DNA of 64,000 bases from Ruminococcus sp. (lineage in GTDB: Bacteria; Bacillota; Clostridia; Oscillospirales; Ruminococcaceae): the NCBI GenBank assembly GCA_017521805.1, contig JAFXDK010000073.1, positions 13,410-77,409 on the forward strand, in the 5' to 3' direction. Below are positions 1-64,000 of the stretch, one piece after another. The position numbers and the translations under genes were made by a program. The notes under the pieces were generated by a model. That model ran no database searches and was not told the origin of the DNA. It worked only from the letters and a program-made list of their open reading frames with translations. Every line of letters starts with the position of its first letter. Position 1 is the stretch's first letter.

Positions 1-134
1 ATGTCAATTCGCTTTTTTGACAAAATATTACAAATCGTTTTGTTAATTTCTGCCACTACAGGCCGTTTTATCCTCCACTAATTCTGTTAATTATAACATA
101 TTTTTCCTATTTGTATATTCACTAAAAGGCACCT

Positions 135-3100
135 CTAAATCAAAACAATCTCCTTTTTCAACTCAATAGAATAAAGAGATAATCCTTTAACCTTTTTACC
201 CGTTGTCAACTCAATTGCAGCTTTGTAAATTAAAAGCTGTTTTTCATAGCGCTGACATAACTGTTCCTCAGAAACAAAACGATCAGATTTGTAATCAACT
301 ACGACTATTCCGTCATCTTCCTCAAACATAAGATCAATAATTCCCTTAATCATACCGTCGGAATCCCTGAGTTTATCAAAAACAGAATCATTTATTCTGA
401 GCTGTCCAGCCGCAACGGTAAATTTTTTCTCACGCTCCACATTTGTACTGCTGCATATACGCCTATACAAATCAGTGTGAAAGAACGCCTGTATTTTGCG
501 GATATCTATACTTTCAGCCTCAGTCCTTGTAAGAAATCCCCTCTCTGTAAGGCGCATAATTTCAGCTTTAGTGTCCGCAATGGCATTATCAAAAGAACAA
601 TACTGAAAAAATGTGTGAATCGCCGTTCCACGTTCCGCACCTGTTAAACGTCCCTTTTCACTGAGGAATCGCGGACGTTTCAGCTGAAACTCAACATCTT
701 CTTCGCCGCTGAATTTCTTTGAAATCTGAGTTACACTGAGTTTTGAGGGCGTATTAGAAAGTGTACGGTCATAGCTGAAATCAAACATCGCCTTGATTCT
801 TTTCACAATTTTCTCATCAGGTTTTGCAAATTCAGAATCTGCTTCAATAAAGGATATTTTTTCAAAGCCTGACAAAAGGTCATAGTCGAATAAATTATCC
901 TCTGTTTCATATGCAGGAAATCCGTGCGCTACGCAGTCAATTTCAAGCTTATCTGCTATGGCAGTAAACTCACCGTGCATCATAAGCGCAAGCCAGAACC
1001 AATCTGAATATGACTTCGCAGATTCAGCAAGAGATGAAATATCATTTCCGTTTATAACGCAATTGCCTGCCAGTTCAGAAATACGTTTTTTTTCTTTTGT
1101 ACCGCATTTTAGATTGATAAATAACTGCTGTTTAGCTCGCGTAAGTGCTACGTAAAGCAGACGCAGTTCCTCACTGCGCGTTTCGCTCTGCCCCTCATTG
1201 CTAAGCATTATCTGCTGAAATGTCCTGTATCTGCGGAGATATTTTTTTTCACAGAGTATAAAACCCATTCTTCCGTCGTCACTGCACATTACCCGTTCCG
1301 AATCATAGCGGAATTCATATCCAAGCTCTGCAATAAATACAAACGGATATTCCAGACCCTTTGATTTATGCATTGTCTGGACTACAACATAATCTCCCGA
1401 AGCCGCAGAAACTTTGCCCTGCTCATAATCTCCGCTTTCAAGCACTCGGTCAAGATGTGCGGCAAATCCGCTTAAACCGCCGCTTCCCTCTGCCGCCGAA
1501 GCCGCCTCATAATTACGCGCATACTGTATAAGCAATCGCAGATTTGCACGCTTCTTCTCGCCATTAATATACTGCTGCATAACAGACACAAAATCCGTTG
1601 TATCATATATACTGCTTATAAGCTCACCTATAGTCATGGTCACAGCGTTAAGACGGAAGCTGTCAATAGCCTCCAGAAAATCGGCGCATCTTGCAGACAA
1701 ATCAGGAGAAATTCCCTCAAGTTCGCAGTTTGCCGCCGCTCTCACAAGAGTAAACAGAGGCTGTTTTTTATCATATGCCCTGAGAATCGCGATATCACGT
1801 ATATCAAAAGGATACATAGGCGAAACCATAACAGCCGCAAGAGGTATGTCTTTCAGCGGATTGGCAATAATCCGAAGTAAATCGGTAAGTATAGCTATTT
1901 CACGGGATTTCAGATATCCCTTTTCTTCGCTTCCCTTTGCAGCTATTCCTCTTTTTTCAAGAGCCTTTGCATAAATATTTGCCGCTGGATTTGTCCTTAC
2001 AAGTATACAGAAATCCTTTGGTGTGCATTTCCGCTTTGTGCCGTCATTTTCCGTTACTTCAACACCTTCTCGGAGCATTTCGGCAATTTTGTCCGCTGTA
2101 ATTTCAGCTTCAAGACGTTCCTCCTCGTCGATATTCTCGGAATCCTCTGAATCCGTATCGATAAAGTTTATATGTGTTAGACGATTCAGATTGTCGCCGT
2201 CATCGTACTGTTTCGCACCGAAATAAAGCTTTTCATCATCGGTATAGTTAATTTCACCACAGTTTTTCGTCATAAGCTGTCCGAATACGAAATTGACGAA
2301 ATCAATTACCTGCGGCGAACTGCGGAAATTTCTGTTAAGAAGTATGGACTTGTTTTCACAGTCGCTTTCCGCCGTGTATCTCTCGGAGCTTTCCATAACC
2401 CCGATAAAATTGCGCGGATTTGCAAGTCTGAAACGATATATGGACTGCTTTACATCGCCCACGACAAAGGCATTTCTGCCATACATGGGATTTCCGTTGC
2501 CGTCAAGCTTGTACCCCTTAGAAAGAAGCTTAAAAATCAAATCCTGCTTATTGTTGGAATCCTGATATTCGTCCACAAAGATAATATCGTAATATTCTGC
2601 AATACGCTTCGCTGTTTCGGACTGAATAATTCTTCCGTCGCTGTCGTAATCTGCAAGAAGTTCAAGTACAAGACGTTCACCGTCGTCAAAACTTATGGCA
2701 TTTTTAGCGCATTTTTTCTCCCACACCAGTGCGCGAAAACGCTTTACTGCCTCTGCCAGAAGCTGAGCAACCTTTCCCGACTCTTCAAAATCCCTTGGAG
2801 CAGCTGCAAAGCAAGGAGCTGTATCCTTAATGATATCCTTAATGATGTCCCGTCGTTCCTTGAAAATATCACGGAGCGCCTTATTATACTCCACATTCCC
2901 TCTTATTGACACAAGACGGGCAAAATTCTGAGCATACTCCGCTGTTTCATCGTCTGGGAACAAACGCTTTTCCGCACAGCTGAGCAGTTCCATTACCCTG
3001 CTGTAATCCTCACGAGCCTGTTCCTCAGATTTTACAGCCTGAGGTATTGTCATATCGGGGAATATGTCTTTTATTGCAGATATATTTTCCTCTGCAAGTC

Positions 3101-3764
3101 TAAGAGCATATTTCAATCTGCGGCATATATACTCAAAAAATGCATCGAAATATATGGAATCAGAAAATTCCTTGTCGTATTCGGAAACCGCCTTATCAAG
3201 CCATTTTTCGCCCATAGCTGTCGATGAAAGGAATCTGTCTGTGTTGAGAATAACATCAATTAGTGGCTGCTGGTCGTTTATGCAAAACTTGTCGTAAAGA
3301 TAGGAGATTTTTTCATATTCGTCATGGCTGTAGATATCCAGAAGTTCATTGACCGCCTGATTTTTTATAACCTTTTCGTCGTTTTCGTCAAGTACACCGA
3401 ATCCCGAGGTTATCCCCTGCTCTGTAATATTATCTCGCAGGAGGTCAAAGCAGAATGAGTTTATTGTGGAGATTTTCGCACTCTGCAAAAGTACCTGTTG
3501 ACGAAGCAGAAACTGGTTATCAGGGCGGTCATTAATAAGCTGTCTGAAACGTCTGTCCAGCTTCTTTTTAAGTTCAGATGCCGCCGCATTTGTAAACGTT
3601 ACCGCAACGATTCTGTCAGCTCTGATTCCGGATTTTTCATCGGATAAAAGCTTAACAAGACGTTCTGTAAGAACTGCCGTTTTTCCGCTTCCTGCCGCCG
3701 CCGATACGATAAATGAGGCATTTGCCGCTTCAATGGCTGTCTGCTGCTGTTCTGTCCATTCCAT
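135..3764 (-). CDS. addA: ATP-dependent helicase/nuclease subunit A (AddA; UvrD-like helicase plus C-terminal RecB-type nuclease)
   Basis: 1209-aa ORF. Walker A 'AAAGSGKT' near the N-terminus and UvrD/Rep helicase motifs. C-terminal nuclease-like 'DLMFEE..VVVDYKSD'. The start overlaps the addB stop by 1 nt. Confidence 0.9.
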   Translation of the reverse strand: MEWTEQQQTAIEAANASFIVSAAAGSGKTAVLTERLVKLLSDEKSGIRADRIVAVTFTNAAASELKKKLDRRFRQLINDRPDNQFLLRQQVLLQSAKISTINSFCFDLLRDNITEQGITSGFGVLDENDEKVIKNQAVNELLDIYSHDEYEKISYLYDKFCINDQQPLIDVILNTDRFLSSTAMGEKWLDKAVSEYDKEFSDSIYFDAFFEYICRRLKYALRLAEENISAIKDIFPDMTIPQAVKSEEQAREDYSRVMELLSCAEKRLFPDDETAEYAQNFARLVSIRGNVEYNKALRDIFKERRDIIKDIIKDTAPCFAAAPRDFEESGKVAQLLAEAVKRFRALVWEKKCAKNAISFDDGERLVLELLADYDSDGRIIQSETAKRIAEYYDIIFVDEYQDSNNKQDLIFKLLSKGYKLDGNGNPMYGRNAFVVGDVKQSIYRFRLANPRNFIGVMESSERYTAESDCENKSILLNRNFRSSPQVIDFVNFVFGQLMTKNCGEINYTDDEKLYFGAKQYDDGDNLNRLTHINFIDTDSEDSENIDEEERLEAEITADKIAEMLREGVEVTENDGTKRKCTPKDFCILVRTNPAANIYAKALEKRGIAAKGSEEKGYLKSREIAILTDLLRIIANPLKDIPLAAVMVSPMYPFDIRDIAILRAYDKKQPLFTLVRAAANCELEGISPDLSARCADFLEAIDSFRLNAVTMTIGELISSIYDTTDFVSVMQQYINGEKKRANLRLLIQYARNYEAASAAEGSGGLSGFAAHLDRVLESGDYEQGKVSAASGDYVVVQTMHKSKGLEYPFVFIAELGYEFRYDSERVMCSDDGRMGFILCEKKYLRRYRTFQQIMLSNEGQSETRSEELRLLYVALTRAKQQLFINLKCGTKEKKRISELAGNCVINGNDISSLAESAKSYSDWFWLALMMHGEFTAIADKLEIDCVAHGFPAYETEDNLFDYDLLSGFEKISFIEADSEFAKPDEKIVKRIKAMFDFSYDRTLSNTPSKLSVTQISKKFSGEEDVEFQLKRPRFLSEKGRLTGAERGTAIHTFFQYCSFDNAIADTKAEIMRLTERGFLTRTEAESIDIRKIQAFFHTDLYRRICSSTNVEREKKFTVAAGQLRINDSVFDKLRDSDGMIKGIIDLMFEEDDGIVVVDYKSDRFVSEEQLCQRYEKQLLIYKAAIELTTGKKVKGLSLYSIELKKEIVLI

Positions 3765-6700
3765 TATTCATCAATCTCCTTTCCCAGAATTTCTGCCGCT
3801 TTTCTGATTTTTTCCAAATCGGGTTCACGGCATATCTTACCGTCTCCGTTTCCGCATATATTGGCGTAGCTGCAATAGCTGCAGGCTGTACCCTTACCAT
3901 ATTTCAGCGGAATTGCGGCAATATCCCCCCCATGCATAGCCTCAGCCGCCTCACTGAGATAATCATACACAAACTCTTTAAGACTATTCATCCCCGATTC
4001 AGAAACAACACTTGATGTACTGCCAAGAGTTCCGTCCTTTTTGATTTTGGCAGGAATAAACTTTCCTCCGATGCCGTGTTCCATTTTTTCAAGTACATCT
4101 TTCTTATCAATAAGCAGACCTGTTGTTTTCAGTTCTGAATCAACAGCAGATTGGTTGTATTCCTCGATTTTTGACTGTTCAATATCAATTTTTCCAAGCT
4201 CCAAAGGAGTATACAAAACTCCGGCAGGCTTACAGTCAGAGTAATATCCGCCCTCATCGCAAGCGGCAAAGAGATACATAAGCATCTGCATATTAAGTCC
4301 CCCTGCAAGAATTTTTTCGTTTATCACCTTTTTACTGCTCTTGTAGTCAACAACTCTCAGATATTTTTCATCCCCTATGGAGCATATGTCAGTACGGTCA
4401 ATAATTCCGCCGAATATCAGACTTTTTCCGCCGCCATAGCCGATACGTACAGAATTTCCCTTGCGGATATCAAGTTCAAATTTGTCAGGAACAAAATCAC
4501 TTGCCATAAGGGAATACTGAGTATGGCGGAAAACATCACCCAGACGTTCCGTAAGCTTATTGAAAAAGAGCTCAAAGCGCGGTGTTTTTCCGAAATCTCC
4601 AGCCATTTTCTCGTTTTTGTAATTTTCCGCAACAGCGTTTATCTCCTCGCAAAGCTTATCATAGGACATTGTAACAAATTCCGATTTTGTATGCGAACCG
4701 AGAATATTACTGAAACAGCTATGGGTAAGCTCACCTGTAATACGTCTGTCAAGCTCGATTTTTTCAGGCACGCGCAATTTCAGGAATGTCTCGCAGAAAT
4801 GCATGAAATGACATTTATTATACCGTTCAAATCCCGAGGGAGATATAAACAGTGGATTGAAATTCATAAGCCGTTCCATAATTCCGCTGTCCAGAGAAAA
4901 ATCGGGAGTTTGTCCCGTTTTGCTGAGAGCAAGAGTGATTCTTCGACAGTACTCCTCATCATCAAGGAGAGTTGCATAAATTGAAGCGGTTTCCTTTGTA
5001 TTTTCGGCTCTGGACTGCATATAGTGGTAATACGCGGATTTTTTAGTCACAGCATAAAAATCGGGAGTAAGCATTCCCTCTGTTATAAACATACCCGAAT
5101 CTGAGGGGAACATTTCGCACATCTGCTCTACAATACGTGCAGGATATTTCGCTTGTCCCGACAAATCTGAAAGAGGATAGCTCATATAAAGCTTTTCCGA
5201 CGCTGTAGATATAGCCTTGTATACAATCAGCCGTTCAGACGCTATAAGGTCAGTCAGCGGACGGGCGATTTCCAGTCCGAATCCCACAAGCTTTTGTTTA
5301 TCCGCTTCTGTGAATAGTCCATGAAGATTTACCTGATTCGGAAAATCTCCCTCTGAAGCGCCCATAACGAATATTATTCTTGGCGAATCAAGTCGTGCAG
5401 TTCTTGCAGATGCGGCTGTAACTGCGTCAAGAGTTCTGGGAGGTACGGAATATCTGAGCTGTCCCGTCATAGTGCGGAGAATATCCGCAAAATCGCTGAA
5501 TACAAGCATATTCTCCCCGAGAGTATCTGCGGCACTATCCAGAATATCCATAAGACAACCCCAGAGACGTTTCAGCTCTGCAGCTTCATTGTCCCTGTCA
5601 GTTCTGATAAGCTTCAGAATAAGCCTGCCAAGACAGCTTTCAGCGTTGCTTTCCGTCAGATAACCGTACATGATACGACAAAATCCCTCAGCAGTGTTTT
5701 CGCCTCTCAGCTTTTTTTTCAGCTTAATAAGGGGAGATATAATCCTGCTTCTGAGATTTTCAAGCATTTCAAGACTTTCGTCCTCTCCCGTAAATGCCTC
5801 AATCCACATATCTCCGTCAATGCCCCATTTATAGCAATAATTCTCCAGAAATGAAACATCTGTCAATTCAGCCTCAAGAAGTCCGCATTTAAGGAGGCGG
5901 AAAATCTGTTCACTTCTGAATTTTCTTGCAGTCATAAGGTCAAGGATTGAAAGGAAAAACACCATAACAGCCGTATGTGCAACAGGCTGTTCAATACTCA
6001 TAAAGTAGGGAATATCATACCTTGCAAAAGCTGCTTTCAGCACATCGGCATAGTCCTCAATTTTGTTTGAAATAACCGCAATATCCTTAAATTTCAGCGA
6101 TTTGTCACTGTTTATAAGCCGCACAAGCTCCGCACAGACATATTCTGCCTCGCTGTACATATCCCTGGCCTCAAATATACGGATATTTTCAGGCATGGGA
6201 GCAGTATCAGGCTCATTTGGTAGATTTCTCATTGCTCTTTCGCTGAGGTATTCAAGGTCAGCTGATTTGAATCGCCTGCTACGTTCAAGTTTTGTAATCT
6301 TCACTGGAATATTATTTTCGCGGCAAAGCTGAGAAATCTTACGATATGTTTCATTTACCGTTTCAAACAGCGTAAATTTTCCTGCATTAGCGTTATCTGT
6401 ACGTAAAGTGATAACTGTCTTTTCCGCAGAGGAAATTATCACTTTCAGCATATCAATCTGGTCGCCTGTAAAGCTTTCAAACTCATCAAGAAATACATAT
6501 TTCCCCTTGAAAAAGCCGTTAAGAGCCGCAGTTTTTGCGGCTTCACGAATATTTTCAAGGTGGTCCTTGAATCCGTACTGCTCCATAAGAAACTCATATT
6601 CATAAAAGATATTTGCAACATCTCTCACCTTGTTGTGAAGCTTTGTATCCAGAAGCAATGATTTTTCCATAAGTTTAAGAGGCTTTACACCTGATTTTTT

Positions 6701-7087
6701 CATATCGCCGATAAGCTTCAGAATTTCCTCCGCAAATCCAGCCTGAGAGCTTGTCCTGCCGAAGAAAAGCAGCTGTTCGGGATTACTTTTAGCGGCATTT
6801 ATAGCCTGATAAGTAAGAATCAGACGCGCCATATCATCGGCGTATTCGCCCTTTCTGTCGGGCTCACCGTAAATCTGAAAGAGCTGTCGTGCAAGACTGC
6901 TGAAACTAAGGGATAACAGGCTGTTAAAATCCTTTGCACCAATGCGGAAATACAGCTTTTTATCAAATTCTGTTGAGAACTGTTCCGGAACAAGAACAAT
7001 ACGCTCACTGCCCGAATAGCTTTGTATGCGTTCGATCATTTCGGTTGTCTTTCCAGTTCCAGACGCTCCGATTATAAATTCAACCAT
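3764..7087 (-). CDS. addB: ATP-dependent helicase/nuclease subunit B (AddB)
   Basis: N-terminal 'GASGTGKTT'. C-terminal nuclease domain with a Cys cluster ('CHFMHFC' .. 'CSYCSYANIC') typical of the AddB Fe-S domain. The start was moved to the ATG at 7085-7087 (MVEFIIG), which lies 5 nt downstream of AAAGGAG. The ORF-track start at 7114 lies inside the upstream terminator. Confidence 0.88.
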   Translation of the reverse strand: MVEFIIGASGTGKTTEMIERIQSYSGSERIVLVPEQFSTEFDKKLYFRIGAKDFNSLLSLSFSSLARQLFQIYGEPDRKGEYADDMARLILTYQAINAAKSNPEQLLFFGRTSSQAGFAEEILKLIGDMKKSGVKPLKLMEKSLLLDTKLHNKVRDVANIFYEYEFLMEQYGFKDHLENIREAAKTAALNGFFKGKYVFLDEFESFTGDQIDMLKVIISSAEKTVITLRTDNANAGKFTLFETVNETYRKISQLCRENNIPVKITKLERSRRFKSADLEYLSERAMRNLPNEPDTAPMPENIRIFEARDMYSEAEYVCAELVRLINSDKSLKFKDIAVISNKIEDYADVLKAAFARYDIPYFMSIEQPVAHTAVMVFFLSILDLMTARKFRSEQIFRLLKCGLLEAELTDVSFLENYCYKWGIDGDMWIEAFTGEDESLEMLENLRSRIISPLIKLKKKLRGENTAEGFCRIMYGYLTESNAESCLGRLILKLIRTDRDNEAAELKRLWGCLMDILDSAADTLGENMLVFSDFADILRTMTGQLRYSVPPRTLDAVTAASARTARLDSPRIIFVMGASEGDFPNQVNLHGLFTEADKQKLVGFGLEIARPLTDLIASERLIVYKAISTASEKLYMSYPLSDLSGQAKYPARIVEQMCEMFPSDSGMFITEGMLTPDFYAVTKKSAYYHYMQSRAENTKETASIYATLLDDEEYCRRITLALSKTGQTPDFSLDSGIMERLMNFNPLFISPSGFERYNKCHFMHFCETFLKLRVPEKIELDRRITGELTHSCFSNILGSHTKSEFVTMSYDKLCEEINAVAENYKNEKMAGDFGKTPRFELFFNKLTERLGDVFRHTQYSLMASDFVPDKFELDIRKGNSVRIGYGGGKSLIFGGIIDRTDICSIGDEKYLRVVDYKSSKKVINEKILAGGLNMQMLMYLFAACDEGGYYSDCKPAGVLYTPLELGKIDIEQSKIEEYNQSAVDSELKTTGLLIDKKDVLEKMEHGIGGKFIPAKIKKDGTLGSTSSVVSESGMNSLKEFVYDYLSEAAEAMHGGDIAAIPLKYGKGTACSYCSYANICGNGDGKICREPDLEKIRKAAEILGKEIDE

Positions 7088-7100
7088 AGTTACTCCTTTA

Positions 7101-7141
7101 AGGCAAAACCGCACAAAGTCCGATAAACTCTGTGCGGTTTT
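7101..7141 (-). terminator. Intrinsic terminator after the GH25 gene; its arm belongs to the 'TTAAGGCAAmACCGCACA' repeat family
   Basis: Stem aaaaccgcaca (7105-7115) pairs with tgtgcggtttt (7131-7141). On the minus strand a U-tract (ttttgcc) follows and runs directly into the addB RBS. Confidence 0.7.
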
Positions 7142-7151
7142 AAATTAATTC

Positions 7152-8948
7152 TTACTTATTTTCTGATTCTTCTTTAGGATATCCGTTCAATCCGTTATGC
7201 TTCATTACATCAAGATAATCTCTTGTGGATATTATATTCGGCTCTCTGTCAAAGCGTGTGGTGATTCCACAGCTTCCTGCATAAAGAGAGGGGTCATTAT
7301 TGTACTTCACCTGCCAGATATCATATCTGCTGAGCAGGTCATAGCTGAAACGATATTTCAGAGCCTTATCCTCTGCCATTATACCCACAAAATACTTTCT
7401 ATTTTCAAAGTAAGAGCAGAACTCAGCGGCAACAGATGTAGCCTTATCCTTTTCAAAACCATAAAGCTTGAAATCGCTGTTCTTTTCTGTAAAGCCTAAG
7501 TATAAGGGATATTCAAGCATTCTTCCCGTCAGCTGACTGTCAATAGCAACAGCCTCCTCCTTAATTCCAGCAACGGTAACTGTGCGACAATCGTATATGA
7601 TACCGCAATTTATTCCAAGCTTGTGTGCCGCATCAATATTTTCACCGATAAGCTCTATTTCGTCCTTTTCAGCTTGAATCATTGCAAAATCATAAGTATC
7701 CTTGTCGAAATCAGACCAGTCATAAACCGCTGATGCATCAAGCTCAACTATCTTTCCGTTATATATCTCAGATACAGCAGTTGTAGTTATAGGATCTGCT
7801 GTAGTTGTGGTTTCTGTTGTAGTCACAGTAGTTTCGGGAATCTTTCCGCCTGCTGGATTTACCCCTATAATTGAGGGATAATCCACATAGCAGTAATTCA
7901 GGTCAACGTCGCAGTCGATACCGTCAATGCGTCCCTTTGGGCTGTACTGCCACATACCGTGAGTACCCTTGTACCATGTCAGAGTAGGTGTGTCGTACTC
8001 AGCAACCCATACAGGATATTTATCAAGAACGTGTCTGTATATACGGTATTCAAAATCGCTTCCGCTGCCGTAAACTCCTGCATAATATCCATGCTCCTGG
8101 AGTGTGGTGCAGAATGTTTCAATCATAGCAGAAAGAGTTGCATAGCTGAGATTATTCAGCGCTGCATAGTACTCAAAATCGTAGTATATGGGATAATTAA
8201 AGCTGTATCCGTCTATAACTTCAAGACAGGCAAGAGCTTCCTGCTTTGCCTCCTCAACGGACATTGCATAGCTGAACCAGTACACGCCAACGTCAAGACC
8301 AGCTGCTTGAGCCTGTTCCATATTTGTCTTGAAGAACGGGTCAACTTGGTCTGCGTACTTTCCCCAGCCTGCTTTGATAATGGCATAATCAACCTGTCCG
8401 CTGTTCTTGACAGCCTGCCAGTCAATAATATACTGCCACTGAGAAACGTCAATACCATTTATGTATTCGCCGTTAGGGAACTGTCCAAGCTGAGTTGTTA
8501 CAACAGTTGTAGTAGCCGCTGTAGTTTCACTTGTTGTTACAGCTGAAGTTGAAGCGGATTGAGATGTTGTATTTTCAGTTGTAGTTTTTGTGATTGTAGT
8601 GTTTTTCTTTGTAGTAGTGGTTAACTTTTTAGTTGTTGTATTTTTCGCAGTAGTCTTTTTAGTTGAAGAAATCGCCGCAGTTGTAGCAGTATCTGCTGTT
8701 GTAGTCGCGGCAGAAGTTACAGGCGCTGTAGTTTGTGATATCATTTCATAGTAAGCATTGTAAATATCAAATACATTGAAAGGCTGTTCACTTTCACTGT
8801 CAGGGACTTTACTTTTTTCCGAAATTGTGCTATCATATACATAGACGTTTTTTTCGTCATTGACTGCTGATGCGGTTACTTCCGCAAATGGCATGATACA
8901 CATACCTACTGCCAGAATGGCTGACATTATATTTTTAGCTAAGCTCAT
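7152..8948 (-). CDS. Secreted GH25 muramidase (lysozyme) with Thr-rich linkers and a second, degenerate GH25-like C-terminal domain
   Basis: Signal peptide. GH25 signatures: 'NGIDVSQWQ..IDW', 'GVYWFSY', 'VWVAEY', 'WQYS..G.IDGI..DVDLN'. Poly-Thr/Ala linkers. The C-terminal ~200 aa has a GH25-like layout but lacks the 'GIDVS' catalytic block. Confidence 0.85.
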   Translation of the reverse strand: MSLAKNIMSAILAVGMCIMPFAEVTASAVNDEKNVYVYDSTISEKSKVPDSESEQPFNVFDIYNAYYEMISQTTAPVTSAATTTADTATTAAISSTKKTTAKNTTTKKLTTTTKKNTTITKTTTENTTSQSASTSAVTTSETTAATTTVVTTQLGQFPNGEYINGIDVSQWQYIIDWQAVKNSGQVDYAIIKAGWGKYADQVDPFFKTNMEQAQAAGLDVGVYWFSYAMSVEEAKQEALACLEVIDGYSFNYPIYYDFEYYAALNNLSYATLSAMIETFCTTLQEHGYYAGVYGSGSDFEYRIYRHVLDKYPVWVAEYDTPTLTWYKGTHGMWQYSPKGRIDGIDCDVDLNYCYVDYPSIIGVNPAGGKIPETTVTTTETTTTADPITTTAVSEIYNGKIVELDASAVYDWSDFDKDTYDFAMIQAEKDEIELIGENIDAAHKLGINCGIIYDCRTVTVAGIKEEAVAIDSQLTGRMLEYPLYLGFTEKNSDFKLYGFEKDKATSVAAEFCSYFENRKYFVGIMAEDKALKYRFSYDLLSRYDIWQVKYNNDPSLYAGSCGITTRFDREPNIISTRDYLDVMKHNGLNGYPKEESENK

Positions 8949-9158
8949 GGGAATCTACTCCTTGAAAATCTCGTGGGCATGTTGCTTATGAAAAATCCAA
9001 TAATCCGTAAACCAATCAATAAATATTCTATCACAAAAATTACAGAATTGCAACATTTTAAATACAAAAAGTAAAATCTATCTGCACATTTCATCATATC
9101 AAACTAAATACAAAAGGATTATTTATGCATATTTCACATATTTCTCTGAGGTGAACAA

Positions 9159-10100
9159 ATGAAAGAATTTTTAATTATGCCCAATGACAGCGGACAGCGT
9201 CTCGATAAGTTTCTTTTAAAGGCAATGCCTGATCTGCCTAAAAGCATGATGTACCGACTTATCCGCAAGAAAGATATAAAACTCAATGGAAAGCGATGCG
9301 AAATCTCCACAAAGCTTTCCGAGGGCGATATTGTCCGCGTTTACGTGAAGGACGATGTAGCCGCTGTAAAAAAACATGATATGTCTTTCCTCAAAGCTGA
9401 TACAAATCTCGATATCGTATACGAGGACGAAAATATTATTGTCGTATATAAACCTGTGGGACTCGATTCCCACAGCAACGGCGAAAGAAATTCCGATACA
9501 CTCATAAACCGCATTAAACTCTATCTTTACAATAAAAAAGAATACGTTCCGGACGCTGAAAGCAGTTTTTCCCCTGCCCTTTGCAGCCGTTTAGATAGAA
9601 ATACTTCGGGAATTGTAACTGCCGCAAAATCCGCCGCCGCTCTTCGAGAAATGAACGAGGGAATAAAATCAGGCTATGTACATAAGCTTTATCAATGCAT
9701 TACTGTAAATAAACCACCGCAATCTGCTGATATCCTTACAGCATGGCACTATCGGGACGAGGGCAGAAATATGGTCCGCATAAGCGACGAAAAAAAAGAC
9801 GGGTATAAGGAAATCCGTACAGGATATGAAATTTTAGAAGAAAAATCCGGAATGGCACTTCTTAAAATAAGGCTGTATACAGGACGTACTCACCAGATTC
9901 GCGCACATCTTGCGCATATCGGCTGTCCCATTTTAGGAGACGGAAAATATGGCAATATTGCTGCAAATAAGCGTCATGGCATTTTCAGACAGGCACTATG
10001 CGCCGTAGAACTTCAATTTAGTTTTCCTGAAAGCTCTCCCCTGTTCAATCTTAACGAGATAGTACCGAAATCCCCATATTCACTGAAATTCCCAAAATAA
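9159..10100 (+). CDS. RluA-family 23S rRNA pseudouridine synthase (RluD/RluC-like, with S4 domain)
   Basis: Catalytic motif 'SRLDRNTSGIV' and 'GRTHQIRAHLAHIGCPILGDGKYG'. RBS GAGGTG lies 5 nt upstream of the ATG. Confidence 0.9.
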   Translation: MKEFLIMPNDSGQRLDKFLLKAMPDLPKSMMYRLIRKKDIKLNGKRCEISTKLSEGDIVRVYVKDDVAAVKKHDMSFLKADTNLDIVYEDENIIVVYKPVGLDSHSNGERNSDTLINRIKLYLYNKKEYVPDAESSFSPALCSRLDRNTSGIVTAAKSAAALREMNEGIKSGYVHKLYQCITVNKPPQSADILTAWHYRDEGRNMVRISDEKKDGYKEIRTGYEILEEKSGMALLKIRLYTGRTHQIRAHLAHIGCPILGDGKYGNIAANKRHGIFRQALCAVELQFSFPESSPLFNLNEIVPKSPYSLKFPK

Positions 10101-10111
10101 AGGAGAGAATC

Positions 10112-10672
10112 ATGACTGAAATTAAAAATACAAATACAAGGAAAAGTATTAAAGCAGATATCTGTGATTATACCGTTATCGACCTTGAAACGACGGACGT
10201 TAATATTTACAAATGCGAGATTATCGAAGTATCTGCTGTAAAAGTCCGCAACAATAAAATTGTTGACCAATTCAGCACTCTTGTAAAGCCTGAGGGAATC
10301 ATCAGCGGACTTATTACCTCAATTACAGGAATTACAAACGATATGGTAAAAAATTCCCCGAATATCCGTGAAGTTCTTCCCGATTATCTTGACTTTATCG
10401 GAGATGATATAATTCTTGGTCATAACGTTGCCTGCTTTGACCGCAACATTATAAAACTGCACTGTGAAAGACTTGGACTGCCGCCCTTTATGAATGATAC
10501 GCTTGATACGCTGAGATATTCCCAGAAATGCGATTTAGATGTTCCAAACCGCAAGCTTACAACTCTTACACAGTATTTCGGAATAAGCCACGAAGAAGCA
10601 CACCGTGCATTAGCAGATTGCATTGCAAATCACGAATGTTACCAGCAGCTGAAAAAATATTATAAGGGATAA
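10112..10672 (+). CDS. DEDDh 3'-5' exonuclease (DnaQ/epsilon-like), stand-alone
   Basis: ExoI 'VIDLETTD', ExoII 'GHNVACFDRNII', ExoIII 'HRALADC'. RBS AAGGAGAG. Confidence 0.85.
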   Translation: MTEIKNTNTRKSIKADICDYTVIDLETTDVNIYKCEIIEVSAVKVRNNKIVDQFSTLVKPEGIISGLITSITGITNDMVKNSPNIREVLPDYLDFIGDDIILGHNVACFDRNIIKLHCERLGLPPFMNDTLDTLRYSQKCDLDVPNRKLTTLTQYFGISHEEAHRALADCIANHECYQQLKKYYKG

Positions 10673-10697
10673 ATTTGTAAATTTTTCAGACAACCTC

Positions 10698-10726
10698 TTG
10701 ACTTTAAAGCGATAAAGTGTTATAAT
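10698..10726 (+). promoter_or_regulatory. Consensus SigA-type promoter driving the 6S-like RNA
   Basis: TTGACT (10698-10703), 17-nt spacer, TGtTATAAT (extended -10; hexamer 10721-10726). Confidence 0.65.
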
Positions 10727-10732
10727 AATATA

Positions 10733-10903
10733 TAGCTTATTGCTCCACCAATTATACCTTGCCGAAAAGACGAAAGCAGAAAGGAAATTTATCAAGGAAG
10801 AAAAACGCAGTAATGCTGTCGCATTTCAAGTTTTTCTGACGCAGAGAAATTTTCTTTATGCCGAGTATTTGATGGCAAGGTTTAGTTGGGGGAGCAATAG
10901 TAT
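10733..10903 (+). ncRNA. Candidate 6S-like (ssrS-like) rod-shaped ncRNA; alternatively an unusual tyrA leader
   Basis: Hand-folded structure:
- Closing stem 10738-10746 with 10891-10899, plus CCAA/UUGG.
- 8-bp stem 10756-10763 with 10874-10881.
- 17x17-nt central internal loop (10764-10780 and 10857-10873).
- 10-bp stem 10781-10790 with 10847-10856.
- 8-bp stem 10799-10806 with 10830-10837.
- 23-nt apical loop.
The structure begins about 5-7 nt downstream of the predicted TSS of a consensus promoter. No coding signal. Confidence 0.45.
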
Positions 10904-10937
10904 TCAGATTGTCGAAAATACATCATCCCACAAAGTA

Positions 10938-11063
10938 ATGGGATTCTAAAGGGCAAAGCCCTTTAGCAGAGTCCAGAGACAGCGTCTCTGGCAGGGTGTG
11001 GGACAGCGTCCCACATAGCGTTCAAGCGCTCTGCAAGGGGTGAATGCAAGTGAGAGCGTCCCC
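10938..11063 (+). repeat. Multi-hairpin intergenic repeat, copy A (short variant, 126 nt)
   Basis: Shares the 5' part (ATGGGATTCTAAAGGGC...) and the 3' end (...GAGAGCGTCCCC) with copies B and C. It lacks hairpin 4 and about 90 nt of the central part. Confidence 0.9.
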
Positions 11064-11132
11064 TAAAAAATCATTGCATTTTCAACAATCTTATAATATA
11101 CAATACAATATTTTACAAAAGAGGTTTTGAAC

Positions 11133-11984
11133 ATGAAAATTTTAGTTGTAGGACTTGGACTTATCGGCGGCTCAATCTGTAAAGCGTTGAAGAAATATAC
11201 TCCCCACTATGTCACAGGCTGTGACCTCAACCACGACATTGAGTTTTCAGCCCTCCGCGATGTTGCCATAGATGACACATTCGACGGAAATTTCAGCGGC
11301 TACGACCTTATTATAGTATCACTTTTTCCAGAAGCGGCTGAAAAATACATAACCGAAAATATCAGCAAATTTGATAAAAATACTCTTATCACCGATGTCT
11401 GCGGTATAAAGGGTGATTTTTCACGCAGAATCAAGGAAACTGCCGAAACCGCAGGTCTGCGCTATGTGGGTATTCACCCAATGGCAGGCAAGGAATTCGG
11501 CGGTTATCATAACAGCAGTGCAGACCTTTTCTGCAAGGCAAACTTCATCATAACACCATTTGAGGACAGCAAAACAGAAGATGTGGAAATTCTTTCGTCA
11601 CTTGTAAAAGAAATAGGTGCAGGAAAAATTGTTGTTACAACTCCCGATAATCACGACAAAATGATTGCCTACACATCTCAGCTTGCGCATATCGTATCAT
11701 CGGCATATGTAAAAAGCCCCGAACTTGACCTTGAATGTGGATTCAGCGGCGGCAGCTTTCAGGATATGACGCGTATTGCGACTATGAATGAAAAAATGTG
11801 GACAGATTTATTTATGCAAAATAAGGAAAATCTTGTATTTGAGCTTGATTTGCTTATAAATAATCTTGCAAAGTACAGCGAGGCGCTGAAAAATTCCGAC
11901 AGCAGCGAAATGCTGCGGCTTATTGCCGAGGGCAGACAGCTCAAAGAAAACAATCTCCGTCACCGTCAGGGACAGCCTAACTAA
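11133..11984 (+). CDS. tyrA: Prephenate dehydrogenase
   Basis: Rossmann motif 'VVGLGLIGGS' and 'GIHPMAG'. ATG at 11133 with RBS AGAGG upstream; the ORF track starts 6 nt earlier at a TTG. Confidence 0.85.
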   Translation: MKILVVGLGLIGGSICKALKKYTPHYVTGCDLNHDIEFSALRDVAIDDTFDGNFSGYDLIIVSLFPEAAEKYITENISKFDKNTLITDVCGIKGDFSRRIKETAETAGLRYVGIHPMAGKEFGGYHNSSADLFCKANFIITPFEDSKTEDVEILSSLVKEIGAGKIVVTTPDNHDKMIAYTSQLAHIVSSAYVKSPELDLECGFSGGSFQDMTRIATMNEKMWTDLFMQNKENLVFELDLLINNLAKYSEALKNSDSSEMLRLIAEGRQLKENNLRHRQGQPN

Positions 11985-11986
11985 TC

Positions 11987-12030
11987 TAAAAAAATCAGGG
12001 TATCGGTTACTGCCGATACCCTATGTTTTT
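11987..12030. terminator. Bidirectional intrinsic terminator between tyrA and the ABC-F gene
   Basis: 10-bp stem agggtatcgg (11997-12006) with ccgataccct (12013-12022). An A-run lies upstream and a T-run downstream. Confidence 0.75.
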
Positions 12031-13582
12031 ATATTATTTTAGTAGACCATTCTTCAATATTCCACACGCTATCAACAATATCCATGTAAAACTCAGGCTC
12101 ATGGCTAACGATAATGACTGTTCCCTTATAGTCGTTTATAGCCTTTTTCAGCGATTCCTTAGCGTCAACATCAAGATGATTTGTAGGCTCGTCAAGCACA
12201 AGGAGATTAACTTCTTTAAGCATAATGCGGCAGATTCGCACCTTTGCATTCTCACCACCCGAAAGCACTCTCATCTGAGATGTAATATGCTCTGTAGTAA
12301 GTCCGCACTGGGCAAGAGCCGCACGCACTTCGGCATTAGTCATAGCAGGATATTCATTCCATATCACTTCAAGAGATGTCTTATCAGTGCTTTCCTCCTC
12401 CTGCTCGAAATAACCGTATTCAACAAACTGGTCATGCTCAACAGTGCCTGAAATAGGAGGAATAATTTTCAACAGTGTTTTAAGCAGTGTTGATTTACCG
12501 ATACCATTTACACCGCGGATAGCAATTTTCTGTCCGTTTTCAACCTGTATGGACACAGGCTTAGTAAGTGGCTCATCATAGCCGAGAATAATATCCTTGC
12601 AGTCGATAACCACACGCCCCGGAGTTCTCGCCTTTCTGAAAGAAAATACAGGCTTGGGCTTTTCGCGCATGAGGGTAATCTTGTCCATTTTGTCAAGCTT
12701 TTTCTGTCGGGATTTCGCCATATTAGTTGTAGCAACTCTCGCCTTGTTGCGTGCGATAAAGTCCTCCAAATCAGCAATTTCTTTCTGCTGTTTCTCATAT
12801 GCCTGCTCTATCTGGCGCTTTTTCAGCTCATACATACGGACAAAATTGTCGTAATCCCCTGTATATCGCGTCATTACAGCATTTTCAACATGATACACAA
12901 CATTTATAACGCTATTCATAAAAGGCACATCATGTGATACAAGTATAAAGGCATTTTCATAATTCTGGAGGAAATTAGTCAGCCATGCAATATGGTTTTC
13001 ATCAAGGAAGTTTGTAGGCTCGTCCAGAATAAGAATCATAGGATTTTCAAGAAGCACCTTTGCAAGAAGAACCTTTGCACGCTGACCGCCTGAAAGCTCT
13101 GAAACCTCTCTGTCAAGACCGATTTCGTTAAGCCCAAGACCGTTGGCATATTCCGAAATTTTTGAATCAATAATGTAGTAGCCGCTGTAATCGAGAATAC
13201 TCTGAATTTCTCCCACTTCCTCCATAAGCTCATTCATTTCATCTTCTGAGCAGTCAGCCATTTTATCATACATTCCAAGCATTTCAGCTTCAAGTTCAGA
13301 AAGATGATTAAAAGCCTCGCGAAGCACATCGCGGATAGTCTTACCTTTTTCAAGGGAGCTGTACTGGTCGAGATAACCCGTTGTAATATGTCTGCACCAT
13401 TCGATTTTTCCCTCATCAGGCATAAGCTTACCTGTAATTATATTCAAAAAAGTGGATTTTCCCTCGCCGTTTGCCCCTACAAGTCCAACGTGTTCGCCTT
13501 TCAGCAGGCGGAATGAAGCGTCATTGAGGATTTGTCTCGCTCCAAATCCATGGGTTACGTGTTCAACATTAAGTATACTCAT
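12029..13582 (-). CDS. ABC-F family ATPase (two ABC domains, no TM domain; translation-factor type)
   Basis: Two Walker A motifs ('GANGEGKST', 'GVNGIGKST') and two signature motifs ('LSGGQRAKV', 'LSGGENAKV'). The start was moved to ATG 13580-13582 (MSILNVEH), 8 nt after GGAG. Confidence 0.88.
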   Translation of the reverse strand: MSILNVEHVTHGFGARQILNDASFRLLKGEHVGLVGANGEGKSTFLNIITGKLMPDEGKIEWCRHITTGYLDQYSSLEKGKTIRDVLREAFNHLSELEAEMLGMYDKMADCSEDEMNELMEEVGEIQSILDYSGYYIIDSKISEYANGLGLNEIGLDREVSELSGGQRAKVLLAKVLLENPMILILDEPTNFLDENHIAWLTNFLQNYENAFILVSHDVPFMNSVINVVYHVENAVMTRYTGDYDNFVRMYELKKRQIEQAYEKQQKEIADLEDFIARNKARVATTNMAKSRQKKLDKMDKITLMREKPKPVFSFRKARTPGRVVIDCKDIILGYDEPLTKPVSIQVENGQKIAIRGVNGIGKSTLLKTLLKIIPPISGTVEHDQFVEYGYFEQEEESTDKTSLEVIWNEYPAMTNAEVRAALAQCGLTTEHITSQMRVLSGGENAKVRICRIMLKEVNLLVLDEPTNHLDVDAKESLKKAINDYKGTVIIVSHEPEFYMDIVDSVWNIEEWSTKII

Positions 13583-13619
13583 TTTCAATCTCCGTTTCAA
13601 CATTATTCAAGTACTATAC

Positions 13620-13648
13620 ATTATACCACGTTATTAGCGAAAATGCAA
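13620..13648 (-). promoter_or_regulatory. SigA-type promoter of the ABC-F gene
   Basis: On the minus strand: TTGCAT, 17-nt spacer, TGgTATAAT. Confidence 0.6.
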
Positions 13649-13736
13649 GAGCATACGAAAACCAGTATGTGTGAAATTTTCGTAGGCAAATAAATTAGAG
13701 GTTCCCTTATGTAGTTGTCGAAAAATTATAAATATA

Positions 13737-13965
13737 ATGGGATTCTAAAGGGCGAAGCCCTTTAGCAGAGTCCAGAGACGGAGTCTCTGACTGGGTATGG
13801 GACAGCGTCCCATGCAGAGCGAAGCTCTGCGATGCGTTCAAGCGCTCTGCAAGGGGTTGCCCGAACGTGAGGCAGGATGCTGTTTGAACGTGAGGGTATA
13901 TCGCACTTGGATTTGACTGCGATTGAATTGAAAAGAGGGGACGCTCTGCAAGAGAGAGCGTCCCC
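13737..13965 (+). repeat. Multi-hairpin intergenic repeat, copy B (full 229-nt unit)
   Basis: About 95% identical to copy C by hand alignment (11 mismatches, no indels). It lies between the divergent ABC-F and pectate-lyase promoters. Confidence 0.95.
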
Positions 13966-14116
13966 TTGAAAGAATGTCTGATTTTACCTTTTCTACCCTA
14001 CATTTATTTTACACATACGGAAACCATAAAACAGCCGAATTTTTTCCGTATGATGAATTATCTTTTTAGTTGCGATACAAAAGCATAATATGTCAGCTAC
14101 TCAGTATTATATATCA

Positions 14117-14145
14117 TTGAAAACTGCGGAAATGTGCGGTATAAT
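14117..14145 (+). promoter_or_regulatory. SigA-type promoter of the pectate lyase gene
   Basis: TTGAAA (14117-14122), 17-nt spacer, TATAAT (14140-14145). A structured leader of about 140 nt follows. Confidence 0.55.
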
Positions 14146-14291
14146 ATGGTTGTAAGGTTGAAACGGCCATTCAACAACCACGTGGAATAAGAATTTGTCT
14201 TATTCAGTATATCATTATCATTTTAACAAATGAGCCTGCATAGGCACAGGTTCTACAACTTATGAAGGGAAAATTAATTATGAGGAATTCA

Positions 14292-17200
14292 ATGATGAAG
14301 AAAAGAATCATGGCAATTGCCGCATCTGCTGTAGTAAGTGTATCGACAGTAACGGGAACTATCGGCGGACTTGTCGCTCCCATGGCAAACACAATTACAA
14401 CAACAATGGCAGCCGAAGCAAGCGTAAAAATCAATGCTGCTGTAGGCTACGCCGAGGGAATGTATGCAACATGGAGCTCTGTTTCAGGAGCAAGCGGATA
14501 CAATGTATATGTTGACGGCACACAGATTGACTCCGAGCTTATCAGACAGTACAGCGGCTACATGAGAGCAGATGCAGTAGGTCTTAAAGCAGGAAGCCAC
14601 ACAATCAAGGTCGTTCCAATAATCAGCGGTACAGCAGATAATTCTAAGGCTGCCGAGGCTACAGCTAATGTATACGCCCATGACAGAAGCGGCTATGCAT
14701 TCGCAGACGGTCACGCTCCCGGTGCATACAACGCTGATGGCACACTCAAAAGCGGCGCAATCGTTGTATATGTAACAGATGCAAACAAAGACAGCGTTAC
14801 AGTAAAGCTTAATGCTGAGGGTAAAGGCGAAGTTGACTGCACAGGAGTTCAGAATATCATCACAGCTTACAAAAAAGGCGCTGAAAAACGTCCTATAGCA
14901 ATCAGATTTATCGGAAACGTTACTGACCCTTCGGTTCTCACAAAGGGCGATTTAGTACTTGACACAGTTACAGCAGGCATGACAATTGAAGGTATCGGCT
15001 CTGACGCTACAGCAAATGGGTATGGTATCGTTCTTAAAAACTGTGTAGATGTTGAGGTGAGAAATATCGGCTTCATGAACTGCAACAGCTCCGAGGGCGA
15101 TAACTGCGGCCTCCAGCAGAACGATTCATACTGCTGGGTTCACAACTGCGATTTCTTCTATGGCGATGCAGGCTCAGATGCAGACCAAGCTAAGGGCGAC
15201 GGTGCTCTTGATACAAAGAAATCCCACCACATCACACATTCATACAATCACTTCTTTGATAACGGAAAATGTAATCTCCAGGGCGCAAACGCAAGTGATA
15301 CATCAAATTACATAACATATCACCACAACTGGTTTGACCATTCCGATTCCCGTCATCCCCGTGTAAGAGTTGCAACAGTTCATGTATACAATAACTACTA
15401 CGACGGCAACTCAAAGTACGGTATCGGCTCAACAACAGATTCCGATATCTTCGCTGAAAACAACTATTTCCGCAACTGCAAATACCCCATGCTCACATCA
15501 GAGCAGGGCAGCGATATAGCTACAGGAGGCACATTCTCAGGTGAAGTCGGCGGCGTAATCAAAGCATACGGCAACATCATTGAGGGCGCAAAGGCTTTCG
15601 TTCCCTACAACGAAAATCCCTCTGCATATGACGCTTATGTAGCTTCATCAAGAGATGAAAAAGTCCCCTCCTCCGTAAAGGCAATCAGCGGCGGAGCTTC
15701 ATATAACAACTTCGATACAGCAAGCGATTTCTACAGCTATAAGGCTGATGCTGCTGATGATGTTCCCGCAATCGTTATGGCAAAGGCAGGCCGTGTTGAC
15801 GGCGGCGATTTCAAGTGGGAATTCAACAATGCAGTTGACGACGAGGATTACGGTGTAAATTCCGCACTCAAGTCAGCACTCAAAGCTTACAATGATTCCA
15901 TAACAGCAATCGGCTCAGGATTCAAGGACGATGCTTCCAATCCTCCCACGACAAATCCGCCATCCACAACGCCTTCTACAGCAAAACCCTCCGCTACAAC
16001 TACGAAGGCACCCTCTCAGACCACGCCTGCACAGACAAATCCCACAACTCCATCTGTGTCAGGCGGTCAGGTCCACGACTTTACAGCAAACGGACTTAAC
16101 AGCTCATTCTTCTCAATTTCAGGTAACCTTTCCTCAAGCAAGGGAACAGTTACATATGACGGAAAAACTCTTACACAGTGTCTGAAAATGGAATCTGCAA
16201 CAAGCATTTCATTCAATGCAGGTTCTAACGGAAAGCTTACTCTTGTGTTTGTTGAACCCTCCGCTACTATCAAGGTTAACGGAACAAAGTATACAGCCAA
16301 TAACGGTATCGTTTCAGTTGACCTCAGCGCAGGTGCGCACACAATCACAAAGGCAGATAGTGTAAATCTGTTCTATATGGTATTCGGCGGCAGTGCAGGT
16401 TCTTCCAATACAACTCCCTCACAGCCTGCTCAGACAACAACCGCAGGAAATAACAATAATTCAACATCTACAACTGTAACAAATCCCCCCTCTTCAAATG
16501 CAAATTCAACAGGATTAAAGACAATTGTTGACGGTGCAATCTACTGCTCACCCAACGGAACAGGCTCAGGCACAAAGGATTCCCCCACAGATGTACTCTC
16601 AGCCATAAAAAATGTCAAGGCTGGCGGTACTATATATCTTCTTGACGGTACATACAAATACGATTCCACTATAATTATAGATTCTTCAAATAACGGCTCG
16701 GCAAATGCATACAAGACGATTCAGGCATATCCGGGCAACAGCGGCAAGGTTGTATTCGACTTCTCCGCACAGGCTGTAAGCGGCTCTAACCGTGGATTTG
16801 TCCTTGACGGTGATTACTGGCAGTTTGTCAACTTTGAGATTACCAAAGCAGGCGATAATGGTATGCTCCTTTCCGGAAACTATAACAGAATTGTTGAAAT
16901 GGTATTCAATGACAATCAGGATACAGGCTTACAGCTTTCACGCTATGATACCAACGCTTCTACTGTTGCACAGTGGCCCTCATACAATCTGATTCTCAAT
17001 TGCACGTCAAAGAACAACTGTGATGACGCAACTATGGAAAATGCTGATGGATTTGCCGCAAAACTTACCTGCGGAGAGGGCAATGTCTTTGATGGTTGCA
17101 TGGCATACAACAACTCTGACGACGGCTGGGATTTATATGCAAAAACAGAAACAGGTCCTATCGGCGTTGTAACAATAAAGAACAGTATCGCATTCAGAAA

Positions 17201-18149
17201 CGGCTATACCGAGTTCGGCGAGGGCTACGGCGACTGCGACGGAAACGGCTTCAAGCTTGGCGGTGCAGGCGTAGGTACTGCTCATATCGTTGAAAATTGT
17301 CTTGCATTTGAAAACCTCAACTGCGGCTTTACAGATAACAATAATCCCCTGCTTGGCAGTCTGAAAAATTGTACAGCATACAATAACGGCGTAGGCGGTA
17401 ATGGAAAATCAAACTATATGGTATACCGCTGTTCTTCATCAACAGCTCTTACAAATCTTATGTCCTTTACAGATACAAGCAAGGTATCTGCTACAGGTGC
17501 TGCAGGAATTAAGCTTTCCAATGACAAGTTTGTGGGAGTTATGAACAATTCCGTATACTACAACAGCAGCTATTATTTTGCAAAAAGCAATGTTTCAATG
17601 ACAAACGGCGCAAAGCTTGGAGATGTTGTTACAGTTCAGGCTTCTGATTTCATATCACTTTCCGTACCAAAAATCGGAACAGATTTCCATACAGCATGGA
17701 GAGCCTCAGACGGTTCAATAAAGACAGGCAATTTTGCAGAATCCGCAGGTACTTACTCAACTCTCGGCTATCACCTTGACGGAAAGGGTACAGCCTCTGT
17801 TCTCACTGGACAGACGGGCACAGCAGCGTCCCAGCAAACTACAAGCACAACTCAGCCTACAACTACAAAGCCCGCAACAGCATCTACAACTCCTACAACA
17901 CCTGCTAACCCCAATCTCCCTACAGCAACACTTATAGGCGACGCTAACTGCGACGGCAAGGTTTCAATCGCTGACGCAACAGCAATTCTCCAGCACTTAG
18001 GCAATTACGATAAATACGGTCTCTCTGAACAGGGACTTGCAAATGCTGACGTAGCCAACAAGGGCGACGGTATCACAGCAGCAGACGCAGTTTCAATCAA
18101 GAAGTATGATGCAAAGATAATCGACACACTTCCAGAATCTGTGCAGTAA
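14292..18149 (+). CDS. Cellulosomal bifunctional pectate lyase: PL1 domain, P/T linker, CBM-like module, PL9-like beta-helix domain, C-terminal dockerin
   Basis: - PL1: 'WVHNCDF..DGALD', 'NWFDHSDSRHPRVR'.
- PL9-like: 'NADGFAAK', 'GNGFKLGG', 'DDGWDLY'.
- Dockerin: 'GDANCDGKVSIADATAILQHL...NKGDGITAADAVSIKKY'.
The likely start is ATG 14292 (MMKKRIMAIAASAVV signal peptide, GAGGA 5 nt upstream). The ORF track starts at 14262. Confidence 0.88.
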   Translation: MMKKRIMAIAASAVVSVSTVTGTIGGLVAPMANTITTTMAAEASVKINAAVGYAEGMYATWSSVSGASGYNVYVDGTQIDSELIRQYSGYMRADAVGLKAGSHTIKVVPIISGTADNSKAAEATANVYAHDRSGYAFADGHAPGAYNADGTLKSGAIVVYVTDANKDSVTVKLNAEGKGEVDCTGVQNIITAYKKGAEKRPIAIRFIGNVTDPSVLTKGDLVLDTVTAGMTIEGIGSDATANGYGIVLKNCVDVEVRNIGFMNCNSSEGDNCGLQQNDSYCWVHNCDFFYGDAGSDADQAKGDGALDTKKSHHITHSYNHFFDNGKCNLQGANASDTSNYITYHHNWFDHSDSRHPRVRVATVHVYNNYYDGNSKYGIGSTTDSDIFAENNYFRNCKYPMLTSEQGSDIATGGTFSGEVGGVIKAYGNIIEGAKAFVPYNENPSAYDAYVASSRDEKVPSSVKAISGGASYNNFDTASDFYSYKADAADDVPAIVMAKAGRVDGGDFKWEFNNAVDDEDYGVNSALKSALKAYNDSITAIGSGFKDDASNPPTTNPPSTTPSTAKPSATTTKAPSQTTPAQTNPTTPSVSGGQVHDFTANGLNSSFFSISGNLSSSKGTVTYDGKTLTQCLKMESATSISFNAGSNGKLTLVFVEPSATIKVNGTKYTANNGIVSVDLSAGAHTITKADSVNLFYMVFGGSAGSSNTTPSQPAQTTTAGNNNNSTSTTVTNPPSSNANSTGLKTIVDGAIYCSPNGTGSGTKDSPTDVLSAIKNVKAGGTIYLLDGTYKYDSTIIIDSSNNGSANAYKTIQAYPGNSGKVVFDFSAQAVSGSNRGFVLDGDYWQFVNFEITKAGDNGMLLSGNYNRIVEMVFNDNQDTGLQLSRYDTNASTVAQWPSYNLILNCTSKNNCDDATMENADGFAAKLTCGEGNVFDGCMAYNNSDDGWDLYAKTETGPIGVVTIKNSIAFRNGYTEFGEGYGDCDGNGFKLGGAGVGTAHIVENCLAFENLNCGFTDNNNPLLGSLKNCTAYNNGVGGNGKSNYMVYRCSSSTALTNLMSFTDTSKVSATGAAGIKLSNDKFVGVMNNSVYYNSSYYFAKSNVSMTNGAKLGDVVTVQASDFISLSVPKIGTDFHTAWRASDGSIKTGNFAESAGTYSTLGYHLDGKGTASVLTGQTGTAASQQTTSTTQPTTTKPATASTTPTTPANPNLPTATLIGDANCDGKVSIADATAILQHLGNYDKYGLSEQGLANADVANKGDGITAADAVSIKKYDAKIIDTLPESVQ

Positions 18150-18170
18150 ATATAATCTATTGCCCGTTCC

Positions 18171-18350
18171 TTAAGGCAACACCGCACAGAGCTTGTGCGG
18201 AAGATGCGAAGTCAGATTTTTCGTCAGATTGTATAAAAAACTTGCAGGCATACTGTCGTATGTCAAGAGTTTTTTGTGCAAGATGGCGGAAAATATGCAA
18301 GCAGATTTCGTGCAAAGCCGTCAGGCGGGCTTTGTGCGGTGTTGCCTTAA
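18171..18350. repeat. 180-nt element bounded by 21-nt inverted repeats (TTAAGGCAACACCGCACAGAG / CTTTGTGCGGTGTTGCCTTAA)
   Basis: Arms at 18171-18191 and 18330-18350 are reverse complements with 1 mismatch. The same arm recurs at 7098-7141. Confidence 0.85.
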
Positions 18351-18367
18351 ATATAATGATATACGGA

Positions 18368-18397
18368 AAAGAGAGTTCCTACGGGAGCTCTTTTTTC
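18368..18397 (+). terminator. Probable intrinsic terminator of the pectate lyase transcript
   Basis: Bulged stem aagagagttcc / gggagctctt, followed by tttttt (18391-18396). Confidence 0.5.
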
Positions 18398-18427
18398 TGT
18401 CCCGATGTAAAAAAATCACTGAGATTA

Positions 18428-18456
18428 TTGACAAAATTATATAAACATGATATAAT
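18428..18456 (+). promoter_or_regulatory. SigA-type promoter of the TM2-domain gene
   Basis: TTGACA (18428-18433), 17-nt spacer, TGaTATAAT (hexamer 18451-18456). Confidence 0.6.
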
Positions 18457-18508
18457 AAGATTATATTTAATCGAACAATGATATAGGCAAAAAGGAGGAT
18501 TTTTTAAT

Positions 18509-18898
18509 ATGAAATGCCCAAATTGTGCGGCAGAGGTCACAGGGCGATTCTGCGAATACTGCGGAAGTGAAATGAAACAAGAAGCTCCACAGATAATAAA
18601 CATTACAAATAATTATTATTCTGATGCCCCTAACGACAGAATTGACAGGAATTTCACCAACGTTGAACCAATACCAACTACTCAGCATTACAAGTTACTT
18701 GCAGGTATTCTCGGACTTACTCTGGGTTTCATTGGAGCTCACAATTTCTATCTTGGCTATAAGAAACGAGCTATAATACAGCTTTTACTTACAATTTTTT
18801 CAGCAGGCACTATAAGTATTATCTGGGGAATTATTGAAGGATTTATTATACTTTCATCGTCTACATATCGTGACGCAAACGGAAATCTGCTGAAATAA
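18509..18898 (+). CDS. Zinc-ribbon plus TM2-domain membrane protein
   Basis: N-terminal 'CPNCAAEV..FCEYCG'. TM2-like 'LLAGILGLTLGFIGAHNFYLGYKKRAIIQLLL'. RBS AAAGGAGG. Confidence 0.8.
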   Translation: MKCPNCAAEVTGRFCEYCGSEMKQEAPQIINITNNYYSDAPNDRIDRNFTNVEPIPTTQHYKLLAGILGLTLGFIGAHNFYLGYKKRAIIQLLLTIFSAGTISIIWGIIEGFIILSSSTYRDANGNLLK

Positions 18899-18914
18899 GA
18901 CAATTTCTGAAATT

Positions 18915-18944
18915 ACGGGCGGAGCACATCCGCCTGTATTTTTG
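18915..18944 (+). terminator. Intrinsic terminator after the TM2 gene
   Basis: 9-bp stem acgggcgga / tccgcctgt (one G-U pair), followed by atttttg. Confidence 0.7.
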
Positions 18945-19197
18945 CGGAATTGTTGTATAATATTTTAAGGTATTAATACTTGATTCAAAATAACATTGAA
19001 ATAGCCTTGAAATTCGTGATATCACAGGCAAATCTGCACAGAATAACGAGCTGCCATTTGTCTAATACAACGTTTTTTAAGTAAATATTAATAAAAGCAT
19101 TTTTTGAATTGTATTTCTTTTTCTTTTATATTATAATTAAGTAAAGATACAAAATTCTATGGGGAATAATCCAAAAAAGCCAAAATGGAGTGATTTT

Positions 19198-21897
19198 ATG
19201 AAGTTTAACAGAAACAAATCCCTGAATGTCACCGCTTTTATCACTGCGGCGGCTCTCACTATCCCCTATACCCATGCCTTTGCAGGAATTACTGCCTCAG
19301 CTGCGGGCGAGGGTATCAAAATCAACGAAATATGTGCCAAAAACAGCACCCATACCGCACCTGACGGTAACTGCTACGATTGGATAGAGCTTTACAATCC
19401 AAATTCATCAGCCGTAGACCTTAGCGGCTGCGGCTTATCCGACAAGGACAGCGAACCATTTAAATTTACTTTCCCCTCGGGCACTTCTATCGGCGCAGGT
19501 CAGCGTATCGTCGTTTACTGCGATTCTGTAATGCCCGAAATCAACGGCGCTTATACTGCCTCATTCGGACTTTCTACAAGCGGAGAAACGGTTATTCTTA
19601 CATCTCCCGATAACGCTTTATTGGATTCCGTGGATTTCCCCGCCCTTGCAAGTGACCAGTCTTACGGAAGAATCCCCGACGGCTCGGACAATTTCGCTCT
19701 GATGAACATGTCACCCAACAACGCCAACAGAGAAAGCGATATGCTGAAAAAAGACATTGAGGAACCCATATTCTCACAGCAGGGCGGCTTCTACGACAGC
19801 GGATTCAACCTCAATATTACCGTTCCCAGCGGTACAAAGGTGTATTACACCACCGACGGAAGCGTGCCTGACAGCAGTTCCCAGATGTACTCCTCCCCTA
19901 TCGCTATATCTGATATCAGCTCTCAGCCTAACTACCTCAGCGCGAGGACAGATATAAGAGGCGGTACTGTAACCGCTCCCACAAAGCCTGTAGATAAGGC
20001 TATGGTTATAAATGCCGTTGCAATTGATTCAAACGGAAATGTCAGCGATACCGTTTCAGCGGCTTATTTCATAGGCTACGGCAATCGCGCTTCCTACTAT
20101 CAGAATGTAAAGGTTATTTCCCTTACAACCCATGAGGATAACCTTTTCGGTCATGACAAAGGCATTTATGTCCTCGGCGCTACATATGACGAATGGAAAA
20201 ACACAAACGGCGGCGGTGCATTTGTTCAGGAATGGCAGATTCCCGGAAACTACTCCAATAAGGGCAGAGAATGGGAACGTCCTGCAATTATGCAGATTTA
20301 CGAGGACGGACAGGTCAAGCACACTCAGAATATCGGTATACGTATTCACGGCGGCGCTTCAAGAAGTCATATGCAGAAAAGCTTCAATATCTATGCACGC
20401 GCTGACTACGGCGTTTCAAAGTTTGATTTCAACCTCTTTGACGGCGATTTAAGAAGCGAATATACAGGAAAGAAAATCAAGGAATTTGACAGCTTTATGA
20501 TAAGAAACGGCGGTAATGACGCAAGCGCTACCCGTTTCCGCGACAAGCTTAATCAGGCTCTTGTATCTGACAGAGATATGCTGACTCAGGCTATGAAGCC
20601 CTGTATCGTCTTTATAAACGGCGAATATTGGGGACATTACGAAATCACTGAAAAGCTCAGCGACGATTACATTGAAGCCCACTACGGAATTGACAAGAAT
20701 GATGTTTGCTTAATCAAAAACGGCGAACTGGAGGAGGGTACAGAATCCGATTTCGCTGAATGGGAAAGTCTCCAGAACTGGTTCAATTCCAACGACCTTT
20801 CACAGACTTCAAACTACAATCAGCTTTGCGAAAAGATAGATATGCAGTCGTTTATAGATTATATGTGCGCTGAAATCTACTATGGAAATATGGATTTCTC
20901 CCCAAATAATACGGCTATGTGGAAATCAACCTCCGTTTACTCTGATAACGAATGGGGCGACGGAAAATGGCGTTTTATCCTCTTTGATACCGAATACAGC
21001 ACAGGTCTTTACGGCGGTATGGGCGCAACTGCAAACCATAATACATTTGACATGGTTCTGCGTAATACAGGCTTTATATCTGAGCTGTTAAAAAATGCAA
21101 TGAATAACGATACATTCAAACGTCAGTTTGCTACCACATTTATGGATATGGCAAACGAAAACTTCAATAACGAAAAAGTTCAGGCTATGATTGAGGAACT
21201 TACAAATGAATATCGCGATATGACCATTGATACCCTCGACCGTTTTGAGCCTAAGGATGTTACTCAGACACCCGAAAATCCTCAGAATCCACAGAATCCG
21301 GGCGGATTCCCCAACTTCGGCGGCAACTGGGGCGGTCAGGTACAGGATAACGCCACCACCTTCAATAATGAAGTTCAGTCGATTAAAACATTCTATAACG
21401 ACAGAAACAGAAGTGTTACTGAACAACTCCGCAATACCTGTAGTTTAAAGGGTAATAAGGTCAATATAACACTGAATAATGATGCCGCAAAGGGTACAGT
21501 GATACTTAACACAATTACTCCCACATTCAAGGATAACAAGTGGACGGGAAGCTATTATACGGATTATCCCGTAACTCTTACAGCAAAGGCACAGGCAGGC
21601 TACGCTTTCTCTCACTGGGAAACATCTGACGGAAAGACTATCAATACGCCTACAGCTGAGATTTCACTCACTTCCGATATGACCGTTACAGCGGTTTATA
21701 CTCAGTCGGGCGCTGTTAATGTTAAGGGAGATGTAAACTCTGACGGAACAGTAAGTGCCGCAGACCTTGTACTGCTTAACAAATGGCTTCTCGGCGCTGA
21801 AAATAATATAAACGGCGCTCAGGCTGACGTACACTCTGACGGTGTAATTGATGTTTACGATATGATAACCCTGAGAAAAATTGTTATAGGAAAATAA
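19198..21897 (+). CDS. Secreted LTD (lamin-tail) plus CotH kinase-like protein with C-terminal dockerin
   Basis: - LTD: 'IKINEICAKN...DWIELYNP'.
- CotH-like core: 'IRNGGNDAS..RFRDKL', 'VFINGEYWGHYEITEK'.
- Dockerin: 'GDVNSDGTVSAADLVLLNKWLLG...DVHSDGVIDVYDMITLRK'.
The likely start is ATG 19198 (GGAG 8 nt upstream). The ORF track starts at 19159. Confidence 0.85.
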   Translation: MKFNRNKSLNVTAFITAAALTIPYTHAFAGITASAAGEGIKINEICAKNSTHTAPDGNCYDWIELYNPNSSAVDLSGCGLSDKDSEPFKFTFPSGTSIGAGQRIVVYCDSVMPEINGAYTASFGLSTSGETVILTSPDNALLDSVDFPALASDQSYGRIPDGSDNFALMNMSPNNANRESDMLKKDIEEPIFSQQGGFYDSGFNLNITVPSGTKVYYTTDGSVPDSSSQMYSSPIAISDISSQPNYLSARTDIRGGTVTAPTKPVDKAMVINAVAIDSNGNVSDTVSAAYFIGYGNRASYYQNVKVISLTTHEDNLFGHDKGIYVLGATYDEWKNTNGGGAFVQEWQIPGNYSNKGREWERPAIMQIYEDGQVKHTQNIGIRIHGGASRSHMQKSFNIYARADYGVSKFDFNLFDGDLRSEYTGKKIKEFDSFMIRNGGNDASATRFRDKLNQALVSDRDMLTQAMKPCIVFINGEYWGHYEITEKLSDDYIEAHYGIDKNDVCLIKNGELEEGTESDFAEWESLQNWFNSNDLSQTSNYNQLCEKIDMQSFIDYMCAEIYYGNMDFSPNNTAMWKSTSVYSDNEWGDGKWRFILFDTEYSTGLYGGMGATANHNTFDMVLRNTGFISELLKNAMNNDTFKRQFATTFMDMANENFNNEKVQAMIEELTNEYRDMTIDTLDRFEPKDVTQTPENPQNPQNPGGFPNFGGNWGGQVQDNATTFNNEVQSIKTFYNDRNRSVTEQLRNTCSLKGNKVNITLNNDAAKGTVILNTITPTFKDNKWTGSYYTDYPVTLTAKAQAGYAFSHWETSDGKTINTPTAEISLTSDMTVTAVYTQSGAVNVKGDVNSDGTVSAADLVLLNKWLLGAENNINGAQADVHSDGVIDVYDMITLRKIVIGK

Positions 21898-21909
21898 GAG
21901 GTATTTTTT

Positions 21910-22875
21910 ATGAAAATAGGCATTCTCGGTGCAGGCGTAATTGCACATATAATGGCAGATACAGTTGCTAAAATGGAAAACGCTGAGGTTCTTGCCATTG
22001 GTTCAAGAACTGCTGAAAAAGCGGAGGCTTTTGCAAATGAGCATAATATTCCCACATTCTACGGCAGCTACGAGGAACTGGCAGCTGATGACCGTCTTGA
22101 CCTGATATATGTTGCAACTCCACATTCACGTCATTTTGAGGACTGTATGCTCTGTATAGAAAACGGCAGAAATGTCCTGTGCGAAAAGGCTTTCACTGCT
22201 AATAAAAAGCAGGCAGAGGCGCTTTTCAAAGCCGCTGAAAAAAAGAATGTTTTTATCTGCGAAGCTATCTGGACGCGTTTTATTCCCATGCGCAAAACCC
22301 TTGATGACATACTTAAAAGCGGCGCTATCGGCGAGTTGATGTCACTTACTGCCAATCTGGGATATCCTATTAATCATATGGAGAGACTTGTAAAACCTGA
22401 GCTTGCAGGAGGCGCTCTGCTGGATTTAGGTGTTTATGCCCTGAATTTCGCTGTTATGGCTTTCGGTAAGGATATTGTGGATATCAAATCATGCTGTACC
22501 AAAAACGAATACGGCGTGGATATGCACAATTCCATTATTCTCACATATGCAGACGGTAAATCCGCACTTCTTCACAGCTGCTGCTACTGCGCCCTTGACA
22601 GAAAGGGTATTATCCACGGTACTCTGGGCAGAATTGAATTCCACAACATCAATAACTGTGAGGGAATTGACGTATACTACAACGACGGCCGTCACGAGAG
22701 ATACGATACTCCGCCACAGATAAGCGGATATGAATATGAAGTTATTGCATCGCTTAAAGCGATATCCGAGGGTAAAAAGGAATGTGAGGAAATGCCTTAC
22801 GAGGAAACTCTTTTTATCATGGAGTTAATGGATAAGCTCCGCAGCGATTGGGGAATTGTTTATCCTTTCGAATAA
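21910..22875 (+). CDS. Gfo/Idh/MocA-family NAD(P)-dependent oxidoreductase
   Basis: 'MKIGILGAGVIA' Rossmann fold and 'VLCEKAF' motif. The start lies 12 nt after the CotH stop, with RBS AGAGG. Confidence 0.85.
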   Translation: MKIGILGAGVIAHIMADTVAKMENAEVLAIGSRTAEKAEAFANEHNIPTFYGSYEELAADDRLDLIYVATPHSRHFEDCMLCIENGRNVLCEKAFTANKKQAEALFKAAEKKNVFICEAIWTRFIPMRKTLDDILKSGAIGELMSLTANLGYPINHMERLVKPELAGGALLDLGVYALNFAVMAFGKDIVDIKSCCTKNEYGVDMHNSIILTYADGKSALLHSCCYCALDRKGIIHGTLGRIEFHNINNCEGIDVYYNDGRHERYDTPPQISGYEYEVIASLKAISEGKKECEEMPYEETLFIMELMDKLRSDWGIVYPFE

Positions 22876-23296
22876 CCCCTCTCACTAATGGGCTGAAATG
22901 AGCCTTTTTGCAACGGAAAAACGTTGCAAAATGAAAAATAATTTTTATTTTCTACTTTTTCAATAATTATCAACAGGATATTTTATACGATATTCATAAA
23001 TTTTACAGTTATAATTTTTATAATTATTTGTTAATTTTTTATTACATAACAATGATAAATGACTGCCAAAACAGCCCTATAAAATTAATTATATGTTTTA
23101 TAATTTGTATTGAATTATGATGTAATGTCTGTATTATCAAGATTAATAATTCTTAATCATCAAAGTTTTAGCGAAGTAAAGCAAGAGTTTCAAGAAGTCC
23201 GAGGATACATGTATGTAGTAAGCGAATTTCTTGGACTTCTTGAAATCACCTAAAGCTAATGGCTCAAAATTTTAGAATTAATTTTTCCCTGTCCTA

Positions 23297-23325
23297 TTGA
23301 CAAATGTCGCTTTATAATGTATAGT
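23297..23325 (+). promoter_or_regulatory. Candidate promoter of the Spo0A_C-like gene
   Basis: TTGACA (23297-23302), 17-nt spacer, TATAGT (23320-23325). The predicted TSS lies downstream of the ORF-track start, which supports the internal start at 23358. Confidence 0.5.
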
Positions 23326-23357
23326 AAATGATGAGAGAATATTTTTCGGAGGAAGCG

Positions 23358-23765
23358 ATGATAGAACTAAAAATACAGAAAGCTTTGGAAAATAACAGCT
23401 ATAAAAAAGAAATCGTATTCTGCATGATTGCCGAGGAACTTAAAGGAATCGGCTTTAAAACCGACTGTATTGGTTTTATTTACTTGCAGGAAGCTATATA
23501 TATGTACCTGAGCACACCACTGCACAGCGATATTATTTCCGAAATATACGGCAGGCTTGCCCAGAGATTCAGGCGTATCCCACTGAGCATAAACCGTTCA
23601 ATTACAAAAGCAATTTCTGATGTGTGGAATGGGAAAATAAACAAATTTAACTACACCCTCCTCAGTACCTCAATCAGTGCGTATTATATGCCCCAAAATG
23701 CTGAGTTTATTGCCACGATTGCCGAAAATGTGATTATAAGGCTGAGAAAAGAACTGAATCTCTGA
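23358..23765 (+). CDS. Stand-alone Spo0A C-terminal (DNA-binding) domain protein, no receiver domain
   Basis: Aligns by eye to the B. subtilis Spo0A C-domain:
- 'IGFKTDCIGFIYLQEAIYM' against 'VPAHIKGYLYLREAISM'.
- 'LSINRSITKAISDVW' against 'ASRVERAIRHAIEVAW'.
- 'PQNAEFIATIAE' against 'PTNSEFIAMVAD'.
Start at ATG 23358, 5 nt after GGAGG. Confidence 0.8.
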   Translation: MIELKIQKALENNSYKKEIVFCMIAEELKGIGFKTDCIGFIYLQEAIYMYLSTPLHSDIISEIYGRLAQRFRRIPLSINRSITKAISDVWNGKINKFNYTLLSTSISAYYMPQNAEFIATIAENVIIRLRKELNL

Positions 23766-23770
23766 TATAG

Positions 23771-23820
23771 AAAAAACGGCGAGTACGAATTAATATAAAT
23801 TCGTAAACTCGCCGCTTATT
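23771..23820. terminator. Bidirectional terminator between the Spo0A_C-like and LRR-dockerin genes
   Basis: Stem ggcgagtacgaatt (23778-23791) with aattcgtaaactcgcc (23798-23813). Flanked by an A-run and a T-rich tail. Confidence 0.7.
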
Positions 23821-23854
23821 AATTATATAATGGGAACTTCTGATGTAATATTTA

Positions 23855-25576
23855 TTACAATCCCTTTACTAATTCTTTTCTCATAACGCACAAATCAAAT
23901 ACATCAATTTTACCGTCTTTGCAAAGGTCAACTGCATCGGGATTTTCAAGCTTTGCATGGTCAACTCCCATAATCCAATTTGTGAGAGATACGACATCGG
24001 CAATTGTCAATTTGCCGTCGCCGTTTGCATCACCAGCAACAATTTCGGGAACGACATCTTCTGTAGGTTTTTCAGTAGTTGCAGTAGTCGTTGTTGTAGT
24101 TTCTGTCGTAGTCGTAGTAGTTGCTGTTGTAGTTACCTGTGGAATTTCTTCCTCGATAACTTCAAATTTTCTATTGTATTTTTCAGCATATGCCTGAGCA
24201 GATGAGCCTGCATAGCCGTGAATTACAACTGCATTTTCAACAGTTTCTTCATCTGTGGTGATTGTGGGGGTATTTACAATCCAATCCCCGTTGTCGCTGA
24301 TATCAGGCAAAGTTTTATTTGTCTTGTACTCCGCAGGGATTGTCTTTTCAGAATCGAAAATATCGCAGTCCTTGTCGTAGATATAAATATCACTTGTGCT
24401 CTTTGCACCTTTAAGTGTTTTTTCATTTATATACGGCGCTCTGTAGTGGATTGTATTTGTTACATCATTTGAACCGATAATGAACGCATCACATACATAT
24501 GTTACAGATTCAGGGAAATCCACAAGTTCAATATCGCTTCGCATTTGAAATGCCCACTCTGCAACACCAACCGTTCCGTCGGCAAATTCGGCATTTACAA
24601 TATCCTCATCGCTGTTTACAGCCCAGTTATCAACGTAGTGTATGCCGTCCTTTACTTCCACACAGCCCGATTTTTCAAAGGGATTTCTGCCCATATAATA
24701 AACAGAATCGGGGATATCAAATTCTGTAAGCGACTTACATCTGTTGAATGCACCGCTGCCTATTGCCCATATATCGCCGTTGAATTTCACATCTTTCATC
24801 GCTTCACAGAGAAAGAAAGTGTCCATGTGCACAGCATTGATACTCTTTGGCAATTCAACGCTTTCAAGAGCCTCACAAGCGACAAATGCGCTGTTGTTAA
24901 TCTGCTTGATATTTTCGGGTATAACGGCTTTTTTCAGCTTATAACAGCCTGTAAAAGCGTAATCGCCTATGATTTCAGCCTTTTCAGAAATTTTAAGCTC
25001 TGTCATTTCCAACGCAGGCAGACAGCCTATAAGCTTTTTCATATCCTTGGAGTAAAGTAGCCCCTCAGATACCATAAAATATGGATTTGTTTCAGATACC
25101 TTTATTTCCGCAATGGTTGGATAAATTACTTCTGTTATGGTTCCAGACATTTCTTCACTTGATGCCGCAAAGAGCTCTTTATGGCTTTTAGTTGTAATAA
25201 TATCTTCCCATTTTATGTACTGTAATGAATCAGGGAAAGTAATTGTTTTAAGCTTGCGGCAGAATCCAAAAGGAGCGTCAGTCAAGCCAATTACAGGTAT
25301 GCCGTTTATTTCAGCGGGAATTTCAACCTCCTCGGCTTCTCTGTCAGTAAAATCTGTGAGATAGGCAAAATCTTCGTAAACATAAAAAGTGAAATCACCC
25401 TCAGTAACAGTTTTGCAGTCGGCTTCAAGGTCCGGATTTTCAGCTGTTTCATCTTCAAGCTGTGCAGTATAATCCATAATACTTATGGTATTCATAGCCT
25501 CCGCAGAGGGCATATAAATATCAGCGGAACAGGATATAAGAGCAACAGCGGATAAAAATGCGGTTAATCTTTTCAT
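23855..25576 (-). CDS. Secreted BspA-type leucine-rich-repeat protein with Thr-rich linker and C-terminal dockerin
   Basis: LRR_5-like repeats ('IPENIKQINNSAFVACEALESVELPKSI', 'IGSGAFNRCKSLTEFDIPDSV'). Poly-T linker. Dockerin 'GDANGDGKLTIADVVSLTNWIMG...CKDGKIDVFDLCVMRKEL'. Signal/lipobox-like N-terminus. Confidence 0.85.
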   Translation of the reverse strand: MKRLTAFLSAVALISCSADIYMPSAEAMNTISIMDYTAQLEDETAENPDLEADCKTVTEGDFTFYVYEDFAYLTDFTDREAEEVEIPAEINGIPVIGLTDAPFGFCRKLKTITFPDSLQYIKWEDIITTKSHKELFAASSEEMSGTITEVIYPTIAEIKVSETNPYFMVSEGLLYSKDMKKLIGCLPALEMTELKISEKAEIIGDYAFTGCYKLKKAVIPENIKQINNSAFVACEALESVELPKSINAVHMDTFFLCEAMKDVKFNGDIWAIGSGAFNRCKSLTEFDIPDSVYYMGRNPFEKSGCVEVKDGIHYVDNWAVNSDEDIVNAEFADGTVGVAEWAFQMRSDIELVDFPESVTYVCDAFIIGSNDVTNTIHYRAPYINEKTLKGAKSTSDIYIYDKDCDIFDSEKTIPAEYKTNKTLPDISDNGDWIVNTPTITTDEETVENAVVIHGYAGSSAQAYAEKYNRKFEVIEEEIPQVTTTATTTTTTETTTTTTATTEKPTEDVVPEIVAGDANGDGKLTIADVVSLTNWIMGVDHAKLENPDAVDLCKDGKIDVFDLCVMRKELVKGL

Positions 25577-25890
25577 AATTTTTCCTCCGTTTCATTTTTC
25601 GGTGGTTTTATTATACCATAAAAATTTTATATAGTCAATATTATTATGAAAATTATATTCAAGATGTTGACTGCGGTTGACAGTTTGTGATGAAATCAGC
25701 CGTTTTTTCGGTGAAATATACGGATTTTTTATGCGGTATGCTGTAAAGTGCACCGCATTTTTTGTGCAGGTATACGAATTTCAGAAAATTTAAAATTTAT
25801 TTCGTCTTTTTGGCTGTCTAAATGCACTTATATATGAAAGCATTAAATATGATCCATAGTGTACAATAATTTGCCAAAGGAGGCTTTACT

Positions 25891-28254
25891 ATGAAAAAGA
25901 TTTTATCATTTACCCTTGCCCTTGCAGTTATGCTGTCAGCCGCTTCGTGCAGTAACGGAACTGAGAAAAAATCCCAGCCGAAACAAAGCTATACCGCTGA
26001 GAAAATGAGCGTTGCAGCTTACAAAAAGGAAACTTTGCCCTTGCCTGAAAATATGCAAATGGTCTACACTGTTATGCCCTGCAACAACGGCGAGGACTAT
26101 CTCATGCTTGGTACAAGCACAAGAACACCTGAGATATGGAAAATCAAGGGAGATTTTTCGGAATCGGAAATCATTGAATATCCCGAATTTGATGTAGGTG
26201 TGAATTATAACCTAACGGCGACAAATGACGGAACAATTGTGTTATTCGTATGCCACGCAGATTACGGCGATTTACCGCCTATTCCTCTGTATGAATATAT
26301 TGAAACAGAGGAAGAACAGGAAAAATACGATGCTGCTGCTGAATATTCCTTTATGATTAAGACATATTCACCTGACGGCAAGCTGAAATCTGATGCTACT
26401 GTAGAGGATTTCGGTGTAGTTCCCGATAAATCCGTAAATTTCAAGGCTGTATACTCTGACGGTGAAATTGTTATCGCTGAAATCGGCGGCGGATTTGAAA
26501 TGTTCGACATAAACGGAAAATATCTGGGAGAGTTCGCAACAGATAAAGGCGAAGTTGATTGCTTCGGACAAGATAATCAAGGAAATGTTATCTGTGCCCT
26601 AAAAAACACCGTAAATGAGCAGGAAATCCTTACACTCTGCAAGGTTGAAAAAGACGGAAAGCTCACGGAGCTGAACAACACAGAATACAACTTTGATGAA
26701 ACAGTCTACGAAATGCAGGCGACAAGCGGAGAATACAGCCTGCTGCTGCGTACAAATTCTCAGATATACGGTGTAAAATCTGACACACAGGAAGTTGTTT
26801 CACTCTTTGATATTTCAACTTCGGGTTATTCCACCAATTTAATCGAGGGCTACAGCGTTATGCCCGACGGAAATATTGCTCTTATGCTGAATAATTCAAA
26901 GGAATGGAAAGTTGAACTGAAAAAGTTTATTCCTCGAACAGAGGAAGAAATGGCAAATATCAAGACCATTACTCTTGGTATTGAGGGAAATAGTTTCATT
27001 GAGGATTATGTCACCGAATGGAATGACGGCGGCAATGATTTTCTTGTGGAAATTGTAAAATATAGCGCAGATTATGAGGACAGGGACGCAGTATTCGACC
27101 AGCTGAAACAGGACGCACTTTCGGGAAATCTCCCTGATATTATGCACTTTAATCGTGATTATGCAGTAATGAATGACGTTGATTTTGCCTCTATGGGTGT
27201 TCTTGAAGATTTGTACACTTACATGGACAAGGACGAAATTTTTACCCGTGATTATTTTATGCCCAGCGTACTGAATTGTTTTGAATATAACGATGAACTT
27301 CTTGTGCTTCCAAATCGCGTATCACTTGATCTTGGAACAGTAGCAAAGACAAAATTCGTCGGTGACGGCTCTGACTGGAGCTTTGAGAAACATCTTGATA
27401 TGACGATAAATCCGCCCATTGAAAGAGAAATTGAAAGCGATTCAAAATATACACGTTTAAGCCTCGGAGTATCGTGGTCTGACTGGATTGACTACACAGA
27501 CGGTACTTGTCATTTTACTGATGATTCTTTTATACGCTATCTCAATTTCTGCAATGAAGCGGAAGAAATAGATGTTTTCGAAGAAAAGACTGAACAGGAA
27601 TGGCAGGAGTATATAAATTCAGATGAATTTAAGGAAGAAGTGCGACTTGACTCTTTAAAATATATTGAGGACAGGGAAATTTTTTCGCATGAAGGTATTC
27701 TCAGATATGGCAACTATACAGAAATGACGAAAGGTAAGTTCGGCGGTGAGCCTATAACTGTTCTTGGTGATATTACACTTAATGCCAGTGACCAACTTGC
27801 AATTACAAAGACATCTGAAAACAAGGAGCTTGCATGGGAATTTATAAAATCCCAAATGACCGACCAGTATTATGCTGATAATCTCAATTCTGCTCCTTTC
27901 CCCGTTACAAAAACAGGCTATAAGCTTTACAACGACCACCATTTCTATAATGAATATACTGACTTTAACGATGTTTACTACGATGAAGATATGAGAGGCT
28001 ATGTAGGACTTGTTTACCATGTCGGTGACGAATTAATGAAAATAGGCAAGGTTACAGAGGAAGATGCAGCGGCGATTGATAAATATTTCAATATGGCAAC
28101 AAGAAAGCATAAAATTACTTTTAAACAAGATAAGATGTATGAAATTTTCTATGAAGAAATCGACCGTTTCTTTGCAGGCGGCTGTACTGCTGAGGAATGT
28201 GCTGAGGCTTTACAGGACAGAATTACAATTTATATTTCAGAGCAGATAGGCTAA
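25891..28254 (+). CDS. Large lipoprotein: N-terminal beta-rich region plus C-terminal extracellular solute-binding-protein-like domain
   Basis: Lipobox 'LSAASC'. The SBP-like segment is 'ITLGIEGNSFIEDYVTEWNDGG..LPDIMHF'. RBS AAAGGAGG. No transporter genes adjacent. Confidence 0.7.
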   Translation: MKKILSFTLALAVMLSAASCSNGTEKKSQPKQSYTAEKMSVAAYKKETLPLPENMQMVYTVMPCNNGEDYLMLGTSTRTPEIWKIKGDFSESEIIEYPEFDVGVNYNLTATNDGTIVLFVCHADYGDLPPIPLYEYIETEEEQEKYDAAAEYSFMIKTYSPDGKLKSDATVEDFGVVPDKSVNFKAVYSDGEIVIAEIGGGFEMFDINGKYLGEFATDKGEVDCFGQDNQGNVICALKNTVNEQEILTLCKVEKDGKLTELNNTEYNFDETVYEMQATSGEYSLLLRTNSQIYGVKSDTQEVVSLFDISTSGYSTNLIEGYSVMPDGNIALMLNNSKEWKVELKKFIPRTEEEMANIKTITLGIEGNSFIEDYVTEWNDGGNDFLVEIVKYSADYEDRDAVFDQLKQDALSGNLPDIMHFNRDYAVMNDVDFASMGVLEDLYTYMDKDEIFTRDYFMPSVLNCFEYNDELLVLPNRVSLDLGTVAKTKFVGDGSDWSFEKHLDMTINPPIEREIESDSKYTRLSLGVSWSDWIDYTDGTCHFTDDSFIRYLNFCNEAEEIDVFEEKTEQEWQEYINSDEFKEEVRLDSLKYIEDREIFSHEGILRYGNYTEMTKGKFGGEPITVLGDITLNASDQLAITKTSENKELAWEFIKSQMTDQYYADNLNSAPFPVTKTGYKLYNDHHFYNEYTDFNDVYYDEDMRGYVGLVYHVGDELMKIGKVTEEDAAAIDKYFNMATRKHKITFKQDKMYEIFYEEIDRFFAGGCTAEECAEALQDRITIYISEQIG

Positions 28255-28292
28255 AAAAATCCCCCTGATTACAAAAATCAGGGGGATTTGTT
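28253..28292. terminator. Bidirectional terminator shared by the lipoprotein gene (+) and tRNA-Ser(CGA) (-)
   Basis: 12-bp stem atccccctgatt / aatcagggggat. An A7 run lies upstream and tttgtt downstream. Confidence 0.8.
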
Positions 28293-28293
28293 C

Positions 28294-28382
28294 TGGCGCA
28301 GCGGGTGGGATTCGAACCCACGTCCCTCAGGGGGCATCATGATTTCGAGTCATGTCCGTTATGACCACTTCGATACCGCTGC
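28294..28382 (-). tRNA. tRNA-Ser (anticodon CGA), CCA encoded
   Basis: Reverse complement: GCAGCGG-TA-...-CATGA-CTCGAAA-TCATG, a long variable arm, then GTGGG-TTCGAAT-CCCAC-CCGCTGC-G-CCA. Type II cloverleaf. Confidence 0.9.
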
Positions 28383-28393
28383 ATAATATAAAT

Positions 28394-28422
28394 ATTATAT
28401 CAGATTTGCAAAAAAAAATCAA
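28394..28422 (-). promoter_or_regulatory. Candidate promoter of tRNA-Ser(CGA)
   Basis: On the minus strand: TTGATT, 17-nt spacer, TATAAT. The -10 hexamer ends 11 nt upstream of the mature tRNA 5' end. Confidence 0.5.
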
Positions 28423-28470
28423 TAGCTTTATTAAAAATAAATATTATAACAATTTGTGACATAATATTAC

Positions 28471-28499
28471 TTGACTTTTTAGCCCATTTGCATTATAAT
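28471..28499 (+). promoter_or_regulatory. SigA-type promoter of smpB
   Basis: TTGACT (28471-28476), 17-nt spacer, TATAAT (28494-28499). Confidence 0.6.
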
Positions 28500-28538
28500 T
28501 ATTATAATACTTATAATACTATTTTTCGGAGGAAAATT

Positions 28539-29003
28539 ATGCGTTCAAAAGGAACTAAAACCATTGCCGAAAACCGCAAGGCAAGACATGAATATTTCGT
28601 TCTTGAAACATATGAAGCAGGCATTGAGCTTGTGGGTACAGAAGTAAAATCAATCCGTCAGGGTGCTGTAAATCTCAAAGATGCATGGTGCTCTATTGAT
28701 AACGGCGAAATCTTTGTGCGCGGTATGCACATTTCCCCTTACGAAAAGGGAAACATCTTCAACCGCGACCCCATGCGTGTCCACAAGCTTCTCATGCACA
28801 AACGCGAGATTAATAAGCTGTTCGGAACTGTAAAGCAGGACGGTCTTTCGCTTATACCCCTCAGCATATACTTTAAGGATTCCCGCGTGAAAATGCAGGT
28901 GGGACTTTGTAAAGGTAAAAAGCTTTACGACAAGCGCGCTGATGCCGCAAAGCGTGACGCTAACCGCGAAATTGACCGCAATATGAAATCCCGAAACAGA
29001 TAA
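28539..29003 (+). CDS. smpB: SsrA-binding protein SmpB
   Basis: '[26 protein letters not shown]' and 'GLSLIPL..YF'. Start at ATG 28539, 6 nt after GGAGG. The ORF-track start at 28488 precedes the predicted TSS. Confidence 0.92.
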
Positions 29004-29012
29004 GGTGAATAT

Positions 29013-29999
29013 ATGCTGAAAAAAATTTTTTCTGCCATAATTGCTCTTTTTATGCCAATTGCTCTGACGGGCTGTGCCCTTACAGAACGTGACCTCGTTG
29101 ACAAGACATACGAGACAAATACCCCTCCCCGACTTATGTTTCTTGGGGATTCCATAGCCGCAGGTTACGGGCTTGAGGGGTATACCTCCACTGATAATTA
29201 TTCCTGTCCCGATTCCTATGCAAATATTCTTGATGCAAAATATACAGCGGATTTAGCTGAAACATACTCCCACGAAATGCAGAATTTCGCCGTTTCAGGA
29301 GCAACCTCCGCTGACCTTATAGAGCTTCTCAACAGCGGAAAACTGGATTCTGCACTCGCAGAAACTGATGCAGTTGTTGTATCAATCGGCGGAAATGACC
29401 TGCTTGGAAATATTTATCCTATTATTTCATCACTGGGAATCACTCCCGAAAATCAGACAATAAATATTGATGATATAGATATATTGTCACTTCTCAGTCA
29501 GATTGCAACTTTAGAGGAAAATGTGGCAGATGCTCTCGTTGGTTTTGAGGCAAATCTGAAAGAAATCGCGGTAATATTAAACGATAAATCAGAGGGAGAT
29601 GTCTATATACAGACGCTTTACAATCCCCTTGAAGCCTTTACGGATATTTCGATGGTGGTAGATTTTTCAGAATCCACATTAGCTGAATTTAACCGCATTA
29701 TCAAGGATAATTCCGTAAATGGCTATAAAGTAATCGATGTTGCCGCAGATTTTGTGGGCAAATGTGAAGAGCTGACGCGTATCGGGGAGATTGATATTCA
29801 CCCCAACGAAGCAGGTCATAAGGTTATTGCTGAGGCTGTAGACAAGGCTCTGACAGCTGATACATACACCTATACCACGCAGGTATACGGCGAACCGCAC
29901 CTGACATTGACGGCTATTCTCCTAATTGCAGGGGGTATTCTTGCTATGCTGATAATTGTTGTGGTGCTTATACCAAAAATGTTCAGGAAATATGAGTAA
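29013..29999 (+). CDS. SGNH/GDSL hydrolase lipoprotein with C-terminal TM anchor
   Basis: Lipobox 'LTGC'. Block I 'FLGDSIAAGYG', block III 'GGNDL', block V 'DIHPNEAGH'. C-terminal hydrophobic helix. Confidence 0.85.
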   Translation: MLKKIFSAIIALFMPIALTGCALTERDLVDKTYETNTPPRLMFLGDSIAAGYGLEGYTSTDNYSCPDSYANILDAKYTADLAETYSHEMQNFAVSGATSADLIELLNSGKLDSALAETDAVVVSIGGNDLLGNIYPIISSLGITPENQTINIDDIDILSLLSQIATLEENVADALVGFEANLKEIAVILNDKSEGDVYIQTLYNPLEAFTDISMVVDFSESTLAEFNRIIKDNSVNGYKVIDVAADFVGKCEELTRIGEIDIHPNEAGHKVIAEAVDKALTADTYTYTTQVYGEPHLTLTAILLIAGGILAMLIIVVVLIPKMFRKYE

Positions 30000-30000
30000 A

Positions 30001-30229
30001 ATGGGATTCTAAAGGGTGAAACCCTTTAGCAGAGTCCAGAGACGGCGTCTCTGGCAGGGTATGGGACAGCGTCCCATACAGAGCAAAGCTCTGTGATGCG
30101 TTTAAGCGCTCTGCAAGGGGTTGCCCGAACGTGAGGCAGGATGATGTTTGAACATGAGGGTATATCGCACTTGGATTTGACTGCGATTGAATTGAAAAGA
30201 GGGGACGCTCTGCAAGAGAGAGCGTCCCC
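30001..30229 (+). repeat. Multi-hairpin intergenic repeat, copy C (full 229-nt unit)
   Basis: Begins 2 nt after the GDSL stop codon, in the convergent gap before hisE. 218/229 identical to copy B by hand alignment. Confidence 0.95.
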
Positions 30230-30263
30230 TCAAATTATGCACTAAGTTGATTTTACGACAGAC

Positions 30264-30292
30264 TAAATCCCCCGATTTTTCGGGGGATTCGT
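30264..30292. terminator. Terminator hairpin at the convergent GDSL / his-operon junction
   Basis: 9-bp stem aatcccccg / cgggggatt with a T-rich loop and flanks. Confidence 0.65.
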
Positions 30293-30296
30293 TGTA

Positions 30297-30635
30297 TTAT
30301 GAGTTCTTGTCAACGGTATGGAACTTTTTAAGGTTTCCTATTTTCTCATTACGCTCATCAAGGATTCTTTCAACATCAGTCCATTCAAGTCCCTGATTAA
30401 CACAAAGCACCATGATGTGATAGAGCAGGTCGTTGATTTCGTTCATAAGCTCGTCATTGTCGTTATTTTTAGCGGCAATAACAGTTTCAGTAGCTTCCTC
30501 GCCGATTTTTTTGCAAATTTTGTCTACACCCTTGTCGAAAAGGTAGCAGGTATAAGAATTTTCAGCAGCACATCCGTTATCATACTGCTTTTTTCTCTCC
30601 TTGATTACTTCAAAAATTTCGTGATATACGTTCAT
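30297..30635 (-). CDS. hisE: Phosphoribosyl-ATP pyrophosphatase
   Basis: MazG-like 'SYTCYLF..G.DKI.KK.GEEA.E..IAAKN...E...E..DL.YH..VL'. Last gene of the his operon. Confidence 0.9.
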   Translation of the reverse strand: MNVYHEIFEVIKERKKQYDNGCAAENSYTCYLFDKGVDKICKKIGEEATETVIAAKNNDNDELMNEINDLLYHIMVLCVNQGLEWTDVERILDERNEKIGNLKKFHTVDKNS

Positions 30636-30638
30636 TTT

Positions 30639-30983
30639 TTATTCCTCCGTGTTATATAATTCATTAAAGAAACAGCTGTAGCTTCCTGTATGACAGGCAA
30701 CTCCCGTCTGCTCCACATTTACAAGCAGGGTATCATTATCGCAGTCGCCATAAATTGACACAACTTTCTGCAAATGTCCCGATGTAGCACCCTTATTCCA
30801 GTATTCTTGACGGGAACGGCTCCAGAACCATGTATAACCCGTTTCAAGAGTTTTTTTCAGGCTCTCCTTGTTCATATACGCAAGCATAAGAACTGTTTTT
30901 GTGTTGATCTCGTAGCAAATTGCAGGGATTAACTCCCCTTTTTCAAAGAATTTGTCAAGGTCGTTTAAATCAATTTTAATCAT
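30639..30983 (-). CDS. hisI: Phosphoribosyl-AMP cyclohydrolase
   Basis: 'LIPAI....[13 protein letters not shown]...G...FWSRSR...W.KG.TSG..Q.V......DCD.DTLL..V...G.ACHTG..SCF'. Confidence 0.92.
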
Positions 30984-30992
30984 TTTACACTC

Positions 30993-31367
30993 CTATTCCT
31001 TAGGTACGCCGTTTTCGTCGAATTTATTTTGAAGTTCCTTTGATACTGAATTGCACGAATAAACAACATTAGCAATAAGAACAACAGAATACACAAGTGA
31101 TAAAGCTCTTGCAACATTATCTCCTTTAAAATAGTACATAAGAAATATTGCAGGAATACCAAGCAAAAGATAAACTATTCCTATTATAATCCATTGTTTA
31201 CCGCAAGCCGTATTTGCATAATTCCATGCTTCAAAGCTTGATTTTGCTAATTCAGTACGAAATCCGTACTTCATTTCCTTATCATTTGACGAATATTTTT
31301 TCATAACAAATCCGCCCAACAATACAGTAAATGAGATAACAATATTTATAATAAATATTAATTCCAT
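30993..31367 (-). CDS. SdpI/YhfL-family small membrane protein (inserted in the his operon)
   Basis: 124 aa with 3-4 TM segments. SdpI-like 'YGFRTELAKSSFEAWNYAN'. Own RBS GAGGT. 3-nt gap to hisF and 9-nt gap to hisI. Confidence 0.65.
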   Translation of the reverse strand: MELIFIINIVISFTVLLGGFVMKKYSSNDKEMKYGFRTELAKSSFEAWNYANTACGKQWIIIGIVYLLLGIPAIFLMYYFKGDNVARALSLVYSVVLIANVVYSCNSVSKELQNKFDENGVPKE

Positions 31368-31370
31368 ATC

Positions 31371-32126
31371 TTACCTCACAATTACTCCACGTTCTCTGCA
31401 ATAATCCTTAACCTCGCCTACAGTAAGCTCTCTGAAATGGAACAGAGAAGCCGCAAGAGCCGCAGTTGCTCCTGTTTTCTCGAAAACTTCATAGAAATCA
31501 TTGATTTTTCCTGCACCGCCGCTGGCAATTACAGGAATTGAGCAGTTGTCGCATACGGCTTTCAGCATTTCAATGTCGAAGCCCTCTTTTGTGCCGTCAG
31601 CGTCAATGGAGTTCAGGCATATTTCCCCTGCACCAAGCTTTTCAATTGTATGCACCCAGTCGATAAGGTCAATTCCCATATCAACTCGTCCGCCATTGAT
31701 GTACACCGTCCACTTGTGGTCCGCTATTTTTTTAGCGTCAATTCCAACACATATACATTGACTGCCGAAAATATCTGCTCCGTCCTTGATAAGCTGCGGA
31801 TTTTTTACAGCCTGCGAGTTCACAGAAACCTTGTCCGCACCTGCACGGAGAGTTTCACGTATATCGTCAACTGTCTTGATTCCGCCGCCAACTGTCAGGG
31901 GAACAAATACTTTTTTTGCAGTTTCACGCACAACATCAAGGAACACTCCACGTCCCTCAAATGACGCTGTTATATCGTAGAATACGATTTCATCTGCACC
32001 CTGCTTATTGTACTCTGCCGCACATTCAACAGGGTCGCCTACATCACGTATTCCCTCAAAATTTACGCCCTTTACTACCTTGCCGTTTCGCACGTCAAGA
32101 CAGGGAATTATTCTTTTAGCAAGCAT
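31371..32126 (-). CDS. hisF: Imidazole glycerol phosphate synthase cyclase subunit
   Basis: '[16 protein letters not shown]', 'DE.VF.DI.AS', 'GGG.....D......GADKVS.NS', 'ASGGAG'. Confidence 0.95.
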
Positions 32127-32590
32127 TATTCTGCCTCCTCAATATCTTTTATAAACCGCCATTTTAATTCATCAGCTATAATATTGGTATCTGTTGGTTG
32201 TCTCAGATCTATAGCACCAAGTTCAATTTTTGTTCCATATATCTCAGGATTAAATATGCTGTCTGTCCAGACAATTAAACGGTCATCACGGGTTCTGCCT
32301 AATAAATCTCTTCGGAAACTAAGGTGGCATTCCCACATATCAGCACTTTTACCTGAACAGAAATACATCACGCCACTGAATATCATTTCGATTTTTCCGA
32401 ACCAACAGCTTCCGATAACAAGTCTAATAGTATTTCCATTATCAAACGAAAAAACTGTAGTTCTATCCTCAGTTACATTACAGCCGGAAATATATTCCAA
32501 CGATATTATCACAGCATCATGCATACAGCGTGTCTGATTCATAAAAAATTCAATATCATCCTCAGTTTTTATCTCATTCCATATTTGCAT
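32126..32590 (-). CDS. Hypothetical cytoplasmic protein (inserted between hisA and hisF)
   Basis: 154-159-aa ORF with no recognisable motif. Its stop overlaps the hisF ATG by 1 nt (TAATG). Its 5' end overlaps the hisA 3' end by about 17 nt. The preferred start is ATG 32590 (GAGG 9 nt upstream). Confidence 0.6.
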
Positions 32591-33302
32591 ATCTGATAGC
32601 CTCATTTAAATTCAGCGTACCCTTATAAATGGACTTACCGCAGATTGTGCCGTAAAGTCCCATTTCCTTGCAGGCTATAATATCCGTCATTGTGTGAACT
32701 CCGCCGCTTGCCACGATGTTAGCACGTCCCTCTGTAGCGTCAGCGAGAGCTTTTAACTGCTCCACATTTACACCGCTGAGTGTGCCGTCCTTGGAAATAT
32801 CTGTAAAGATAAAATACTTTACACCAACTTCAATCATCTTGTTTGCAAGGTCGATATAGTTCACATTGGAGCTTTCAAGCCAGCCCTCAGTTGCAACCAT
32901 ACCATTCATTGCATCAATCCCAACAACGATTTTTTCGCTGCCGAATTTCTCCACGGCATCGCTTACAAGCTTAGGATTTTTCAAAGCCACAGAGCCGAGA
33001 ATTACCCTTGTTATGCCCATTTTGAGATATTCGTCAATAGTTTCAAGTGAGCGAATACCGCCGCCCAACTCTACTTTTAAATTAGTCTTTTCAGCAACAT
33101 CTGTGTAAATCTTTGTGTTTACAGGTCTGCCCTCTTTCGCTCCGTCAAGGTCAACCATATGTATCCACTCCGAACCAGCCGATTCAAATCCTTTTGCTGT
33201 TTCAAGGTAGTCACTTGCTACTTTTTCAACTGTAGAAAAATCGCCTTTAAATAAGCGTACACAGTTGCCGTCTTTTATATCAATCGCAGGTAAAATTATC
33301 AT
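32574..33302 (-). CDS. hisA: 1-(5-phosphoribosyl)-5-[(5-phosphoribosylamino)methylideneamino]imidazole-4-carboxamide isomerase
   Basis: 'IILPAIDIKDGNCVRL.KGD', 'GGGIRS', 'VILGS.A', 'DI..DGTL.G'. Start moved to ATG 33300-33302, 6 nt after AGGAGG. Confidence 0.93.
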   Translation of the reverse strand: MIILPAIDIKDGNCVRLFKGDFSTVEKVASDYLETAKGFESAGSEWIHMVDLDGAKEGRPVNTKIYTDVAEKTNLKVELGGGIRSLETIDEYLKMGITRVILGSVALKNPKLVSDAVEKFGSEKIVVGIDAMNGMVATEGWLESSNVNYIDLANKMIEVGVKYFIFTDISKDGTLSGVNVEQLKALADATEGRANIVASGGVHTMTDIIACKEMGLYGTICGKSIYKGTLNLNEAIRYANME

Positions 33303-33331
33303 ATATGTCCTCCTTTGTATATTGTTATAAA

Positions 33332-33694
33332 TCAACTTTCTTTAGGGTCTTTCCAATAAGCCCCCTTATGAAAATTTTCATTTCCAAGTGGCTTTGCAGT
33401 AAGCCGAAACATAACACAGCCATCAGGACAGACAATATTTTTACTATATTTTCCGTCTCCACCCAGATTTTCTAAATCGCCACCACTTCTGATAGACTCC
33501 ATAAGAGGATATAACATTACCATTGCTTTACTGCAAATTCCATATCCTTCATTATTTACGGGACAGCCATAAGTACAATGGTACTTATCTCCAACCTCTT
33601 CACCATTTCGACAGTAATTCTCTGTATGATTGCCTTGAAGGAAACTTACAACCTCAATTTCAAATTCATATTCTTCATCATACCATTTTTTCAT
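33332..33694 (-). CDS. TIGR04076-like small Cys-rich protein (inserted between hisH and hisA)
   Basis: 120 aa. Cys pattern 'C..G....D.....CP..EG.GICS.A...L.......GG.........VCPDG.VMFRL' recalled from the TIGR04076 family. Strong RBS GGAGGG. Confidence 0.6.
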   Translation of the reverse strand: MKKWYDEEYEFEIEVVSFLQGNHTENYCRNGEEVGDKYHCTYGCPVNNEGYGICSKAMVMLYPLMESIRSGGDLENLGGDGKYSKNIVCPDGCVMFRLTAKPLGNENFHKGAYWKDPKES

Positions 33695-33711
33695 ATTTCC
33701 CTCCGAAAAAA

Positions 33712-34317
33712 TTACTTGATTAAATTTCCGAAGTTTCTGAGAATTTTAAGTCCTGTATTGCCGGATTTCTCAGGGTGGAACTGAGCACCGTAGACGAATT
33801 TTCCGTCAAAAACAAGAGCAGGAACTCGTCCGCCGTATTCGCTGTATGCGGCTATATTTTCATCTGCACACTCTGCCTTGTAGGAGTGAACGAAATACAC
33901 ATATTCATCGTCTCCGATATTTTCAAGAAGCGGACATTCATTAAGCTTTTCAAGCTTATTCCAACCCATGTGAGGAATAATAAGATCAGGTTCATCCATA
34001 TAACGAACACTTCCCTTTATAAGTCCAAGACCATTACATTCTTCAAATTCATAGCCTTTTTCAAAGAGCATCTGCATGCCAAGACATATTCCAAGTAACG
34101 GCTTTTTTGCGGCTTCTTCCTTGATAGTGTCAATAAGTCCGCTTTTTTCAAGCATAGCCATAGCAGCAGGAAATGCACCAACTCCGGGGAGAATAACAGC
34201 ATCAGCCGCCTTTATTTCGTCCTTGTCAGATGTAAGCTTGCAATCAAGTCCGAGATAATCAAGGGCATTTTTAACGCTGAAAATATTACCTGCGCCATAA
34301 TCAACAATAGCAATCAT
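33712..34317 (-). CDS. hisH: Imidazole glycerol phosphate synthase glutamine amidotransferase subunit
   Basis: 'IAIVDYGAGN..S', 'LPGVGAF', catalytic 'GICLGMQ' and 'QFHPEKS'. Confidence 0.95.
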   Translation of the reverse strand: MIAIVDYGAGNIFSVKNALDYLGLDCKLTSDKDEIKAADAVILPGVGAFPAAMAMLEKSGLIDTIKEEAAKKPLLGICLGMQMLFEKGYEFEECNGLGLIKGSVRYMDEPDLIIPHMGWNKLEKLNECPLLENIGDDEYVYFVHSYKAECADENIAAYSEYGGRVPALVFDGKFVYGAQFHPEKSGNTGLKILRNFGNLIK

Positions 34318-34908
34318 TTACAGTACCCCCTTTGTAGAAAGTGTAGTTCCGTCAGCATTATAAGCCACAGCCGCCTTTAAAGCGTGAGCCACAGCTTTGT
34401 ATACGGCTTCGGCTTTATGGTGGTCATTAGTGCCGTACATAAGATTAATATGCATTGTAATTCCTGCATTGAAAGCAAATGCACGGAAAAATTCCTCAGT
34501 CATACAGAGGTCATAGCCGCCGCAGGATTGATTTGTAAAATCGCAGTTGAACACCAGAAATGGACGGTTGCTGAGATCAAGGCTGCACATTGCAAGAGCC
34601 TCGTCCATAGGGATATATGCCGTACCATAGCGGACGATTCCCGACTTTGCTCCTAAAGCAATATTAAGTGCCTGTCCGAGAGCAATTCCCGTATCTTCAA
34701 TTGTGTGGTGGCAGTCAACCTCCAAATCGCCCTTAACCTTGATAGTCATACTTATTCCGCTGTGCTTTGAAAGTGCGGTGAGCATATGGTCGAAAAATCC
34801 CACACCTGTATCAATGTCGGAATTTCCCTTTCCGTCAAGCTCTGTAAGGATATAAATATCAGTTTCACGGGTTTTGCGTGTGATTTCGCCTTTTCTTATA
34901 TTATCCAT
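34318..34908 (-). CDS. hisB: Imidazoleglycerol-phosphate dehydratase
   Basis: 'R.TRET.I', 'TG.GF.DHML', 'D.HH..ED.GI.LG', 'G.N.HH..EA.FKA'. Confidence 0.95.
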   Translation of the reverse strand: MDNIRKGEITRKTRETDIYILTELDGKGNSDIDTGVGFFDHMLTALSKHSGISMTIKVKGDLEVDCHHTIEDTGIALGQALNIALGAKSGIVRYGTAYIPMDEALAMCSLDLSNRPFLVFNCDFTNQSCGGYDLCMTEEFFRAFAFNAGITMHINLMYGTNDHHKAEAVYKAVAHALKAAVAYNADGTTLSTKGVL

Positions 34909-35962
34909 TTATAATTTCCTCCAGTGCATTGAAAAGCCTGTCCATTTCCTCATCTGTGCCTATGGATATGCGGAGATAATCGCAGATTATGGGCTTATTC
35001 CAGTAACGGACAAAAATATTGCGTTTTTTCAGTTCCTCAAAAATATACTGAGCCGATTTTTTCTGCGGACTTGCAAAAATAAAGTTTGTCTTTGAATCGG
35101 GGAATACAAATCCCAAATCTGTAAGACGTGCCTTTGAACGCTCTCTTGTGGCAATAATTCTGTCAACGGTTTCACGGAAATATTCCTCGTCAGCCATTGA
35201 TGCCGCACCGCAAAGCTGTGTAATTGGATTCATTGTATATGAATTTATGGAGAATTTCACATCGTTCATATACTTTATAAGCTTTTCGCTTCCAATTGCA
35301 AAACCGATACGCATACCTGCCATTGAACGTGATTTTGAATAAGTCTGCACAACAAGGAGATTTTCATATTTTTCCACAAGGGGCAGACAGCTTTCACCGC
35401 CGAAATCTACATAAGCTTCGTCAATGATAACTACGCTGTCGGGATTTTTTTTCACGATATATTCAATGTTTTCAATTGTTTCCATAACTCCTGTGGGAGC
35501 GTTGGGGTTGGCGATAACTATACCGCCGTTTTCCGTCAGATAATCCTCTCTGTTGATTGTGAAATCGCTGTTGAGAGGAATCTGCTTGTAAGGGATACGG
35601 TAAACATCCGCCCATACATCATAAAAAGAATATGTTATATTAGGGAAAATCACAGGCTTTTCAGAGCCGAAAAATGTCATAAAGGCTATGGCTAAAACAT
35701 CGTCAGAGCCTACTCCTGCAAATACCTGTGACGACTTTACATTGTATCTCTTTGCAATTGCGTCAACCAATACCGATGAATCGGGGTCGGGATAAAGACG
35801 CATTTTGCCGTATTCAAAATCCTCCAGTATCGCCCTTACAGAAGGTGACGGAGGGTATGGATTTTCGTTTGTGTTGAGCTTTACAACGTCCGATACCTGT
35901 GGTTGTTCGCCCGGAGTATAGGGCACAACCCTGCGAACATAGCTCTCCCAATTGTTACTCAT
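34901..35962 (-). CDS. hisC: Histidinol-phosphate aminotransferase
   Basis: 'LNTNENPY.PS', 'YPDP', 'DEAY.DF' and PLP-lysine context 'TYSKSRSMAGMRIG'. Start at ATG 35960-35962, 6 nt after GGAGTG. The ORF-track GTG start lies inside the RBS. Confidence 0.93.
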   Translation of the reverse strand: MSNNWESYVRRVVPYTPGEQPQVSDVVKLNTNENPYPPSPSVRAILEDFEYGKMRLYPDPDSSVLVDAIAKRYNVKSSQVFAGVGSDDVLAIAFMTFFGSEKPVIFPNITYSFYDVWADVYRIPYKQIPLNSDFTINREDYLTENGGIVIANPNAPTGVMETIENIEYIVKKNPDSVVIIDEAYVDFGGESCLPLVEKYENLLVVQTYSKSRSMAGMRIGFAIGSEKLIKYMNDVKFSINSYTMNPITQLCGAASMADEEYFRETVDRIIATRERSKARLTDLGFVFPDSKTNFIFASPQKKSAQYIFEELKKRNIFVRYWNKPIICDYLRISIGTDEEMDRLFNALEEIING

Positions 35963-35977
35963 ATTTATCACTCCAAA

Positions 35978-36745
35978 TTATCCTAACTGAGCAAATTCTA
36001 TCATATTTTTTTCGCTGTCGATTATTACGGCTGTGCTGTGTGGATGATTCCAATTATGTGTTGCTGAAGTTACATAAACTGTTGCAGATGTGCTTTCAGC
36101 CCAGAAATCAGTATCACTATAAATATAAAGACTTTTATCATCTTCCCACGTTGCCGATGCTTTAGGACTTATCTCATCAACGTATATTGAGTAACCATGC
36201 TCAAATTCGCTGTAAGGATATGTATATATAGCCTTTGCTGAATATTCTTCTTCGTAAGCTTTTATTACATCTTGTGAAGCCTCGAAACGCACACTGGAAT
36301 GTCCTGCTCCCTGCCCTAATGTTGCAACAAAATGAAAGCCATAGTCGCTAATATCATCAGGTAATTTTTCAGGAGCAACTTTAAAGGCATGACTTTTATA
36401 ATATTTAACGTAATCCAACTGTAAATTATATCTCCAAGGAGAATCAGAATGTACCCCTGCAATCATAACAGACATCATCATAATTGTCACAGGAATAAAA
36501 ATACAACTCAGTGTGCTTCTTAAAAAATGCTTTTTCTCAGCTCCTCTGAAAAGCCATATAACATTACTTATCAGCCAAATTCCGCTTATTACAAGGCGAA
36601 CAAGTCCGCTTTCCACCAGTATAAACAGCACAAGAAACAGCAAGGTAAATAAACCAGCAATTACAACATTAATTATGGTAAAAGCTTTGTTGAACTTTTC
36701 AAACTTAATCTGCTTTATATCCGTTGTCACTATATTCTCGTTCAT
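35978..36745 (-). CDS. Hypothetical membrane protein (3 N-terminal TM helices plus extracytoplasmic domain), inserted between hisD and hisC
   Basis: 255-aa ORF. Its ATG overlaps the hisD stop (ATGA). No recognisable family motif. Confidence 0.65.
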   Translation of the reverse strand: MNENIVTTDIKQIKFEKFNKAFTIINVVIAGLFTLLFLVLFILVESGLVRLVISGIWLISNVIWLFRGAEKKHFLRSTLSCIFIPVTIMMMSVMIAGVHSDSPWRYNLQLDYVKYYKSHAFKVAPEKLPDDISDYGFHFVATLGQGAGHSSVRFEASQDVIKAYEEEYSAKAIYTYPYSEFEHGYSIYVDEISPKASATWEDDKSLYIYSDTDFWAESTSATVYVTSATHNWNHPHSTAVIIDSEKNMIEFAQLG

Positions 36746-38025
36746 TCAAATCTTACCTTGATAGCGTTTGCGTGAGCTGTAAGTCCCTCTTTTTCTGCAA
36801 TGAGAACGATATCATCGTGTGCCTCTGCAAGCGCCTCTCTTGTGTAGTATGTGTAGCTGATACGCTTTGTAAAGCTTGCTACTCCAAGAGGTGAGAAGAA
36901 ACGTGCTGTTCCGCTTGTGGGAAGTACGTGGTTAGGTCCTGCATAGTAATCGCCAAGAGGCTCTGACGCATAATTTCCAAGGAAGATTGAGCCTGCATTG
37001 TCAAGGCTTCCAAGAAGCTCCATGGGATTTTCCATAAGTACTTCAAGGTGTTCGGGAGCAATTTCATTTGCCAGTTCTACGCACTTTTCACGGCTGTCAG
37101 CAATGATGATTGCACCGTAATCCTCCAGAGATTTCTCAATAATCTCCTTACGTGAGAGATACTCTTTCTGACGGTTTATTTCAGCTATTGTTTCATCTGC
37201 AAGCTTTTCGCTTGTTGTTACCATAATTGAAGATGCAAGAACATCGTGTTCAGCCTGTGACATAAGGTCAGCGGCTGCAAACTTAGGGTCAGCTGTTTCA
37301 TCGGCAATTACAAGAATTTCACTTGGACCTGCAATCATATCAATATCTACAACGCCGTAAAGAAGCTTCTTAGCAGTTGCAACGTAGATATTTCCGGGGC
37401 CTACGATTTTGTCACACTTAGGAATTTCCTCTGTACCGTATGCAAGAGCCGCAATTGCCTGTGCACCGCCTGACATAAATACTCTGTCAACTCCGCATAT
37501 AGCTGCCGCTACGAGTATATCCTTGTTAGGTGTGCCGTCCTTTAAAGGAGGTGTTACCATTACTATTTCCTTAACTCCTGCAATTTTTGCGGGAATTGCA
37601 TTCATAAGAACGCTGGAGGGATATGCAGCTGTGCCGCCGGGAACATAAAGACCTACACGAGACAATCCGCGCACTCTCTGTCCGAGAATTACACCGTTTT
37701 CCTTAGGGTCAATAAATCCCTGTTCTTTCTGGCGGTTGTGGAAATCTGCGATATTTTCCTGTGCGTTGAGAAGTGCTGTTACAAATTCAGGGTCTGCCTC
37801 TGTGAGAGCGTCATTTATAACCTCACGGGGAACTTCATAATACTGGGGAAGATTTCCGTCAAATTTAAGAGTGTAATTCTTTACAGCCTCATCGCCGTTT
37901 TCGCGGACATCTTCTATGATTGCAGATACTGTTTCCGTAACCTTTTTATTTGTCTCTCCTGCACGCTTGTTAAGCTCTGCAAGAAATGATTTTTCGTCTG
38001 TGCCGTTTGCGTAAATCTTCTTCAT
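36742..38025 (-). CDS. hisD: Histidinol dehydrogenase
   Basis: 'GLYVPGG.AAYPSSVLM', 'GGAQAIAALAYGT', 'GPGN.YV..AK', 'SQAEHD', 'APEHLE', 'GDY..G.NHVLPT'. Confidence 0.95.
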   Translation of the reverse strand: MKKIYANGTDEKSFLAELNKRAGETNKKVTETVSAIIEDVRENGDEAVKNYTLKFDGNLPQYYEVPREVINDALTEADPEFVTALLNAQENIADFHNRQKEQGFIDPKENGVILGQRVRGLSRVGLYVPGGTAAYPSSVLMNAIPAKIAGVKEIVMVTPPLKDGTPNKDILVAAAICGVDRVFMSGGAQAIAALAYGTEEIPKCDKIVGPGNIYVATAKKLLYGVVDIDMIAGPSEILVIADETADPKFAAADLMSQAEHDVLASSIMVTTSEKLADETIAEINRQKEYLSRKEIIEKSLEDYGAIIIADSREKCVELANEIAPEHLEVLMENPMELLGSLDNAGSIFLGNYASEPLGDYYAGPNHVLPTSGTARFFSPLGVASFTKRISYTYYTREALAEAHDDIVLIAEKEGLTAHANAIKVRFE

Positions 38026-38655
38026 TTATAAATTCTCCTCAATAAGTGTGATAAGTCTTTCAATTTCAGCCTGACGCATTTTAAGGCTTACTGTATTTAC
38101 AATAAGTCTTGCGGAAATAGGTGCAACGTCCTCAATAACTTCAAGTCCGTTTTCCTTTAAGGTTGTACCTGTTTCAACTATATCAACAATACCGTCAGCA
38201 AGGTTGAGAATAGGAGCAAGCTCAACAGAACCCTCAATCTTGATAATATCTGTGTCCATTCCCTTTTTCTCAAAAAAGCTTCTTGCCACATTTGGATATT
38301 TTGTAGCAATTGTCTTTACTCCATAGCCGCTGTAAAAATCGAATCCCTTTTTAGTTGCAAGGGCAAATTTACATCTGCCGAAGCCAAGGTCAACAAGCTC
38401 GAAGAACTTGCCTTTCATCTCCATAATTGTATCCTTACCAACAACGCCCATATCGCACACACCATGCTCAACATATGTAATAACGTCGTTTGCCTTTGCA
38501 AGTACTACTTCAAGATTAGCGTCAGGAACAGGAAGTATCAGCTTTCTTCCCTTTTCGCGTACTGCTGTGCAGTCAAATCCAAGCTTTTCAAGAAGTCCTA
38601 CTGTATCTTTTTCAAGTCTGCCCTTTGTAAGAGCGATTCTTATAGGCTTGCTCAT
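38026..38655 (-). CDS. hisG: ATP phosphoribosyltransferase, short form (catalytic subunit)
   Basis: 209 aa. 'IALTKGRL', 'D...YVE.G..D.G.VG.D' and 'D.IVDIV.TG.TL..NGL'. Short form is consistent with the adjacent hisZ. Confidence 0.93.
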   Translation of the reverse strand: MSKPIRIALTKGRLEKDTVGLLEKLGFDCTAVREKGRKLILPVPDANLEVVLAKANDVITYVEHGVCDMGVVGKDTIMEMKGKFFELVDLGFGRCKFALATKKGFDFYSGYGVKTIATKYPNVARSFFEKKGMDTDIIKIEGSVELAPILNLADGIVDIVETGTTLKENGLEVIEDVAPISARLIVNTVSLKMRQAEIERLITLIEENL

Positions 38656-39848
38656 ATTTCGTCCTCCTCGCTGTCGCAGTCTACTACTACAACCTTACTG
38701 ATTTTCTTTTCCTTAGCGTACTCACGTACTGATTCTATATCGCTGAACAGCGCATTTTCAACAATAAATCCCTGTTCACGAAGCTCTCTTGCCTGCTTGA
38801 TTGCGGCAGCCTCACAGCCCTCCTCTGCAAATACGATAACATCAGGAGCAGGCTCTGTGGGAAGTATTCCGTTTCTCTCAATGACCTTTGAAATTGCGTT
38901 TACATTTACCGCAAAACCAACAGCAGGAATATCATATCCGAAGTCAGAGATAAGCTTGTCATAGCGTCCGCCTGAAATAACTTCCTCACCGTGTCCCTTG
39001 AGATAACCCTTGATAATAAGACCTGTGTAATAATCAGTCTTATTTACAAGTCCAAGGTCAACTGTAATATTGCCCTCGTTGCCGCAGATTTCAGCAATAT
39101 CGCAGTAAATCTCACGGAGCTCATCAAGTATGCGCTTTACGTTTTCGTCGGGGATAAGCTCCTCTGCCTTTTCGAAAACTTCCTCTCCGCCGAAAAGTGC
39201 CGGAAGCTTCTTCAATGCTGTTGTTATACTATTATTTCCGAATGTATCAAGGAAATCGTTAAGAGCAGGGAAATTCTTATTCTCGATAAGCTTGCGGATA
39301 TAATTCTTATCCTTTTCATCAGCATCAAGACGATCAACAAGGCACTTGAAAACGCCGATATGTCCCAGTTCAAGAGAGAATTCGAGTCCGAATGCATTGA
39401 GAGCGTCAACAGCGGCGGAAATTACTTCCAAATCAGCCATTTTCATCTCAGAACCGATAAGCTCAATGCCTGCCTGTACTGTTTCGTCACTTCTGCCTTT
39501 CAGCACTGATTCGTTGCGATATACAGTCTGATTATAGCAAAGCTTCAATGGAAGCTCAGCGTCACGGAGACGAGTTGCAACTACTCTTGCAATAGGCATT
39601 GTGGAATCGGGACGCATTACAAGAAGTCTGCCCTTGCTGTCGGTCAGCTTGTAAAGTGTTTCCTGAGGAAAATAACGGGATTTCATATTGAATACATCAA
39701 AAAATTCAAGTCCCGGTGTAATCATTTCGCTGTAGCCTCTGCTCTTGAAAAGCTTTAACAGCGTATCTTCAATTGTTCTTCTGACAACGCACTCACCGAA
39801 AAGCAAATCCTTTGTGCCCTCGGGAGTTATAAGATCGTAATTCTTCAT
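38652..39848 (-). CDS. hisZ: ATP phosphoribosyltransferase regulatory subunit (HisRS paralogue)
   Basis: Class-II aaRS-like motifs ('TP..E..D.F', 'MRPD.T...AR', 'GGRYD.L'). 4-nt overlap with hisG. Start at ATG 39846-39848, 5 nt after AGGAG. Confidence 0.88.
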   Translation of the reverse strand: MKNYDLITPEGTKDLLFGECVVRRTIEDTLLKLFKSRGYSEMITPGLEFFDVFNMKSRYFPQETLYKLTDSKGRLLVMRPDSTMPIARVVATRLRDAELPLKLCYNQTVYRNESVLKGRSDETVQAGIELIGSEMKMADLEVISAAVDALNAFGLEFSLELGHIGVFKCLVDRLDADEKDKNYIRKLIENKNFPALNDFLDTFGNNSITTALKKLPALFGGEEVFEKAEELIPDENVKRILDELREIYCDIAEICGNEGNITVDLGLVNKTDYYTGLIIKGYLKGHGEEVISGGRYDKLISDFGYDIPAVGFAVNVNAISKVIERNGILPTEPAPDVIVFAEEGCEAAAIKQARELREQGFIVENALFSDIESVREYAKEKKISKVVVVDCDSEEDEI

Positions 39849-39903
39849 AAATACTCCTTTCACGTTTCGGTATCAAATCGCTTTAGCGTGTTACTATGAT
39901 AAT

Positions 39904-39932
39904 ATGATACCATAATATTATAATAAAGTCAA
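39904..39932 (-). promoter_or_regulatory. SigA-type promoter of the his operon; its -35 box is separated by a single nucleotide (39933) from the polC stop codon
   Basis: On the minus strand: TTGACT (39927-39932), 17-nt spacer, TGgTATCAT (hexamer 39904-39909). The leader is only about 50 nt, too short for a T-box. Confidence 0.55.
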
Positions 39933-39933
39933 G

Positions 39934-42900
39934 TTAAAAGAAACTCATTTGTGTAGATTCGGGTAAATCACCAAAAGCCCCTATGCTTTTCAGCATATCT
40001 ATTGTGGTCTTTGACACACCGCTCATTTGCTGGAATTCCTCAATGGAGATAAATCCCCCTGCTTGTGCCGCCTCATAAAGTCCCTTTGCAGCATTTTCTC
40101 CAACGCCCGACATTGCTGCAAAGGGAATTCTCAGCTTGCCGTCCTCTATAAGATAATCAACAGCGTGAGACTTAAACAGATTTATAGGCAGGAATTCATA
40201 GCCTCTCGACATCATCTCATTTGTAATGAGAAGAATATCGTATAAATCGCTTTCCTTTTTGGATCGGTCATTTCCCAACTCTTTAAGCTGAACGATTCTT
40301 GCCCGAACAGCCTCCATACCCTTTGTGGCAAGCTCAGCGTCAAAATCTTCACCACGTACCGAGAAATATGTGGAATAATACTCCAGCGGCTTGTAAAGCT
40401 TGAACCAGCCCAGCTTCATTGCGGCTATAACGTATGCCGCCGCGTGTGCTTTCGGGAACATATACTTAATTTTCAGACAGCTTTCGATATACCACTCGGG
40501 GACATTATGGCTTTTCAGCATTTCGATAATTTCGGGAGTGAACTGCTTTGAAGCCTTGCCCTTACGGGTCCACTCCATAATCTGAAACGCCATTTTCGGC
40601 TCAACATCTTTATAAAGCAGATATGTCATAATACTGTCACGGGTACCGATAACCTCAGAAATCGTACAAGTTCCGTTTTCAATTAAGTCCTTTGCATTTC
40701 CAAGCCATACGTCAGTACCATGTGAAAGTCCCGAAATCTGCAAAAAGTCACTGAATCGTGAGGGTTTAGCGTCAAGAAGCATACCAATGGTGAAGTTTGT
40801 TCCCATTTCGGGTATGCCAAGACTTCCTGTTTTGCAGAAGATATCTTCTTCCGTAACTCCCAGAACAGTACAATCGGTACACATCTGTATTACCTTTGCA
40901 TCATATGCGGGAATATTCTTTATTTCAAGTCCCGTTAAATCTTCCAGATGCTTGTACAGAGTAGGTACAACGTGTCCAAGCTCGTCAAGCTTAAGTATCG
41001 TATCATGGAGGGAATTGAAGTCAAAGTGGGTTGTGATGACTTCGGAATCCGCAGAATCCGCAGGATGCTGCACAGGAGTGAAGTCGTACACCTCATAATC
41101 AGAGGGTACAACAACCATTCCACCGGGATGCTGTCCTGTGGTACGCTTTATGCCAGTACAGCCGATTGAAAGTCGTGTAAGTTCGGAATTGTTAAGATTT
41201 ATGCCGTTTTCCTCACAGTATTTCTTAACATATCCAAATGCAGTTTTATCCGCAACAGCTGAAATCGTTCCCGCTTTGAACACGTTGGATTTGCCGAACA
41301 GCTTTTCCGTGTATCTGTGAGCGTAGAACTGATATTCTCCCGAAAAGTTAAGGTCGATATCAGGGGCTTTATCGCCGTCAAATCCAAGGAATGTCTCGAA
41401 AGGAATATCATGTCCCTCGCGAAGCATATCCGTATTGCATTTAGGGCAGTTTTTCTGTGGCAAGTCAAATCCCGAACCGCATTTACCGTCAAGGATAAAT
41501 TCACTGTATTTACATTCAGGATTAGGACATATATAATGAGGCGGCAGAGGATTAACCTCTGAAATCCCCGCCATTGATGCCACAAAGGACGAACCTACAG
41601 AGCCTCTCGAACCCACGAGATAGCCATTTTCAACTGAGTTCCACACAAGCTTCTGTGCAATAATATAAAGCACCGAGAAACCATGCTTGATAATTGATGA
41701 AAGCTCTCTGTCAAGACGTTTTTCAACAAGTTCAGGCAGTGGATTGCCGTATATCTCATAGGCTTTGTCGTGGGTAATACGAACAAGGTCATCTTCTGCG
41801 CCTTCGATAGTGGGAGTAAATGTTCCCTTGGGAATTGGACGTACAACCTCCACCATATCCGCAATGGCATTTGTATTTGTTATTACGACTTCTTTCGCCT
41901 TATCTTCGCCGAGATATGCAAATTCTTTCATCATTTCGTCAGTGGTACGGAAATAGAGCATAGCCTGATTTTCCGTATCCTTAAAGCCCATGCTGGCAAG
42001 GATTATTTTACGGTATATAGCGTCTTTTGGGTCTAAAAAGTGAACATCGCAGGTAGCGCATACAGGGATATCCAGCTTTTCACCCAAGTCAATAATGAAA
42101 CGATTGAATGTTCGGAGCTCCTCCTCATCGGCGGCAACTCCCTCTCGAACCATAAACTCGTTGTTGCAAAGAGGCTGAATTTCCAGATAGTCGTAAAACT
42201 TTGCAAGTTCCTCGATTTTCTCCTGCGGCTTTCTGTCAAGCATAGCCTGAAACAGTTCACCTGCTTCACAGGCACTTCCGAAAATAAGTCCCTCACGGTG
42301 TTCCATAAGGACGGATTTAGGAATTAACGGCTTTTTGTAGAAGTAATCAAGGTTACTGATTGATACAAGTCGGTAAAGATTTTTAAGTCCTGCCTGATTT
42401 CTTACAAGAATTATCTGATGATAGGATTTCAGCTTTTTTACATCAATATCATTAACAATTTCATTAAGCTGTCCTATATTAGTAAATCCTCTCTGTGATT
42501 TAAGACGATTCACAAGTTCTATGTAAATCTTTGAAAGTATTAACGCGTCCTCGTCTGCGCGATGATGCTCAAAGCTGCCCAATTTCAGCGCTTTTGCCAC
42601 GTTATTCAGACGATGTCGTCCCATTTCGGGCAGCATAGCCTGACTAAGAATAAGGGTATCAAGCCAGTTGTACTCAAAATCTATGTTATGCCGCTTGCAG
42701 ACCTCGCTTATCATCGTAATATCAAAGTTTGCATTATGCGCCGCAAGTACGGGTCTGTCGCCGCAGAATTCCATAAATTTGCGCAGTGCCTCATCCTCTG
42801 AGGGCGCATTTGCAACGGTTTCATCAGTGATTCCCGTCAATTCCGTTATTTTTTCGGGAATATGCATACCCGGATTTACAAAAGTTTCAAAAGTATCGAC

Positions 42901-44268
42901 ATTCTGTAAATTCTTTACCTTTACAGCAGCAATACTTGTCAGCCTGTCCTTTGTAAAGCTTAATCCAGTTGTTTCAACGTCAAATATAATAATTTCGTCG
43001 TTGAAATCGCGGTCATCGGGCTTTTTAAGTATGAGTTCACGGTCAATATCATTTACAACGTATGCCTCCATACCGTAAATGACTTTGAAATTCTTAGGCA
43101 TATTGTACATACAATCAGGAAACGCCTGTACGCAGCCATGGTCAGTTATAGCCATTGCCTGATGTCCCCATTCAGCCGCTCTGCTGATAAGCTTTACAGG
43201 ATCGGTTACAGCGTCCATAGCTGACATGGTGCTGTGACAATGAAGTTCCACACGCTTTTCAGGATAATTGTCGGTTTTCTGCTTTCTTTTTACCTTAATA
43301 ATTGAATTAGCAAGTATACATATATCCCTTGCATATTCGTCATAGTCTATTTTACCCGATACAAGAAGTGCCGCACCCGATTTTATACCACCAAGCTTAT
43401 CGAGATCATCTTTATCCTCGGCCTTTACAAAGCATTTCACAAGAAGCGAACCGCTGTAATCGGTAATACTGAATGTTACAACGCTATTTCCATTTCGGAG
43501 TTCTTTTATCTCTTTAGCGAAAACATCTCCAACAATTACAGCCTTTGTACCGAGATTTGTCACAGCGTCGGATATAGTCACAGGTGTATCGCGTATTGCC
43601 TTGCCCATGATTATTTCCGCAGATTCGCCGTCAAAAACAAGGTCTGCGGATTCCTTGTCAATTGCTTTTGTGGGAACAGCCGCAGCTGCAGCCTCGGAAT
43701 GTAATTCCTCAGGGGATTTCTCAGGTACAAGCTGTTCGCTGTAGTCAGGCAGCTCTGCCGCCGCTCTTTCAATGATTTCATCATATTCGTCATTTGTTAC
43801 AGCGTCAGCTCCGCCAAGATTGATATTATAGCTTAAACCAAATTGATTATATATCAGCTGTGAAAGCTTTCGGGAAAATCCGCATTTTGAAAGCATGTCA
43901 AGTCCGCCGTGTTTCAGCTGAATATTAATATTTCCGCCGTTTATGCCCATTTCTGCATCGTTGAGAAATCCATTTACAACAGAGACTTCACGTTTCAGCC
44001 TTTCAATAATATCACCCATACAGGACAATTCAAACAATTCTTTAGGATATCGGGGATTAAGGCTTACTGATTCAACCTCCAACGCTTTTGTCACAGCGGC
44101 ATTAAACGCCGATATATCGCAATATGGCACAATACTGTTAAATTCAGCAAAAAAATTGAAATTTTTCAGATTATCAGAATAGGTCAGCTTGTATATCCGT
44201 CCATTCCGCACGGATTCCGGAATATCGGGACAATATTCCTTTAAAAATTCAGATAGATTTATATCCAT
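39934..44268 (-). CDS. polC: DNA polymerase III alpha subunit, PolC type (PHP, inserted DEDDh exonuclease, polymerase core)
   Basis: 1444 aa. PHP 'VELHCHSTMS'. Exonuclease 'IIFDVETTGL', 'HNANFDI', 'HRADEDA'. Polymerase core 'GSRGSVGSS', zinc motif 'CPNPECKY..CPKC' and 'PDIDLNF'. Confidence 0.97.
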   Translation of the reverse strand: MDINLSEFLKEYCPDIPESVRNGRIYKLTYSDNLKNFNFFAEFNSIVPYCDISAFNAAVTKALEVESVSLNPRYPKELFELSCMGDIIERLKREVSVVNGFLNDAEMGINGGNINIQLKHGGLDMLSKCGFSRKLSQLIYNQFGLSYNINLGGADAVTNDEYDEIIERAAAELPDYSEQLVPEKSPEELHSEAAAAAVPTKAIDKESADLVFDGESAEIIMGKAIRDTPVTISDAVTNLGTKAVIVGDVFAKEIKELRNGNSVVTFSITDYSGSLLVKCFVKAEDKDDLDKLGGIKSGAALLVSGKIDYDEYARDICILANSIIKVKRKQKTDNYPEKRVELHCHSTMSAMDAVTDPVKLISRAAEWGHQAMAITDHGCVQAFPDCMYNMPKNFKVIYGMEAYVVNDIDRELILKKPDDRDFNDEIIIFDVETTGLSFTKDRLTSIAAVKVKNLQNVDTFETFVNPGMHIPEKITELTGITDETVANAPSEDEALRKFMEFCGDRPVLAAHNANFDITMISEVCKRHNIDFEYNWLDTLILSQAMLPEMGRHRLNNVAKALKLGSFEHHRADEDALILSKIYIELVNRLKSQRGFTNIGQLNEIVNDIDVKKLKSYHQIILVRNQAGLKNLYRLVSISNLDYFYKKPLIPKSVLMEHREGLIFGSACEAGELFQAMLDRKPQEKIEELAKFYDYLEIQPLCNNEFMVREGVAADEEELRTFNRFIIDLGEKLDIPVCATCDVHFLDPKDAIYRKIILASMGFKDTENQAMLYFRTTDEMMKEFAYLGEDKAKEVVITNTNAIADMVEVVRPIPKGTFTPTIEGAEDDLVRITHDKAYEIYGNPLPELVEKRLDRELSSIIKHGFSVLYIIAQKLVWNSVENGYLVGSRGSVGSSFVASMAGISEVNPLPPHYICPNPECKYSEFILDGKCGSGFDLPQKNCPKCNTDMLREGHDIPFETFLGFDGDKAPDIDLNFSGEYQFYAHRYTEKLFGKSNVFKAGTISAVADKTAFGYVKKYCEENGINLNNSELTRLSIGCTGIKRTTGQHPGGMVVVPSDYEVYDFTPVQHPADSADSEVITTHFDFNSLHDTILKLDELGHVVPTLYKHLEDLTGLEIKNIPAYDAKVIQMCTDCTVLGVTEEDIFCKTGSLGIPEMGTNFTIGMLLDAKPSRFSDFLQISGLSHGTDVWLGNAKDLIENGTCTISEVIGTRDSIMTYLLYKDVEPKMAFQIMEWTRKGKASKQFTPEIIEMLKSHNVPEWYIESCLKIKYMFPKAHAAAYVIAAMKLGWFKLYKPLEYYSTYFSVRGEDFDAELATKGMEAVRARIVQLKELGNDRSKKESDLYDILLITNEMMSRGYEFLPINLFKSHAVDYLIEDGKLRIPFAAMSGVGENAAKGLYEAAQAGGFISIEEFQQMSGVSKTTIDMLKSIGAFGDLPESTQMSFF

Positions 44269-45305
44269 TAAAGTTTTTCAACCTCCGCAAGAAGTTCAGA
44301 AACTATTTCCTCCTCCTTGATTTTACGTTGTGTACCGTCTTTTTTAAAGATAACCGCACAGCCGTCGCCGCCTGCAATACCGATATCAGCTTCGCGAGCT
44401 TCTCCGGGGCCATTCACAACACAGCCCATAACCGCAACGGTTATATCTTTTTCGGAATCTGCAAGAGCCGCTTCAACCTTTTTTGCCGTACCGATAAGAT
44501 CAATTCTTGTACGTCCACAGGTTGGACAGCTTACTATAGTAACGCCTTTACGCTTGCCGATACATTTGAGTATATCCTTAGCCGCTGCAATTTCCTTGAC
44601 AGGCTCGTCCGTAAGAGATACGCGGATAGTCTCACCGATGCCGTCGCAGAGAAGTGAGCCGATACCAATTGCGGATTTTATAAGTCCCATGCGCTCTGTA
44701 CCAGCCTCGGTAACTCCAAGATGAAGCGGATAATTGCACTTCTCAGCGGCTAAACGGTATGAAGCCAACATTCTGTTTACATCTGAGGATTTTATAGAAA
44801 TTACAATATCATCAAAATCAAAGCGCTCTAAAAGTGCCGCATGATTCAGCGCACTTTCCACAAGAGCCTCGGGAGTCGGTGAACCATATTTCGCCAGAAG
44901 CTCCTTTTCAAGTGAACCAGAATTTACGCCGATACGGATAGGCAGATTCCTTGAACGGCAAGCGTCTACAACAGCTTTTACTCTGTCAAGTCCGCCGATA
45001 TTTCCGGGATTTATACGGATTTTATCAACACCTGCTGCGGCAGCTTCAATTGCAAGGCGGTAGTCGAAATGAATATCAGCAACAAGAGGAATATTCACAG
45101 CAGATTTTATTGCAGGAATAAGCTTTACAGCCTCCATATCGGGAATTGCCGCACGAACAATCTCACAGCCTGCCTTTTCAAGTTCAACGGTCTGTCTTAC
45201 GCTTCCCTCAATATCGTCTGAACGGACATTGAGCATTGATTGTATGTAGATATGATTTCCGTCAAGAACACAGTTCCCGACTTTTACAGCTTTGACATTT
45301 CTCAT
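44268..45305 (-). CDS. ispG: 4-hydroxy-3-methylbut-2-en-1-yl diphosphate synthase
   Basis: 'VQSM....T.D', 'RINPGNIG' and 'SCPTCGRT'. The stop overlaps the polC ATG by 1 nt. Confidence 0.95.
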   Translation of the reverse strand: MRNVKAVKVGNCVLDGNHIYIQSMLNVRSDDIEGSVRQTVELEKAGCEIVRAAIPDMEAVKLIPAIKSAVNIPLVADIHFDYRLAIEAAAAGVDKIRINPGNIGGLDRVKAVVDACRSRNLPIRIGVNSGSLEKELLAKYGSPTPEALVESALNHAALLERFDFDDIVISIKSSDVNRMLASYRLAAEKCNYPLHLGVTEAGTERMGLIKSAIGIGSLLCDGIGETIRVSLTDEPVKEIAAAKDILKCIGKRKGVTIVSCPTCGRTRIDLIGTAKKVEAALADSEKDITVAVMGCVVNGPGEAREADIGIAGGDGCAVIFKKDGTQRKIKEEEIVSELLAEVEKL

Positions 45306-45366
45306 TATTTTACTCCTTTTCAGCTATGCCGTACAAAGAAAAATCCTTGTACGGCATAAATGGTTT

Positions 45367-46425
45367 TTATTTCTGGAATAAACGCATAATATCGTTAAAG
45401 GTGGCAAATATCATAACACCAAACAGCAGAATCATTCCTGCAAGGTGAACATATCCCTCATGTTCAGGTTTTACTGGCTTGCGTCTGATAAGCTCAATAA
45501 AGCAGAAAAGTAATCTGCCGCCGTCAAGTCCTGGAACAGGAAGAAGATTGAATATTCCCACATTTATAGTAATAAGCGACATCATATAAAAAAGATTGAA
45601 TATCGCGTCCTCAGTGGATTCAGCCTGCTGTGTAGTCTCATTTATGGTTGTTACAACTCCCACAGGGCCTGATACTTCATCCTTACTAACTTCTCCAGTG
45701 AAAAGGGATTTAAGGGAGAGTCCCACAACATGCCCCATGGAAGCGAAAGTCTGTCCCGAATATCTTATAACATTCACAGGATTTTTTTCAAGGTAAACAA
45801 GTCCGAAATCCATTTTATCTCCTGTTTCAGAGTTATGGAAATTTACATTTTCAAGCTTGATTTTCTGACCGTCACGCTTTACAACAAGGTCATGGTCAGT
45901 ATCATTCGGGTCAAGCATAAGCATAAAATTCAGGTCAAGAACGCTGTAAACACGGGTATCATCAACTTTTATAATTATATCATCATGAAGAAGTCCCGTT
46001 TTATAGCTGTCCGCGTAGTATGTTTTTGAACCGTCATCATTGACAACTCCCGCAAATCCTCTTATCTGGGTTGTGGGAATATCAGTCATCATGCATACCA
46101 TAACCACAATGGAAATAAAACCGAGTATGAAATTCATCAGCGCACCTGCAACAAGTACAAGCATACGTTTCCAGAGCTTTGCATTTCGGAAGCTTCTGGG
46201 GTCATCTCCTGATGTATCCTCCCCCTCCATTGCGCAGTATCCTCCAACTGGAAGGGCACGCAAGGAATACATTGTCTCCCCTTTCTGCTTCTGTATAAGC
46301 TTTGGTCCCATTCCTACGGAAAACTCCAGCACCTTGATTCCGCTTAGCTTTGCACATATGAAATGACCGAATTCGTGAACTGTTACTATCAGTCCGAAAA
46401 TAATTAACGCTATTATTATACCCAT
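45367..46425 (-). CDS. rseP: RIP zinc metalloprotease RseP/RasP (site-2 protease)
   Basis: 'HEFGHF', a PDZ-like middle region and 'NLLPVPGLDGG'. Start moved to ATG 46423-46425, 6 nt after AAGGA. This removes the ORF-track overlap with dxr. Confidence 0.9.
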   Translation of the reverse strand: MGIIIALIIFGLIVTVHEFGHFICAKLSGIKVLEFSVGMGPKLIQKQKGETMYSLRALPVGGYCAMEGEDTSGDDPRSFRNAKLWKRMLVLVAGALMNFILGFISIVVMVCMMTDIPTTQIRGFAGVVNDDGSKTYYADSYKTGLLHDDIIIKVDDTRVYSVLDLNFMLMLDPNDTDHDLVVKRDGQKIKLENVNFHNSETGDKMDFGLVYLEKNPVNVIRYSGQTFASMGHVVGLSLKSLFTGEVSKDEVSGPVGVVTTINETTQQAESTEDAIFNLFYMMSLITINVGIFNLLPVPGLDGGRLLFCFIELIRRKPVKPEHEGYVHLAGMILLFGVMIFATFNDIMRLFQK

Positions 46426-46447
46426 AATTATCCTTTCAGTGAACCCA

Positions 46448-47590
46448 TTAACCAATAATGCTTCTGACGTATTCTCTTGCAGCCTTGTCTGCAACTGTTA
46501 CGTCCTCATAGCATTTTATTTCGGTATAAGGGAATTTTTCAAGTACAGAAGAAACAATTTCGCCTATCTGCACAAACTGTATTTCATCATTGAGAAATGC
46601 TCTTACAGCCTCCTCGTTGGCTGAATTAACAAGACAGGGATATGCTCCGCCTCTTGAAATAGCCTCAATTGCGGCACCGAGGCATTTGAATGTTTTGCTG
46701 TCAGGTTCCGCAAAAGTGAGTGTTCCGTAATCCGTAAGGGAAAGAGGCTTTGTGGGACACTCAACTCTTTCTGGATAAAGGAGAGAATACTGTATCGGGA
46801 TTTTCATATCGGGAACGCCAAGCTGAGCAATTACAGCAAAATCCTTGTATTCAACAGCGGAATGTATAACGCTCTGACGATGTACAACTATTTCAATCTG
46901 CTTGGGTTCAAGGTCGAAAAGCCACTTTGCTTCAATGAATTCAAGTCCCTTGTTCATAAGAGTTGCTGAATCTATGGTAATCTTATTACCCATATCCCAG
47001 TTGGGATGCTTAAGAGCGTCCGCCTTTGTGACATTTTTCAGCTGTTCATAGGAATATCCATAAAAAGGTCCTCCCGAAGCTGTCAGGATAATCTTATTCA
47101 CCTGTTCAGGCTTATTCCCCTGCAAGCACTGGAATATAGCCGAATGTTCACTATCCACGGGATATATCTTCACACCCTTTTCCTTTGCAAGAGATGTTAC
47201 AAGCGCGCCGCCTGCAACAAGAGTTTCCTTGTTTGCAAGAGCAATATCCTTGCCTGCATTAATAGCAGTAAGAGTTGGCAAAAGTCCAACCATGCCCACA
47301 ACGGAATTGAGAACAATATCATTTTCCTCCAGTGCGGCAATACGGCACAAGCCCTCCATGCCGCAGAGAACAATTATATCAGTATCTGCAAGGCGATTTC
47401 TCAGCTCAATGTATTTGTCCTCACAGTAAATACACACGTATTTCGGACGGAATTTTCTCGCCTGTTCTTCAAGCATATCAATGCTGCTGTGGGCGGCAAG
47501 AGCAATTATTTCAAGTCCGTGTTTTTCGCAGACTTCTATGGACTGAGTACCTATAGAACCTGTTGAGCCTAATATTGAAACTCTTTTCAT
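46448..47590 (-). CDS. dxr: 1-deoxy-D-xylulose 5-phosphate reductoisomerase
   Basis: 'ILGSTGSIGTQ', 'LANKE.LV', 'PVDSEHSAIFQ', 'LTASGGPF' and 'HPNW.MG.KITIDSAT..NKG'. Confidence 0.96.
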   Translation of the reverse strand: MKRVSILGSTGSIGTQSIEVCEKHGLEIIALAAHSSIDMLEEQARKFRPKYVCIYCEDKYIELRNRLADTDIIVLCGMEGLCRIAALEENDIVLNSVVGMVGLLPTLTAINAGKDIALANKETLVAGGALVTSLAKEKGVKIYPVDSEHSAIFQCLQGNKPEQVNKIILTASGGPFYGYSYEQLKNVTKADALKHPNWDMGNKITIDSATLMNKGLEFIEAKWLFDLEPKQIEIVVHRQSVIHSAVEYKDFAVIAQLGVPDMKIPIQYSLLYPERVECPTKPLSLTDYGTLTFAEPDSKTFKCLGAAIEAISRGGAYPCLVNSANEEAVRAFLNDEIQFVQIGEIVSSVLEKFPYTEIKCYEDVTVADKAAREYVRSIIG

Positions 47591-47640
47591 TTATTATTAC
47601 TCCTTTGTATACGGTTATCCCAAATATATGAAAAAATCTT

Positions 47641-47678
47641 CCATAAAATACGAAAGGCAACCACAGTCGCCTTTCGTA
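47641..47678 (-). terminator. Intrinsic terminator-like hairpin between cdsA and dxr
   Basis: 10-bp stem tacgaaaggc (47649-47658) with gcctttcgta (47669-47678). On the minus strand it is followed by ttttatgg. Confidence 0.6.
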
Positions 47679-47680
47679 CT

Positions 47681-48568
47681 TTATAATATGTTTAAATTAT
47701 TAGCTATAGTTATAAGGCAGTAAAATGTGGGAAGCACAAAAAGAACACTGTCAAAACGATCCATAAGTCCGCCGTGACCAGGCATAATTTTTCCGTAATC
47801 CTTAAAACCTATCTGACGCTTTATCATGGAAGCTGTGAGGTCTCCCACCGTTCCTATAACAGCGCAGAACATACCAGTAACAGCAACAGCAATATAGCTG
47901 CCAATAGCCTCTTTCATAGGATTATTAGCAATCATATTATTGTACACTGCAAAGCAGGCAACAAAAACAACCGCTGTAGAAATTATACCACCGATAAAGC
48001 CTTCAATTGTCTTTTTCGGGCTTATTTCAGGACAAAGTTTGTGCTTGCCGATAGCCACGCCTGTGAAATACGCACCTGAATCCGCAATCCATGCACCGCA
48101 TAAACCAAGCACAAGGAAAAATACTCCATGATTCGGGTTATCACGGTCAATACGAACCATTGTGCTCATAGCATTGGGAACAAGTATTATTGCTGCAATT
48201 GCAAAGAATATCTGTTCATAACGTATTTTTTTATGCTGATTAAGCCATATTACAAATACACCGAAACAGCATACCAAAGCAATTAAGAAAAGTATTATAC
48301 CGCGGTTTTCTCTGTACTCTGCAAAAGTCAGCGGAGATGAAATCATACTGTATCTTGGGCTGTAAATAAATGGAACAGTAATTCCGTAAGTAAATGCAGC
48401 AACAAGAATCGCAATGCTCTTTTCAAGCTTTACTGCACGGAGAAGCTCGTACAACATAATGACGATTATACCGGCAGTTACAAAGGGCAGAACAAAAGTC
48501 TTGTGAAGTATCAGCATGGAAACCATGATGACAATACCCACTGCCGCTGAAATTAAACGTGTAGCCAT
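47681..48568 (-). CDS. cdsA: Phosphatidate cytidylyltransferase
   Basis: Polytopic protein. C-terminal signature 'SMIKRQ.G.KDYG..MPGHGG..DRFDS'. Start at ATG 48566-48568, 1 nt after the uppS stop, with GGAGGTG upstream. Confidence 0.92.
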   Translation of the reverse strand: MATRLISAAVGIVIMVSMLILHKTFVLPFVTAGIIVIMLYELLRAVKLEKSIAILVAAFTYGITVPFIYSPRYSMISSPLTFAEYRENRGIILFLIALVCCFGVFVIWLNQHKKIRYEQIFFAIAAIILVPNAMSTMVRIDRDNPNHGVFFLVLGLCGAWIADSGAYFTGVAIGKHKLCPEISPKKTIEGFIGGIISTAVVFVACFAVYNNMIANNPMKEAIGSYIAVAVTGMFCAVIGTVGDLTASMIKRQIGFKDYGKIMPGHGGLMDRFDSVLFVLPTFYCLITIANNLNIL

Positions 48569-48569
48569 T

Positions 48570-49304
48570 TCATACACCTCCGAAACGACGATTCCGTCTG
48601 CCAAACTCAATCAATGCCTTATCAAGCTCAGCAGGTGTAAAATCAGGCCATAAAATATCTGTGAAATAGTATTCAGCGTATGCACACTGCCATATAAGAT
48701 AATTTGAAAGGCGCATTTCACCCGAAGGACGAATTACAAGGTCAACATCAGGAATTCCTTTAGTGTAAAGCTCATCAGAAATTGACTGCTCCGTTATATC
48801 CTCAGGCTTAATTTCGCCGTTTACAGCTTTTTGAGCAAGTATTCTTGCCGCATGAGCAAGCTCATCTCTGCCGCCGTAGTTCACAGCCATCATAAGCGTC
48901 ATTTCCGTATAATGCGCTGTATCCTCCTCCAGCTTAATCATTTTCTGCTGTAAATCCTCATCAAATGCGGATTTATCACCAAGGAAAATCATACGTGTAT
49001 TTTCGCTGAGGAAGTTGCGGACATCTACGATATATTCGCGGAAAAGCTCCATAATGGTGTTGACTTCATCGTCAGGACGCTGCCAGTTTTCAGTTGAAAA
49101 GGCATAGAAAGATATATTCTTCAAGCCAATATCCTTGCAGTAGCGGACGATTTTCTTGAAGTTTTTAGCGCCCTCCTTATGGCCGAAAGGGCGGGGCAGA
49201 CCTCTTTTTTTTGCCCATCTGCCATTGCCGTCCATGATAAATCCTACGTGCTGCGGAAGCTCCGTTGGCAGAGTTAAATTTTCTTTTTTACCAAAGATAG
49301 CCAT
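48570..49304 (-). CDS. uppS: Isoprenyl transferase (undecaprenyl diphosphate synthase)
   Basis: 'H.GFIMDGNGRWA', 'FSTENW.RP..EV', 'RPSGE.R.SN.L.WQ..YAE'. Confidence 0.96.
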   Translation of the reverse strand: MAIFGKKENLTLPTELPQHVGFIMDGNGRWAKKRGLPRPFGHKEGAKNFKKIVRYCKDIGLKNISFYAFSTENWQRPDDEVNTIMELFREYIVDVRNFLSENTRMIFLGDKSAFDEDLQQKMIKLEEDTAHYTEMTLMMAVNYGGRDELAHAARILAQKAVNGEIKPEDITEQSISDELYTKGIPDVDLVIRPSGEMRLSNYLIWQCAYAEYYFTDILWPDFTPAELDKALIEFGRRNRRFGGV

Positions 49305-49313
49305 AATCCACCG

Positions 49314-49868
49314 TTAAACCGTCATGATTTCCTTTTCCTTGGCAGCTACAGCCTTATCAGCGTCAGCACAGAACTTATCTGTAAGGTCTTGTACCTTCTT
49401 CTCACAATCCTTGAGGTCATCCTCAGTGATTTCGGAATTCTTCTTCATAGCCTTGAGTTTATCCATAGTATCACGGCGGATAGAACGAACAGCAACCTTG
49501 CAGTCCTCGCCATATTTCTTAATGCTCTTGCAGAGCTCCTTACGTCTTTCCTCCGTAAGCTGTGGGAAAGCAAGACGAAGCACATTTCCGTCATTTGTGG
49601 GGTTGATACCGATATCAGAAGCCTGAATAGCCTTCTCAATAAGCTTAAGTGAGGATTTATCCCATGGCTGAATAACGAGTATTCTTGCCTCTGAAACAGA
49701 AATAGCAGCCATCTGGTTTACAGGTGTAGGTGAGCCGTAATAATCTACCATAACTTTGTCGAGAACAGCAGGATTTGCACGACCTGCACGAACAGCGGCA
49801 AACTCCTTATCGAGAGCGTTAAGGCTCTTTGTCATTTTTTCCTTTGCATGATTAATTGTTTCTTTCAT
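49314..49868 (-). CDS. frr: Ribosome recycling factor
   Basis: 184 aa. 'RAGRANP..LD.V.V.YYG..TP..Q.A.IS..E.R...I.PWD' and 'P..TEERRKEL.K'. Confidence 0.97.
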   Translation of the reverse strand: MKETINHAKEKMTKSLNALDKEFAAVRAGRANPAVLDKVMVDYYGSPTPVNQMAAISVSEARILVIQPWDKSSLKLIEKAIQASDIGINPTNDGNVLRLAFPQLTEERRKELCKSIKKYGEDCKVAVRSIRRDTMDKLKAMKKNSEITEDDLKDCEKKVQDLTDKFCADADKAVAAKEKEIMTV

Positions 49869-49913
49869 TTGAAATCATTCCTTTCGTTTATATAAATAAT
49901 ATATTTGTGATAA

Positions 49914-50624
49914 TTAATCCTCTGATACTACAGTACCGATATTTGCGCCCATAACAGCATCGTAGATATTATCGGGGCGGCTGAGGTCGAATACAAGCAT
50001 TTTCTTGTTGTTATCACGGCACATAGCAGCCGCTGTGGAATCCATAACAGCAAGGCCATCGCCGATAACCTGTGAGAATGTAAGCTTTTCGTACTTCTTA
50101 GCATCTTCATACTTGTGGGGATCCTTATCGTATACACCGTCAACAAGAGTTGCTTTGAGGAAAATATCAGCCTCAATTTCGCTTGCACGGAGAGAAGCGG
50201 CAGTATCTGTTGAGAAGAAAGGATTACCTGTACCACAGCCGAAAATAACAACTCTGCCCTTTTCCATATGACGAACTGCACGATTGCGGATATATGGCTC
50301 TGCCACAGCTTGCATAGCAATGGCAGTCTGTACACGAACTTCACAGCCGAGGGATTCGAGAACATCTGCAACAGCAAGAGCGTTCATGGCAGTTGCGAGC
50401 ATACCAATGTGGTCTGCGCGAGTTCTGTCCATAGCACCGCTTGAACGGCCTCTCCAGAAGTTTCCACCGCCCACAACGATAGCAACCTGAACACCTGCGT
50501 CAACTACTTTTTTTATACTTGTGCAGATATCAGTAATAACGTCGTAATTCAGACCGCTTTTCTTATCGCCTGCAAGGGCTTCACCGCTAAGCTTTAATAA
50601 TATTCTCTTATAAACTGGTTCCAT
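49914..50624 (-). CDS. pyrH: UMP kinase
   Basis: '[13 protein letters not shown]', 'VVGGGN..RG', 'DTAA.LRA.E'. Start at ATG 50622-50624, 6 nt after GAGGTG. The ORF-track GTG start lies inside the RBS. Confidence 0.95.
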
Positions 50625-50892
50625 AGTTTGCACCTCTTTGATATAAAACTTCTTAACCTATAAGCAATAATTTCCTGCAAGGAAATATCCCATTTCGCCT
50701 TTTGGACAAATGGACGCTCACTATATATATTTTACACTAAAAACACCTTTCTGTAAAGTATATTTTCCAAATTTAACTTTATTTTATTTTTTTAACTTTA
50801 ATCCTGATTGCATTTTTACCGTAAAAATCATATTTCGTTATATTAAACAAATTTGTTGAAAATTATTTGTATATTTTTTTGTTATTTTTTTC

Positions 50893-50921
50893 TTGACATT
50901 TTCCCACAGCCGTGGTATAAT
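50893..50921 (+). promoter_or_regulatory. Consensus SigA promoter of the tRNA-Ser pair
   Basis: TTGACA (50893-50898), 17-nt spacer, TGgTATAAT (hexamer 50916-50921). An A/T-rich UP-like tract lies upstream. Confidence 0.7.
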
Positions 50922-50966
50922 AATAAAGCTGAAACGCGAGAGTGAAAATTCAGCTGATTAAAAAAT

Positions 50967-51055
50967 GGAGAGGTATCGAAGCGGTCATAACGAGGCGGTC
51001 TTGAAAACCGTTTGACTTAACGGTCACGTGGGTTCGAATCCCACCCTCTCCGCCA
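50967..51055 (+). tRNA. tRNA-Ser (anticodon TGA), CCA encoded
   Basis: GGAGAGG acceptor stem. Anticodon stem-loop GCGGT-CTTGAAA-ACCGT. Long variable arm. T-arm GTGGG-TTCGAAT-CCCAC. Confidence 0.9.
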
Positions 51056-51084
51056 ATTTATTTTCGGCGATTTTTCGTCGGTTT

Positions 51085-51174
51085 GCGGATTTACCCAAGT
51101 GGTGAAGGGGCTCCCCTGCTAAGGGAGTAGGTCGGGAAACCGGCGCGAGAGTTCAAATCTCTCAATCCGCGCCA
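51085..51174 (+). tRNA. tRNA-Ser (anticodon GCT), CCA encoded
   Basis: GCGGATT acceptor stem. Anticodon stem-loop CTCCC-CTGCTAA-GGGAG. Long variable arm. T-arm GAGAG-TTCAAAT-CTCTC. Confidence 0.9.
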
Positions 51175-51194
51175 TCTAATTTAATAGATGTATT

Positions 51195-51229
51195 GATAAC
51201 CCTTGATTGATTCAAGGGTTATCTTTTTA
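51195..51229 (+). terminator. Intrinsic terminator after the tRNA-Ser pair
   Basis: 12-bp stem gataacccttga / tcaagggttatc, followed by ttttt. It overlaps the ORF-track N-terminal extension of rnz. Confidence 0.8.
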
Positions 51230-51247
51230 TATGAAAGTAGGTGTATT

Positions 51248-52150
51248 ATGATAAACGTAACACTTGTTGGAACAGGAGGCATGCTCCCCCTCCCTGACCG
51301 CTGGCTTGCAAGTATGTGGCTGGAATATAACGGAAAAGCCTGCCTCATCGACTGCGGCGAGGGTACACAGATAGCCATAAATCAACACAAATTAAAGCTT
51401 AGTCACCTTGATATCCTGCTTATTACACACACTCACGCCGACCATATATCAGGTCTGCCGGGACTTCTTCTTTCACTAGGCAACTGCGGCAAAACCGATA
51501 CCCTGAAAATATATAGTCATGAGGGAATAAAGCACATTATCCGACAGCTACTATGTATCTGCCCTGTGCTCCCTTTTGAAATCGAAATACACGAATTACC
51601 ACTGAACGAAATATCTCATTTCATGTGGAACGATATCGTAATATTCTCCATGCCGCTCGACCACAGCATTAACTGCCTTGGCTATTCATTTGTTCTGAAC
51701 CGCAAACCCATTTTCGCTCCCGAAAAGGCGAAAAGTCTCGGAATCGATGTGAAATACTGGAAACAGCTTCATTCAGGAGAATCAGTCACCATTGGCAACA
51801 GAACTATAACCTCGAATATGGTAACAGCAGAAAGCCGTCCTCCCATTAAGGTAACTTATATATCTGATACACGATATTTCACAGACCTTGCCGATTTCGC
51901 CGCAAATTCAGATTTACTTGTCTGCGAGGGTATGTACGGTGACGATGAATATATCGAAAAAATGAAAGAAAAGGGGCATATGGTCTTTTCGCAAAGTGCT
52001 GAAATCGCCAAAAAGTCCAATTCTAAAGATTTATGGCTTACACATTACAGCCCAGCACTAACAAATCCCGATGATTATGCAAAAAACATACGCAGCATTT
52101 TCAAAAATACAACCATAAGCCGCGACGGAGAATCAATTATTCTGAAATAA
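51248..52150 (+). CDS. rnz: Ribonuclease Z (MBL-fold tRNA 3' endonuclease)
   Basis: 'LVGTGGMLP', 'LIDCGEGTQ' and 'LITHTHADHISGLPGLL'. Start at ATG 51248, 6 nt after AGGTG. Confidence 0.8.
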   Translation: MINVTLVGTGGMLPLPDRWLASMWLEYNGKACLIDCGEGTQIAINQHKLKLSHLDILLITHTHADHISGLPGLLLSLGNCGKTDTLKIYSHEGIKHIIRQLLCICPVLPFEIEIHELPLNEISHFMWNDIVIFSMPLDHSINCLGYSFVLNRKPIFAPEKAKSLGIDVKYWKQLHSGESVTIGNRTITSNMVTAESRPPIKVTYISDTRYFTDLADFAANSDLLVCEGMYGDDEYIEKMKEKGHMVFSQSAEIAKKSNSKDLWLTHYSPALTNPDDYAKNIRSIFKNTTISRDGESIILK

Positions 52151-52152
52151 TC

Positions 52153-52181
52153 TTGACAAACAGATGAATATATGATATAAT
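52153..52181 (+). promoter_or_regulatory. Consensus SigA promoter of the cobalamin-riboswitch transcript
   Basis: TTGACA (52153-52158), 17-nt spacer, TGaTATAAT (hexamer 52176-52181). Confidence 0.7.
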
Positions 52182-52187
52182 TTAAAA

Positions 52188-52362
52188 GTAAAAATAAGGG
52201 AAGTCGGGTGAGAATCCCGCGCAGTCACGCTACCGTGTTGCGCCGTATGAGCGCTAAGTCGGGTCGCTTCATTGACTACAGTTTACGAGCGATGAACTGT
52301 AGTTTATTTGTTATGCAAAAATCGCTCTCCGTGTATATTTTTTATACCTCGGAGAGTTTTTT
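52188..52362 (+). promoter_or_regulatory. Cobalamin (B12) riboswitch with terminator expression platform
   Basis: The core 'AAGGGAAGUCGGGUGAGAAUCCCGCGCAGUCACGCUACCGUG' closely matches the conserved cobalamin-riboswitch core (GGGAA..GGUG.GAAUCC..GC.G.C.CGC.AC.GU). A B12-box-like 'AAGUCGGGUCGC' follows. The terminator is ctctccg (52325-52331) with cggagag (52350-52356) plus T6. A candidate antiterminator pairs gagcgat (52287-52293) with atcgctc (52321-52327). The downstream genes are B12-associated. Confidence 0.7.
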
Positions 52363-52419
52363 CGTAGTGCCTGTGTACTTTTTGTCTTTGACTTCCCGTT
52401 AAATGAAAGGAATTTTTTT

Positions 52420-52836
52420 ATGGAAAAGAAGTCAAACACTAAAAAGATCGTTATTAGTATTGCAGGCGTCCTGATACTTGCACTTCTCTGCATTGGATTG
52501 TGGTTTCTGCGCGAATCCACAAAAAAGAATGCTATAGAGGGCGAAAAGTCCATTACAGTACAGATTAAATCCGAAAGAGATAATTATAATTTCGAGCAGA
52601 AATACACTACGGACGAAGAATACCTTGGAAACTTCCTTGAAAGTGAAAAACTCATCGGATTTGAAACATCTGATTATGGCAGATTCATAAAATCTGCAAA
52701 AGGCTTTGAAGCTAACGATGAGGAACAATCATGGTGGTGTATCATGGTAAACGGCGAATCCGCCGTTACAGGAGTTGATGAAATCGTTATAGAAGACGGA
52801 GATGCTTATCTCCTCGAACTGAAAATCGGATGGTAA
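52420..52836 (+). CDS. Membrane-anchored DUF4430 (transcobalamin-like C-terminal domain) protein
   Basis: N-terminal TM helix. 'WWCIMVNGESAVTGVDEIVIEDGDAYLLELKIGW' is typical of DUF4430. It lies downstream of the B12 riboswitch. Confidence 0.75.
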   Translation: MEKKSNTKKIVISIAGVLILALLCIGLWFLRESTKKNAIEGEKSITVQIKSERDNYNFEQKYTTDEEYLGNFLESEKLIGFETSDYGRFIKSAKGFEANDEEQSWWCIMVNGESAVTGVDEIVIEDGDAYLLELKIGW

Positions 52837-53339
52837 AGCACAAAAAAATTCTCCGACTGACGCGCATCGCACTTCTCGGTGCAACTCTCTATGTTGCGCA
52901 GATTTCGCTGGCATTTCTGCCTAATATAGAGCTTGTTACGTTGCTTATCGTGGTATTCACCAAAAATCTCGGAAAAGACGGAATCTCAGCCTGTTTTATT
53001 TATGTGTGGCTGAATTTGTTTTCCGCAGGATTTGGTCTGTGGTGGGCGACCTATCTTGTTGTATGGCCATTATTCGCTCTATTGGTATACAAACTGCGGA
53101 AAATCGACAGCTGGCTGATATGGGCAGTAATAAACGGCGGATTCGGACTATGTTTCGGTGCACTTTTTGCTCTGCCCTATATTTTCATATCCCCAACATA
53201 TGCACTTAGTTACTGGCTTGGAGGTATAAGCTTTGATATAGTCCATTGCATCAGCAATTTCACAGCCGCAATAGTTCTTGGCAAACCGCTGGATATAGCT
53301 ATGAAACGGGTCATCCGCAACATGAAAAATATAAGATAA
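52830..53339 (+). CDS. ECF-transporter S component (candidate cobalamin-specific, CbrT-like)
   Basis: 169 aa with about 6 TM helices. It overlaps the DUF4430 gene (ATGGTAA). No EcfA/A'/T genes are in the window. Confidence 0.65.
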   Translation: MVKHKKILRLTRIALLGATLYVAQISLAFLPNIELVTLLIVVFTKNLGKDGISACFIYVWLNLFSAGFGLWWATYLVVWPLFALLVYKLRKIDSWLIWAVINGGFGLCFGALFALPYIFISPTYALSYWLGGISFDIVHCISNFTAAIVLGKPLDIAMKRVIRNMKNIR

Positions 53340-53370
53340 AAGAGGACGGCTCAAACCGTCCTCTTTGTTG
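53338..53370. terminator. Bidirectional terminator between the ECF-S gene and the GGDEF gene
   Basis: 11-bp stem aaagaggacgg / ccgtcctcttt. Confidence 0.75.
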
Positions 53371-53372
53371 TA

Positions 53373-55052
53373 TTATTTTCTCGAAAACTCCTTATTGCGA
53401 GCCTTGATTTCTTGCTTATGCACATACATTTCTTTATCACATTGAGTTACAATATCCTTTACTGTAGGGTATTTCTCACTGTCATATTGTGCAAATCCAC
53501 AGGCAATTTCAAAAGGATAACCCTTATCAACAGCGGATTCCTTTTCAGTTTCTGCAAGAAGCGAATCTTTTAATTCCTTTTCAGCTATGCACACAAATTC
53601 GTCACCACCTATACGATACACATTGCCGTTTTTGCCAATCACCCTTTTAAGTATTTCCGCACATCTGATAATTGCAGCATCACCCGTTTCATGCCCATGA
53701 TTATCATTGATATATTTCAGGAAATTCACATCACAAAGGACAAAATACAGGGATTTAAACTTTTCGCCCTCCGCTTCAAGCTCCTCAATTTTCTTTTCGT
53801 ATGCATTTCTGTTGAAAACACCTGTCATAGCGTCCAGAGAGACAAGCTCCAGCGCCTCGCTCTTTTTCTTAAAGCGCTTATGGATAAAACCTCCGATAAA
53901 GAAAAGAGTTATCAGCACAATAACTGCAATTGCAGCATTTATAATATTCCGTGTTATTTCTTCTTTTTCCTTTATTTCCGCTTTACATATTACAGCATTA
54001 TCAACATAATAGGACATTAAATCATCGTTAGTGAGCTGTTCACCCTCTTCCAGATTATCAGTCTGTATGTAGAAATATACATTTTCAGCTTCTACGGGAA
54101 CTGTAAAATATCCGTCAATTTTTGTCCATTTACCTTTATTCAACGTTTTGGCAGATATCAGATTATATTGATCACTGCCGCCGAGAGTATACTGTATTTC
54201 CATTCTGAAACCGTGGGAATCGCTGTACTCCTTGCCGTTGTACATCACATAAGCAGAATAATAATAACTTTCACCCTTTATGATTTTATCAGAAATCGGA
54301 ACTGTAGGTGCGTTCCAAGGCTCTTTTCGGTTTGTGGCATAAATCGAATAATTACCTGTATAGCTGTATTCATCGGTATGAGCAACAGTAAGATCACCTC
54401 TTGCAACCCACTGTTCAAAGCTTTGCTCAAAATCCATATAGTACTTATCCTGAAAATCAGATACAACATTATCTGTATTTTCAGCGGTATTTCCAATTAC
54501 CACAACATCATCAACAGAAAAGTCAAGCGCTGCATTTCCACATTCAAAATACATCAAAGAAGAAACTGCATCCTCAGCAACAGTAACAATTCCCGAAATA
54601 TTTGTCCATACCCCAGGTTCAACGTCCACAGATGCAATCTGAGTAAACGCATCACTTCCGTATACATCTCTCGTTCTGATTGTCCACGAAAAAGGTTCTG
54701 TCTGACTGCTTTCATGGTATACCCAGCCGTCAAAGGAGTATGCGTCACCGGGATTTACCAGGGTATCGCAGTAAAAAGACGGACCATCGTATGGATTTTT
54801 ACGTCCCGTTATTTTCAGACTTTGACCGCCTGAATGACTTGTCTCCTCACTAAGTGACAAATTCCCGCCGCCAAAGGGTGTCCATTTTCCTATATTTTGA
54901 CTTTCAAAATCTTGTTCCAGAATTATTGAATCACCAACTGCAGCTTCCGTACTTTCCACAATTCCATCATCGTCTGCAAAGGAAGAAAGAGGTGACAGCA
55001 GTGACAGAGCAGCTGTCATTACAGCTAAAAATTGTACTACAATAGATTTCAT
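53373..55052 (-). CDS. Membrane diguanylate cyclase with two extracellular CBM_4_9-like carbohydrate-binding modules
   Basis: Signal peptide. Two CBM4/9/22-type modules ('DFESQNIGKWTPFGGG..SHSGGQSLKITGR..W.GP...', 'DFEQSFEQWVARGD..YTGNYSIYATNR..WNAP'). One TM helix. GGDEF domain 'YRIGGDEFVCIA'. Confidence 0.82.
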   Translation of the reverse strand: MKSIVVQFLAVMTAALSLLSPLSSFADDDGIVESTEAAVGDSIILEQDFESQNIGKWTPFGGGNLSLSEETSHSGGQSLKITGRKNPYDGPSFYCDTLVNPGDAYSFDGWVYHESSQTEPFSWTIRTRDVYGSDAFTQIASVDVEPGVWTNISGIVTVAEDAVSSLMYFECGNAALDFSVDDVVVIGNTAENTDNVVSDFQDKYYMDFEQSFEQWVARGDLTVAHTDEYSYTGNYSIYATNRKEPWNAPTVPISDKIIKGESYYYSAYVMYNGKEYSDSHGFRMEIQYTLGGSDQYNLISAKTLNKGKWTKIDGYFTVPVEAENVYFYIQTDNLEEGEQLTNDDLMSYYVDNAVICKAEIKEKEEITRNIINAAIAVIVLITLFFIGGFIHKRFKKKSEALELVSLDAMTGVFNRNAYEKKIEELEAEGEKFKSLYFVLCDVNFLKYINDNHGHETGDAAIIRCAEILKRVIGKNGNVYRIGGDEFVCIAEKELKDSLLAETEKESAVDKGYPFEIACGFAQYDSEKYPTVKDIVTQCDKEMYVHKQEIKARNKEFSRK

Positions 55053-55340
55053 AATTATAACACCCGAATCTTTTTAAGACTTAGTTCTGATAAAATCAGA
55101 ACCACTATTAACAATATTATATCACATTTTTTTATAAATGTCTATAGAATTTCCAAAACTTTTTTCAAAAATCAGAATATTTACAGCAAAAACTTAGAAC
55201 ATTTTAACTAATTCGTAATTCAATTTATCCAAGTCATAATTCAATCACAAATATTTTGACTATTTCATCTAAATCGCGCCCATATATTTGTGTATTATTA
55301 CACATTTTTTTCTGTACACCTATGGTTTTTTCCAAAAAAC

Positions 55341-55369
55341 TTGCATTTTTTATTTTACTATGGTATAAT
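55341..55369 (+). promoter_or_regulatory. SigA-type promoter of the PocR / EAL operon
   Basis: TTGCAT (55341-55346), 17-nt spacer, TGgTATAAT (hexamer 55364-55369). Confidence 0.6.
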
Positions 55370-55504
55370 AAAAATATAGTATAGGTGCGTTTCGTAAAAC
55401 ATAGAAAACATATCCACTTATAAAGATTCTCTTTAAACTAAATTCAAGCTTTGAAGATAGTTTCCGGAGATTCCCATAAATGTATCAGCATCGAGGTGAT
55501 ATTA

Positions 55505-56578
55505 ATGTCCAATATTTCTATGAATCAACTTTTTGACACTAGAATTCTGCAGGAGTTTCAGGACGCATTTTCAGAATATACAGGAATTGCTTCCGTAATT
55601 ACTGATTCAGAGGGAAAACAAGTTACACAATCTTCAAATTTCAGCCGCATCTGCAAAAAACTTATCAGAAACTCAGCTGAAAATGTATCAAAATGTATGG
55701 AATACTCAAAGCAGGGTTCCAGAAAAACCGTTGAAAACGATAAACCATGTATTTACAAATGTCACGCAGGATTATATGAAATTTCCTGTCCTATTATGCT
55801 TGAAGATATTATTATCGGTTCTTTAGTCTGCGGTCAGATTGTCTGTACCGATGAGGATGAAGAAAATGTAAAAAATCATCTATCTGATATGAATATCTCT
55901 GCAAAACAATTTTCCGAAGTGACAGGCAATCTAAAAAAAATGACTATGGAAGAATTGCAGAAAACCGCTGACTATTCCTTTAAAATCGCTAAGATACTCT
56001 CAAATATTGCTTATAAGAATAATATTCTGATAAAAAGTAATCGCCTGAGACTTTCATCTGTCTATGTCAACGCAGATGAAACCGCCCTTGATTTCGGATA
56101 TGATGTGATATACAACACACACGCTCTTACAAGCACTGTTATGGCTGGTATAAAAACTATCTGCAATGGACAAAATATCACTCTTGAAATAAAGACATTA
56201 AGCTTTATTCCGGATGAGCTTCTCGGAAATCCTAAAACAATACAGTTTGTCATTGAGGGTATAATCTCCTTTATAGTAAAGCAATGTAATATAACAAACA
56301 TGTTGATAAATTTTTCGTGCAGCAAGGAATATTACCTGTATACGCTTTCAATGGAAATTATTGCAGATACAGATTCTTCATGCAATCAACTTGCAGATTT
56401 TATGAATAATTGCTTTTCTGAGAATTCAAATTCAGTAAATGCAGGTTCTGTAAGAATTAAGGAAGCAATATTCAACAAGTTAAATGGTATTATTGATTTT
56501 TGGGTCACAGAAGACAATAAATTCAAAGCTCGAATGACTATTCCGCAGCTTGACGTAAGGGGTAATAATTATGAATAA
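55505..56578 (+). CDS. PocR sensory-domain protein with degenerate HATPase_c-like C-terminus (no DHp/His box seen)
   Basis: PocR-like 'LQEFQDAFSEYTGIASVITDSEGKQVTQ.SNFSRICK....S......C..S.......C..YKCHAGLYEISCPI....IIGS..CGQ'. The C-terminal 'LLGNPKTIQFVIEGIISFIVKQ' and 'GSVRIKEAIFNKLNGIIDFW' resemble N-box and G2-box remnants. Start at ATG 55505, after GAGGTG. Confidence 0.7.
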   Translation: MSNISMNQLFDTRILQEFQDAFSEYTGIASVITDSEGKQVTQSSNFSRICKKLIRNSAENVSKCMEYSKQGSRKTVENDKPCIYKCHAGLYEISCPIMLEDIIIGSLVCGQIVCTDEDEENVKNHLSDMNISAKQFSEVTGNLKKMTMEELQKTADYSFKIAKILSNIAYKNNILIKSNRLRLSSVYVNADETALDFGYDVIYNTHALTSTVMAGIKTICNGQNITLEIKTLSFIPDELLGNPKTIQFVIEGIISFIVKQCNITNMLINFSCSKEYYLYTLSMEIIADTDSSCNQLADFMNNCFSENSNSVNAGSVRIKEAIFNKLNGIIDFWVTEDNKFKARMTIPQLDVRGNNYE

Positions 56579-58259
56579 TGATGAATATGAGAAAAATTTT
56601 TCGGTGCTGTTGAGCTCCTTTATTCTCGATATGGAAAAAGTTCCTACAGATACTACACATCCTGATATAGCATCTGCTTGTGAGAATCTGTGCAATTTCC
56701 TGAGAATATCACGTCTGGAAGCAACACATATACAATATCCGGATCTGCCGCATAAAGAACCCATATTAAATTCCATTGATTATTTTAAATCAGATGAATA
56801 TGACAGCTCACAACCTTTTACAATTACACGTGAAACTCCCGGGGGAACTGCCATATATAAGGTTTATCCTGCAAAAGAGGCTGAACCGTGGTCTGAAACA
56901 GAAATTGATAAAATCAATGTATTTATTGTAACTCTTTTTGTATTTAACGGAAGAATGCGCAGTATGGCTCTTTGCAGCCGTCTCACTTTCCATGACAGAG
57001 ATATTGCAGCATACAATATTAAATACTACACAATAAAACTCCGCGAATTAATCCGCGAAAACAAAGCCGCAGAATATATTTGCTGTCGATTTAATCTAAA
57101 GAAATTCTCCCTGATAAACAAAGCTTTTGGAAGAGAACAGGGAACCAAAATAATGGAACAATTTGCGCTTGGCCTTTCTGCTCTTTCAGGTGATGACTGC
57201 TGTCTTTGCAGACTTGGAGGAGATAATTTTCTGCATCTTTTTAAAGCAGACAAGTCTGAAGTTGTTAAAAATTATCTTACAAATACTTCCGTTGAAACAG
57301 GAAATCCTGATGAACCTTATGCTAAAATCTCCGCACGTTTCAGCTTTTATTATATTACAGGTACATGTCAAACTGTCTCAGAGATTATTGATAGAGCAAC
57401 AAGCGCTTACAATATAATGAAAAAGACTGCCAATTCTACTTCTATTATCTATGATCAACGTGTAGCTGAGCAGATTGAAAATCAGCGTATTGTTGAAGAG
57501 AACTTTCTGAAAGCTATTGAAAATGAGGAATTTCTTGTATACTATCAGCCTAAAGTAGAACTCAGAAGATACTCTCTCAATGGCGCAGAAGCTCTTTGTC
57601 GCTGGAAACATAACGGAGAGCTTATCCCTCCAAATATGTTTATACCTATTCTTGAACAAAGCAATAATATCTGTACTCTGGATTTCTATATGCTTGAGCA
57701 TGTTTGCCAAGATATTCGCAGATGGCTTGATAACGGACTTGAAGTAGTCAGAGTATCTGTAAATATTTCGCGCATTCATCTTGGTAAACAGAATCTTTCA
57801 GAAAGAATCATCAATACACTCAAAAAATATAATGTTCCTCACCAGTACATCGAAATTGAACTGACTGAGACAACTTCTGATGTTGACTTTGACGAATTGA
57901 AAAAAATCGTGGGAGCACTTCACAACGTAGGTATCAGTACTTCCATAGATGATTTCGGCGTTGGATATTCTTCACTTAATCTTATCCGCGATTTGCCATG
58001 GAATACGCTGAAAATTGATAAAAGCTTCCTCCCGAAAGAAAATGATCCCTATAATAGTCAGAAAATAACTATGCTCAAGAATGTTATTACAATGGCACAA
58101 AGCCTTGGTCTTGAATGTCTTGTTGAGGGAGTTGAAACAACAAATCATGTTGCAATTCTCAAAGAGAACGCTTGCTATCAGGCACAGGGTTTTTGTTTTG
58201 ATAAGCCTTTGCCTGTGGAAGAATTCGAAAAAAGACTTAAAAACAGAATTTTTAAATAA
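56571..58259 (+). CDS. c-di-GMP phosphodiesterase: N-terminal unknown domain, degenerate GGDEF (GGDNF), intact-looking EAL
   Basis: GGDEF site reads 'RLGGDNFLHLF'. EAL motifs: 'YYQPKV', 'GAEALCRW', 'VSVNIS', 'IEIELTE', 'IDDFGVGYSSLN', 'LKIDKSF', 'VEGVET', 'AQGFCF'. 8-nt overlap with the PocR gene. Confidence 0.85.
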   Translation: MNNDEYEKNFSVLLSSFILDMEKVPTDTTHPDIASACENLCNFLRISRLEATHIQYPDLPHKEPILNSIDYFKSDEYDSSQPFTITRETPGGTAIYKVYPAKEAEPWSETEIDKINVFIVTLFVFNGRMRSMALCSRLTFHDRDIAAYNIKYYTIKLRELIRENKAAEYICCRFNLKKFSLINKAFGREQGTKIMEQFALGLSALSGDDCCLCRLGGDNFLHLFKADKSEVVKNYLTNTSVETGNPDEPYAKISARFSFYYITGTCQTVSEIIDRATSAYNIMKKTANSTSIIYDQRVAEQIENQRIVEENFLKAIENEEFLVYYQPKVELRRYSLNGAEALCRWKHNGELIPPNMFIPILEQSNNICTLDFYMLEHVCQDIRRWLDNGLEVVRVSVNISRIHLGKQNLSERIINTLKKYNVPHQYIEIELTETTSDVDFDELKKIVGALHNVGISTSIDDFGVGYSSLNLIRDLPWNTLKIDKSFLPKENDPYNSQKITMLKNVITMAQSLGLECLVEGVETTNHVAILKENACYQAQGFCFDKPLPVEEFEKRLKNRIFK

Positions 58260-58271
58260 ATGGCAAACCGC

Positions 58272-58301
58272 AAAAGCACGCCGAAAATCGGCGTGCTTTT
58301 T
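58272..58301 (+). terminator. Intrinsic terminator after the EAL gene
   Basis: 12-bp stem aaaagcacgccg / cggcgtgctttt plus T. Confidence 0.8.
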
Positions 58302-58327
58302 CTATATGGATTTCCTGTAGAAAAATG

Positions 58328-58356
58328 TTGACACAGCATTATATTCATAGTATAAT
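58328..58356 (+). promoter_or_regulatory. Consensus SigA promoter of the polytopic membrane protein gene
   Basis: TTGACA (58328-58333), 17-nt spacer, TATAAT (58351-58356). Confidence 0.65.
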
Positions 58357-58389
58357 ATATTATGAAATATTAATGAAAGGAATAATCAA

Positions 58390-60081
58390 ATGACAAAATT
58401 TAAAAAAAGTAAAGTTAATCTTAATCACGACAATAAATTCATGTCAATTGCACGAATTACAGTCGCTGTAATCATGCTTGCTGTAATGGGAATACTTACA
58501 GCACAAAGTATGCTCGGTACTTCGGATATGCAGATTGTAATGGAGGAAAACGTTGTAGACAACATCCTTTTCCGCGTAAGACAAGGCTGGGAAACGGTTG
58601 TATACTACAGCGACGACGTTTTCGCCAATGCAATATGGCTTATATGCGGATTCACATTTATATCCCTGCTGCTGCCACTGATAAAGAAAATACCTATATG
58701 GGCACAAGTCACAATTACAGTAACATGGACAATTATGATAGGCACTATATGGATATTCTCCTCCAACCTCTCCCCTACAGAAGATTCGTACAGAGTTACA
58801 CAAGCGGCTTTAAGCGCATATAACAGCGATTTCGGATTTCTTGCGGAAAATGAGCGATATTTCAGGAATTACTCCTATCAGCTGGGATATGTTTTCTTCA
58901 ACGAATTTTTTGTCCGCATTGCGCATATATTCGGACCTGTTGAAAATTTGCTTTTCCTTGAAGTGATAAACGTATTTCTTCTTGCTGCAGCTTATGGAGC
59001 TCTGATTCTCATGAACAAGCACATCTTCAACGATGAAAGAGTGTGCGCGGTTACATCGCTTTTATTTATACTTGCAGCTCAGCCGATTATATTCTGCTCG
59101 TTCCTTTACGGCTTTATTCCGGGACTTGCCTTTGCGGTATACGGTCTGTTCTTTATGGTGCTTTATCTGAAAAAGGACAAAATCATATATGCCCCCTTTT
59201 CTGTGATTTGCACAGCCTTAGCAGTTATGATTAAACAAAATTATCTGATAGTTCTTGTAGCTGTATGCTGTATAACATTTACAGCAATGTTCAAACGCAG
59301 AAAATTCATTAAGGATATCATATACATTGCGTCGGCTGTTGCCCTTGCAGTATCAGTGAATCCCGCTGTAAAATCCCACTATGAAAAGCGTGCAGATGTT
59401 GATTTAGGCGAATCTATTCCGATTACTTCATGGATATCAATGGGACTTCACGAGGCAGGCAACGCGCCGGGTTGGTACAGTCCATATTTTACAATAGATA
59501 TATTTTCTCAGAGTGAGTTCAATCCCGATAAAGCAAGTGAGAAATCAATGGAACTCATAGAGGAACGTCTTGATTATTTCAAAGAACACCCTCAGTACCG
59601 CAAGGAATTTTTCTATAAAAAATTCATGTCACAGTGGAATGAAACAACGTATCAAAGTATATGGAACAATCAGATTCGCCAGAACTATAAACCGAGAACA
59701 TCTCTTGCCGAATGGGTATGCACTGACGGAGAGGACACCGTAAAGCAGTATATGGACTACTTTGCACAGCTGATTTTCGCCGCTGTATTCGTAGGACTTC
59801 TTGCCTGTCTCAAAAATAAAAACTTCCTCAGTGTAACACTTCCCGTTGTTATATTGGGCGGTGTAATTTACCACATTCTTGCAGAGGCAAAATCACAGTA
59901 CGCCATGCCATATTTTATACTGATGATTGGCTTTGGCGCTTATGGCATAATAGCTGCATACGATTATTTCGGCAAAAAGGCAGAAAATAACAAATTGGCA
60001 AAATTGATTTTCAATCATGAATATCTTTCTCAGAAGCTTTCCGCAGTTATGACATCAAAAAACGATAAAAAAGGACAGTAA
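58390..60081 (+). CDS. Polytopic membrane protein, possibly GT-C-type (ArnT/PMT_2-like) glycosyltransferase; function uncertain
   Basis: 563 aa with about 11-13 predicted TM helices and a large extracytoplasmic loop near residues 330-430. The family assignment rests on architecture only. Confidence 0.6.
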   Translation: MTKFKKSKVNLNHDNKFMSIARITVAVIMLAVMGILTAQSMLGTSDMQIVMEENVVDNILFRVRQGWETVVYYSDDVFANAIWLICGFTFISLLLPLIKKIPIWAQVTITVTWTIMIGTIWIFSSNLSPTEDSYRVTQAALSAYNSDFGFLAENERYFRNYSYQLGYVFFNEFFVRIAHIFGPVENLLFLEVINVFLLAAAYGALILMNKHIFNDERVCAVTSLLFILAAQPIIFCSFLYGFIPGLAFAVYGLFFMVLYLKKDKIIYAPFSVICTALAVMIKQNYLIVLVAVCCITFTAMFKRRKFIKDIIYIASAVALAVSVNPAVKSHYEKRADVDLGESIPITSWISMGLHEAGNAPGWYSPYFTIDIFSQSEFNPDKASEKSMELIEERLDYFKEHPQYRKEFFYKKFMSQWNETTYQSIWNNQIRQNYKPRTSLAEWVCTDGEDTVKQYMDYFAQLIFAAVFVGLLACLKNKNFLSVTLPVVILGGVIYHILAEAKSQYAMPYFILMIGFGAYGIIAAYDYFGKKAENNKLAKLIFNHEYLSQKLSAVMTSKNDKKGQ

Positions 60082-60084
60082 ATA

Positions 60085-60243
60085 ATACCAATTCCTAAAA
60101 TGTTAGTAGACAAAGATGATGAGCAGAAATGATGTATGTCAAGGCGGACGACGAAAACATACTGTCGTATGGTGAGGAGGACAACGACGACATACACCAT
60201 TTATGCCATTAGATTTGTCTACTGTTGTTTCAGGGATTGGTAT
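60085..60243 (+). other. 159-nt rod-like nested hairpin in the 3' region of the membrane-protein gene
   Basis: Hand-folded pairs:
- 60085-60095 with 60233-60243 (11 bp, 1 G-U).
- 60105-60114 with 60214-60223 (10 bp).
- AAAUGAUGUAUGUC (60127-60140) with GACAUACACCAUUU (60189-60202), 13/14.
- At the apex, GUCGU can pair with either of two ACGAC copies. Confidence 0.6.
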
Positions 60244-60246
60244 AGA

Positions 60247-60286
60247 ATAAAGCGTACCGCAATTTCAATGTGGTACGCTTTATTGT
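60247..60286. terminator. Bidirectional terminator between the membrane-protein gene and the HAD/rib operon
   Basis: 12-bp stem ataaagcgtacc (60247-60258) with ggtacgctttat (60272-60283). Confidence 0.75.
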
Positions 60287-60942
60287 TATGCAAGCAATTT
60301 TTTTACAGCTTCGGGAATTTCTGTTATATCGTCAACAATTATATCAGCCACCGAAAGCTCCTCAGGATTTCCGTAGCCGTATCCGCAACCGATAGATTTC
60401 AAGCCGTTTTTTTCAGCTGTTTCAATATCGTGAAATCTATCGCCTATGACAACAAATTCACCCTTGTGCTGTAGGCTGAACAGGCGGAAAATCTGATATT
60501 TAGGGATAAAATCGTATTCCTCACAGCAGTAAAAATAATCGAAATATCGACGAAGCCTGAACACTCTTGAATGTCGCTCCATGTACTTCACACGGCAGTT
60601 GCTGAGAAAAATCAGCGTATGCCCCTGAACTTTAAGCTCTTCAAGGACTTTTTCGGCATTGGGATATAACGCACCCTCGCCATTTTCAATACGCTGTCCC
60701 ATGTCCTGCCCCAGAAATACACGTGCCTTTTCCTTGATATCAACAGGCACATCGGGGAGGAAATTATTCCACATATCAGTTGAATTAAAACCAAGCCAGT
60801 AACTTATTTCCTCGTCGGTGTACTCCTTTTCGGGCATATATCCCATATCCGCAAGCATTTTGCAGGTCGCACGGAATGCAGGAGCATACGTCAGCATTGA
60901 CTGGTGAAGCGTGCCGTCGTAGTCAAATATAAGATTTGCCAT
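60286..60942 (-). CDS. HAD-superfamily phosphatase (candidate 5-amino-6-(5-phospho-D-ribitylamino)uracil phosphatase)
   Basis: Motif I 'FDYDGTL', motif II 'LSN', motif IV 'GDRFHD'. Its ATG overlaps the ribH stop by 1 nt (TAATG). Confidence 0.8.
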   Translation of the reverse strand: MANLIFDYDGTLHQSMLTYAPAFRATCKMLADMGYMPEKEYTDEEISYWLGFNSTDMWNNFLPDVPVDIKEKARVFLGQDMGQRIENGEGALYPNAEKVLEELKVQGHTLIFLSNCRVKYMERHSRVFRLRRYFDYFYCCEEYDFIPKYQIFRLFSLQHKGEFVVIGDRFHDIETAEKNGLKSIGCGYGYGNPEELSVADIIVDDITEIPEAVKKLLA

Positions 60943-61409
60943 TAGTCCTCAATCTCTCTGATAAGGTTAATCATTTCGATTGCGCCCTCTGCACACTCAC
61001 TGCCCTTGTTTCCTGCCTTAGAGCCTGCACGCTCAATAGCCTGTTCAATATTTTCAGTTGTAATAACACCAAACATTACAGGAATATCGCTGTTAAGAGA
61101 TACGTGAGCTATACCCTTTGCTGCTTCGTTGCATACAAGGTCATAGTGTGATGTACTGCCTCTGATAATTGCACCAAGACAGATTATAGCGTCATATTTG
61201 CCGCTGTCAGCCATTTTCTTTGCAATAAGTGGGATTTCAAACGCACCGGGAACCCATGCAATATCAACGGAATCCTCTGGTACATCATGTCTTTTGAGAG
61301 TATCAAGAGCACCGCCTAAAAGCTTGCTTGTGATAAACTCGTTGAATCGTGCAACAACGATTCCTATTCTTACATCTCTTGGAATAAGATTGCCTTCGTA
61401 TGTTTTCAT
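60942..61409 (-). CDS. ribH: 6,7-dimethyl-8-ribityllumazine synthase
   Basis: '[16 protein letters not shown]...L', 'W.VPGAFE.P', 'D.VI.LG.VIRG.T.H.D.V' and 'GV.T'. Start at ATG 61407-61409, with AGGAG 9 nt upstream. Confidence 0.93.
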
Positions 61410-61442
61410 TTTAAAAATCTCCTTATTAATTAATAATCTAAA

Positions 61443-61605
61443 GGGGTTCTCTAAAAAACGCAGCACGAGCAGGATTTCGCATATGACAAATATCAGTTAC
61501 AAGGCGGCAAACCGCAGTAATACTTTGTGTATTGCAAGGTTTGACAACGCTGTAAATGGTATTTGTCATAGAAAGACTGCCGTGAAGCGATTTTTAGAGG
61601 TCCCC
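61443..61605 (-). other. 163-nt rod-like nested hairpin filling the ribBA-ribH spacer; its outer arm includes the last codons and stop of ribBA
   Basis: Outer arms 61443-61457 with 61591-61605 (13/15). Middle CGC/CACG/GCAG blocks pair. Inner 11-bp stem 61482-61492 with 61560-61570. Branched apex. Confidence 0.6.
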
Positions 61606-62808
61606 TAAAATATGTCCCATTCTGTCTCGCTTAGTCTTGAGATAGAAAAGGTCGTATGCCGTAGCGTCCATTTGAATAGCCACACGCTCCTTGATTTCAA
61701 GCCCAAATCCGCTTAAACCGTAAATCTTTTCGGGATTGTTTGTCAGCAGTCGGAGAGTCTTACAGCCAAGTTCACGCAAAATCTGTGCGCCGATATAGTA
61801 TTCACGCATATCCCCAGGGAAACCAAGTGCAAGATTAGCGTCAAGGGTATCCATTCCGCCGTCCTGCAACTCATAGGCACGGAGCTTGTTTACAAGTCCG
61901 ATTCCTCTGCCCTCCTGACGCATATATAGCAGAATTCCCCTACCCTCTTTTTCAATCTGCGTCATAGCGGCGGCAAACTGCTGTCCGCAGTCGCATTTGA
62001 GTGAGCCAAAAGCGTCACCTGTCAGACATTCGGAATGTACACGGCAGAGAATATCCTCACCGTTGCCAATATCGCCTTTTACAAGTGCAACATGATGCTC
62101 TCCGTTAAGCTTATTTACAAAGCATACAGCGCGAAATCCGCCGTATTTCGTGGGAAGCTTCGTATCTGCAGCAAGTTCCACAAGAGTTTCATTTACCTTG
62201 CGGTATTCTTTCAGAGCCTTAATGGTGATGAACTTCATTCCCCATTCCACAGCCTTTTTCTGCAATTCCTCAGCACGCATCATTGTGCCGTCATCGCGCA
62301 TAATCTCACAGCAAAGACCACATTCTTTCAAGCCTGCAAGACGCATAAGGTCAACTGTAGCTTCTGTATGTCCCTCACGTTCAAGAACGCCGTTTTTCTT
62401 TGCCATAAGCGGAAACATATGTCCCGGGCGGCGGAAATCCTCAGGCTTTGCGTTGTCGTCAACAGCCATGCGAGCCGTGAATCCGCGCTCCTCTGCGGAA
62501 ATTCCCGTGGTGGTATTTACATGGTCGATTGATACGGTAAAAGCTGTGCTGTGATTATCTGTATTATAATCAACCATTTGTCCTAAATGTAGTTTATGGC
62601 ACAGCTCAATGCTCATAGGCATACAGATAAGTCCCTTTGCCTGAGCCGCCATAAAATTGACATTTTCGGTAGTGGCAAATTCAGCGGCGCATATCATATC
62701 GCCCTCGTTTTCCCTGTCCTCGTCGTCGGTAACAAGGATAATTTCGCCGTTTCTGAGAGCTTCAAGGGCTTCTTCTACGGTATTATAGCGGAATTCGTTA
62801 TCCGTCAT
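61594..62808 (-). CDS. ribBA: Bifunctional 3,4-dihydroxy-2-butanone-4-phosphate synthase / GTP cyclohydrolase II
   Basis: DHBPS '[10 protein letters not shown]', 'MA..A.GLIC' and 'RPGH.FPL'. GCHII '[18 protein letters not shown]' and '[17 protein letters not shown]'. Confidence 0.96.
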
Positions 62809-62817
62809 ATTTTCCTC

Positions 62818-63615
62818 CTATTTCGCTGCTTTTACATTTCCAACATCCGCACTGAGCTTTACGGTGCATTTATTTTCAATTACGATTTCCTTTTTCTTGC
62901 CTACAAAATCCTCAGACTGCTCCTTTTCCGTGAAATCAAGTCCAAGTGTATCAACGTCTATATCGCCTACATCAGCAGTTATTTCAAGCTCACATTCGGC
63001 TACACTTTCAACAGAAACATCGATATCTCCCACATCAGCAGTTATCTTAGAATCATCTTTAACTGATATATTCTCACATTCGATATTACCAACATTAGCA
63101 GAAATACTGAAATCTCCCACAAGACTTTCAAGGCTTACATTACCCACATCTGCTGTAATATCAAAACTGCCTTTAAGGTTTTCGAGATTGATATCACCTA
63201 CATCTGTTTTAATTGTATAATCCGAAAATTCACTGGGCAGAGTTATATCAAGGTCGGTAGTGACATTTACAAAGCGTGTATCAAAATCTCTTTCGGACAT
63301 TGTTATATAAAGGGTATCACCCTTAATTTTGCTCTCCAGACGTACATTTTCCAGAGCCGCACTTACTTTGTCCGCACTTGCGCCCTTGCTTGTGTAACTG
63401 CCGATAACTTCGACATTTTTTGTATCACCGTACCTTATATCAATTTGTCCGACTTTAATATCAATATCAAGCTTTACAGCCTTTTCGGGCTTGATGCTTA
63501 CAGTTTCGGATTTACTTTCCTTGGTATCAAAATCCAATTTCTCTCCGTTTATGGAAAATGAGCAGGAACTCAAAGCAAGAGCACAAATAACCGATGATGC
63601 AATAATTTTTTTCAT
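62818..63615 (-). CDS. DUF4097-type beta-strand-repeat lipoprotein (putative adhesin-like), inserted in the rib operon
   Basis: Lipobox 'LALSSC'. Repeats 'ITADVGNVSLESL..DFSISANVGNIE..ITADVGDIDV'. 9-nt gap to ribBA and 14-nt gap to ribE. Confidence 0.75.
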   Translation of the reverse strand: MKKIIASSVICALALSSCSFSINGEKLDFDTKESKSETVSIKPEKAVKLDIDIKVGQIDIRYGDTKNVEVIGSYTSKGASADKVSAALENVRLESKIKGDTLYITMSERDFDTRFVNVTTDLDITLPSEFSDYTIKTDVGDINLENLKGSFDITADVGNVSLESLVGDFSISANVGNIECENISVKDDSKITADVGDIDVSVESVAECELEITADVGDIDVDTLGLDFTEKEQSEDFVGKKKEIVIENKCTVKLSADVGNVKAAK

Positions 63616-63629
63616 AGTAAAATCCCCTT

Positions 63630-64000
63630 TTAAATAAATCCATTTGACGCAAGAAAAGCCGTGTTTATGCCGCTTGTTTTTTCAGTTTCCGCAGGCTTCA
63701 TAAGCTTTTCCACATATTTTCCTATAATATCATTTTCAAGATTAACCCTCTGTCCCTTTGATTTTGTCGATAGAATTGTCATTTCAGCTGTGTGCGGTAT
63801 AACAGACACGCTGAAATCTCTGTCTGTTATTTTCGCTACAGTAAGGCTTATACCGTCAATGGCAATTGAGCTTTTTTCCACGATATACCGCATAATATCG
63901 GCATTTGCTGAAATCGTGTACCATATGGCAATTCCGTCATTGACAATATCGGAGATTGTTCCCGTACCGTCAATATGCCCTGACACAATATGACCGCCGA
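63630..64000 (-). CDS. ribE: Riboflavin synthase alpha chain, C-terminal part (N-terminus lies beyond the window end)
   Basis: 'GHIDGTG.I', 'KSSIAIDGISLTV', 'SVIPHT...T.L....G..VNLE.D..GKY'. The reading frame stays open to position 64000. Confidence 0.88.
   Translation of the reverse strand, partial: GGHIVSGHIDGTGTISDIVNDGIAIWYTISANADIMRYIVEKSSIAIDGISLTVAKITDRDFSVSVIPHTAEMTILSTKSKGQRVNLENDIIGKYVEKLMKPAETEKTSGINTAFLASNGFI

Follow-up and report, generated by a model that had tools for sequence, protein, structure and literature searches.

Among insertion sequences (IS) that target hairpins, members of the IS1182 family end in the motif xAG(T/G)CTG followed by an A-rich stretch, and direct repeats listed for the family in the ISfinder tables range from 0 to 60 bp. 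A stem-loop, usually a terminator, serves as the target with little primary-sequence specificity, as described for IS1272 and TnSha1 in Staphylococcus (PMC4923244, PMC5678879) and for ISCbo5 and ISBma2 in Clostridium, with terminator hairpins as the targets of ISCbo5 (PMC3098183). On insertion, IS1272 deletes or replaces the stem-loop and does not duplicate it (PMC4923244, PMC5678879), whereas in pathway b of the model of Wan et al. strand joining at its 5' feet leads to duplication of the entire stem-loop (PMC5678879). The terminal parts of these elements are prone to rearrangement, as exemplified by the tandem end duplication described in IS1272L (PMC5678879); two IS1182-family members from IMG/VR, L123 and L127, likewise have one IS end duplicated in tandem, e.g. 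AGAGGCTGTCTAACAAC...AGAGGCTGTCTAACAAC. Non-autonomous elements assigned to IS1182 include the MITEs partnered with ISMac2 in Methanosarcina acetivorans, which are 160-169 bp long and have TIRs of 25-26 bp (PMC3852290). Another kind of short, non-coding, dispersed intergenic repeat is represented by BOX of the Gram-positive Streptococcus pneumoniae and its relatives RUP and SPRITE, built of modules variable in number that form stable stem-loops, with a terminator-like hairpin in SPRITE (PMC3049150, PMC10969869).

The repeats studied here were found in a 64-kb stretch of a Ruminococcus sp. contig, referred to below as the window. They are very probably copies of a MITE of rumen Ruminococcus that has IS1182-type ends, inserts at the foot of a stem-loop and duplicates the whole stem-loop. 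This MITE is previously undescribed and recently active, and it represents a kind of element already known and not a new class of RNA. It resembles hairpin-targeting members of the IS1182 family in its terminal motif followed by an A-rich stretch and in its stem-loop target. Unlike these IS, it carries no transposase and is about 170-290 bp long, compared with 1.5-2 kb; unlike IS1272, it duplicates the whole stem-loop, which corresponds to pathway b. The ISMac2-partner MITEs are similar in being small and non-autonomous, but they are archaeal, their direct repeats are 4 or 0 bp long, and no duplication of stem-loop length is reported for them (PMC3852290).

A search with an nhmmer profile detected exactly three copies in the window. 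The first-pass annotation had placed full units at 13737-13965 and 30001-30229, which are 94% identical over 243 nt, and a shortened unit at 10938-11063; all were recovered, all on the + strand, and gene annotation agrees with the co-directional, divergent and convergent settings proposed for them. The full-length copy, delimited by sequence and by mapping of arms and TIRs, extends over 13711-14001 (+) between the divergent ABC-F and dockerin/CBM77 pectate lyase genes. It begins with the left TIR GTAGTTGTCGAAAAA (13711-13725) in a left arm reaching to 13738, continues with the core (13739-13965), and closes at about 14001 with the right arm and a degenerate right TIR, CCTTTTCTACCCTAC. The copy at 30000-30264 (+), defined by sequence and empty sites, has neither left arm nor left TIR and begins directly 3' of the stop codon of a GDSL lipase gene that is convergent with hisE. 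Its core (30003-30229) is followed by the right arm, closed by the right TIR TTTTACGACAGACT (30251-30264), and then by the target stem-loop AAATCCCCCGATTTTTCGGGGGATT (30265-30289, no strand assigned). The remaining copy, at 10905-11091 (+), is a deletion derivative located between the co-directional RNase_T exonuclease gene and tyrA. Sequence, TIR mapping and nhmmer delimit it from the left TIR CAGATTGTCGAAAAT (10905-10919) to the right TIR ATTTTCAACAATCT (~11078-11091), and comparison with contig L043 narrows its left boundary to 10903-10905; its core (10940-11063) is devoid of hairpin 4 and of most of the central module. No clean target duplication adjoins the ends of the 13711-14001 and 10905-11091 copies, and the flanks of the three copies are mutually unrelated.

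Arms and TIRs were mapped by aligning the flanks of all copies. The conserved core of 125-230 nt lies between arms of 25-37 nt that end in TIRs, giving a total length of 168-291 bp, and no ORF of at least 80 aa was found inside the elements. The left TIR is CAG(T/G)CTGTCGAAAAA (CAG(T/G)YTGTCGAWAAA in the flank alignment), and its right-hand counterpart is TTTTTCGACAGACTG. The left arm, which precedes GGGATTCTAAAGGG, measures 27 or 34-35 nt, and the right arm, which follows GAGCGTCCCCT, measures 32-38 nt in most copies and less in degenerate ones. The right TIR is present in ~21 of the 28 copies with a mapped 3' end; the left one is degenerate in many copies (3-4 mismatches in 14). Across the searched DNA, the 14-mer AGTCTGTCGAAAAA (≤ 2 mismatches) is practically confined to the neighbourhood of cores, the three matches distant from any core all being weak, with 2 mismatches. 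These ends bear on the initial view that the unit has no terminal inverted repeats and does not fit a classical MITE. TIR-ended arms add ~27-35 nt on the left of the unit and ~26-37 nt on its right, and with these arms included it has TIRs, target-site duplications and empty sites; the inference went astray because the boundaries had been drawn too tightly, around the conserved core only. For screening, the lesson is that a verdict of "no TIR" reached from a conserved core can mislead where arms have diverged.

Three orthologous empty sites were recovered, and in two of them the target stem-loop (~21 bp) is found once in the empty state and twice in the filled state. The comparison of empty L050 with filled L007 resolved the element ends to the base. 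L050 reads ATATC-AGGGGACGTTTTTCGTCCCCT-GAATTTTTG, and L007 reads ATATC-AGGGGACGTTTTTCGTCCCCT-CTGATTGACGATAAAC...TTTTTCGACTGACTG-AGGGGACGTTTTTCGTCCCCT-GAATTTTTG, so that the element, bounded by CTGATTGACG...CGACTGACTG, has the 21-mer AGGGGACGTTTTTCGTCCCCT on either side. The two loci, from two different MAGs, are orthologous, with CotH proteins 94% identical. The Logan contig L051 likewise contains the insertion, and its CotH protein matches that of the empty MAG exactly, so closely related strains are polymorphic for the insertion. In the second pair, with NUDIX proteins 98% identical, a target of ~20-21 bp at the gene end is single in empty L104 and doubled in filled L013. The target is clearly a single stem-loop in L050, and weakly so in L104.

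The third empty site corresponds to the hisE locus of the window. The element is missing from all ten hisE loci retrieved, on contigs that encode an identical HisE protein. In L037 and L039 just 36 nt separate the lipase and hisE genes, and the sequence after the lipase stop codon reads ...TAAAA(A)TC-AAATCCCCCGATTTTCGGGGGATT. The window copy is positioned between TAAAAT and AAATCCCCCG, the 5' foot of the terminator hairpin, and the empty sequence of L037 and L039 continues exactly at AAATCCCCCG. The stem-loop at 30265-30289, which the element adjoins at its 5' foot, is predicted to terminate both convergent genes, lipase and hisE. Both the left arm and the left copy of the hairpin are missing here. 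Short-type left arms end in ATAAAAT, and the hisE-site target has AATAAAAT just 5' of the hairpin; a secondary deletion through ATAAAAT/AATAAAAT microhomology would give the observed junction.

Duplicated flank hairpins were observed in seven copies, with lengths of ~31 bp in L003, 21 bp in L007, ~20 bp in L012, ~20-21 bp in L013, 23 bp in L020, ~24 bp in L022 and 39 bp in L024. The length of the duplication (19-39 bp) thus tracks the size of the hairpin and not a fixed stagger. Inspection by eye placed a GC-rich hairpin next to the right end in ~16 of 21 copies and next to most left ends. The purB neighbour of L003 was considered as a third test of duplication, and was uninformative because the nearest contigs differ in the downstream gene and terminator. 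The elements in L018, L025 and L014 have different hairpins on their left and right sides, which is best explained by recombination between copies.

Beyond the window, at least 30 further copies are present in two Ruminococcus MAGs and one metagenome. A scan of the genome collection gave 15 pattern matches on both strands, 7 and 8 in two Ruminococcus MAGs, and a metagenome scan disclosed 10 short contigs carrying the element; BLAST within the MAG and metagenome loci added partial copies at locus ends. Assemblies carrying the element include GCA_045594905.1 (JAZNZK01) and CALGTV01. The genes next to the copies are unrelated to each other, and both orientations of the element relative to them occur. 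Contig L013 carries two copies ~2.4 kb apart in opposite orientation, so the shared orientation seen in the window, for which the chance expectation is 1 in 4, does not hold as a rule of the family. The whole element had no match among PLSDB plasmids and INPHARED phages, and scans of viral contigs with core or arm patterns returned nothing, or chance matches in coding DNA. Metagenome and MAG contigs L041, L044, L017, L021 and L008 terminate within the element. Assemblies of Ruminococcus bins thus repeatedly break at it, and counts of the element taken from MAGs are too low.

The proposal of a dispersed, non-coding, multi-hairpin intergenic repeat family is borne out by these copies, and each hairpin reported in the core, the two copies of GAACGTGAGG and the 11-bp 3' hairpin were found in the sequence as described. 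In the 13711-14001 copy, the 5' domain of the core (13739-13858, +) comprises hairpins 1-4, each with a 7-bp stem and a 3-nt loop. In the predicted fold they are enclosed by an invariant GCAGAG/CUCUGC helix, which does not vary among copies and hence carries no covariation information. The long central module (13859-13934, +) consists of GAACGTGAGG x2 and the ATCGCA/TGCGAT hairpin, and is followed by the 3' hairpin GGGGACGCTCT/AGAGCGTCCCC (13936-13966, -). The core varies by whole modules. Hairpin 1 has a C-G and a T-A version, some copies carry GCGGGG-AG-CCCCGC in place of hairpin 2, and either of hairpins 3 and 4 can be missing. Three states of the central module occur: a 66-nt insert, a 14-bp hairpin GAATTTYMAAACAGTCC-TGT-GGACTGTTTKRAAA, or absence; outside the window, most copies have the 14-bp hairpin in place of the long module, or none. 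Deletions occurred between direct repeats CGCTCTGCAAG, and the central module was lost in this way in L020, L022 and L023. An H-type pseudoknot, GCGCUCU..GGGG / AGAGCG..CCCC, was considered and set aside, the duplicated CGCTCTGCAAG being better read as a deletion-mediating direct repeat.

Modules are also exchanged between copies. From the right half of the element through the downstream gene, L012 and L014 are 99% identical; their left arms and left flanks differ. At the 13711-14001 site in other strains, flanks of ~700 nt are 100% identical and a patch of ~55 nt covering hairpins 2-4 differs, its variants matching those of other copies; the pattern is a sign of recent gene conversion from copy to copy. 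The hairpins inside the element form modules that are swapped among copies by recombination, with pairing maintained by compensatory changes.

Transposition alone does not account for the strongly conserved pairing of the core, and this pairing speaks in favour of regarding the core as a structured small RNA gene, either a dispersed sRNA or a guide or regulatory RNA of the transposase, with a fold under selection and mobility as its vehicle. Across 52 pairs and 15 copies, 99.5% of cells are paired; 8 pairs are altered on both sides, and none of 500 shuffles attains the observed score. The fold is much more stable than that of shuffled sequence (+ strand, z = -6.4; - strand, z = -7.3), and part of the one-sided changes are G-U on the + strand. 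Against this, counts of G-U versus A-C show no strand preference (~3 wobbles on the + strand and 2 on the - strand), entire hairpins are dispensable or interchangeable, and orientation relative to adjacent genes is mixed. Some copies have inverted hairpin tips (TGT -> ACA), which are characteristic of template switching at DNA palindromes; such switching can yield "compensatory" pairs without selection. Scans revealed no promoter-like site within the element and thus no conserved promoter; a candidate in the left arm was rejected, because only 12 nt separate its TTGTCG and TAWAAT hexamers and long-type arms lack a -10 box. The + strand has no U-tract after the hairpins, as originally stated; on the - strand that statement is false, since the 3' hairpin, a 12-13-bp stem, is followed by CTTTTCAATT, a terminator-like match at the level of sequence pattern only. 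At the Rfam gathering score, the element had no match in the window, including the region of the 10905-11091 copy. In E-value mode the best match was Clostridiales-2, with 16.1 bits against a threshold of 58.6, and the Rfam families considered, including HEARO/omega RNA, Clostridiales-2, 6S and T-box, gave only chance-level scores. The exclusion of a tRNA, tmRNA or CRISPR repeat stands. The suggestion of a structured sRNA family holds as regards conserved pairing and lacks a promoter, a fixed gene orientation and strand-specific wobble; an RNA function is not required by the data and we regard it as unlikely.

Two further readings would dispense with a DDE-type MITE. Richness in hairpins, the intergenic location and the common strand of the three window copies would suit a single-strand DNA element of REP/REPIN or IS200/IS605 type moved by a Y1 enzyme (RAYT/TnpA) encoded elsewhere. 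Such elements, however, have neither target duplications nor DDE-type TIRs, both of which are present here and verified at empty sites; moreover, both orientations occur on one contig, and junctions display no conserved 5' tetranucleotide target. The RAYT/Y1 suggestion is contradicted by the duplications and TIRs, which makes this reading highly improbable, and the same features contradict the REP half of the "REP/BOX-like" label. Its BOX half describes the modular hairpin core reasonably well by analogy. The hosts belong to different lineages, and the likeness meant is one of build; the Ruminococcus element is also set apart by TIRs, duplication and target preference defined by empty sites. 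To our knowledge, mobility and a transposase have not been established for BOX in a like manner. Repetition itself, and nothing more, could be cited for relics of a segmental duplication, or for a gene leader or 3' UTR motif, in place of mobile DNA. The flanks are unrelated, the adjacent genes are unrelated and occur in every orientation, and close relatives have precise empty sites. The recent segmental duplication with conserved flanks that the first-pass annotation named as a possible refutation is not what was found, as flanks are unrelated and copies exist outside the window; this reading is scarcely tenable.

The ends of the MITE were compared with those of IS1182-family elements. Reference ends were taken from plasmids (IS1272, ISSau3, an Aerococcus element and ISKpn6) and from ~20 IMG/VR members, and the Pfam signature DDE_Tnp_1_6 / DDE_Tnp_1 was checked for ISKpn6 only. 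The ends read were GAGTCTGGGACATAAA, GAGGCTGGGACATAAA, GGAGTCTGCGCGG, GGGGCTGTCGCAYTAA, GGGCTGTCCCAAAAG, AGGGGCTGTAAAAAAA and GAGGCTGTGACATAAG, among which GAGTCTGGGACATAAA is the end of IS1272; that of ISKpn6 is GGAGTCTGCG. CAG(T/G)CTGTCGAAAAA has in common with them the AGKCTG(TCG) motif and the A-run, a resemblance of short motifs, and the element ends fit the IS1182 consensus. In ISKpn6, the subterminal sequence is unlike the element arms and the GAGTCTG terminus alone is shared. The comparison supports an IS1182-type partner and falls short of proof. No IS1182-type transposase was detected in the ~743 kb of DNA examined, which includes unrelated viral loci, or near any copy, and scans of viral contigs yielded no full-length IS with the TIRs of the element: the 15-nt TIR gave 50 single matches with no inverted partner and no transposase. 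L069 was considered as an IS candidate since it seemed to be flanked by hairpins, and was dismissed for want of a second end. Long target duplications, such as those of the Ruminococcus element, were not found among the full-length IS1182-family elements examined from IMG/VR; in its duplications the element thus departs from the members of the family that have been studied best.

According to the mechanism we propose, the transposase would act in trans and would most probably be one of the DDE enzymes of the IS1182 family. It would link each end of the element to one target strand, the two joints lying at opposite feet of a stem-loop that is in most cases an intrinsic terminator. Filling of the staggered gaps by repair would then place a complete copy of the stem-loop on either side of the element, giving a target-site duplication of ~19-39 bp whose length would be set by the hairpin, with no fixed stagger. 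Both adjacent genes would in this way retain a terminator. We infer that the target takes part in cruciform or hairpin form and that such insertions are neutral. After insertion, hairpin modules would be exchanged between copies via recombination or gene conversion, and arms or modules would be lost via deletions between short direct repeats. The duplication of a whole unit recalls CRISPR spacer integration and casposons by analogy only. Cas1-Cas2 performs strand transfers at both ends of a partly palindromic unit, and gap repair duplicates the whole unit; casposons produce a fixed duplication of 14-15 bp. The Ruminococcus element has neither Cas1 nor a fixed repeat, there is no indication of a Cas1-type enzyme, and the TIRs fit a DDE family. 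A bolder proposal, which we consider doubtful, is that integration is measured by structure, with strand transfers at the feet of an extruded stem-loop, and that the core may be functional and not passive cargo. The core could then act as a structural mimic of the target, as a cis-acting RNA or DNA cofactor of the transposase, or as a portable antisense terminator.

Several other features were noted in the vicinity of the copies. A promoter-like TTGACT-17-TATAAT (10698-10726, +) precedes a rod-like hairpin of ~170 nt (10735-10901, +; MFE -68.4 kcal/mol, z = -8.25) for which Rfam gave no match. In contig L043 the rod is directly followed by GTTTTTTTG and a different gene, and 10698-10903 therefore resembles a self-standing small RNA gene, perhaps one of 6S type. 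The 10905-11091 copy adjoins the 3' foot of this rod, at the place where a U-tract would be expected. The 13711-14001 copy is bracketed, 25 and 12 nt from its ends, by diverged copies of one hairpin at 13652-13686 and 14014-14052, CATACGAAAA...TTTTCGTAGG and CATACGGAAA...TTTCCGTATG, with stems that differ by a compensatory pair; they may represent an old duplication with extra intervening sequence. Directly left of the same copy (13695-13710) is the motif TTAGAGGTTCCCTT(T)AT, which in L015 is situated directly right of the element, and which could be either another small repeat or a favoured target. Similar terminator-like hairpins AAATCAGCCGTTTTTTCGG...ATACGGATTTT occur at 25693-25728, 44988-45023 and 30265-30300, the last being the target of the 30000-30264 copy; their likeness is probably merely that of A/T-flanked GC hairpins. 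Unrelated to the repeat, Rfam at gathering score assigned an AdoCbl riboswitch at 52180-52308 (+; 72.9 bits) and three long-arm tRNA genes at 28297-28382 (-), 50967-51052 (+) and 51085-51171 (+).

The pairs of empty and filled sites provide direct natural evidence of whole-stem-loop duplication, which had earlier only been drawn as a possible pathway (PMC5678879). With ~240 bp, the element is a small substrate for testing the recognition of DNA structure, rather than sequence, by a transposase. If its partner places strand transfers at both feet of an extruded stem-loop, the element would be a naturally occurring, tractable example of DNA integration measured purely by structure. For the genomes of rumen Ruminococcus, it adds a defined mobile repeat that breaks assemblies and drives rearrangement and gene conversion between loci.

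Follow-up and report, generated by a model that had tools for sequence, protein, structure and literature searches.

The DNA analysed here is a 64,000-nt stretch from Ruminococcus sp., which we call the window, and the question raised by the locus at 30001-30229 is whether a repeat made up of small G+C-rich hairpins is held to its fold by selection. A first-pass annotation of this DNA had compared the locus with other copies by hand and had taken the paired substitutions between them as a sign that the secondary structure of RNA or single-stranded DNA is under selection, rather than that junk repeats are drifting. Below we describe the copies and their anatomy, the covariation across the wider family and the insertion sites, and then weigh the explanations for the observed pattern.

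Copies in the window and anatomy of the repeat

A comparison of copy B (13737-13965) with copy C (30001-30229) gives exactly 11 differences over 229 positions and no indels, as the annotation had counted; with 30001 taken as position 1, they are 17 C>T, 21 G>A, 46, 54, 56, 78 G>A, 85, 94 C>T, 103, 144 and 154. Four of the 11 make up two compensatory pairs, both of the G-C to A-T type, and both were found where they had been placed: positions 17 and 21 form the innermost pair of hairpin 1 (AAAGGGC GAA GCCCTTT becoming AAAGGGT GAA ACCCTTT), and 78 and 94 form the outermost pair of hairpin 4 (GCAGAGC..GCTCTGC becoming ACAGAGC..GCTCTGT). Positions 46 and 85 do fall within 3-nt loops, and copy A supplies the third case that had been reported, in the outer pair of hairpin 3, which reads GTGGGAC AGC GTCCCAC in this copy and ATGGGAC AGC GTCCCAT in B and C. 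When 11 random substitutions were placed on copy C in 200,000 simulations, two or more compensatory doubles arose by chance in 0.28%. The region folds much more stably than shuffled sequences do, with z-scores of -5.9 for RNA of the + strand, -8.1 for RNA of the - strand and -7.0 for DNA of the + strand.

According to a profile search the window holds just three copies, A, B and C, all on the + strand and intergenic. These copies, the parts of copy C and the neighbouring terminator are listed here.

10903..11091, + strand: copy A, short form; core 10940-11064; clear terminal inverted repeats AGATTGTCGAAAATACA / AGATTGTTGAAAATGCA
13711..14001 (outer limits approximate), + strand: copy B; core 13739-13966; left repeat GTAGTTGTCGAAAAA..; right end degraded
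30003..30264, + strand: copy C, whole inserted segment, about 262 nt, ends +/-2 nt; empty sites in strains L249 and L250
30003-30231, + strand: core of copy C; left terminal repeat absent
30010..30028, + strand: hairpin 1 of copy C, TAAAGGGT GAA ACCCTTTA; apical pairs covary (UA, AU, GC, CG)
30029..30034, + strand: long-range helix, 5' strand GCAGAG; partner 30109-30114; seen in the MFE fold
30036..30054, + strand: hairpin 2 of copy C, CCAGAGAC GGC GTCTCTGG
30060..30078, + strand: hairpin 3 of copy C, TATGGGAC AGC GTCCCATA
30078..30094, + strand: hairpin 4 of copy C, ACAGAGC AAA GCTCTGT; site of the 78/94 double change between B and C
30109..30114, + strand: long-range helix, 3' strand CTCTGC; followed by AAGGGG at 30115-30120
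30121..30198, + strand: insert module of about 80 nt, replacing canonical hairpin 5
30199..30231, + strand: hairpin 6 of copy C; 13 bp stem, loop GCAAGAG
30232..30264, + strand: right terminal segment of copy C; right inverted repeat ..GATTTTACGACAGACT
30266..30289, unstranded: native bidirectional terminator hairpin of the lipase gene and hisE, AATCCCCCGATTTTTCGGGGGATT; kept in L249 and L250

The hairpin at 30266..30289, which is flagged as terminator-like, lies outside the element and was the insertion target of copy C; on the other side, the lipase gene ends 3 nt upstream of the copy. The copies span 189-291 bp and contain no ORF of 60 aa or more, and a 69-aa ORF overlaps the left end of copy A (10903-10949). 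Tandem-repeat structure was looked for and is absent, and exact-protein look-ups with the genes flanking copy B and with the gene downstream of copy A returned no match.

The canonical core of the family is about 172 nt long. It starts with GGGATTC, hairpin 1 (TAAAGGG..CCCTTTA), GCGGA, hairpin 2 (CCAAAGGC AGA GCCTTTGG) and hairpin 3 (GTGGGGC AAA GCCCCGC), continues through a variable linker into GCGC-TCCGC-AAAGGG-TGAATT, and includes hairpin 5 (A5-6 CAGTCC GGT GGACTG T5-6), which is conserved in 47 of 47 copies, with hairpin 6 (AGAGGGAACGCCCT GCAAGNG AGGGCGTTCCCT) coming last. A long-range pairing of 4-6 bp between GCGGA and TCCGC (GCAGAG and CTCTGC in the window) encloses hairpins 2 and 3 and so creates a three-way junction, and the AAGGGG at 30115-30120 could have CCCTTT of hairpin 1 as an alternative partner. 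Conservation within the family is highest in the lower stem of hairpin 1 and in the GGGATTC just before it.

Apart from this common plan, the body of the element is a mosaic of G+C-rich hairpins, mostly with stems of 7-14 bp and loops of 3 nt. Copy A is short, while copies B and C carry hairpin 4 as an extra module, which is absent from copy A and from canonical copies, and have the insert of about 80 nt in the place of hairpin 5; this insert is limited to B, C, one further locus (L030) and, in part, another (L141). Other copies contain further G+C-rich hairpin modules in either orientation, and modules have been inserted, deleted and swapped. Hairpin 5 is palindromic and is matched by our covariance model on both strands. 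Its anatomy fits an intrinsic terminator on both strands, but a simple terminator scan does not flag it in canonical copies because the A and T runs pair with each other. In copies B and C, hairpin 6 read on the - strand is followed by TTTT and is terminator-like by the same kind of scan.

Covariation across copies and the folding strand

The first-pass annotation had proposed that many copies be aligned and tested statistically for covariation, and had stated that its claim would fail if stem positions varied without keeping their pairing or if no significant covariation emerged. We carried out this test with 47 and with 120 copies; in both sets the covariation went beyond the controls, and neither of the two contrary outcomes was seen. 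The smaller set consists of 47 distinct canonical cores, hand-anchored and aligned without reference to structure, for which RNAalifold predicts 55 pairs in 6 helices. In this alignment 98.8% of stem cells are paired, as against 93.5 +/- 0.2% in shuffles and 32-59% when the partners are slid by 1-3 columns; 24 of the 55 pairs show double-sided changes (8.3 +/- 1.6 in shuffles, 5-9 after sliding), and the covariation score is 0.163 (0.063 in shuffles, 0.028-0.056 after sliding). The observed values were reached by 0 of 500 shuffles. For the larger set, 120 distinct copies were aligned by the covariance model, and since this alignment is fitted to the structure and leans towards it, its values have to be read with that in mind: 96.9% of stem cells are paired (shuffles 81.5%), 54 of 55 pairs are double-sided (shuffles 27.8) and the covariation score is 0.209 (shuffles 0.062).

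The individual helices contribute in different ways. In hairpin 2, 99.7% of cells are paired and covariation is seen at two positions (one changing from A-U to G-C, the other from G-C to A-U), and across copies 7 of the 8 pairs in hairpin 3 show double-sided changes. The long-range helix (alignment columns 32-35 with 104-107) reads GCGG/CCGC in most copies and has undergone two independent double changes, to GCAG/CTGC in the subfamily of the window and to GCGA/TCGC in the copy at locus L098. With 90-96% of its cells paired this helix is less strict than the others, because one successful subfamily carries a G.A mismatch in it. The covariation lies mostly between subfamilies and species, and therefore the independent events are far fewer than the cells counted.

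The fold is kept through compensatory changes beyond what the controls produce, and selection on a single-strand fold is thereby supported. Some of the short-range double changes could have been contributed by template switching within near-palindromes. Of the original claim, the part that invoked constraint on the structure of RNA or single-stranded DNA stands, but the contrast that it drew with junk repeats is false: the element is a selfish-looking, dispersed mobile repeat and is structurally constrained at the same time. The constraint probably acts on lineages of propagating and persisting copies and not on each copy separately.

As to which strand folds, G.U and A.C cells were counted on the + strand, where the former outnumber the latter by 88 to 25 in the whole structure, by 73 to 19 in the left half (hairpins 1-3 and the long helix), by 5 to 0 in hairpin 5 and by 10 to 6 in hairpin 6. 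The counts speak for the + strand as the one that folds, in the left half at least, with the excess coming largely from one position that is U.G in 37 of 91 copies; counted by position, the numbers are 24 and 16, a difference that is not significant. As to the type of molecule, nearly all loops are of 3 nt and closed by C-G (AGA, AGC, AAA, AAC, GAA and GGT). Such C-G-closed triloops, for example in GCGAAGC, are a hallmark of very stable DNA mini-hairpins, and GCGAAGC is present verbatim in copy B. The triloops point to DNA rather than RNA. A promoter belonging to the element was not flagged ahead of copy B or copy C, nor do the left ends of the subfamilies share a conserved one. The terminal repeats carry an outward-facing TTGACA, which faces a hairpin.

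Distribution, ends and insertion sites

A first scan of a genome collection of 596 Gb used the 15-mer AATGGGATTCTAAAG, which is too short for the purpose: it returned 116 loci, mostly chance matches, among which about 20 Ruminococcus loci are real. At least six Ruminococcus assemblies contain genuine copies; they come from an uncultured Ruminococcus sp. (nearest to the window), R. flavefaciens, 'Ca. R. hominiciens' and rumen isolates. The element is common in this genus, and the window itself has the look of DNA from a cellulosomal Ruminococcus of the gut or rumen. A more specific pattern found at least 120 loci in metagenomes from human gut, rumen and digesters, giving at least 162 copies by pattern in all, 50 of them cut by locus ends, and the covariance model gave at least 124 + 62 matches, about 35 of which are cut off at contig ends. 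Among viral contigs there were four pattern matches, of which only one (L238, 62.5 bits, cut at the contig end) is strong, and the plasmid and phage collections contained no match to the repeat. Genomes hold many copies and the element often ends contigs; it is a high-copy dispersed repeat that breaks assemblies. The module of hairpins 1 and 2 also stands alone in other Clostridia and once, at locus L010, forms an inverted doublet.

Full copies are bounded by terminal inverted repeats that are imperfect and about 17-30 nt long (left ..CAGCTTGTCRAAAAAG.., right ..CTTTTTYGACARVCTG..), conserved across loci and present in most subfamilies; the two ends match at 18 of 21 positions in copy A and at 14 of 18 in the copy at L181, and that at L153 has 15 exact matches. 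Direct repeats of 12-34 nt flank 14 of 59 non-redundant copies, compared with 0 of 300 mismatched flank pairs. In the clear cases (21 nt at L071, 24 at L181, 26 at L129, about 32 at L152 and 31-34 at L151 and L194) each flank repeat is an entire, locus-specific terminator-like hairpin with the same loop orientation on both sides, the right one retaining its T-run and the left one abutting the element. Most of the flank repeats found are whole hairpins. About one quarter of the copies are bracketed by a direct repeat of a whole hairpin (21-34 nt), and the parsimonious reading of these flanking sequences is that they are target duplications. Among the fetched loci, no empty alleles of hairpin-flanked copies were found; these loci did include allelic filled sites and an internal-deletion variant (L176 compared with L006).

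For copy C, empty sites do exist. In the strains L249 and L250, which were found through a look-up with hisE, the lipase stop codon and an A/T run are joined straight to the bidirectional terminator hairpin, and the covariance model found no match in either. Copy C itself is without a left repeat and without a clear duplication of the hairpin, native coding sequence lying upstream of its GGGATTC, and its history therefore needs either a secondary deletion, for which a 7-nt microhomology (ATAAAAT) is at hand, or a one-ended insertion. For copy A, comparison with a rearranged strain (L254) places the left breakpoint at 10902/10903, the outer edge of the left repeat.

The element has the short (under about 600 bp), non-coding form, the terminal inverted repeats, the many dispersed copies and the presence/absence differences between strains by which MITEs are recognised, whereas a related autonomous element sharing its ends, another such hallmark, was not found in about 1 Mb of related DNA, where a partner with matching ends 0.6-3.5 kb apart was looked for. 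Loose matches to the terminal repeats away from cores look like chance, as does a 12-mer match to the left repeat of copy A at position 2185 of the window, which lies inside coding sequence.

The copies occupy a particular kind of site. Of 43 copies with ORFs on both sides, 42 adjoin the 3' end of a gene, in either orientation: 19 are convergent, 23 tandem (9 co-oriented and 14 anti-oriented) and one, copy B of the window, is in a divergent intergenic region. The element lies within a few nt of an intrinsic-terminator hairpin, and where a gene reads towards its right end, the distance from that end to the stop codon is typically 55-69 nt, a spacing that fits the right terminal repeat plus one hairpin. 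With 9 co-oriented and 14 anti-oriented tandem copies, a function that strictly depends on sense RNA fed by read-through would misfit some copies. The terminal repeats, the targeting of terminators and the wide distribution are all features beyond those that the first-pass annotation had seen.

Explanations, known relatives and significance

The repeat is a non-coding, MITE-like element that lies beside terminator hairpins and keeps a defined fold. The explanation that we favour extends this to a MITE-like repeat that is mobilised in trans, duplicates the hairpin at which it inserts, resides in 3' untranslated regions and is kept harmless by its fold and by termination; we put the probability of this whole picture at roughly 55%, with more confidence in the mobile repeat with a conserved fold and less in the part that concerns RNA and terminators. 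A transposase acting in trans would cut on both sides of a terminator hairpin, which would leave the hairpin duplicated. As the insertion would come to lie between stop codon and terminator, the element would be transcribed within the 3' untranslated region, as sense RNA with respect to one neighbour and as antisense with respect to the other. Hairpin 5, with its A-run, stem and T-run, would act like a bidirectional terminator, and in copies B and C, which lack it, hairpin 6 of the - strand with its TTTT may be terminator-like instead. A compact fold with built-in termination may make an insertion harmless or even protective for the flanking mRNAs, and if it is the fold that keeps insertions harmless, only those lineages that keep it would persist and spread.

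A stronger version of this explanation, which we regard as rather unlikely, would see a 'terminator-hopping' cassette, a kind not known to have been described among non-autonomous elements, that recognises the structure of terminator hairpins and not their sequence, duplicates hairpins, insulates both neighbours with its own bidirectional terminator and needs its junction for propagation. The three-way junction would then be a functional domain of RNA or single-stranded DNA and may contain a purine-motif base triple, a hint of which is that AAAGGG co-varies in mirror image with the 5' arm of hairpin 6. A comparably small share of the probability goes to the proposal that it is hairpins of single-stranded DNA that matter, either as substrates of an HUH/Y1-type enzyme (REP/RAYT or IS200/IS605-like) or as cruciforms that assemble a transposition complex, so that compensation would reflect the need of propagating copies for DNA hairpins. 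It would account for the 3-nt C-G-closed loops, including the verbatim GCGAAGC in copy B, for the DNA fold z-score of -7.0, for an orientation independent of flanking transcription and for a wobble asymmetry that favours one strand. The invariant GGGATTC and lower stem of hairpin 1 resemble a site recognised by a protein, GGGATTC is exactly where copy C has its left junction, and the occurrence of the module of hairpins 1 and 2 on its own or as the inverted doublet in other Clostridia fits as well. However, terminal inverted repeats and flanking direct repeats are foreign to HUH/Y1 elements, a conserved GTAG-type tetranucleotide is absent, a casual look noticed no Y1 transposase gene, and the long-range helix and the terminator-like hairpin 5 would be left with no obvious role.

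That the structure is unselected, with double changes produced by intrastrand template switching or gene conversion and with subfamily inheritance mimicking covariation, we consider improbable. Short stems with 3-nt loops are ideal snap-back substrates; the covariation mostly separates subfamilies, which leaves few independent events, and the shuffle control ignores relatedness. The controls with slid partners, on the other hand, keep relatedness and yet yield only 5-9 double-changed pairs against 24, and a covariation score of 0.028-0.056 against 0.163. Nor does this explanation sit well with the two independent double changes in the long-range helix, where 68 nt or more separate the two strands, or with a U.G pair in hairpin 3 that persists in 27 of 47 copies and has not been 'corrected'; the free variation of loops and linkers contrasts with pairing in 98.8% of stem cells, and stems stay paired between species despite many diverged positions. 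It is very improbable that the repeat is a free-standing, multi-copy gene for a structured small RNA with its own promoter and terminator, its mobile features being secondary. Six covarying helices that include a multi-branch junction, the excess of G.U over A.C on one strand, the terminator hairpin and T-run that follow the right end in many copies and a weak match of the 5' module to the Rfam family Clostridiales-2 (21.6 bits, E = 0.003-0.008) would all agree with such a gene, but upstream of B and C there is no promoter-like site and none is conserved in the left ends, modules are freely inserted, deleted and swapped, copies are so numerous that assemblies break, Rfam gives no family at threshold, and the element has terminal repeats, flank duplications and an empty site.

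Searches of the window and of 16 related loci with Rfam at the gathering threshold gave no family. Membership in Clostridiales-2 (RF02937) was considered and rejected, the score of 21.6 bits standing against a gathering threshold of 58.6 with the middle of the model unmatched; the likeness is confined to the 5' leader and first hairpin (an A-rich leader, GGG, an 8-bp stem and a GAAA-type loop). In the literature searched we found neither the core sequence nor an earlier description of this family or of any such Ruminococcus repeat; the general kind of repeat is a familiar one.

To our knowledge there is one known precedent for the duplication of a hairpin upon insertion, namely IS1630. This IS30-family element of Mycoplasma fermentans is described in PMC2853133 as inserting at terminator-like inverted repeats of variable sequence. 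Its target duplications, at 19-26 bp, are presented there and in the title of Calcutt et al. (1999) as unusually long, variable direct repeats. The element described here resembles it in having long flank repeats, which in our case are 21-34 nt and each comprise a whole locus-specific hairpin. It differs in that IS1630 is autonomous and encodes a transposase whereas our element is non-coding and only 189-291 bp long, and no IS30-type partner was found in the related DNA of about 1 Mb.

The pneumococcal BOX and RUP, the Correia elements of Neisseria and the enterobacterial ERIC belong to the mosaic, structure-forming repeats and MITEs of intergenic regions, which have been reviewed (PMC2229807). 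The present repeat is like these in being short and structured. All four are short, non-coding, dispersed and intergenic, are often co-transcribed with their neighbours and form stable stem-loops; BOX is modular, and Correia and RUP have terminal inverted repeats. The duplications made by these elements are of 2 bp (TA), if there are any, and the elements are not known to target terminators. Nor are a covarying three-way junction, a terminator-like central hairpin and hairpin-length flank repeats known for any of them. The REP sequences and BIMEs of Enterobacteria and Pseudomonas are G+C-rich extragenic palindromes which are found at gene 3' ends, form mosaics, occur in either orientation and are moved by RAYTs; compensatory changes preserve their stems, and a protective effect on the upstream mRNA has been proposed for them. 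A REP consists of one hairpin, about 35 nt in length, with GTAG conserved on its 5' side; it is linked to a Y1 transposase gene and is not known to have terminal inverted repeats or target duplications. REP palindromes, of about 20-40 nt, often form inverted doublets. Here, by contrast, the conserved 5' flank is GGGATTC, the element is a composite of several hairpins with terminal inverted repeats, and a doublet was seen only at L010. Class C group II introns insert just 3' of intrinsic-terminator stem-loops and recognise their structure and not their sequence. Unlike these introns, the repeat has terminal inverted repeats, lies in both orientations relative to the terminator, and no intron domains were seen in it. 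A group II intron remnant was also rejected, hairpin 6 being without the features of domain V and the ends not fitting. What is unusual about the family is the targeting of terminators, the probable hairpin-length duplication and the covarying junction.

In the human gut and in the rumen, Ruminococcus species are key fibre degraders, whose genomes are for the most part available as fragmented assemblies. The repeat is one cause of the contig breaks, and a covariance model of it would aid assembly, annotation and the typing of strains by presence or absence of copies. Even if it were merely another BOX-like or REP-like element, it would still add an example from Clostridia to a list that is dominated by Proteobacteria and streptococci. 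Beyond this, the family is a clear natural example of a selfish repeat that keeps its internal fold from species to species and lands nearly exclusively at terminators, apparently duplicating them, and it opens testable questions on how mobile DNA may choose its targets by structure and on what makes insertions at gene ends harmless.

Mirror-image co-variation inside the repeat

When the copies of this non-coding mobile hairpin repeat were aligned (alignment A2), the purine block that comes 3' of the long-range helix was found to covary in mirror image with the 5' arm of hairpin 6, in the combinations AAAGGG/GGGAAC, AAGGGG/GGGGAC and AAGAGG/GGAGAC. This co-variation is seen across all of the approximately 45 full copies, bar four to five singleton exceptions.

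Mirror-covarying blocks
Alignment A2 columns 108-113 and 154-159; in copy C, 30115-30120 and 30201-30206

Watson-Crick pairing of the two blocks is excluded by the mirror symmetry. A purine-motif base triple would require such symmetry between the two blocks, and the sequence pattern may reflect a structure of this kind; the co-variation may, however, be a mere marker of three old lineages.

Surroundings of the copies in the window

A promoter-like site close to consensus (TTGACT, 17 nt, TG-TATAAT; 10698-10726) lies upstream of copy A, and is separated from the prephenate dehydrogenase gene by a leader of approximately 190 nt (region 10698-10902). The ends of this leader, upstream of copy A, could pair over 9 nt (TATTGCTCC with GGAGCAATA), and the leader matched no Rfam family. 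Further along, the prephenate dehydrogenase gene is divided from the ABC-F gene by a clean bidirectional terminator (AGGGTATCGG..CCGATACCCT, 11996-12023) with T-runs on both strands and no element adjoining it. Sites of this type are used by the repeat elsewhere, and this one stands unoccupied. Downstream of copy B, a secreted protein of 1295 aa is encoded (14262-18149), and by eye its C-terminal end looks to be a dockerin-like repeat (GDANCDGKVSIADA..); on this reading, the DNA would seem to come from a Ruminococcus that forms cellulosomes. The Rfam scan of the window returned one riboswitch and three tRNA genes.

RNA features from the Rfam scan
28297-28382, - strand, tRNA gene
50967-51052, tRNA gene
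51085-51171, tRNA gene
52180-52308, AdoCbl (B12) riboswitch, 72.9 bits

Rearrangement at, and possibly between, insertion sites

Among loci fetched from other assemblies, the strain variants of window positions 29000-31400 (L241-L250) reveal the hisE-lipase intergenic region as a rearrangement hot spot: it is empty, without the element, in L249 and L250, occupied by a 370-aa DHQ-synthase-like gene in L242 and L245-L247, and has wholly different neighbours in L241, L243, L244 and L248. In L243, a solo remnant resembling the right terminal repeat (..CAGATTTTTCGACAATTTCG) immediately adjoins another terminator hairpin. L136 and L154 have a common upstream flank and different downstream flanks, and L154 and L160 a common downstream flank and different upstream flanks, which reflects either recombination between copies at different loci or assembler mis-joins across the repeat.

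Hairpin modules within and outside the elements

The 5' module of the repeat (GGGATTC, hairpin 1, AGCGGGG, hairpin 2) is found alone in other Clostridia, as a head-to-head inverted doublet in L010, close to the end of a 5S/23S rRNA operon in L187 and, as read by eye from the translation, immediately upstream of a putative dnaN in L133. A second module, a small hairpin (GACTCCCCACAGTGTGGGGAG-ATGTCAGCGAAGCTGACAG-AGGGGACGG..), occurs within elements in both orientations and also separate from them, and a third (GCGGGGAGCCCCCGC) behaves in the same way.

Loci with hairpin modules
Stand-alone 5' module: L001, L010, L119, L122, L128, L130, L133, L137, L182, L187
Second and third modules: L118, L152, L171, L155, L080, L132, L190; L153, 7136-7180; L047, 6283-6328

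The genomes with the second and third modules seem to hold a stock of interchangeable G+C-rich hairpin modules.
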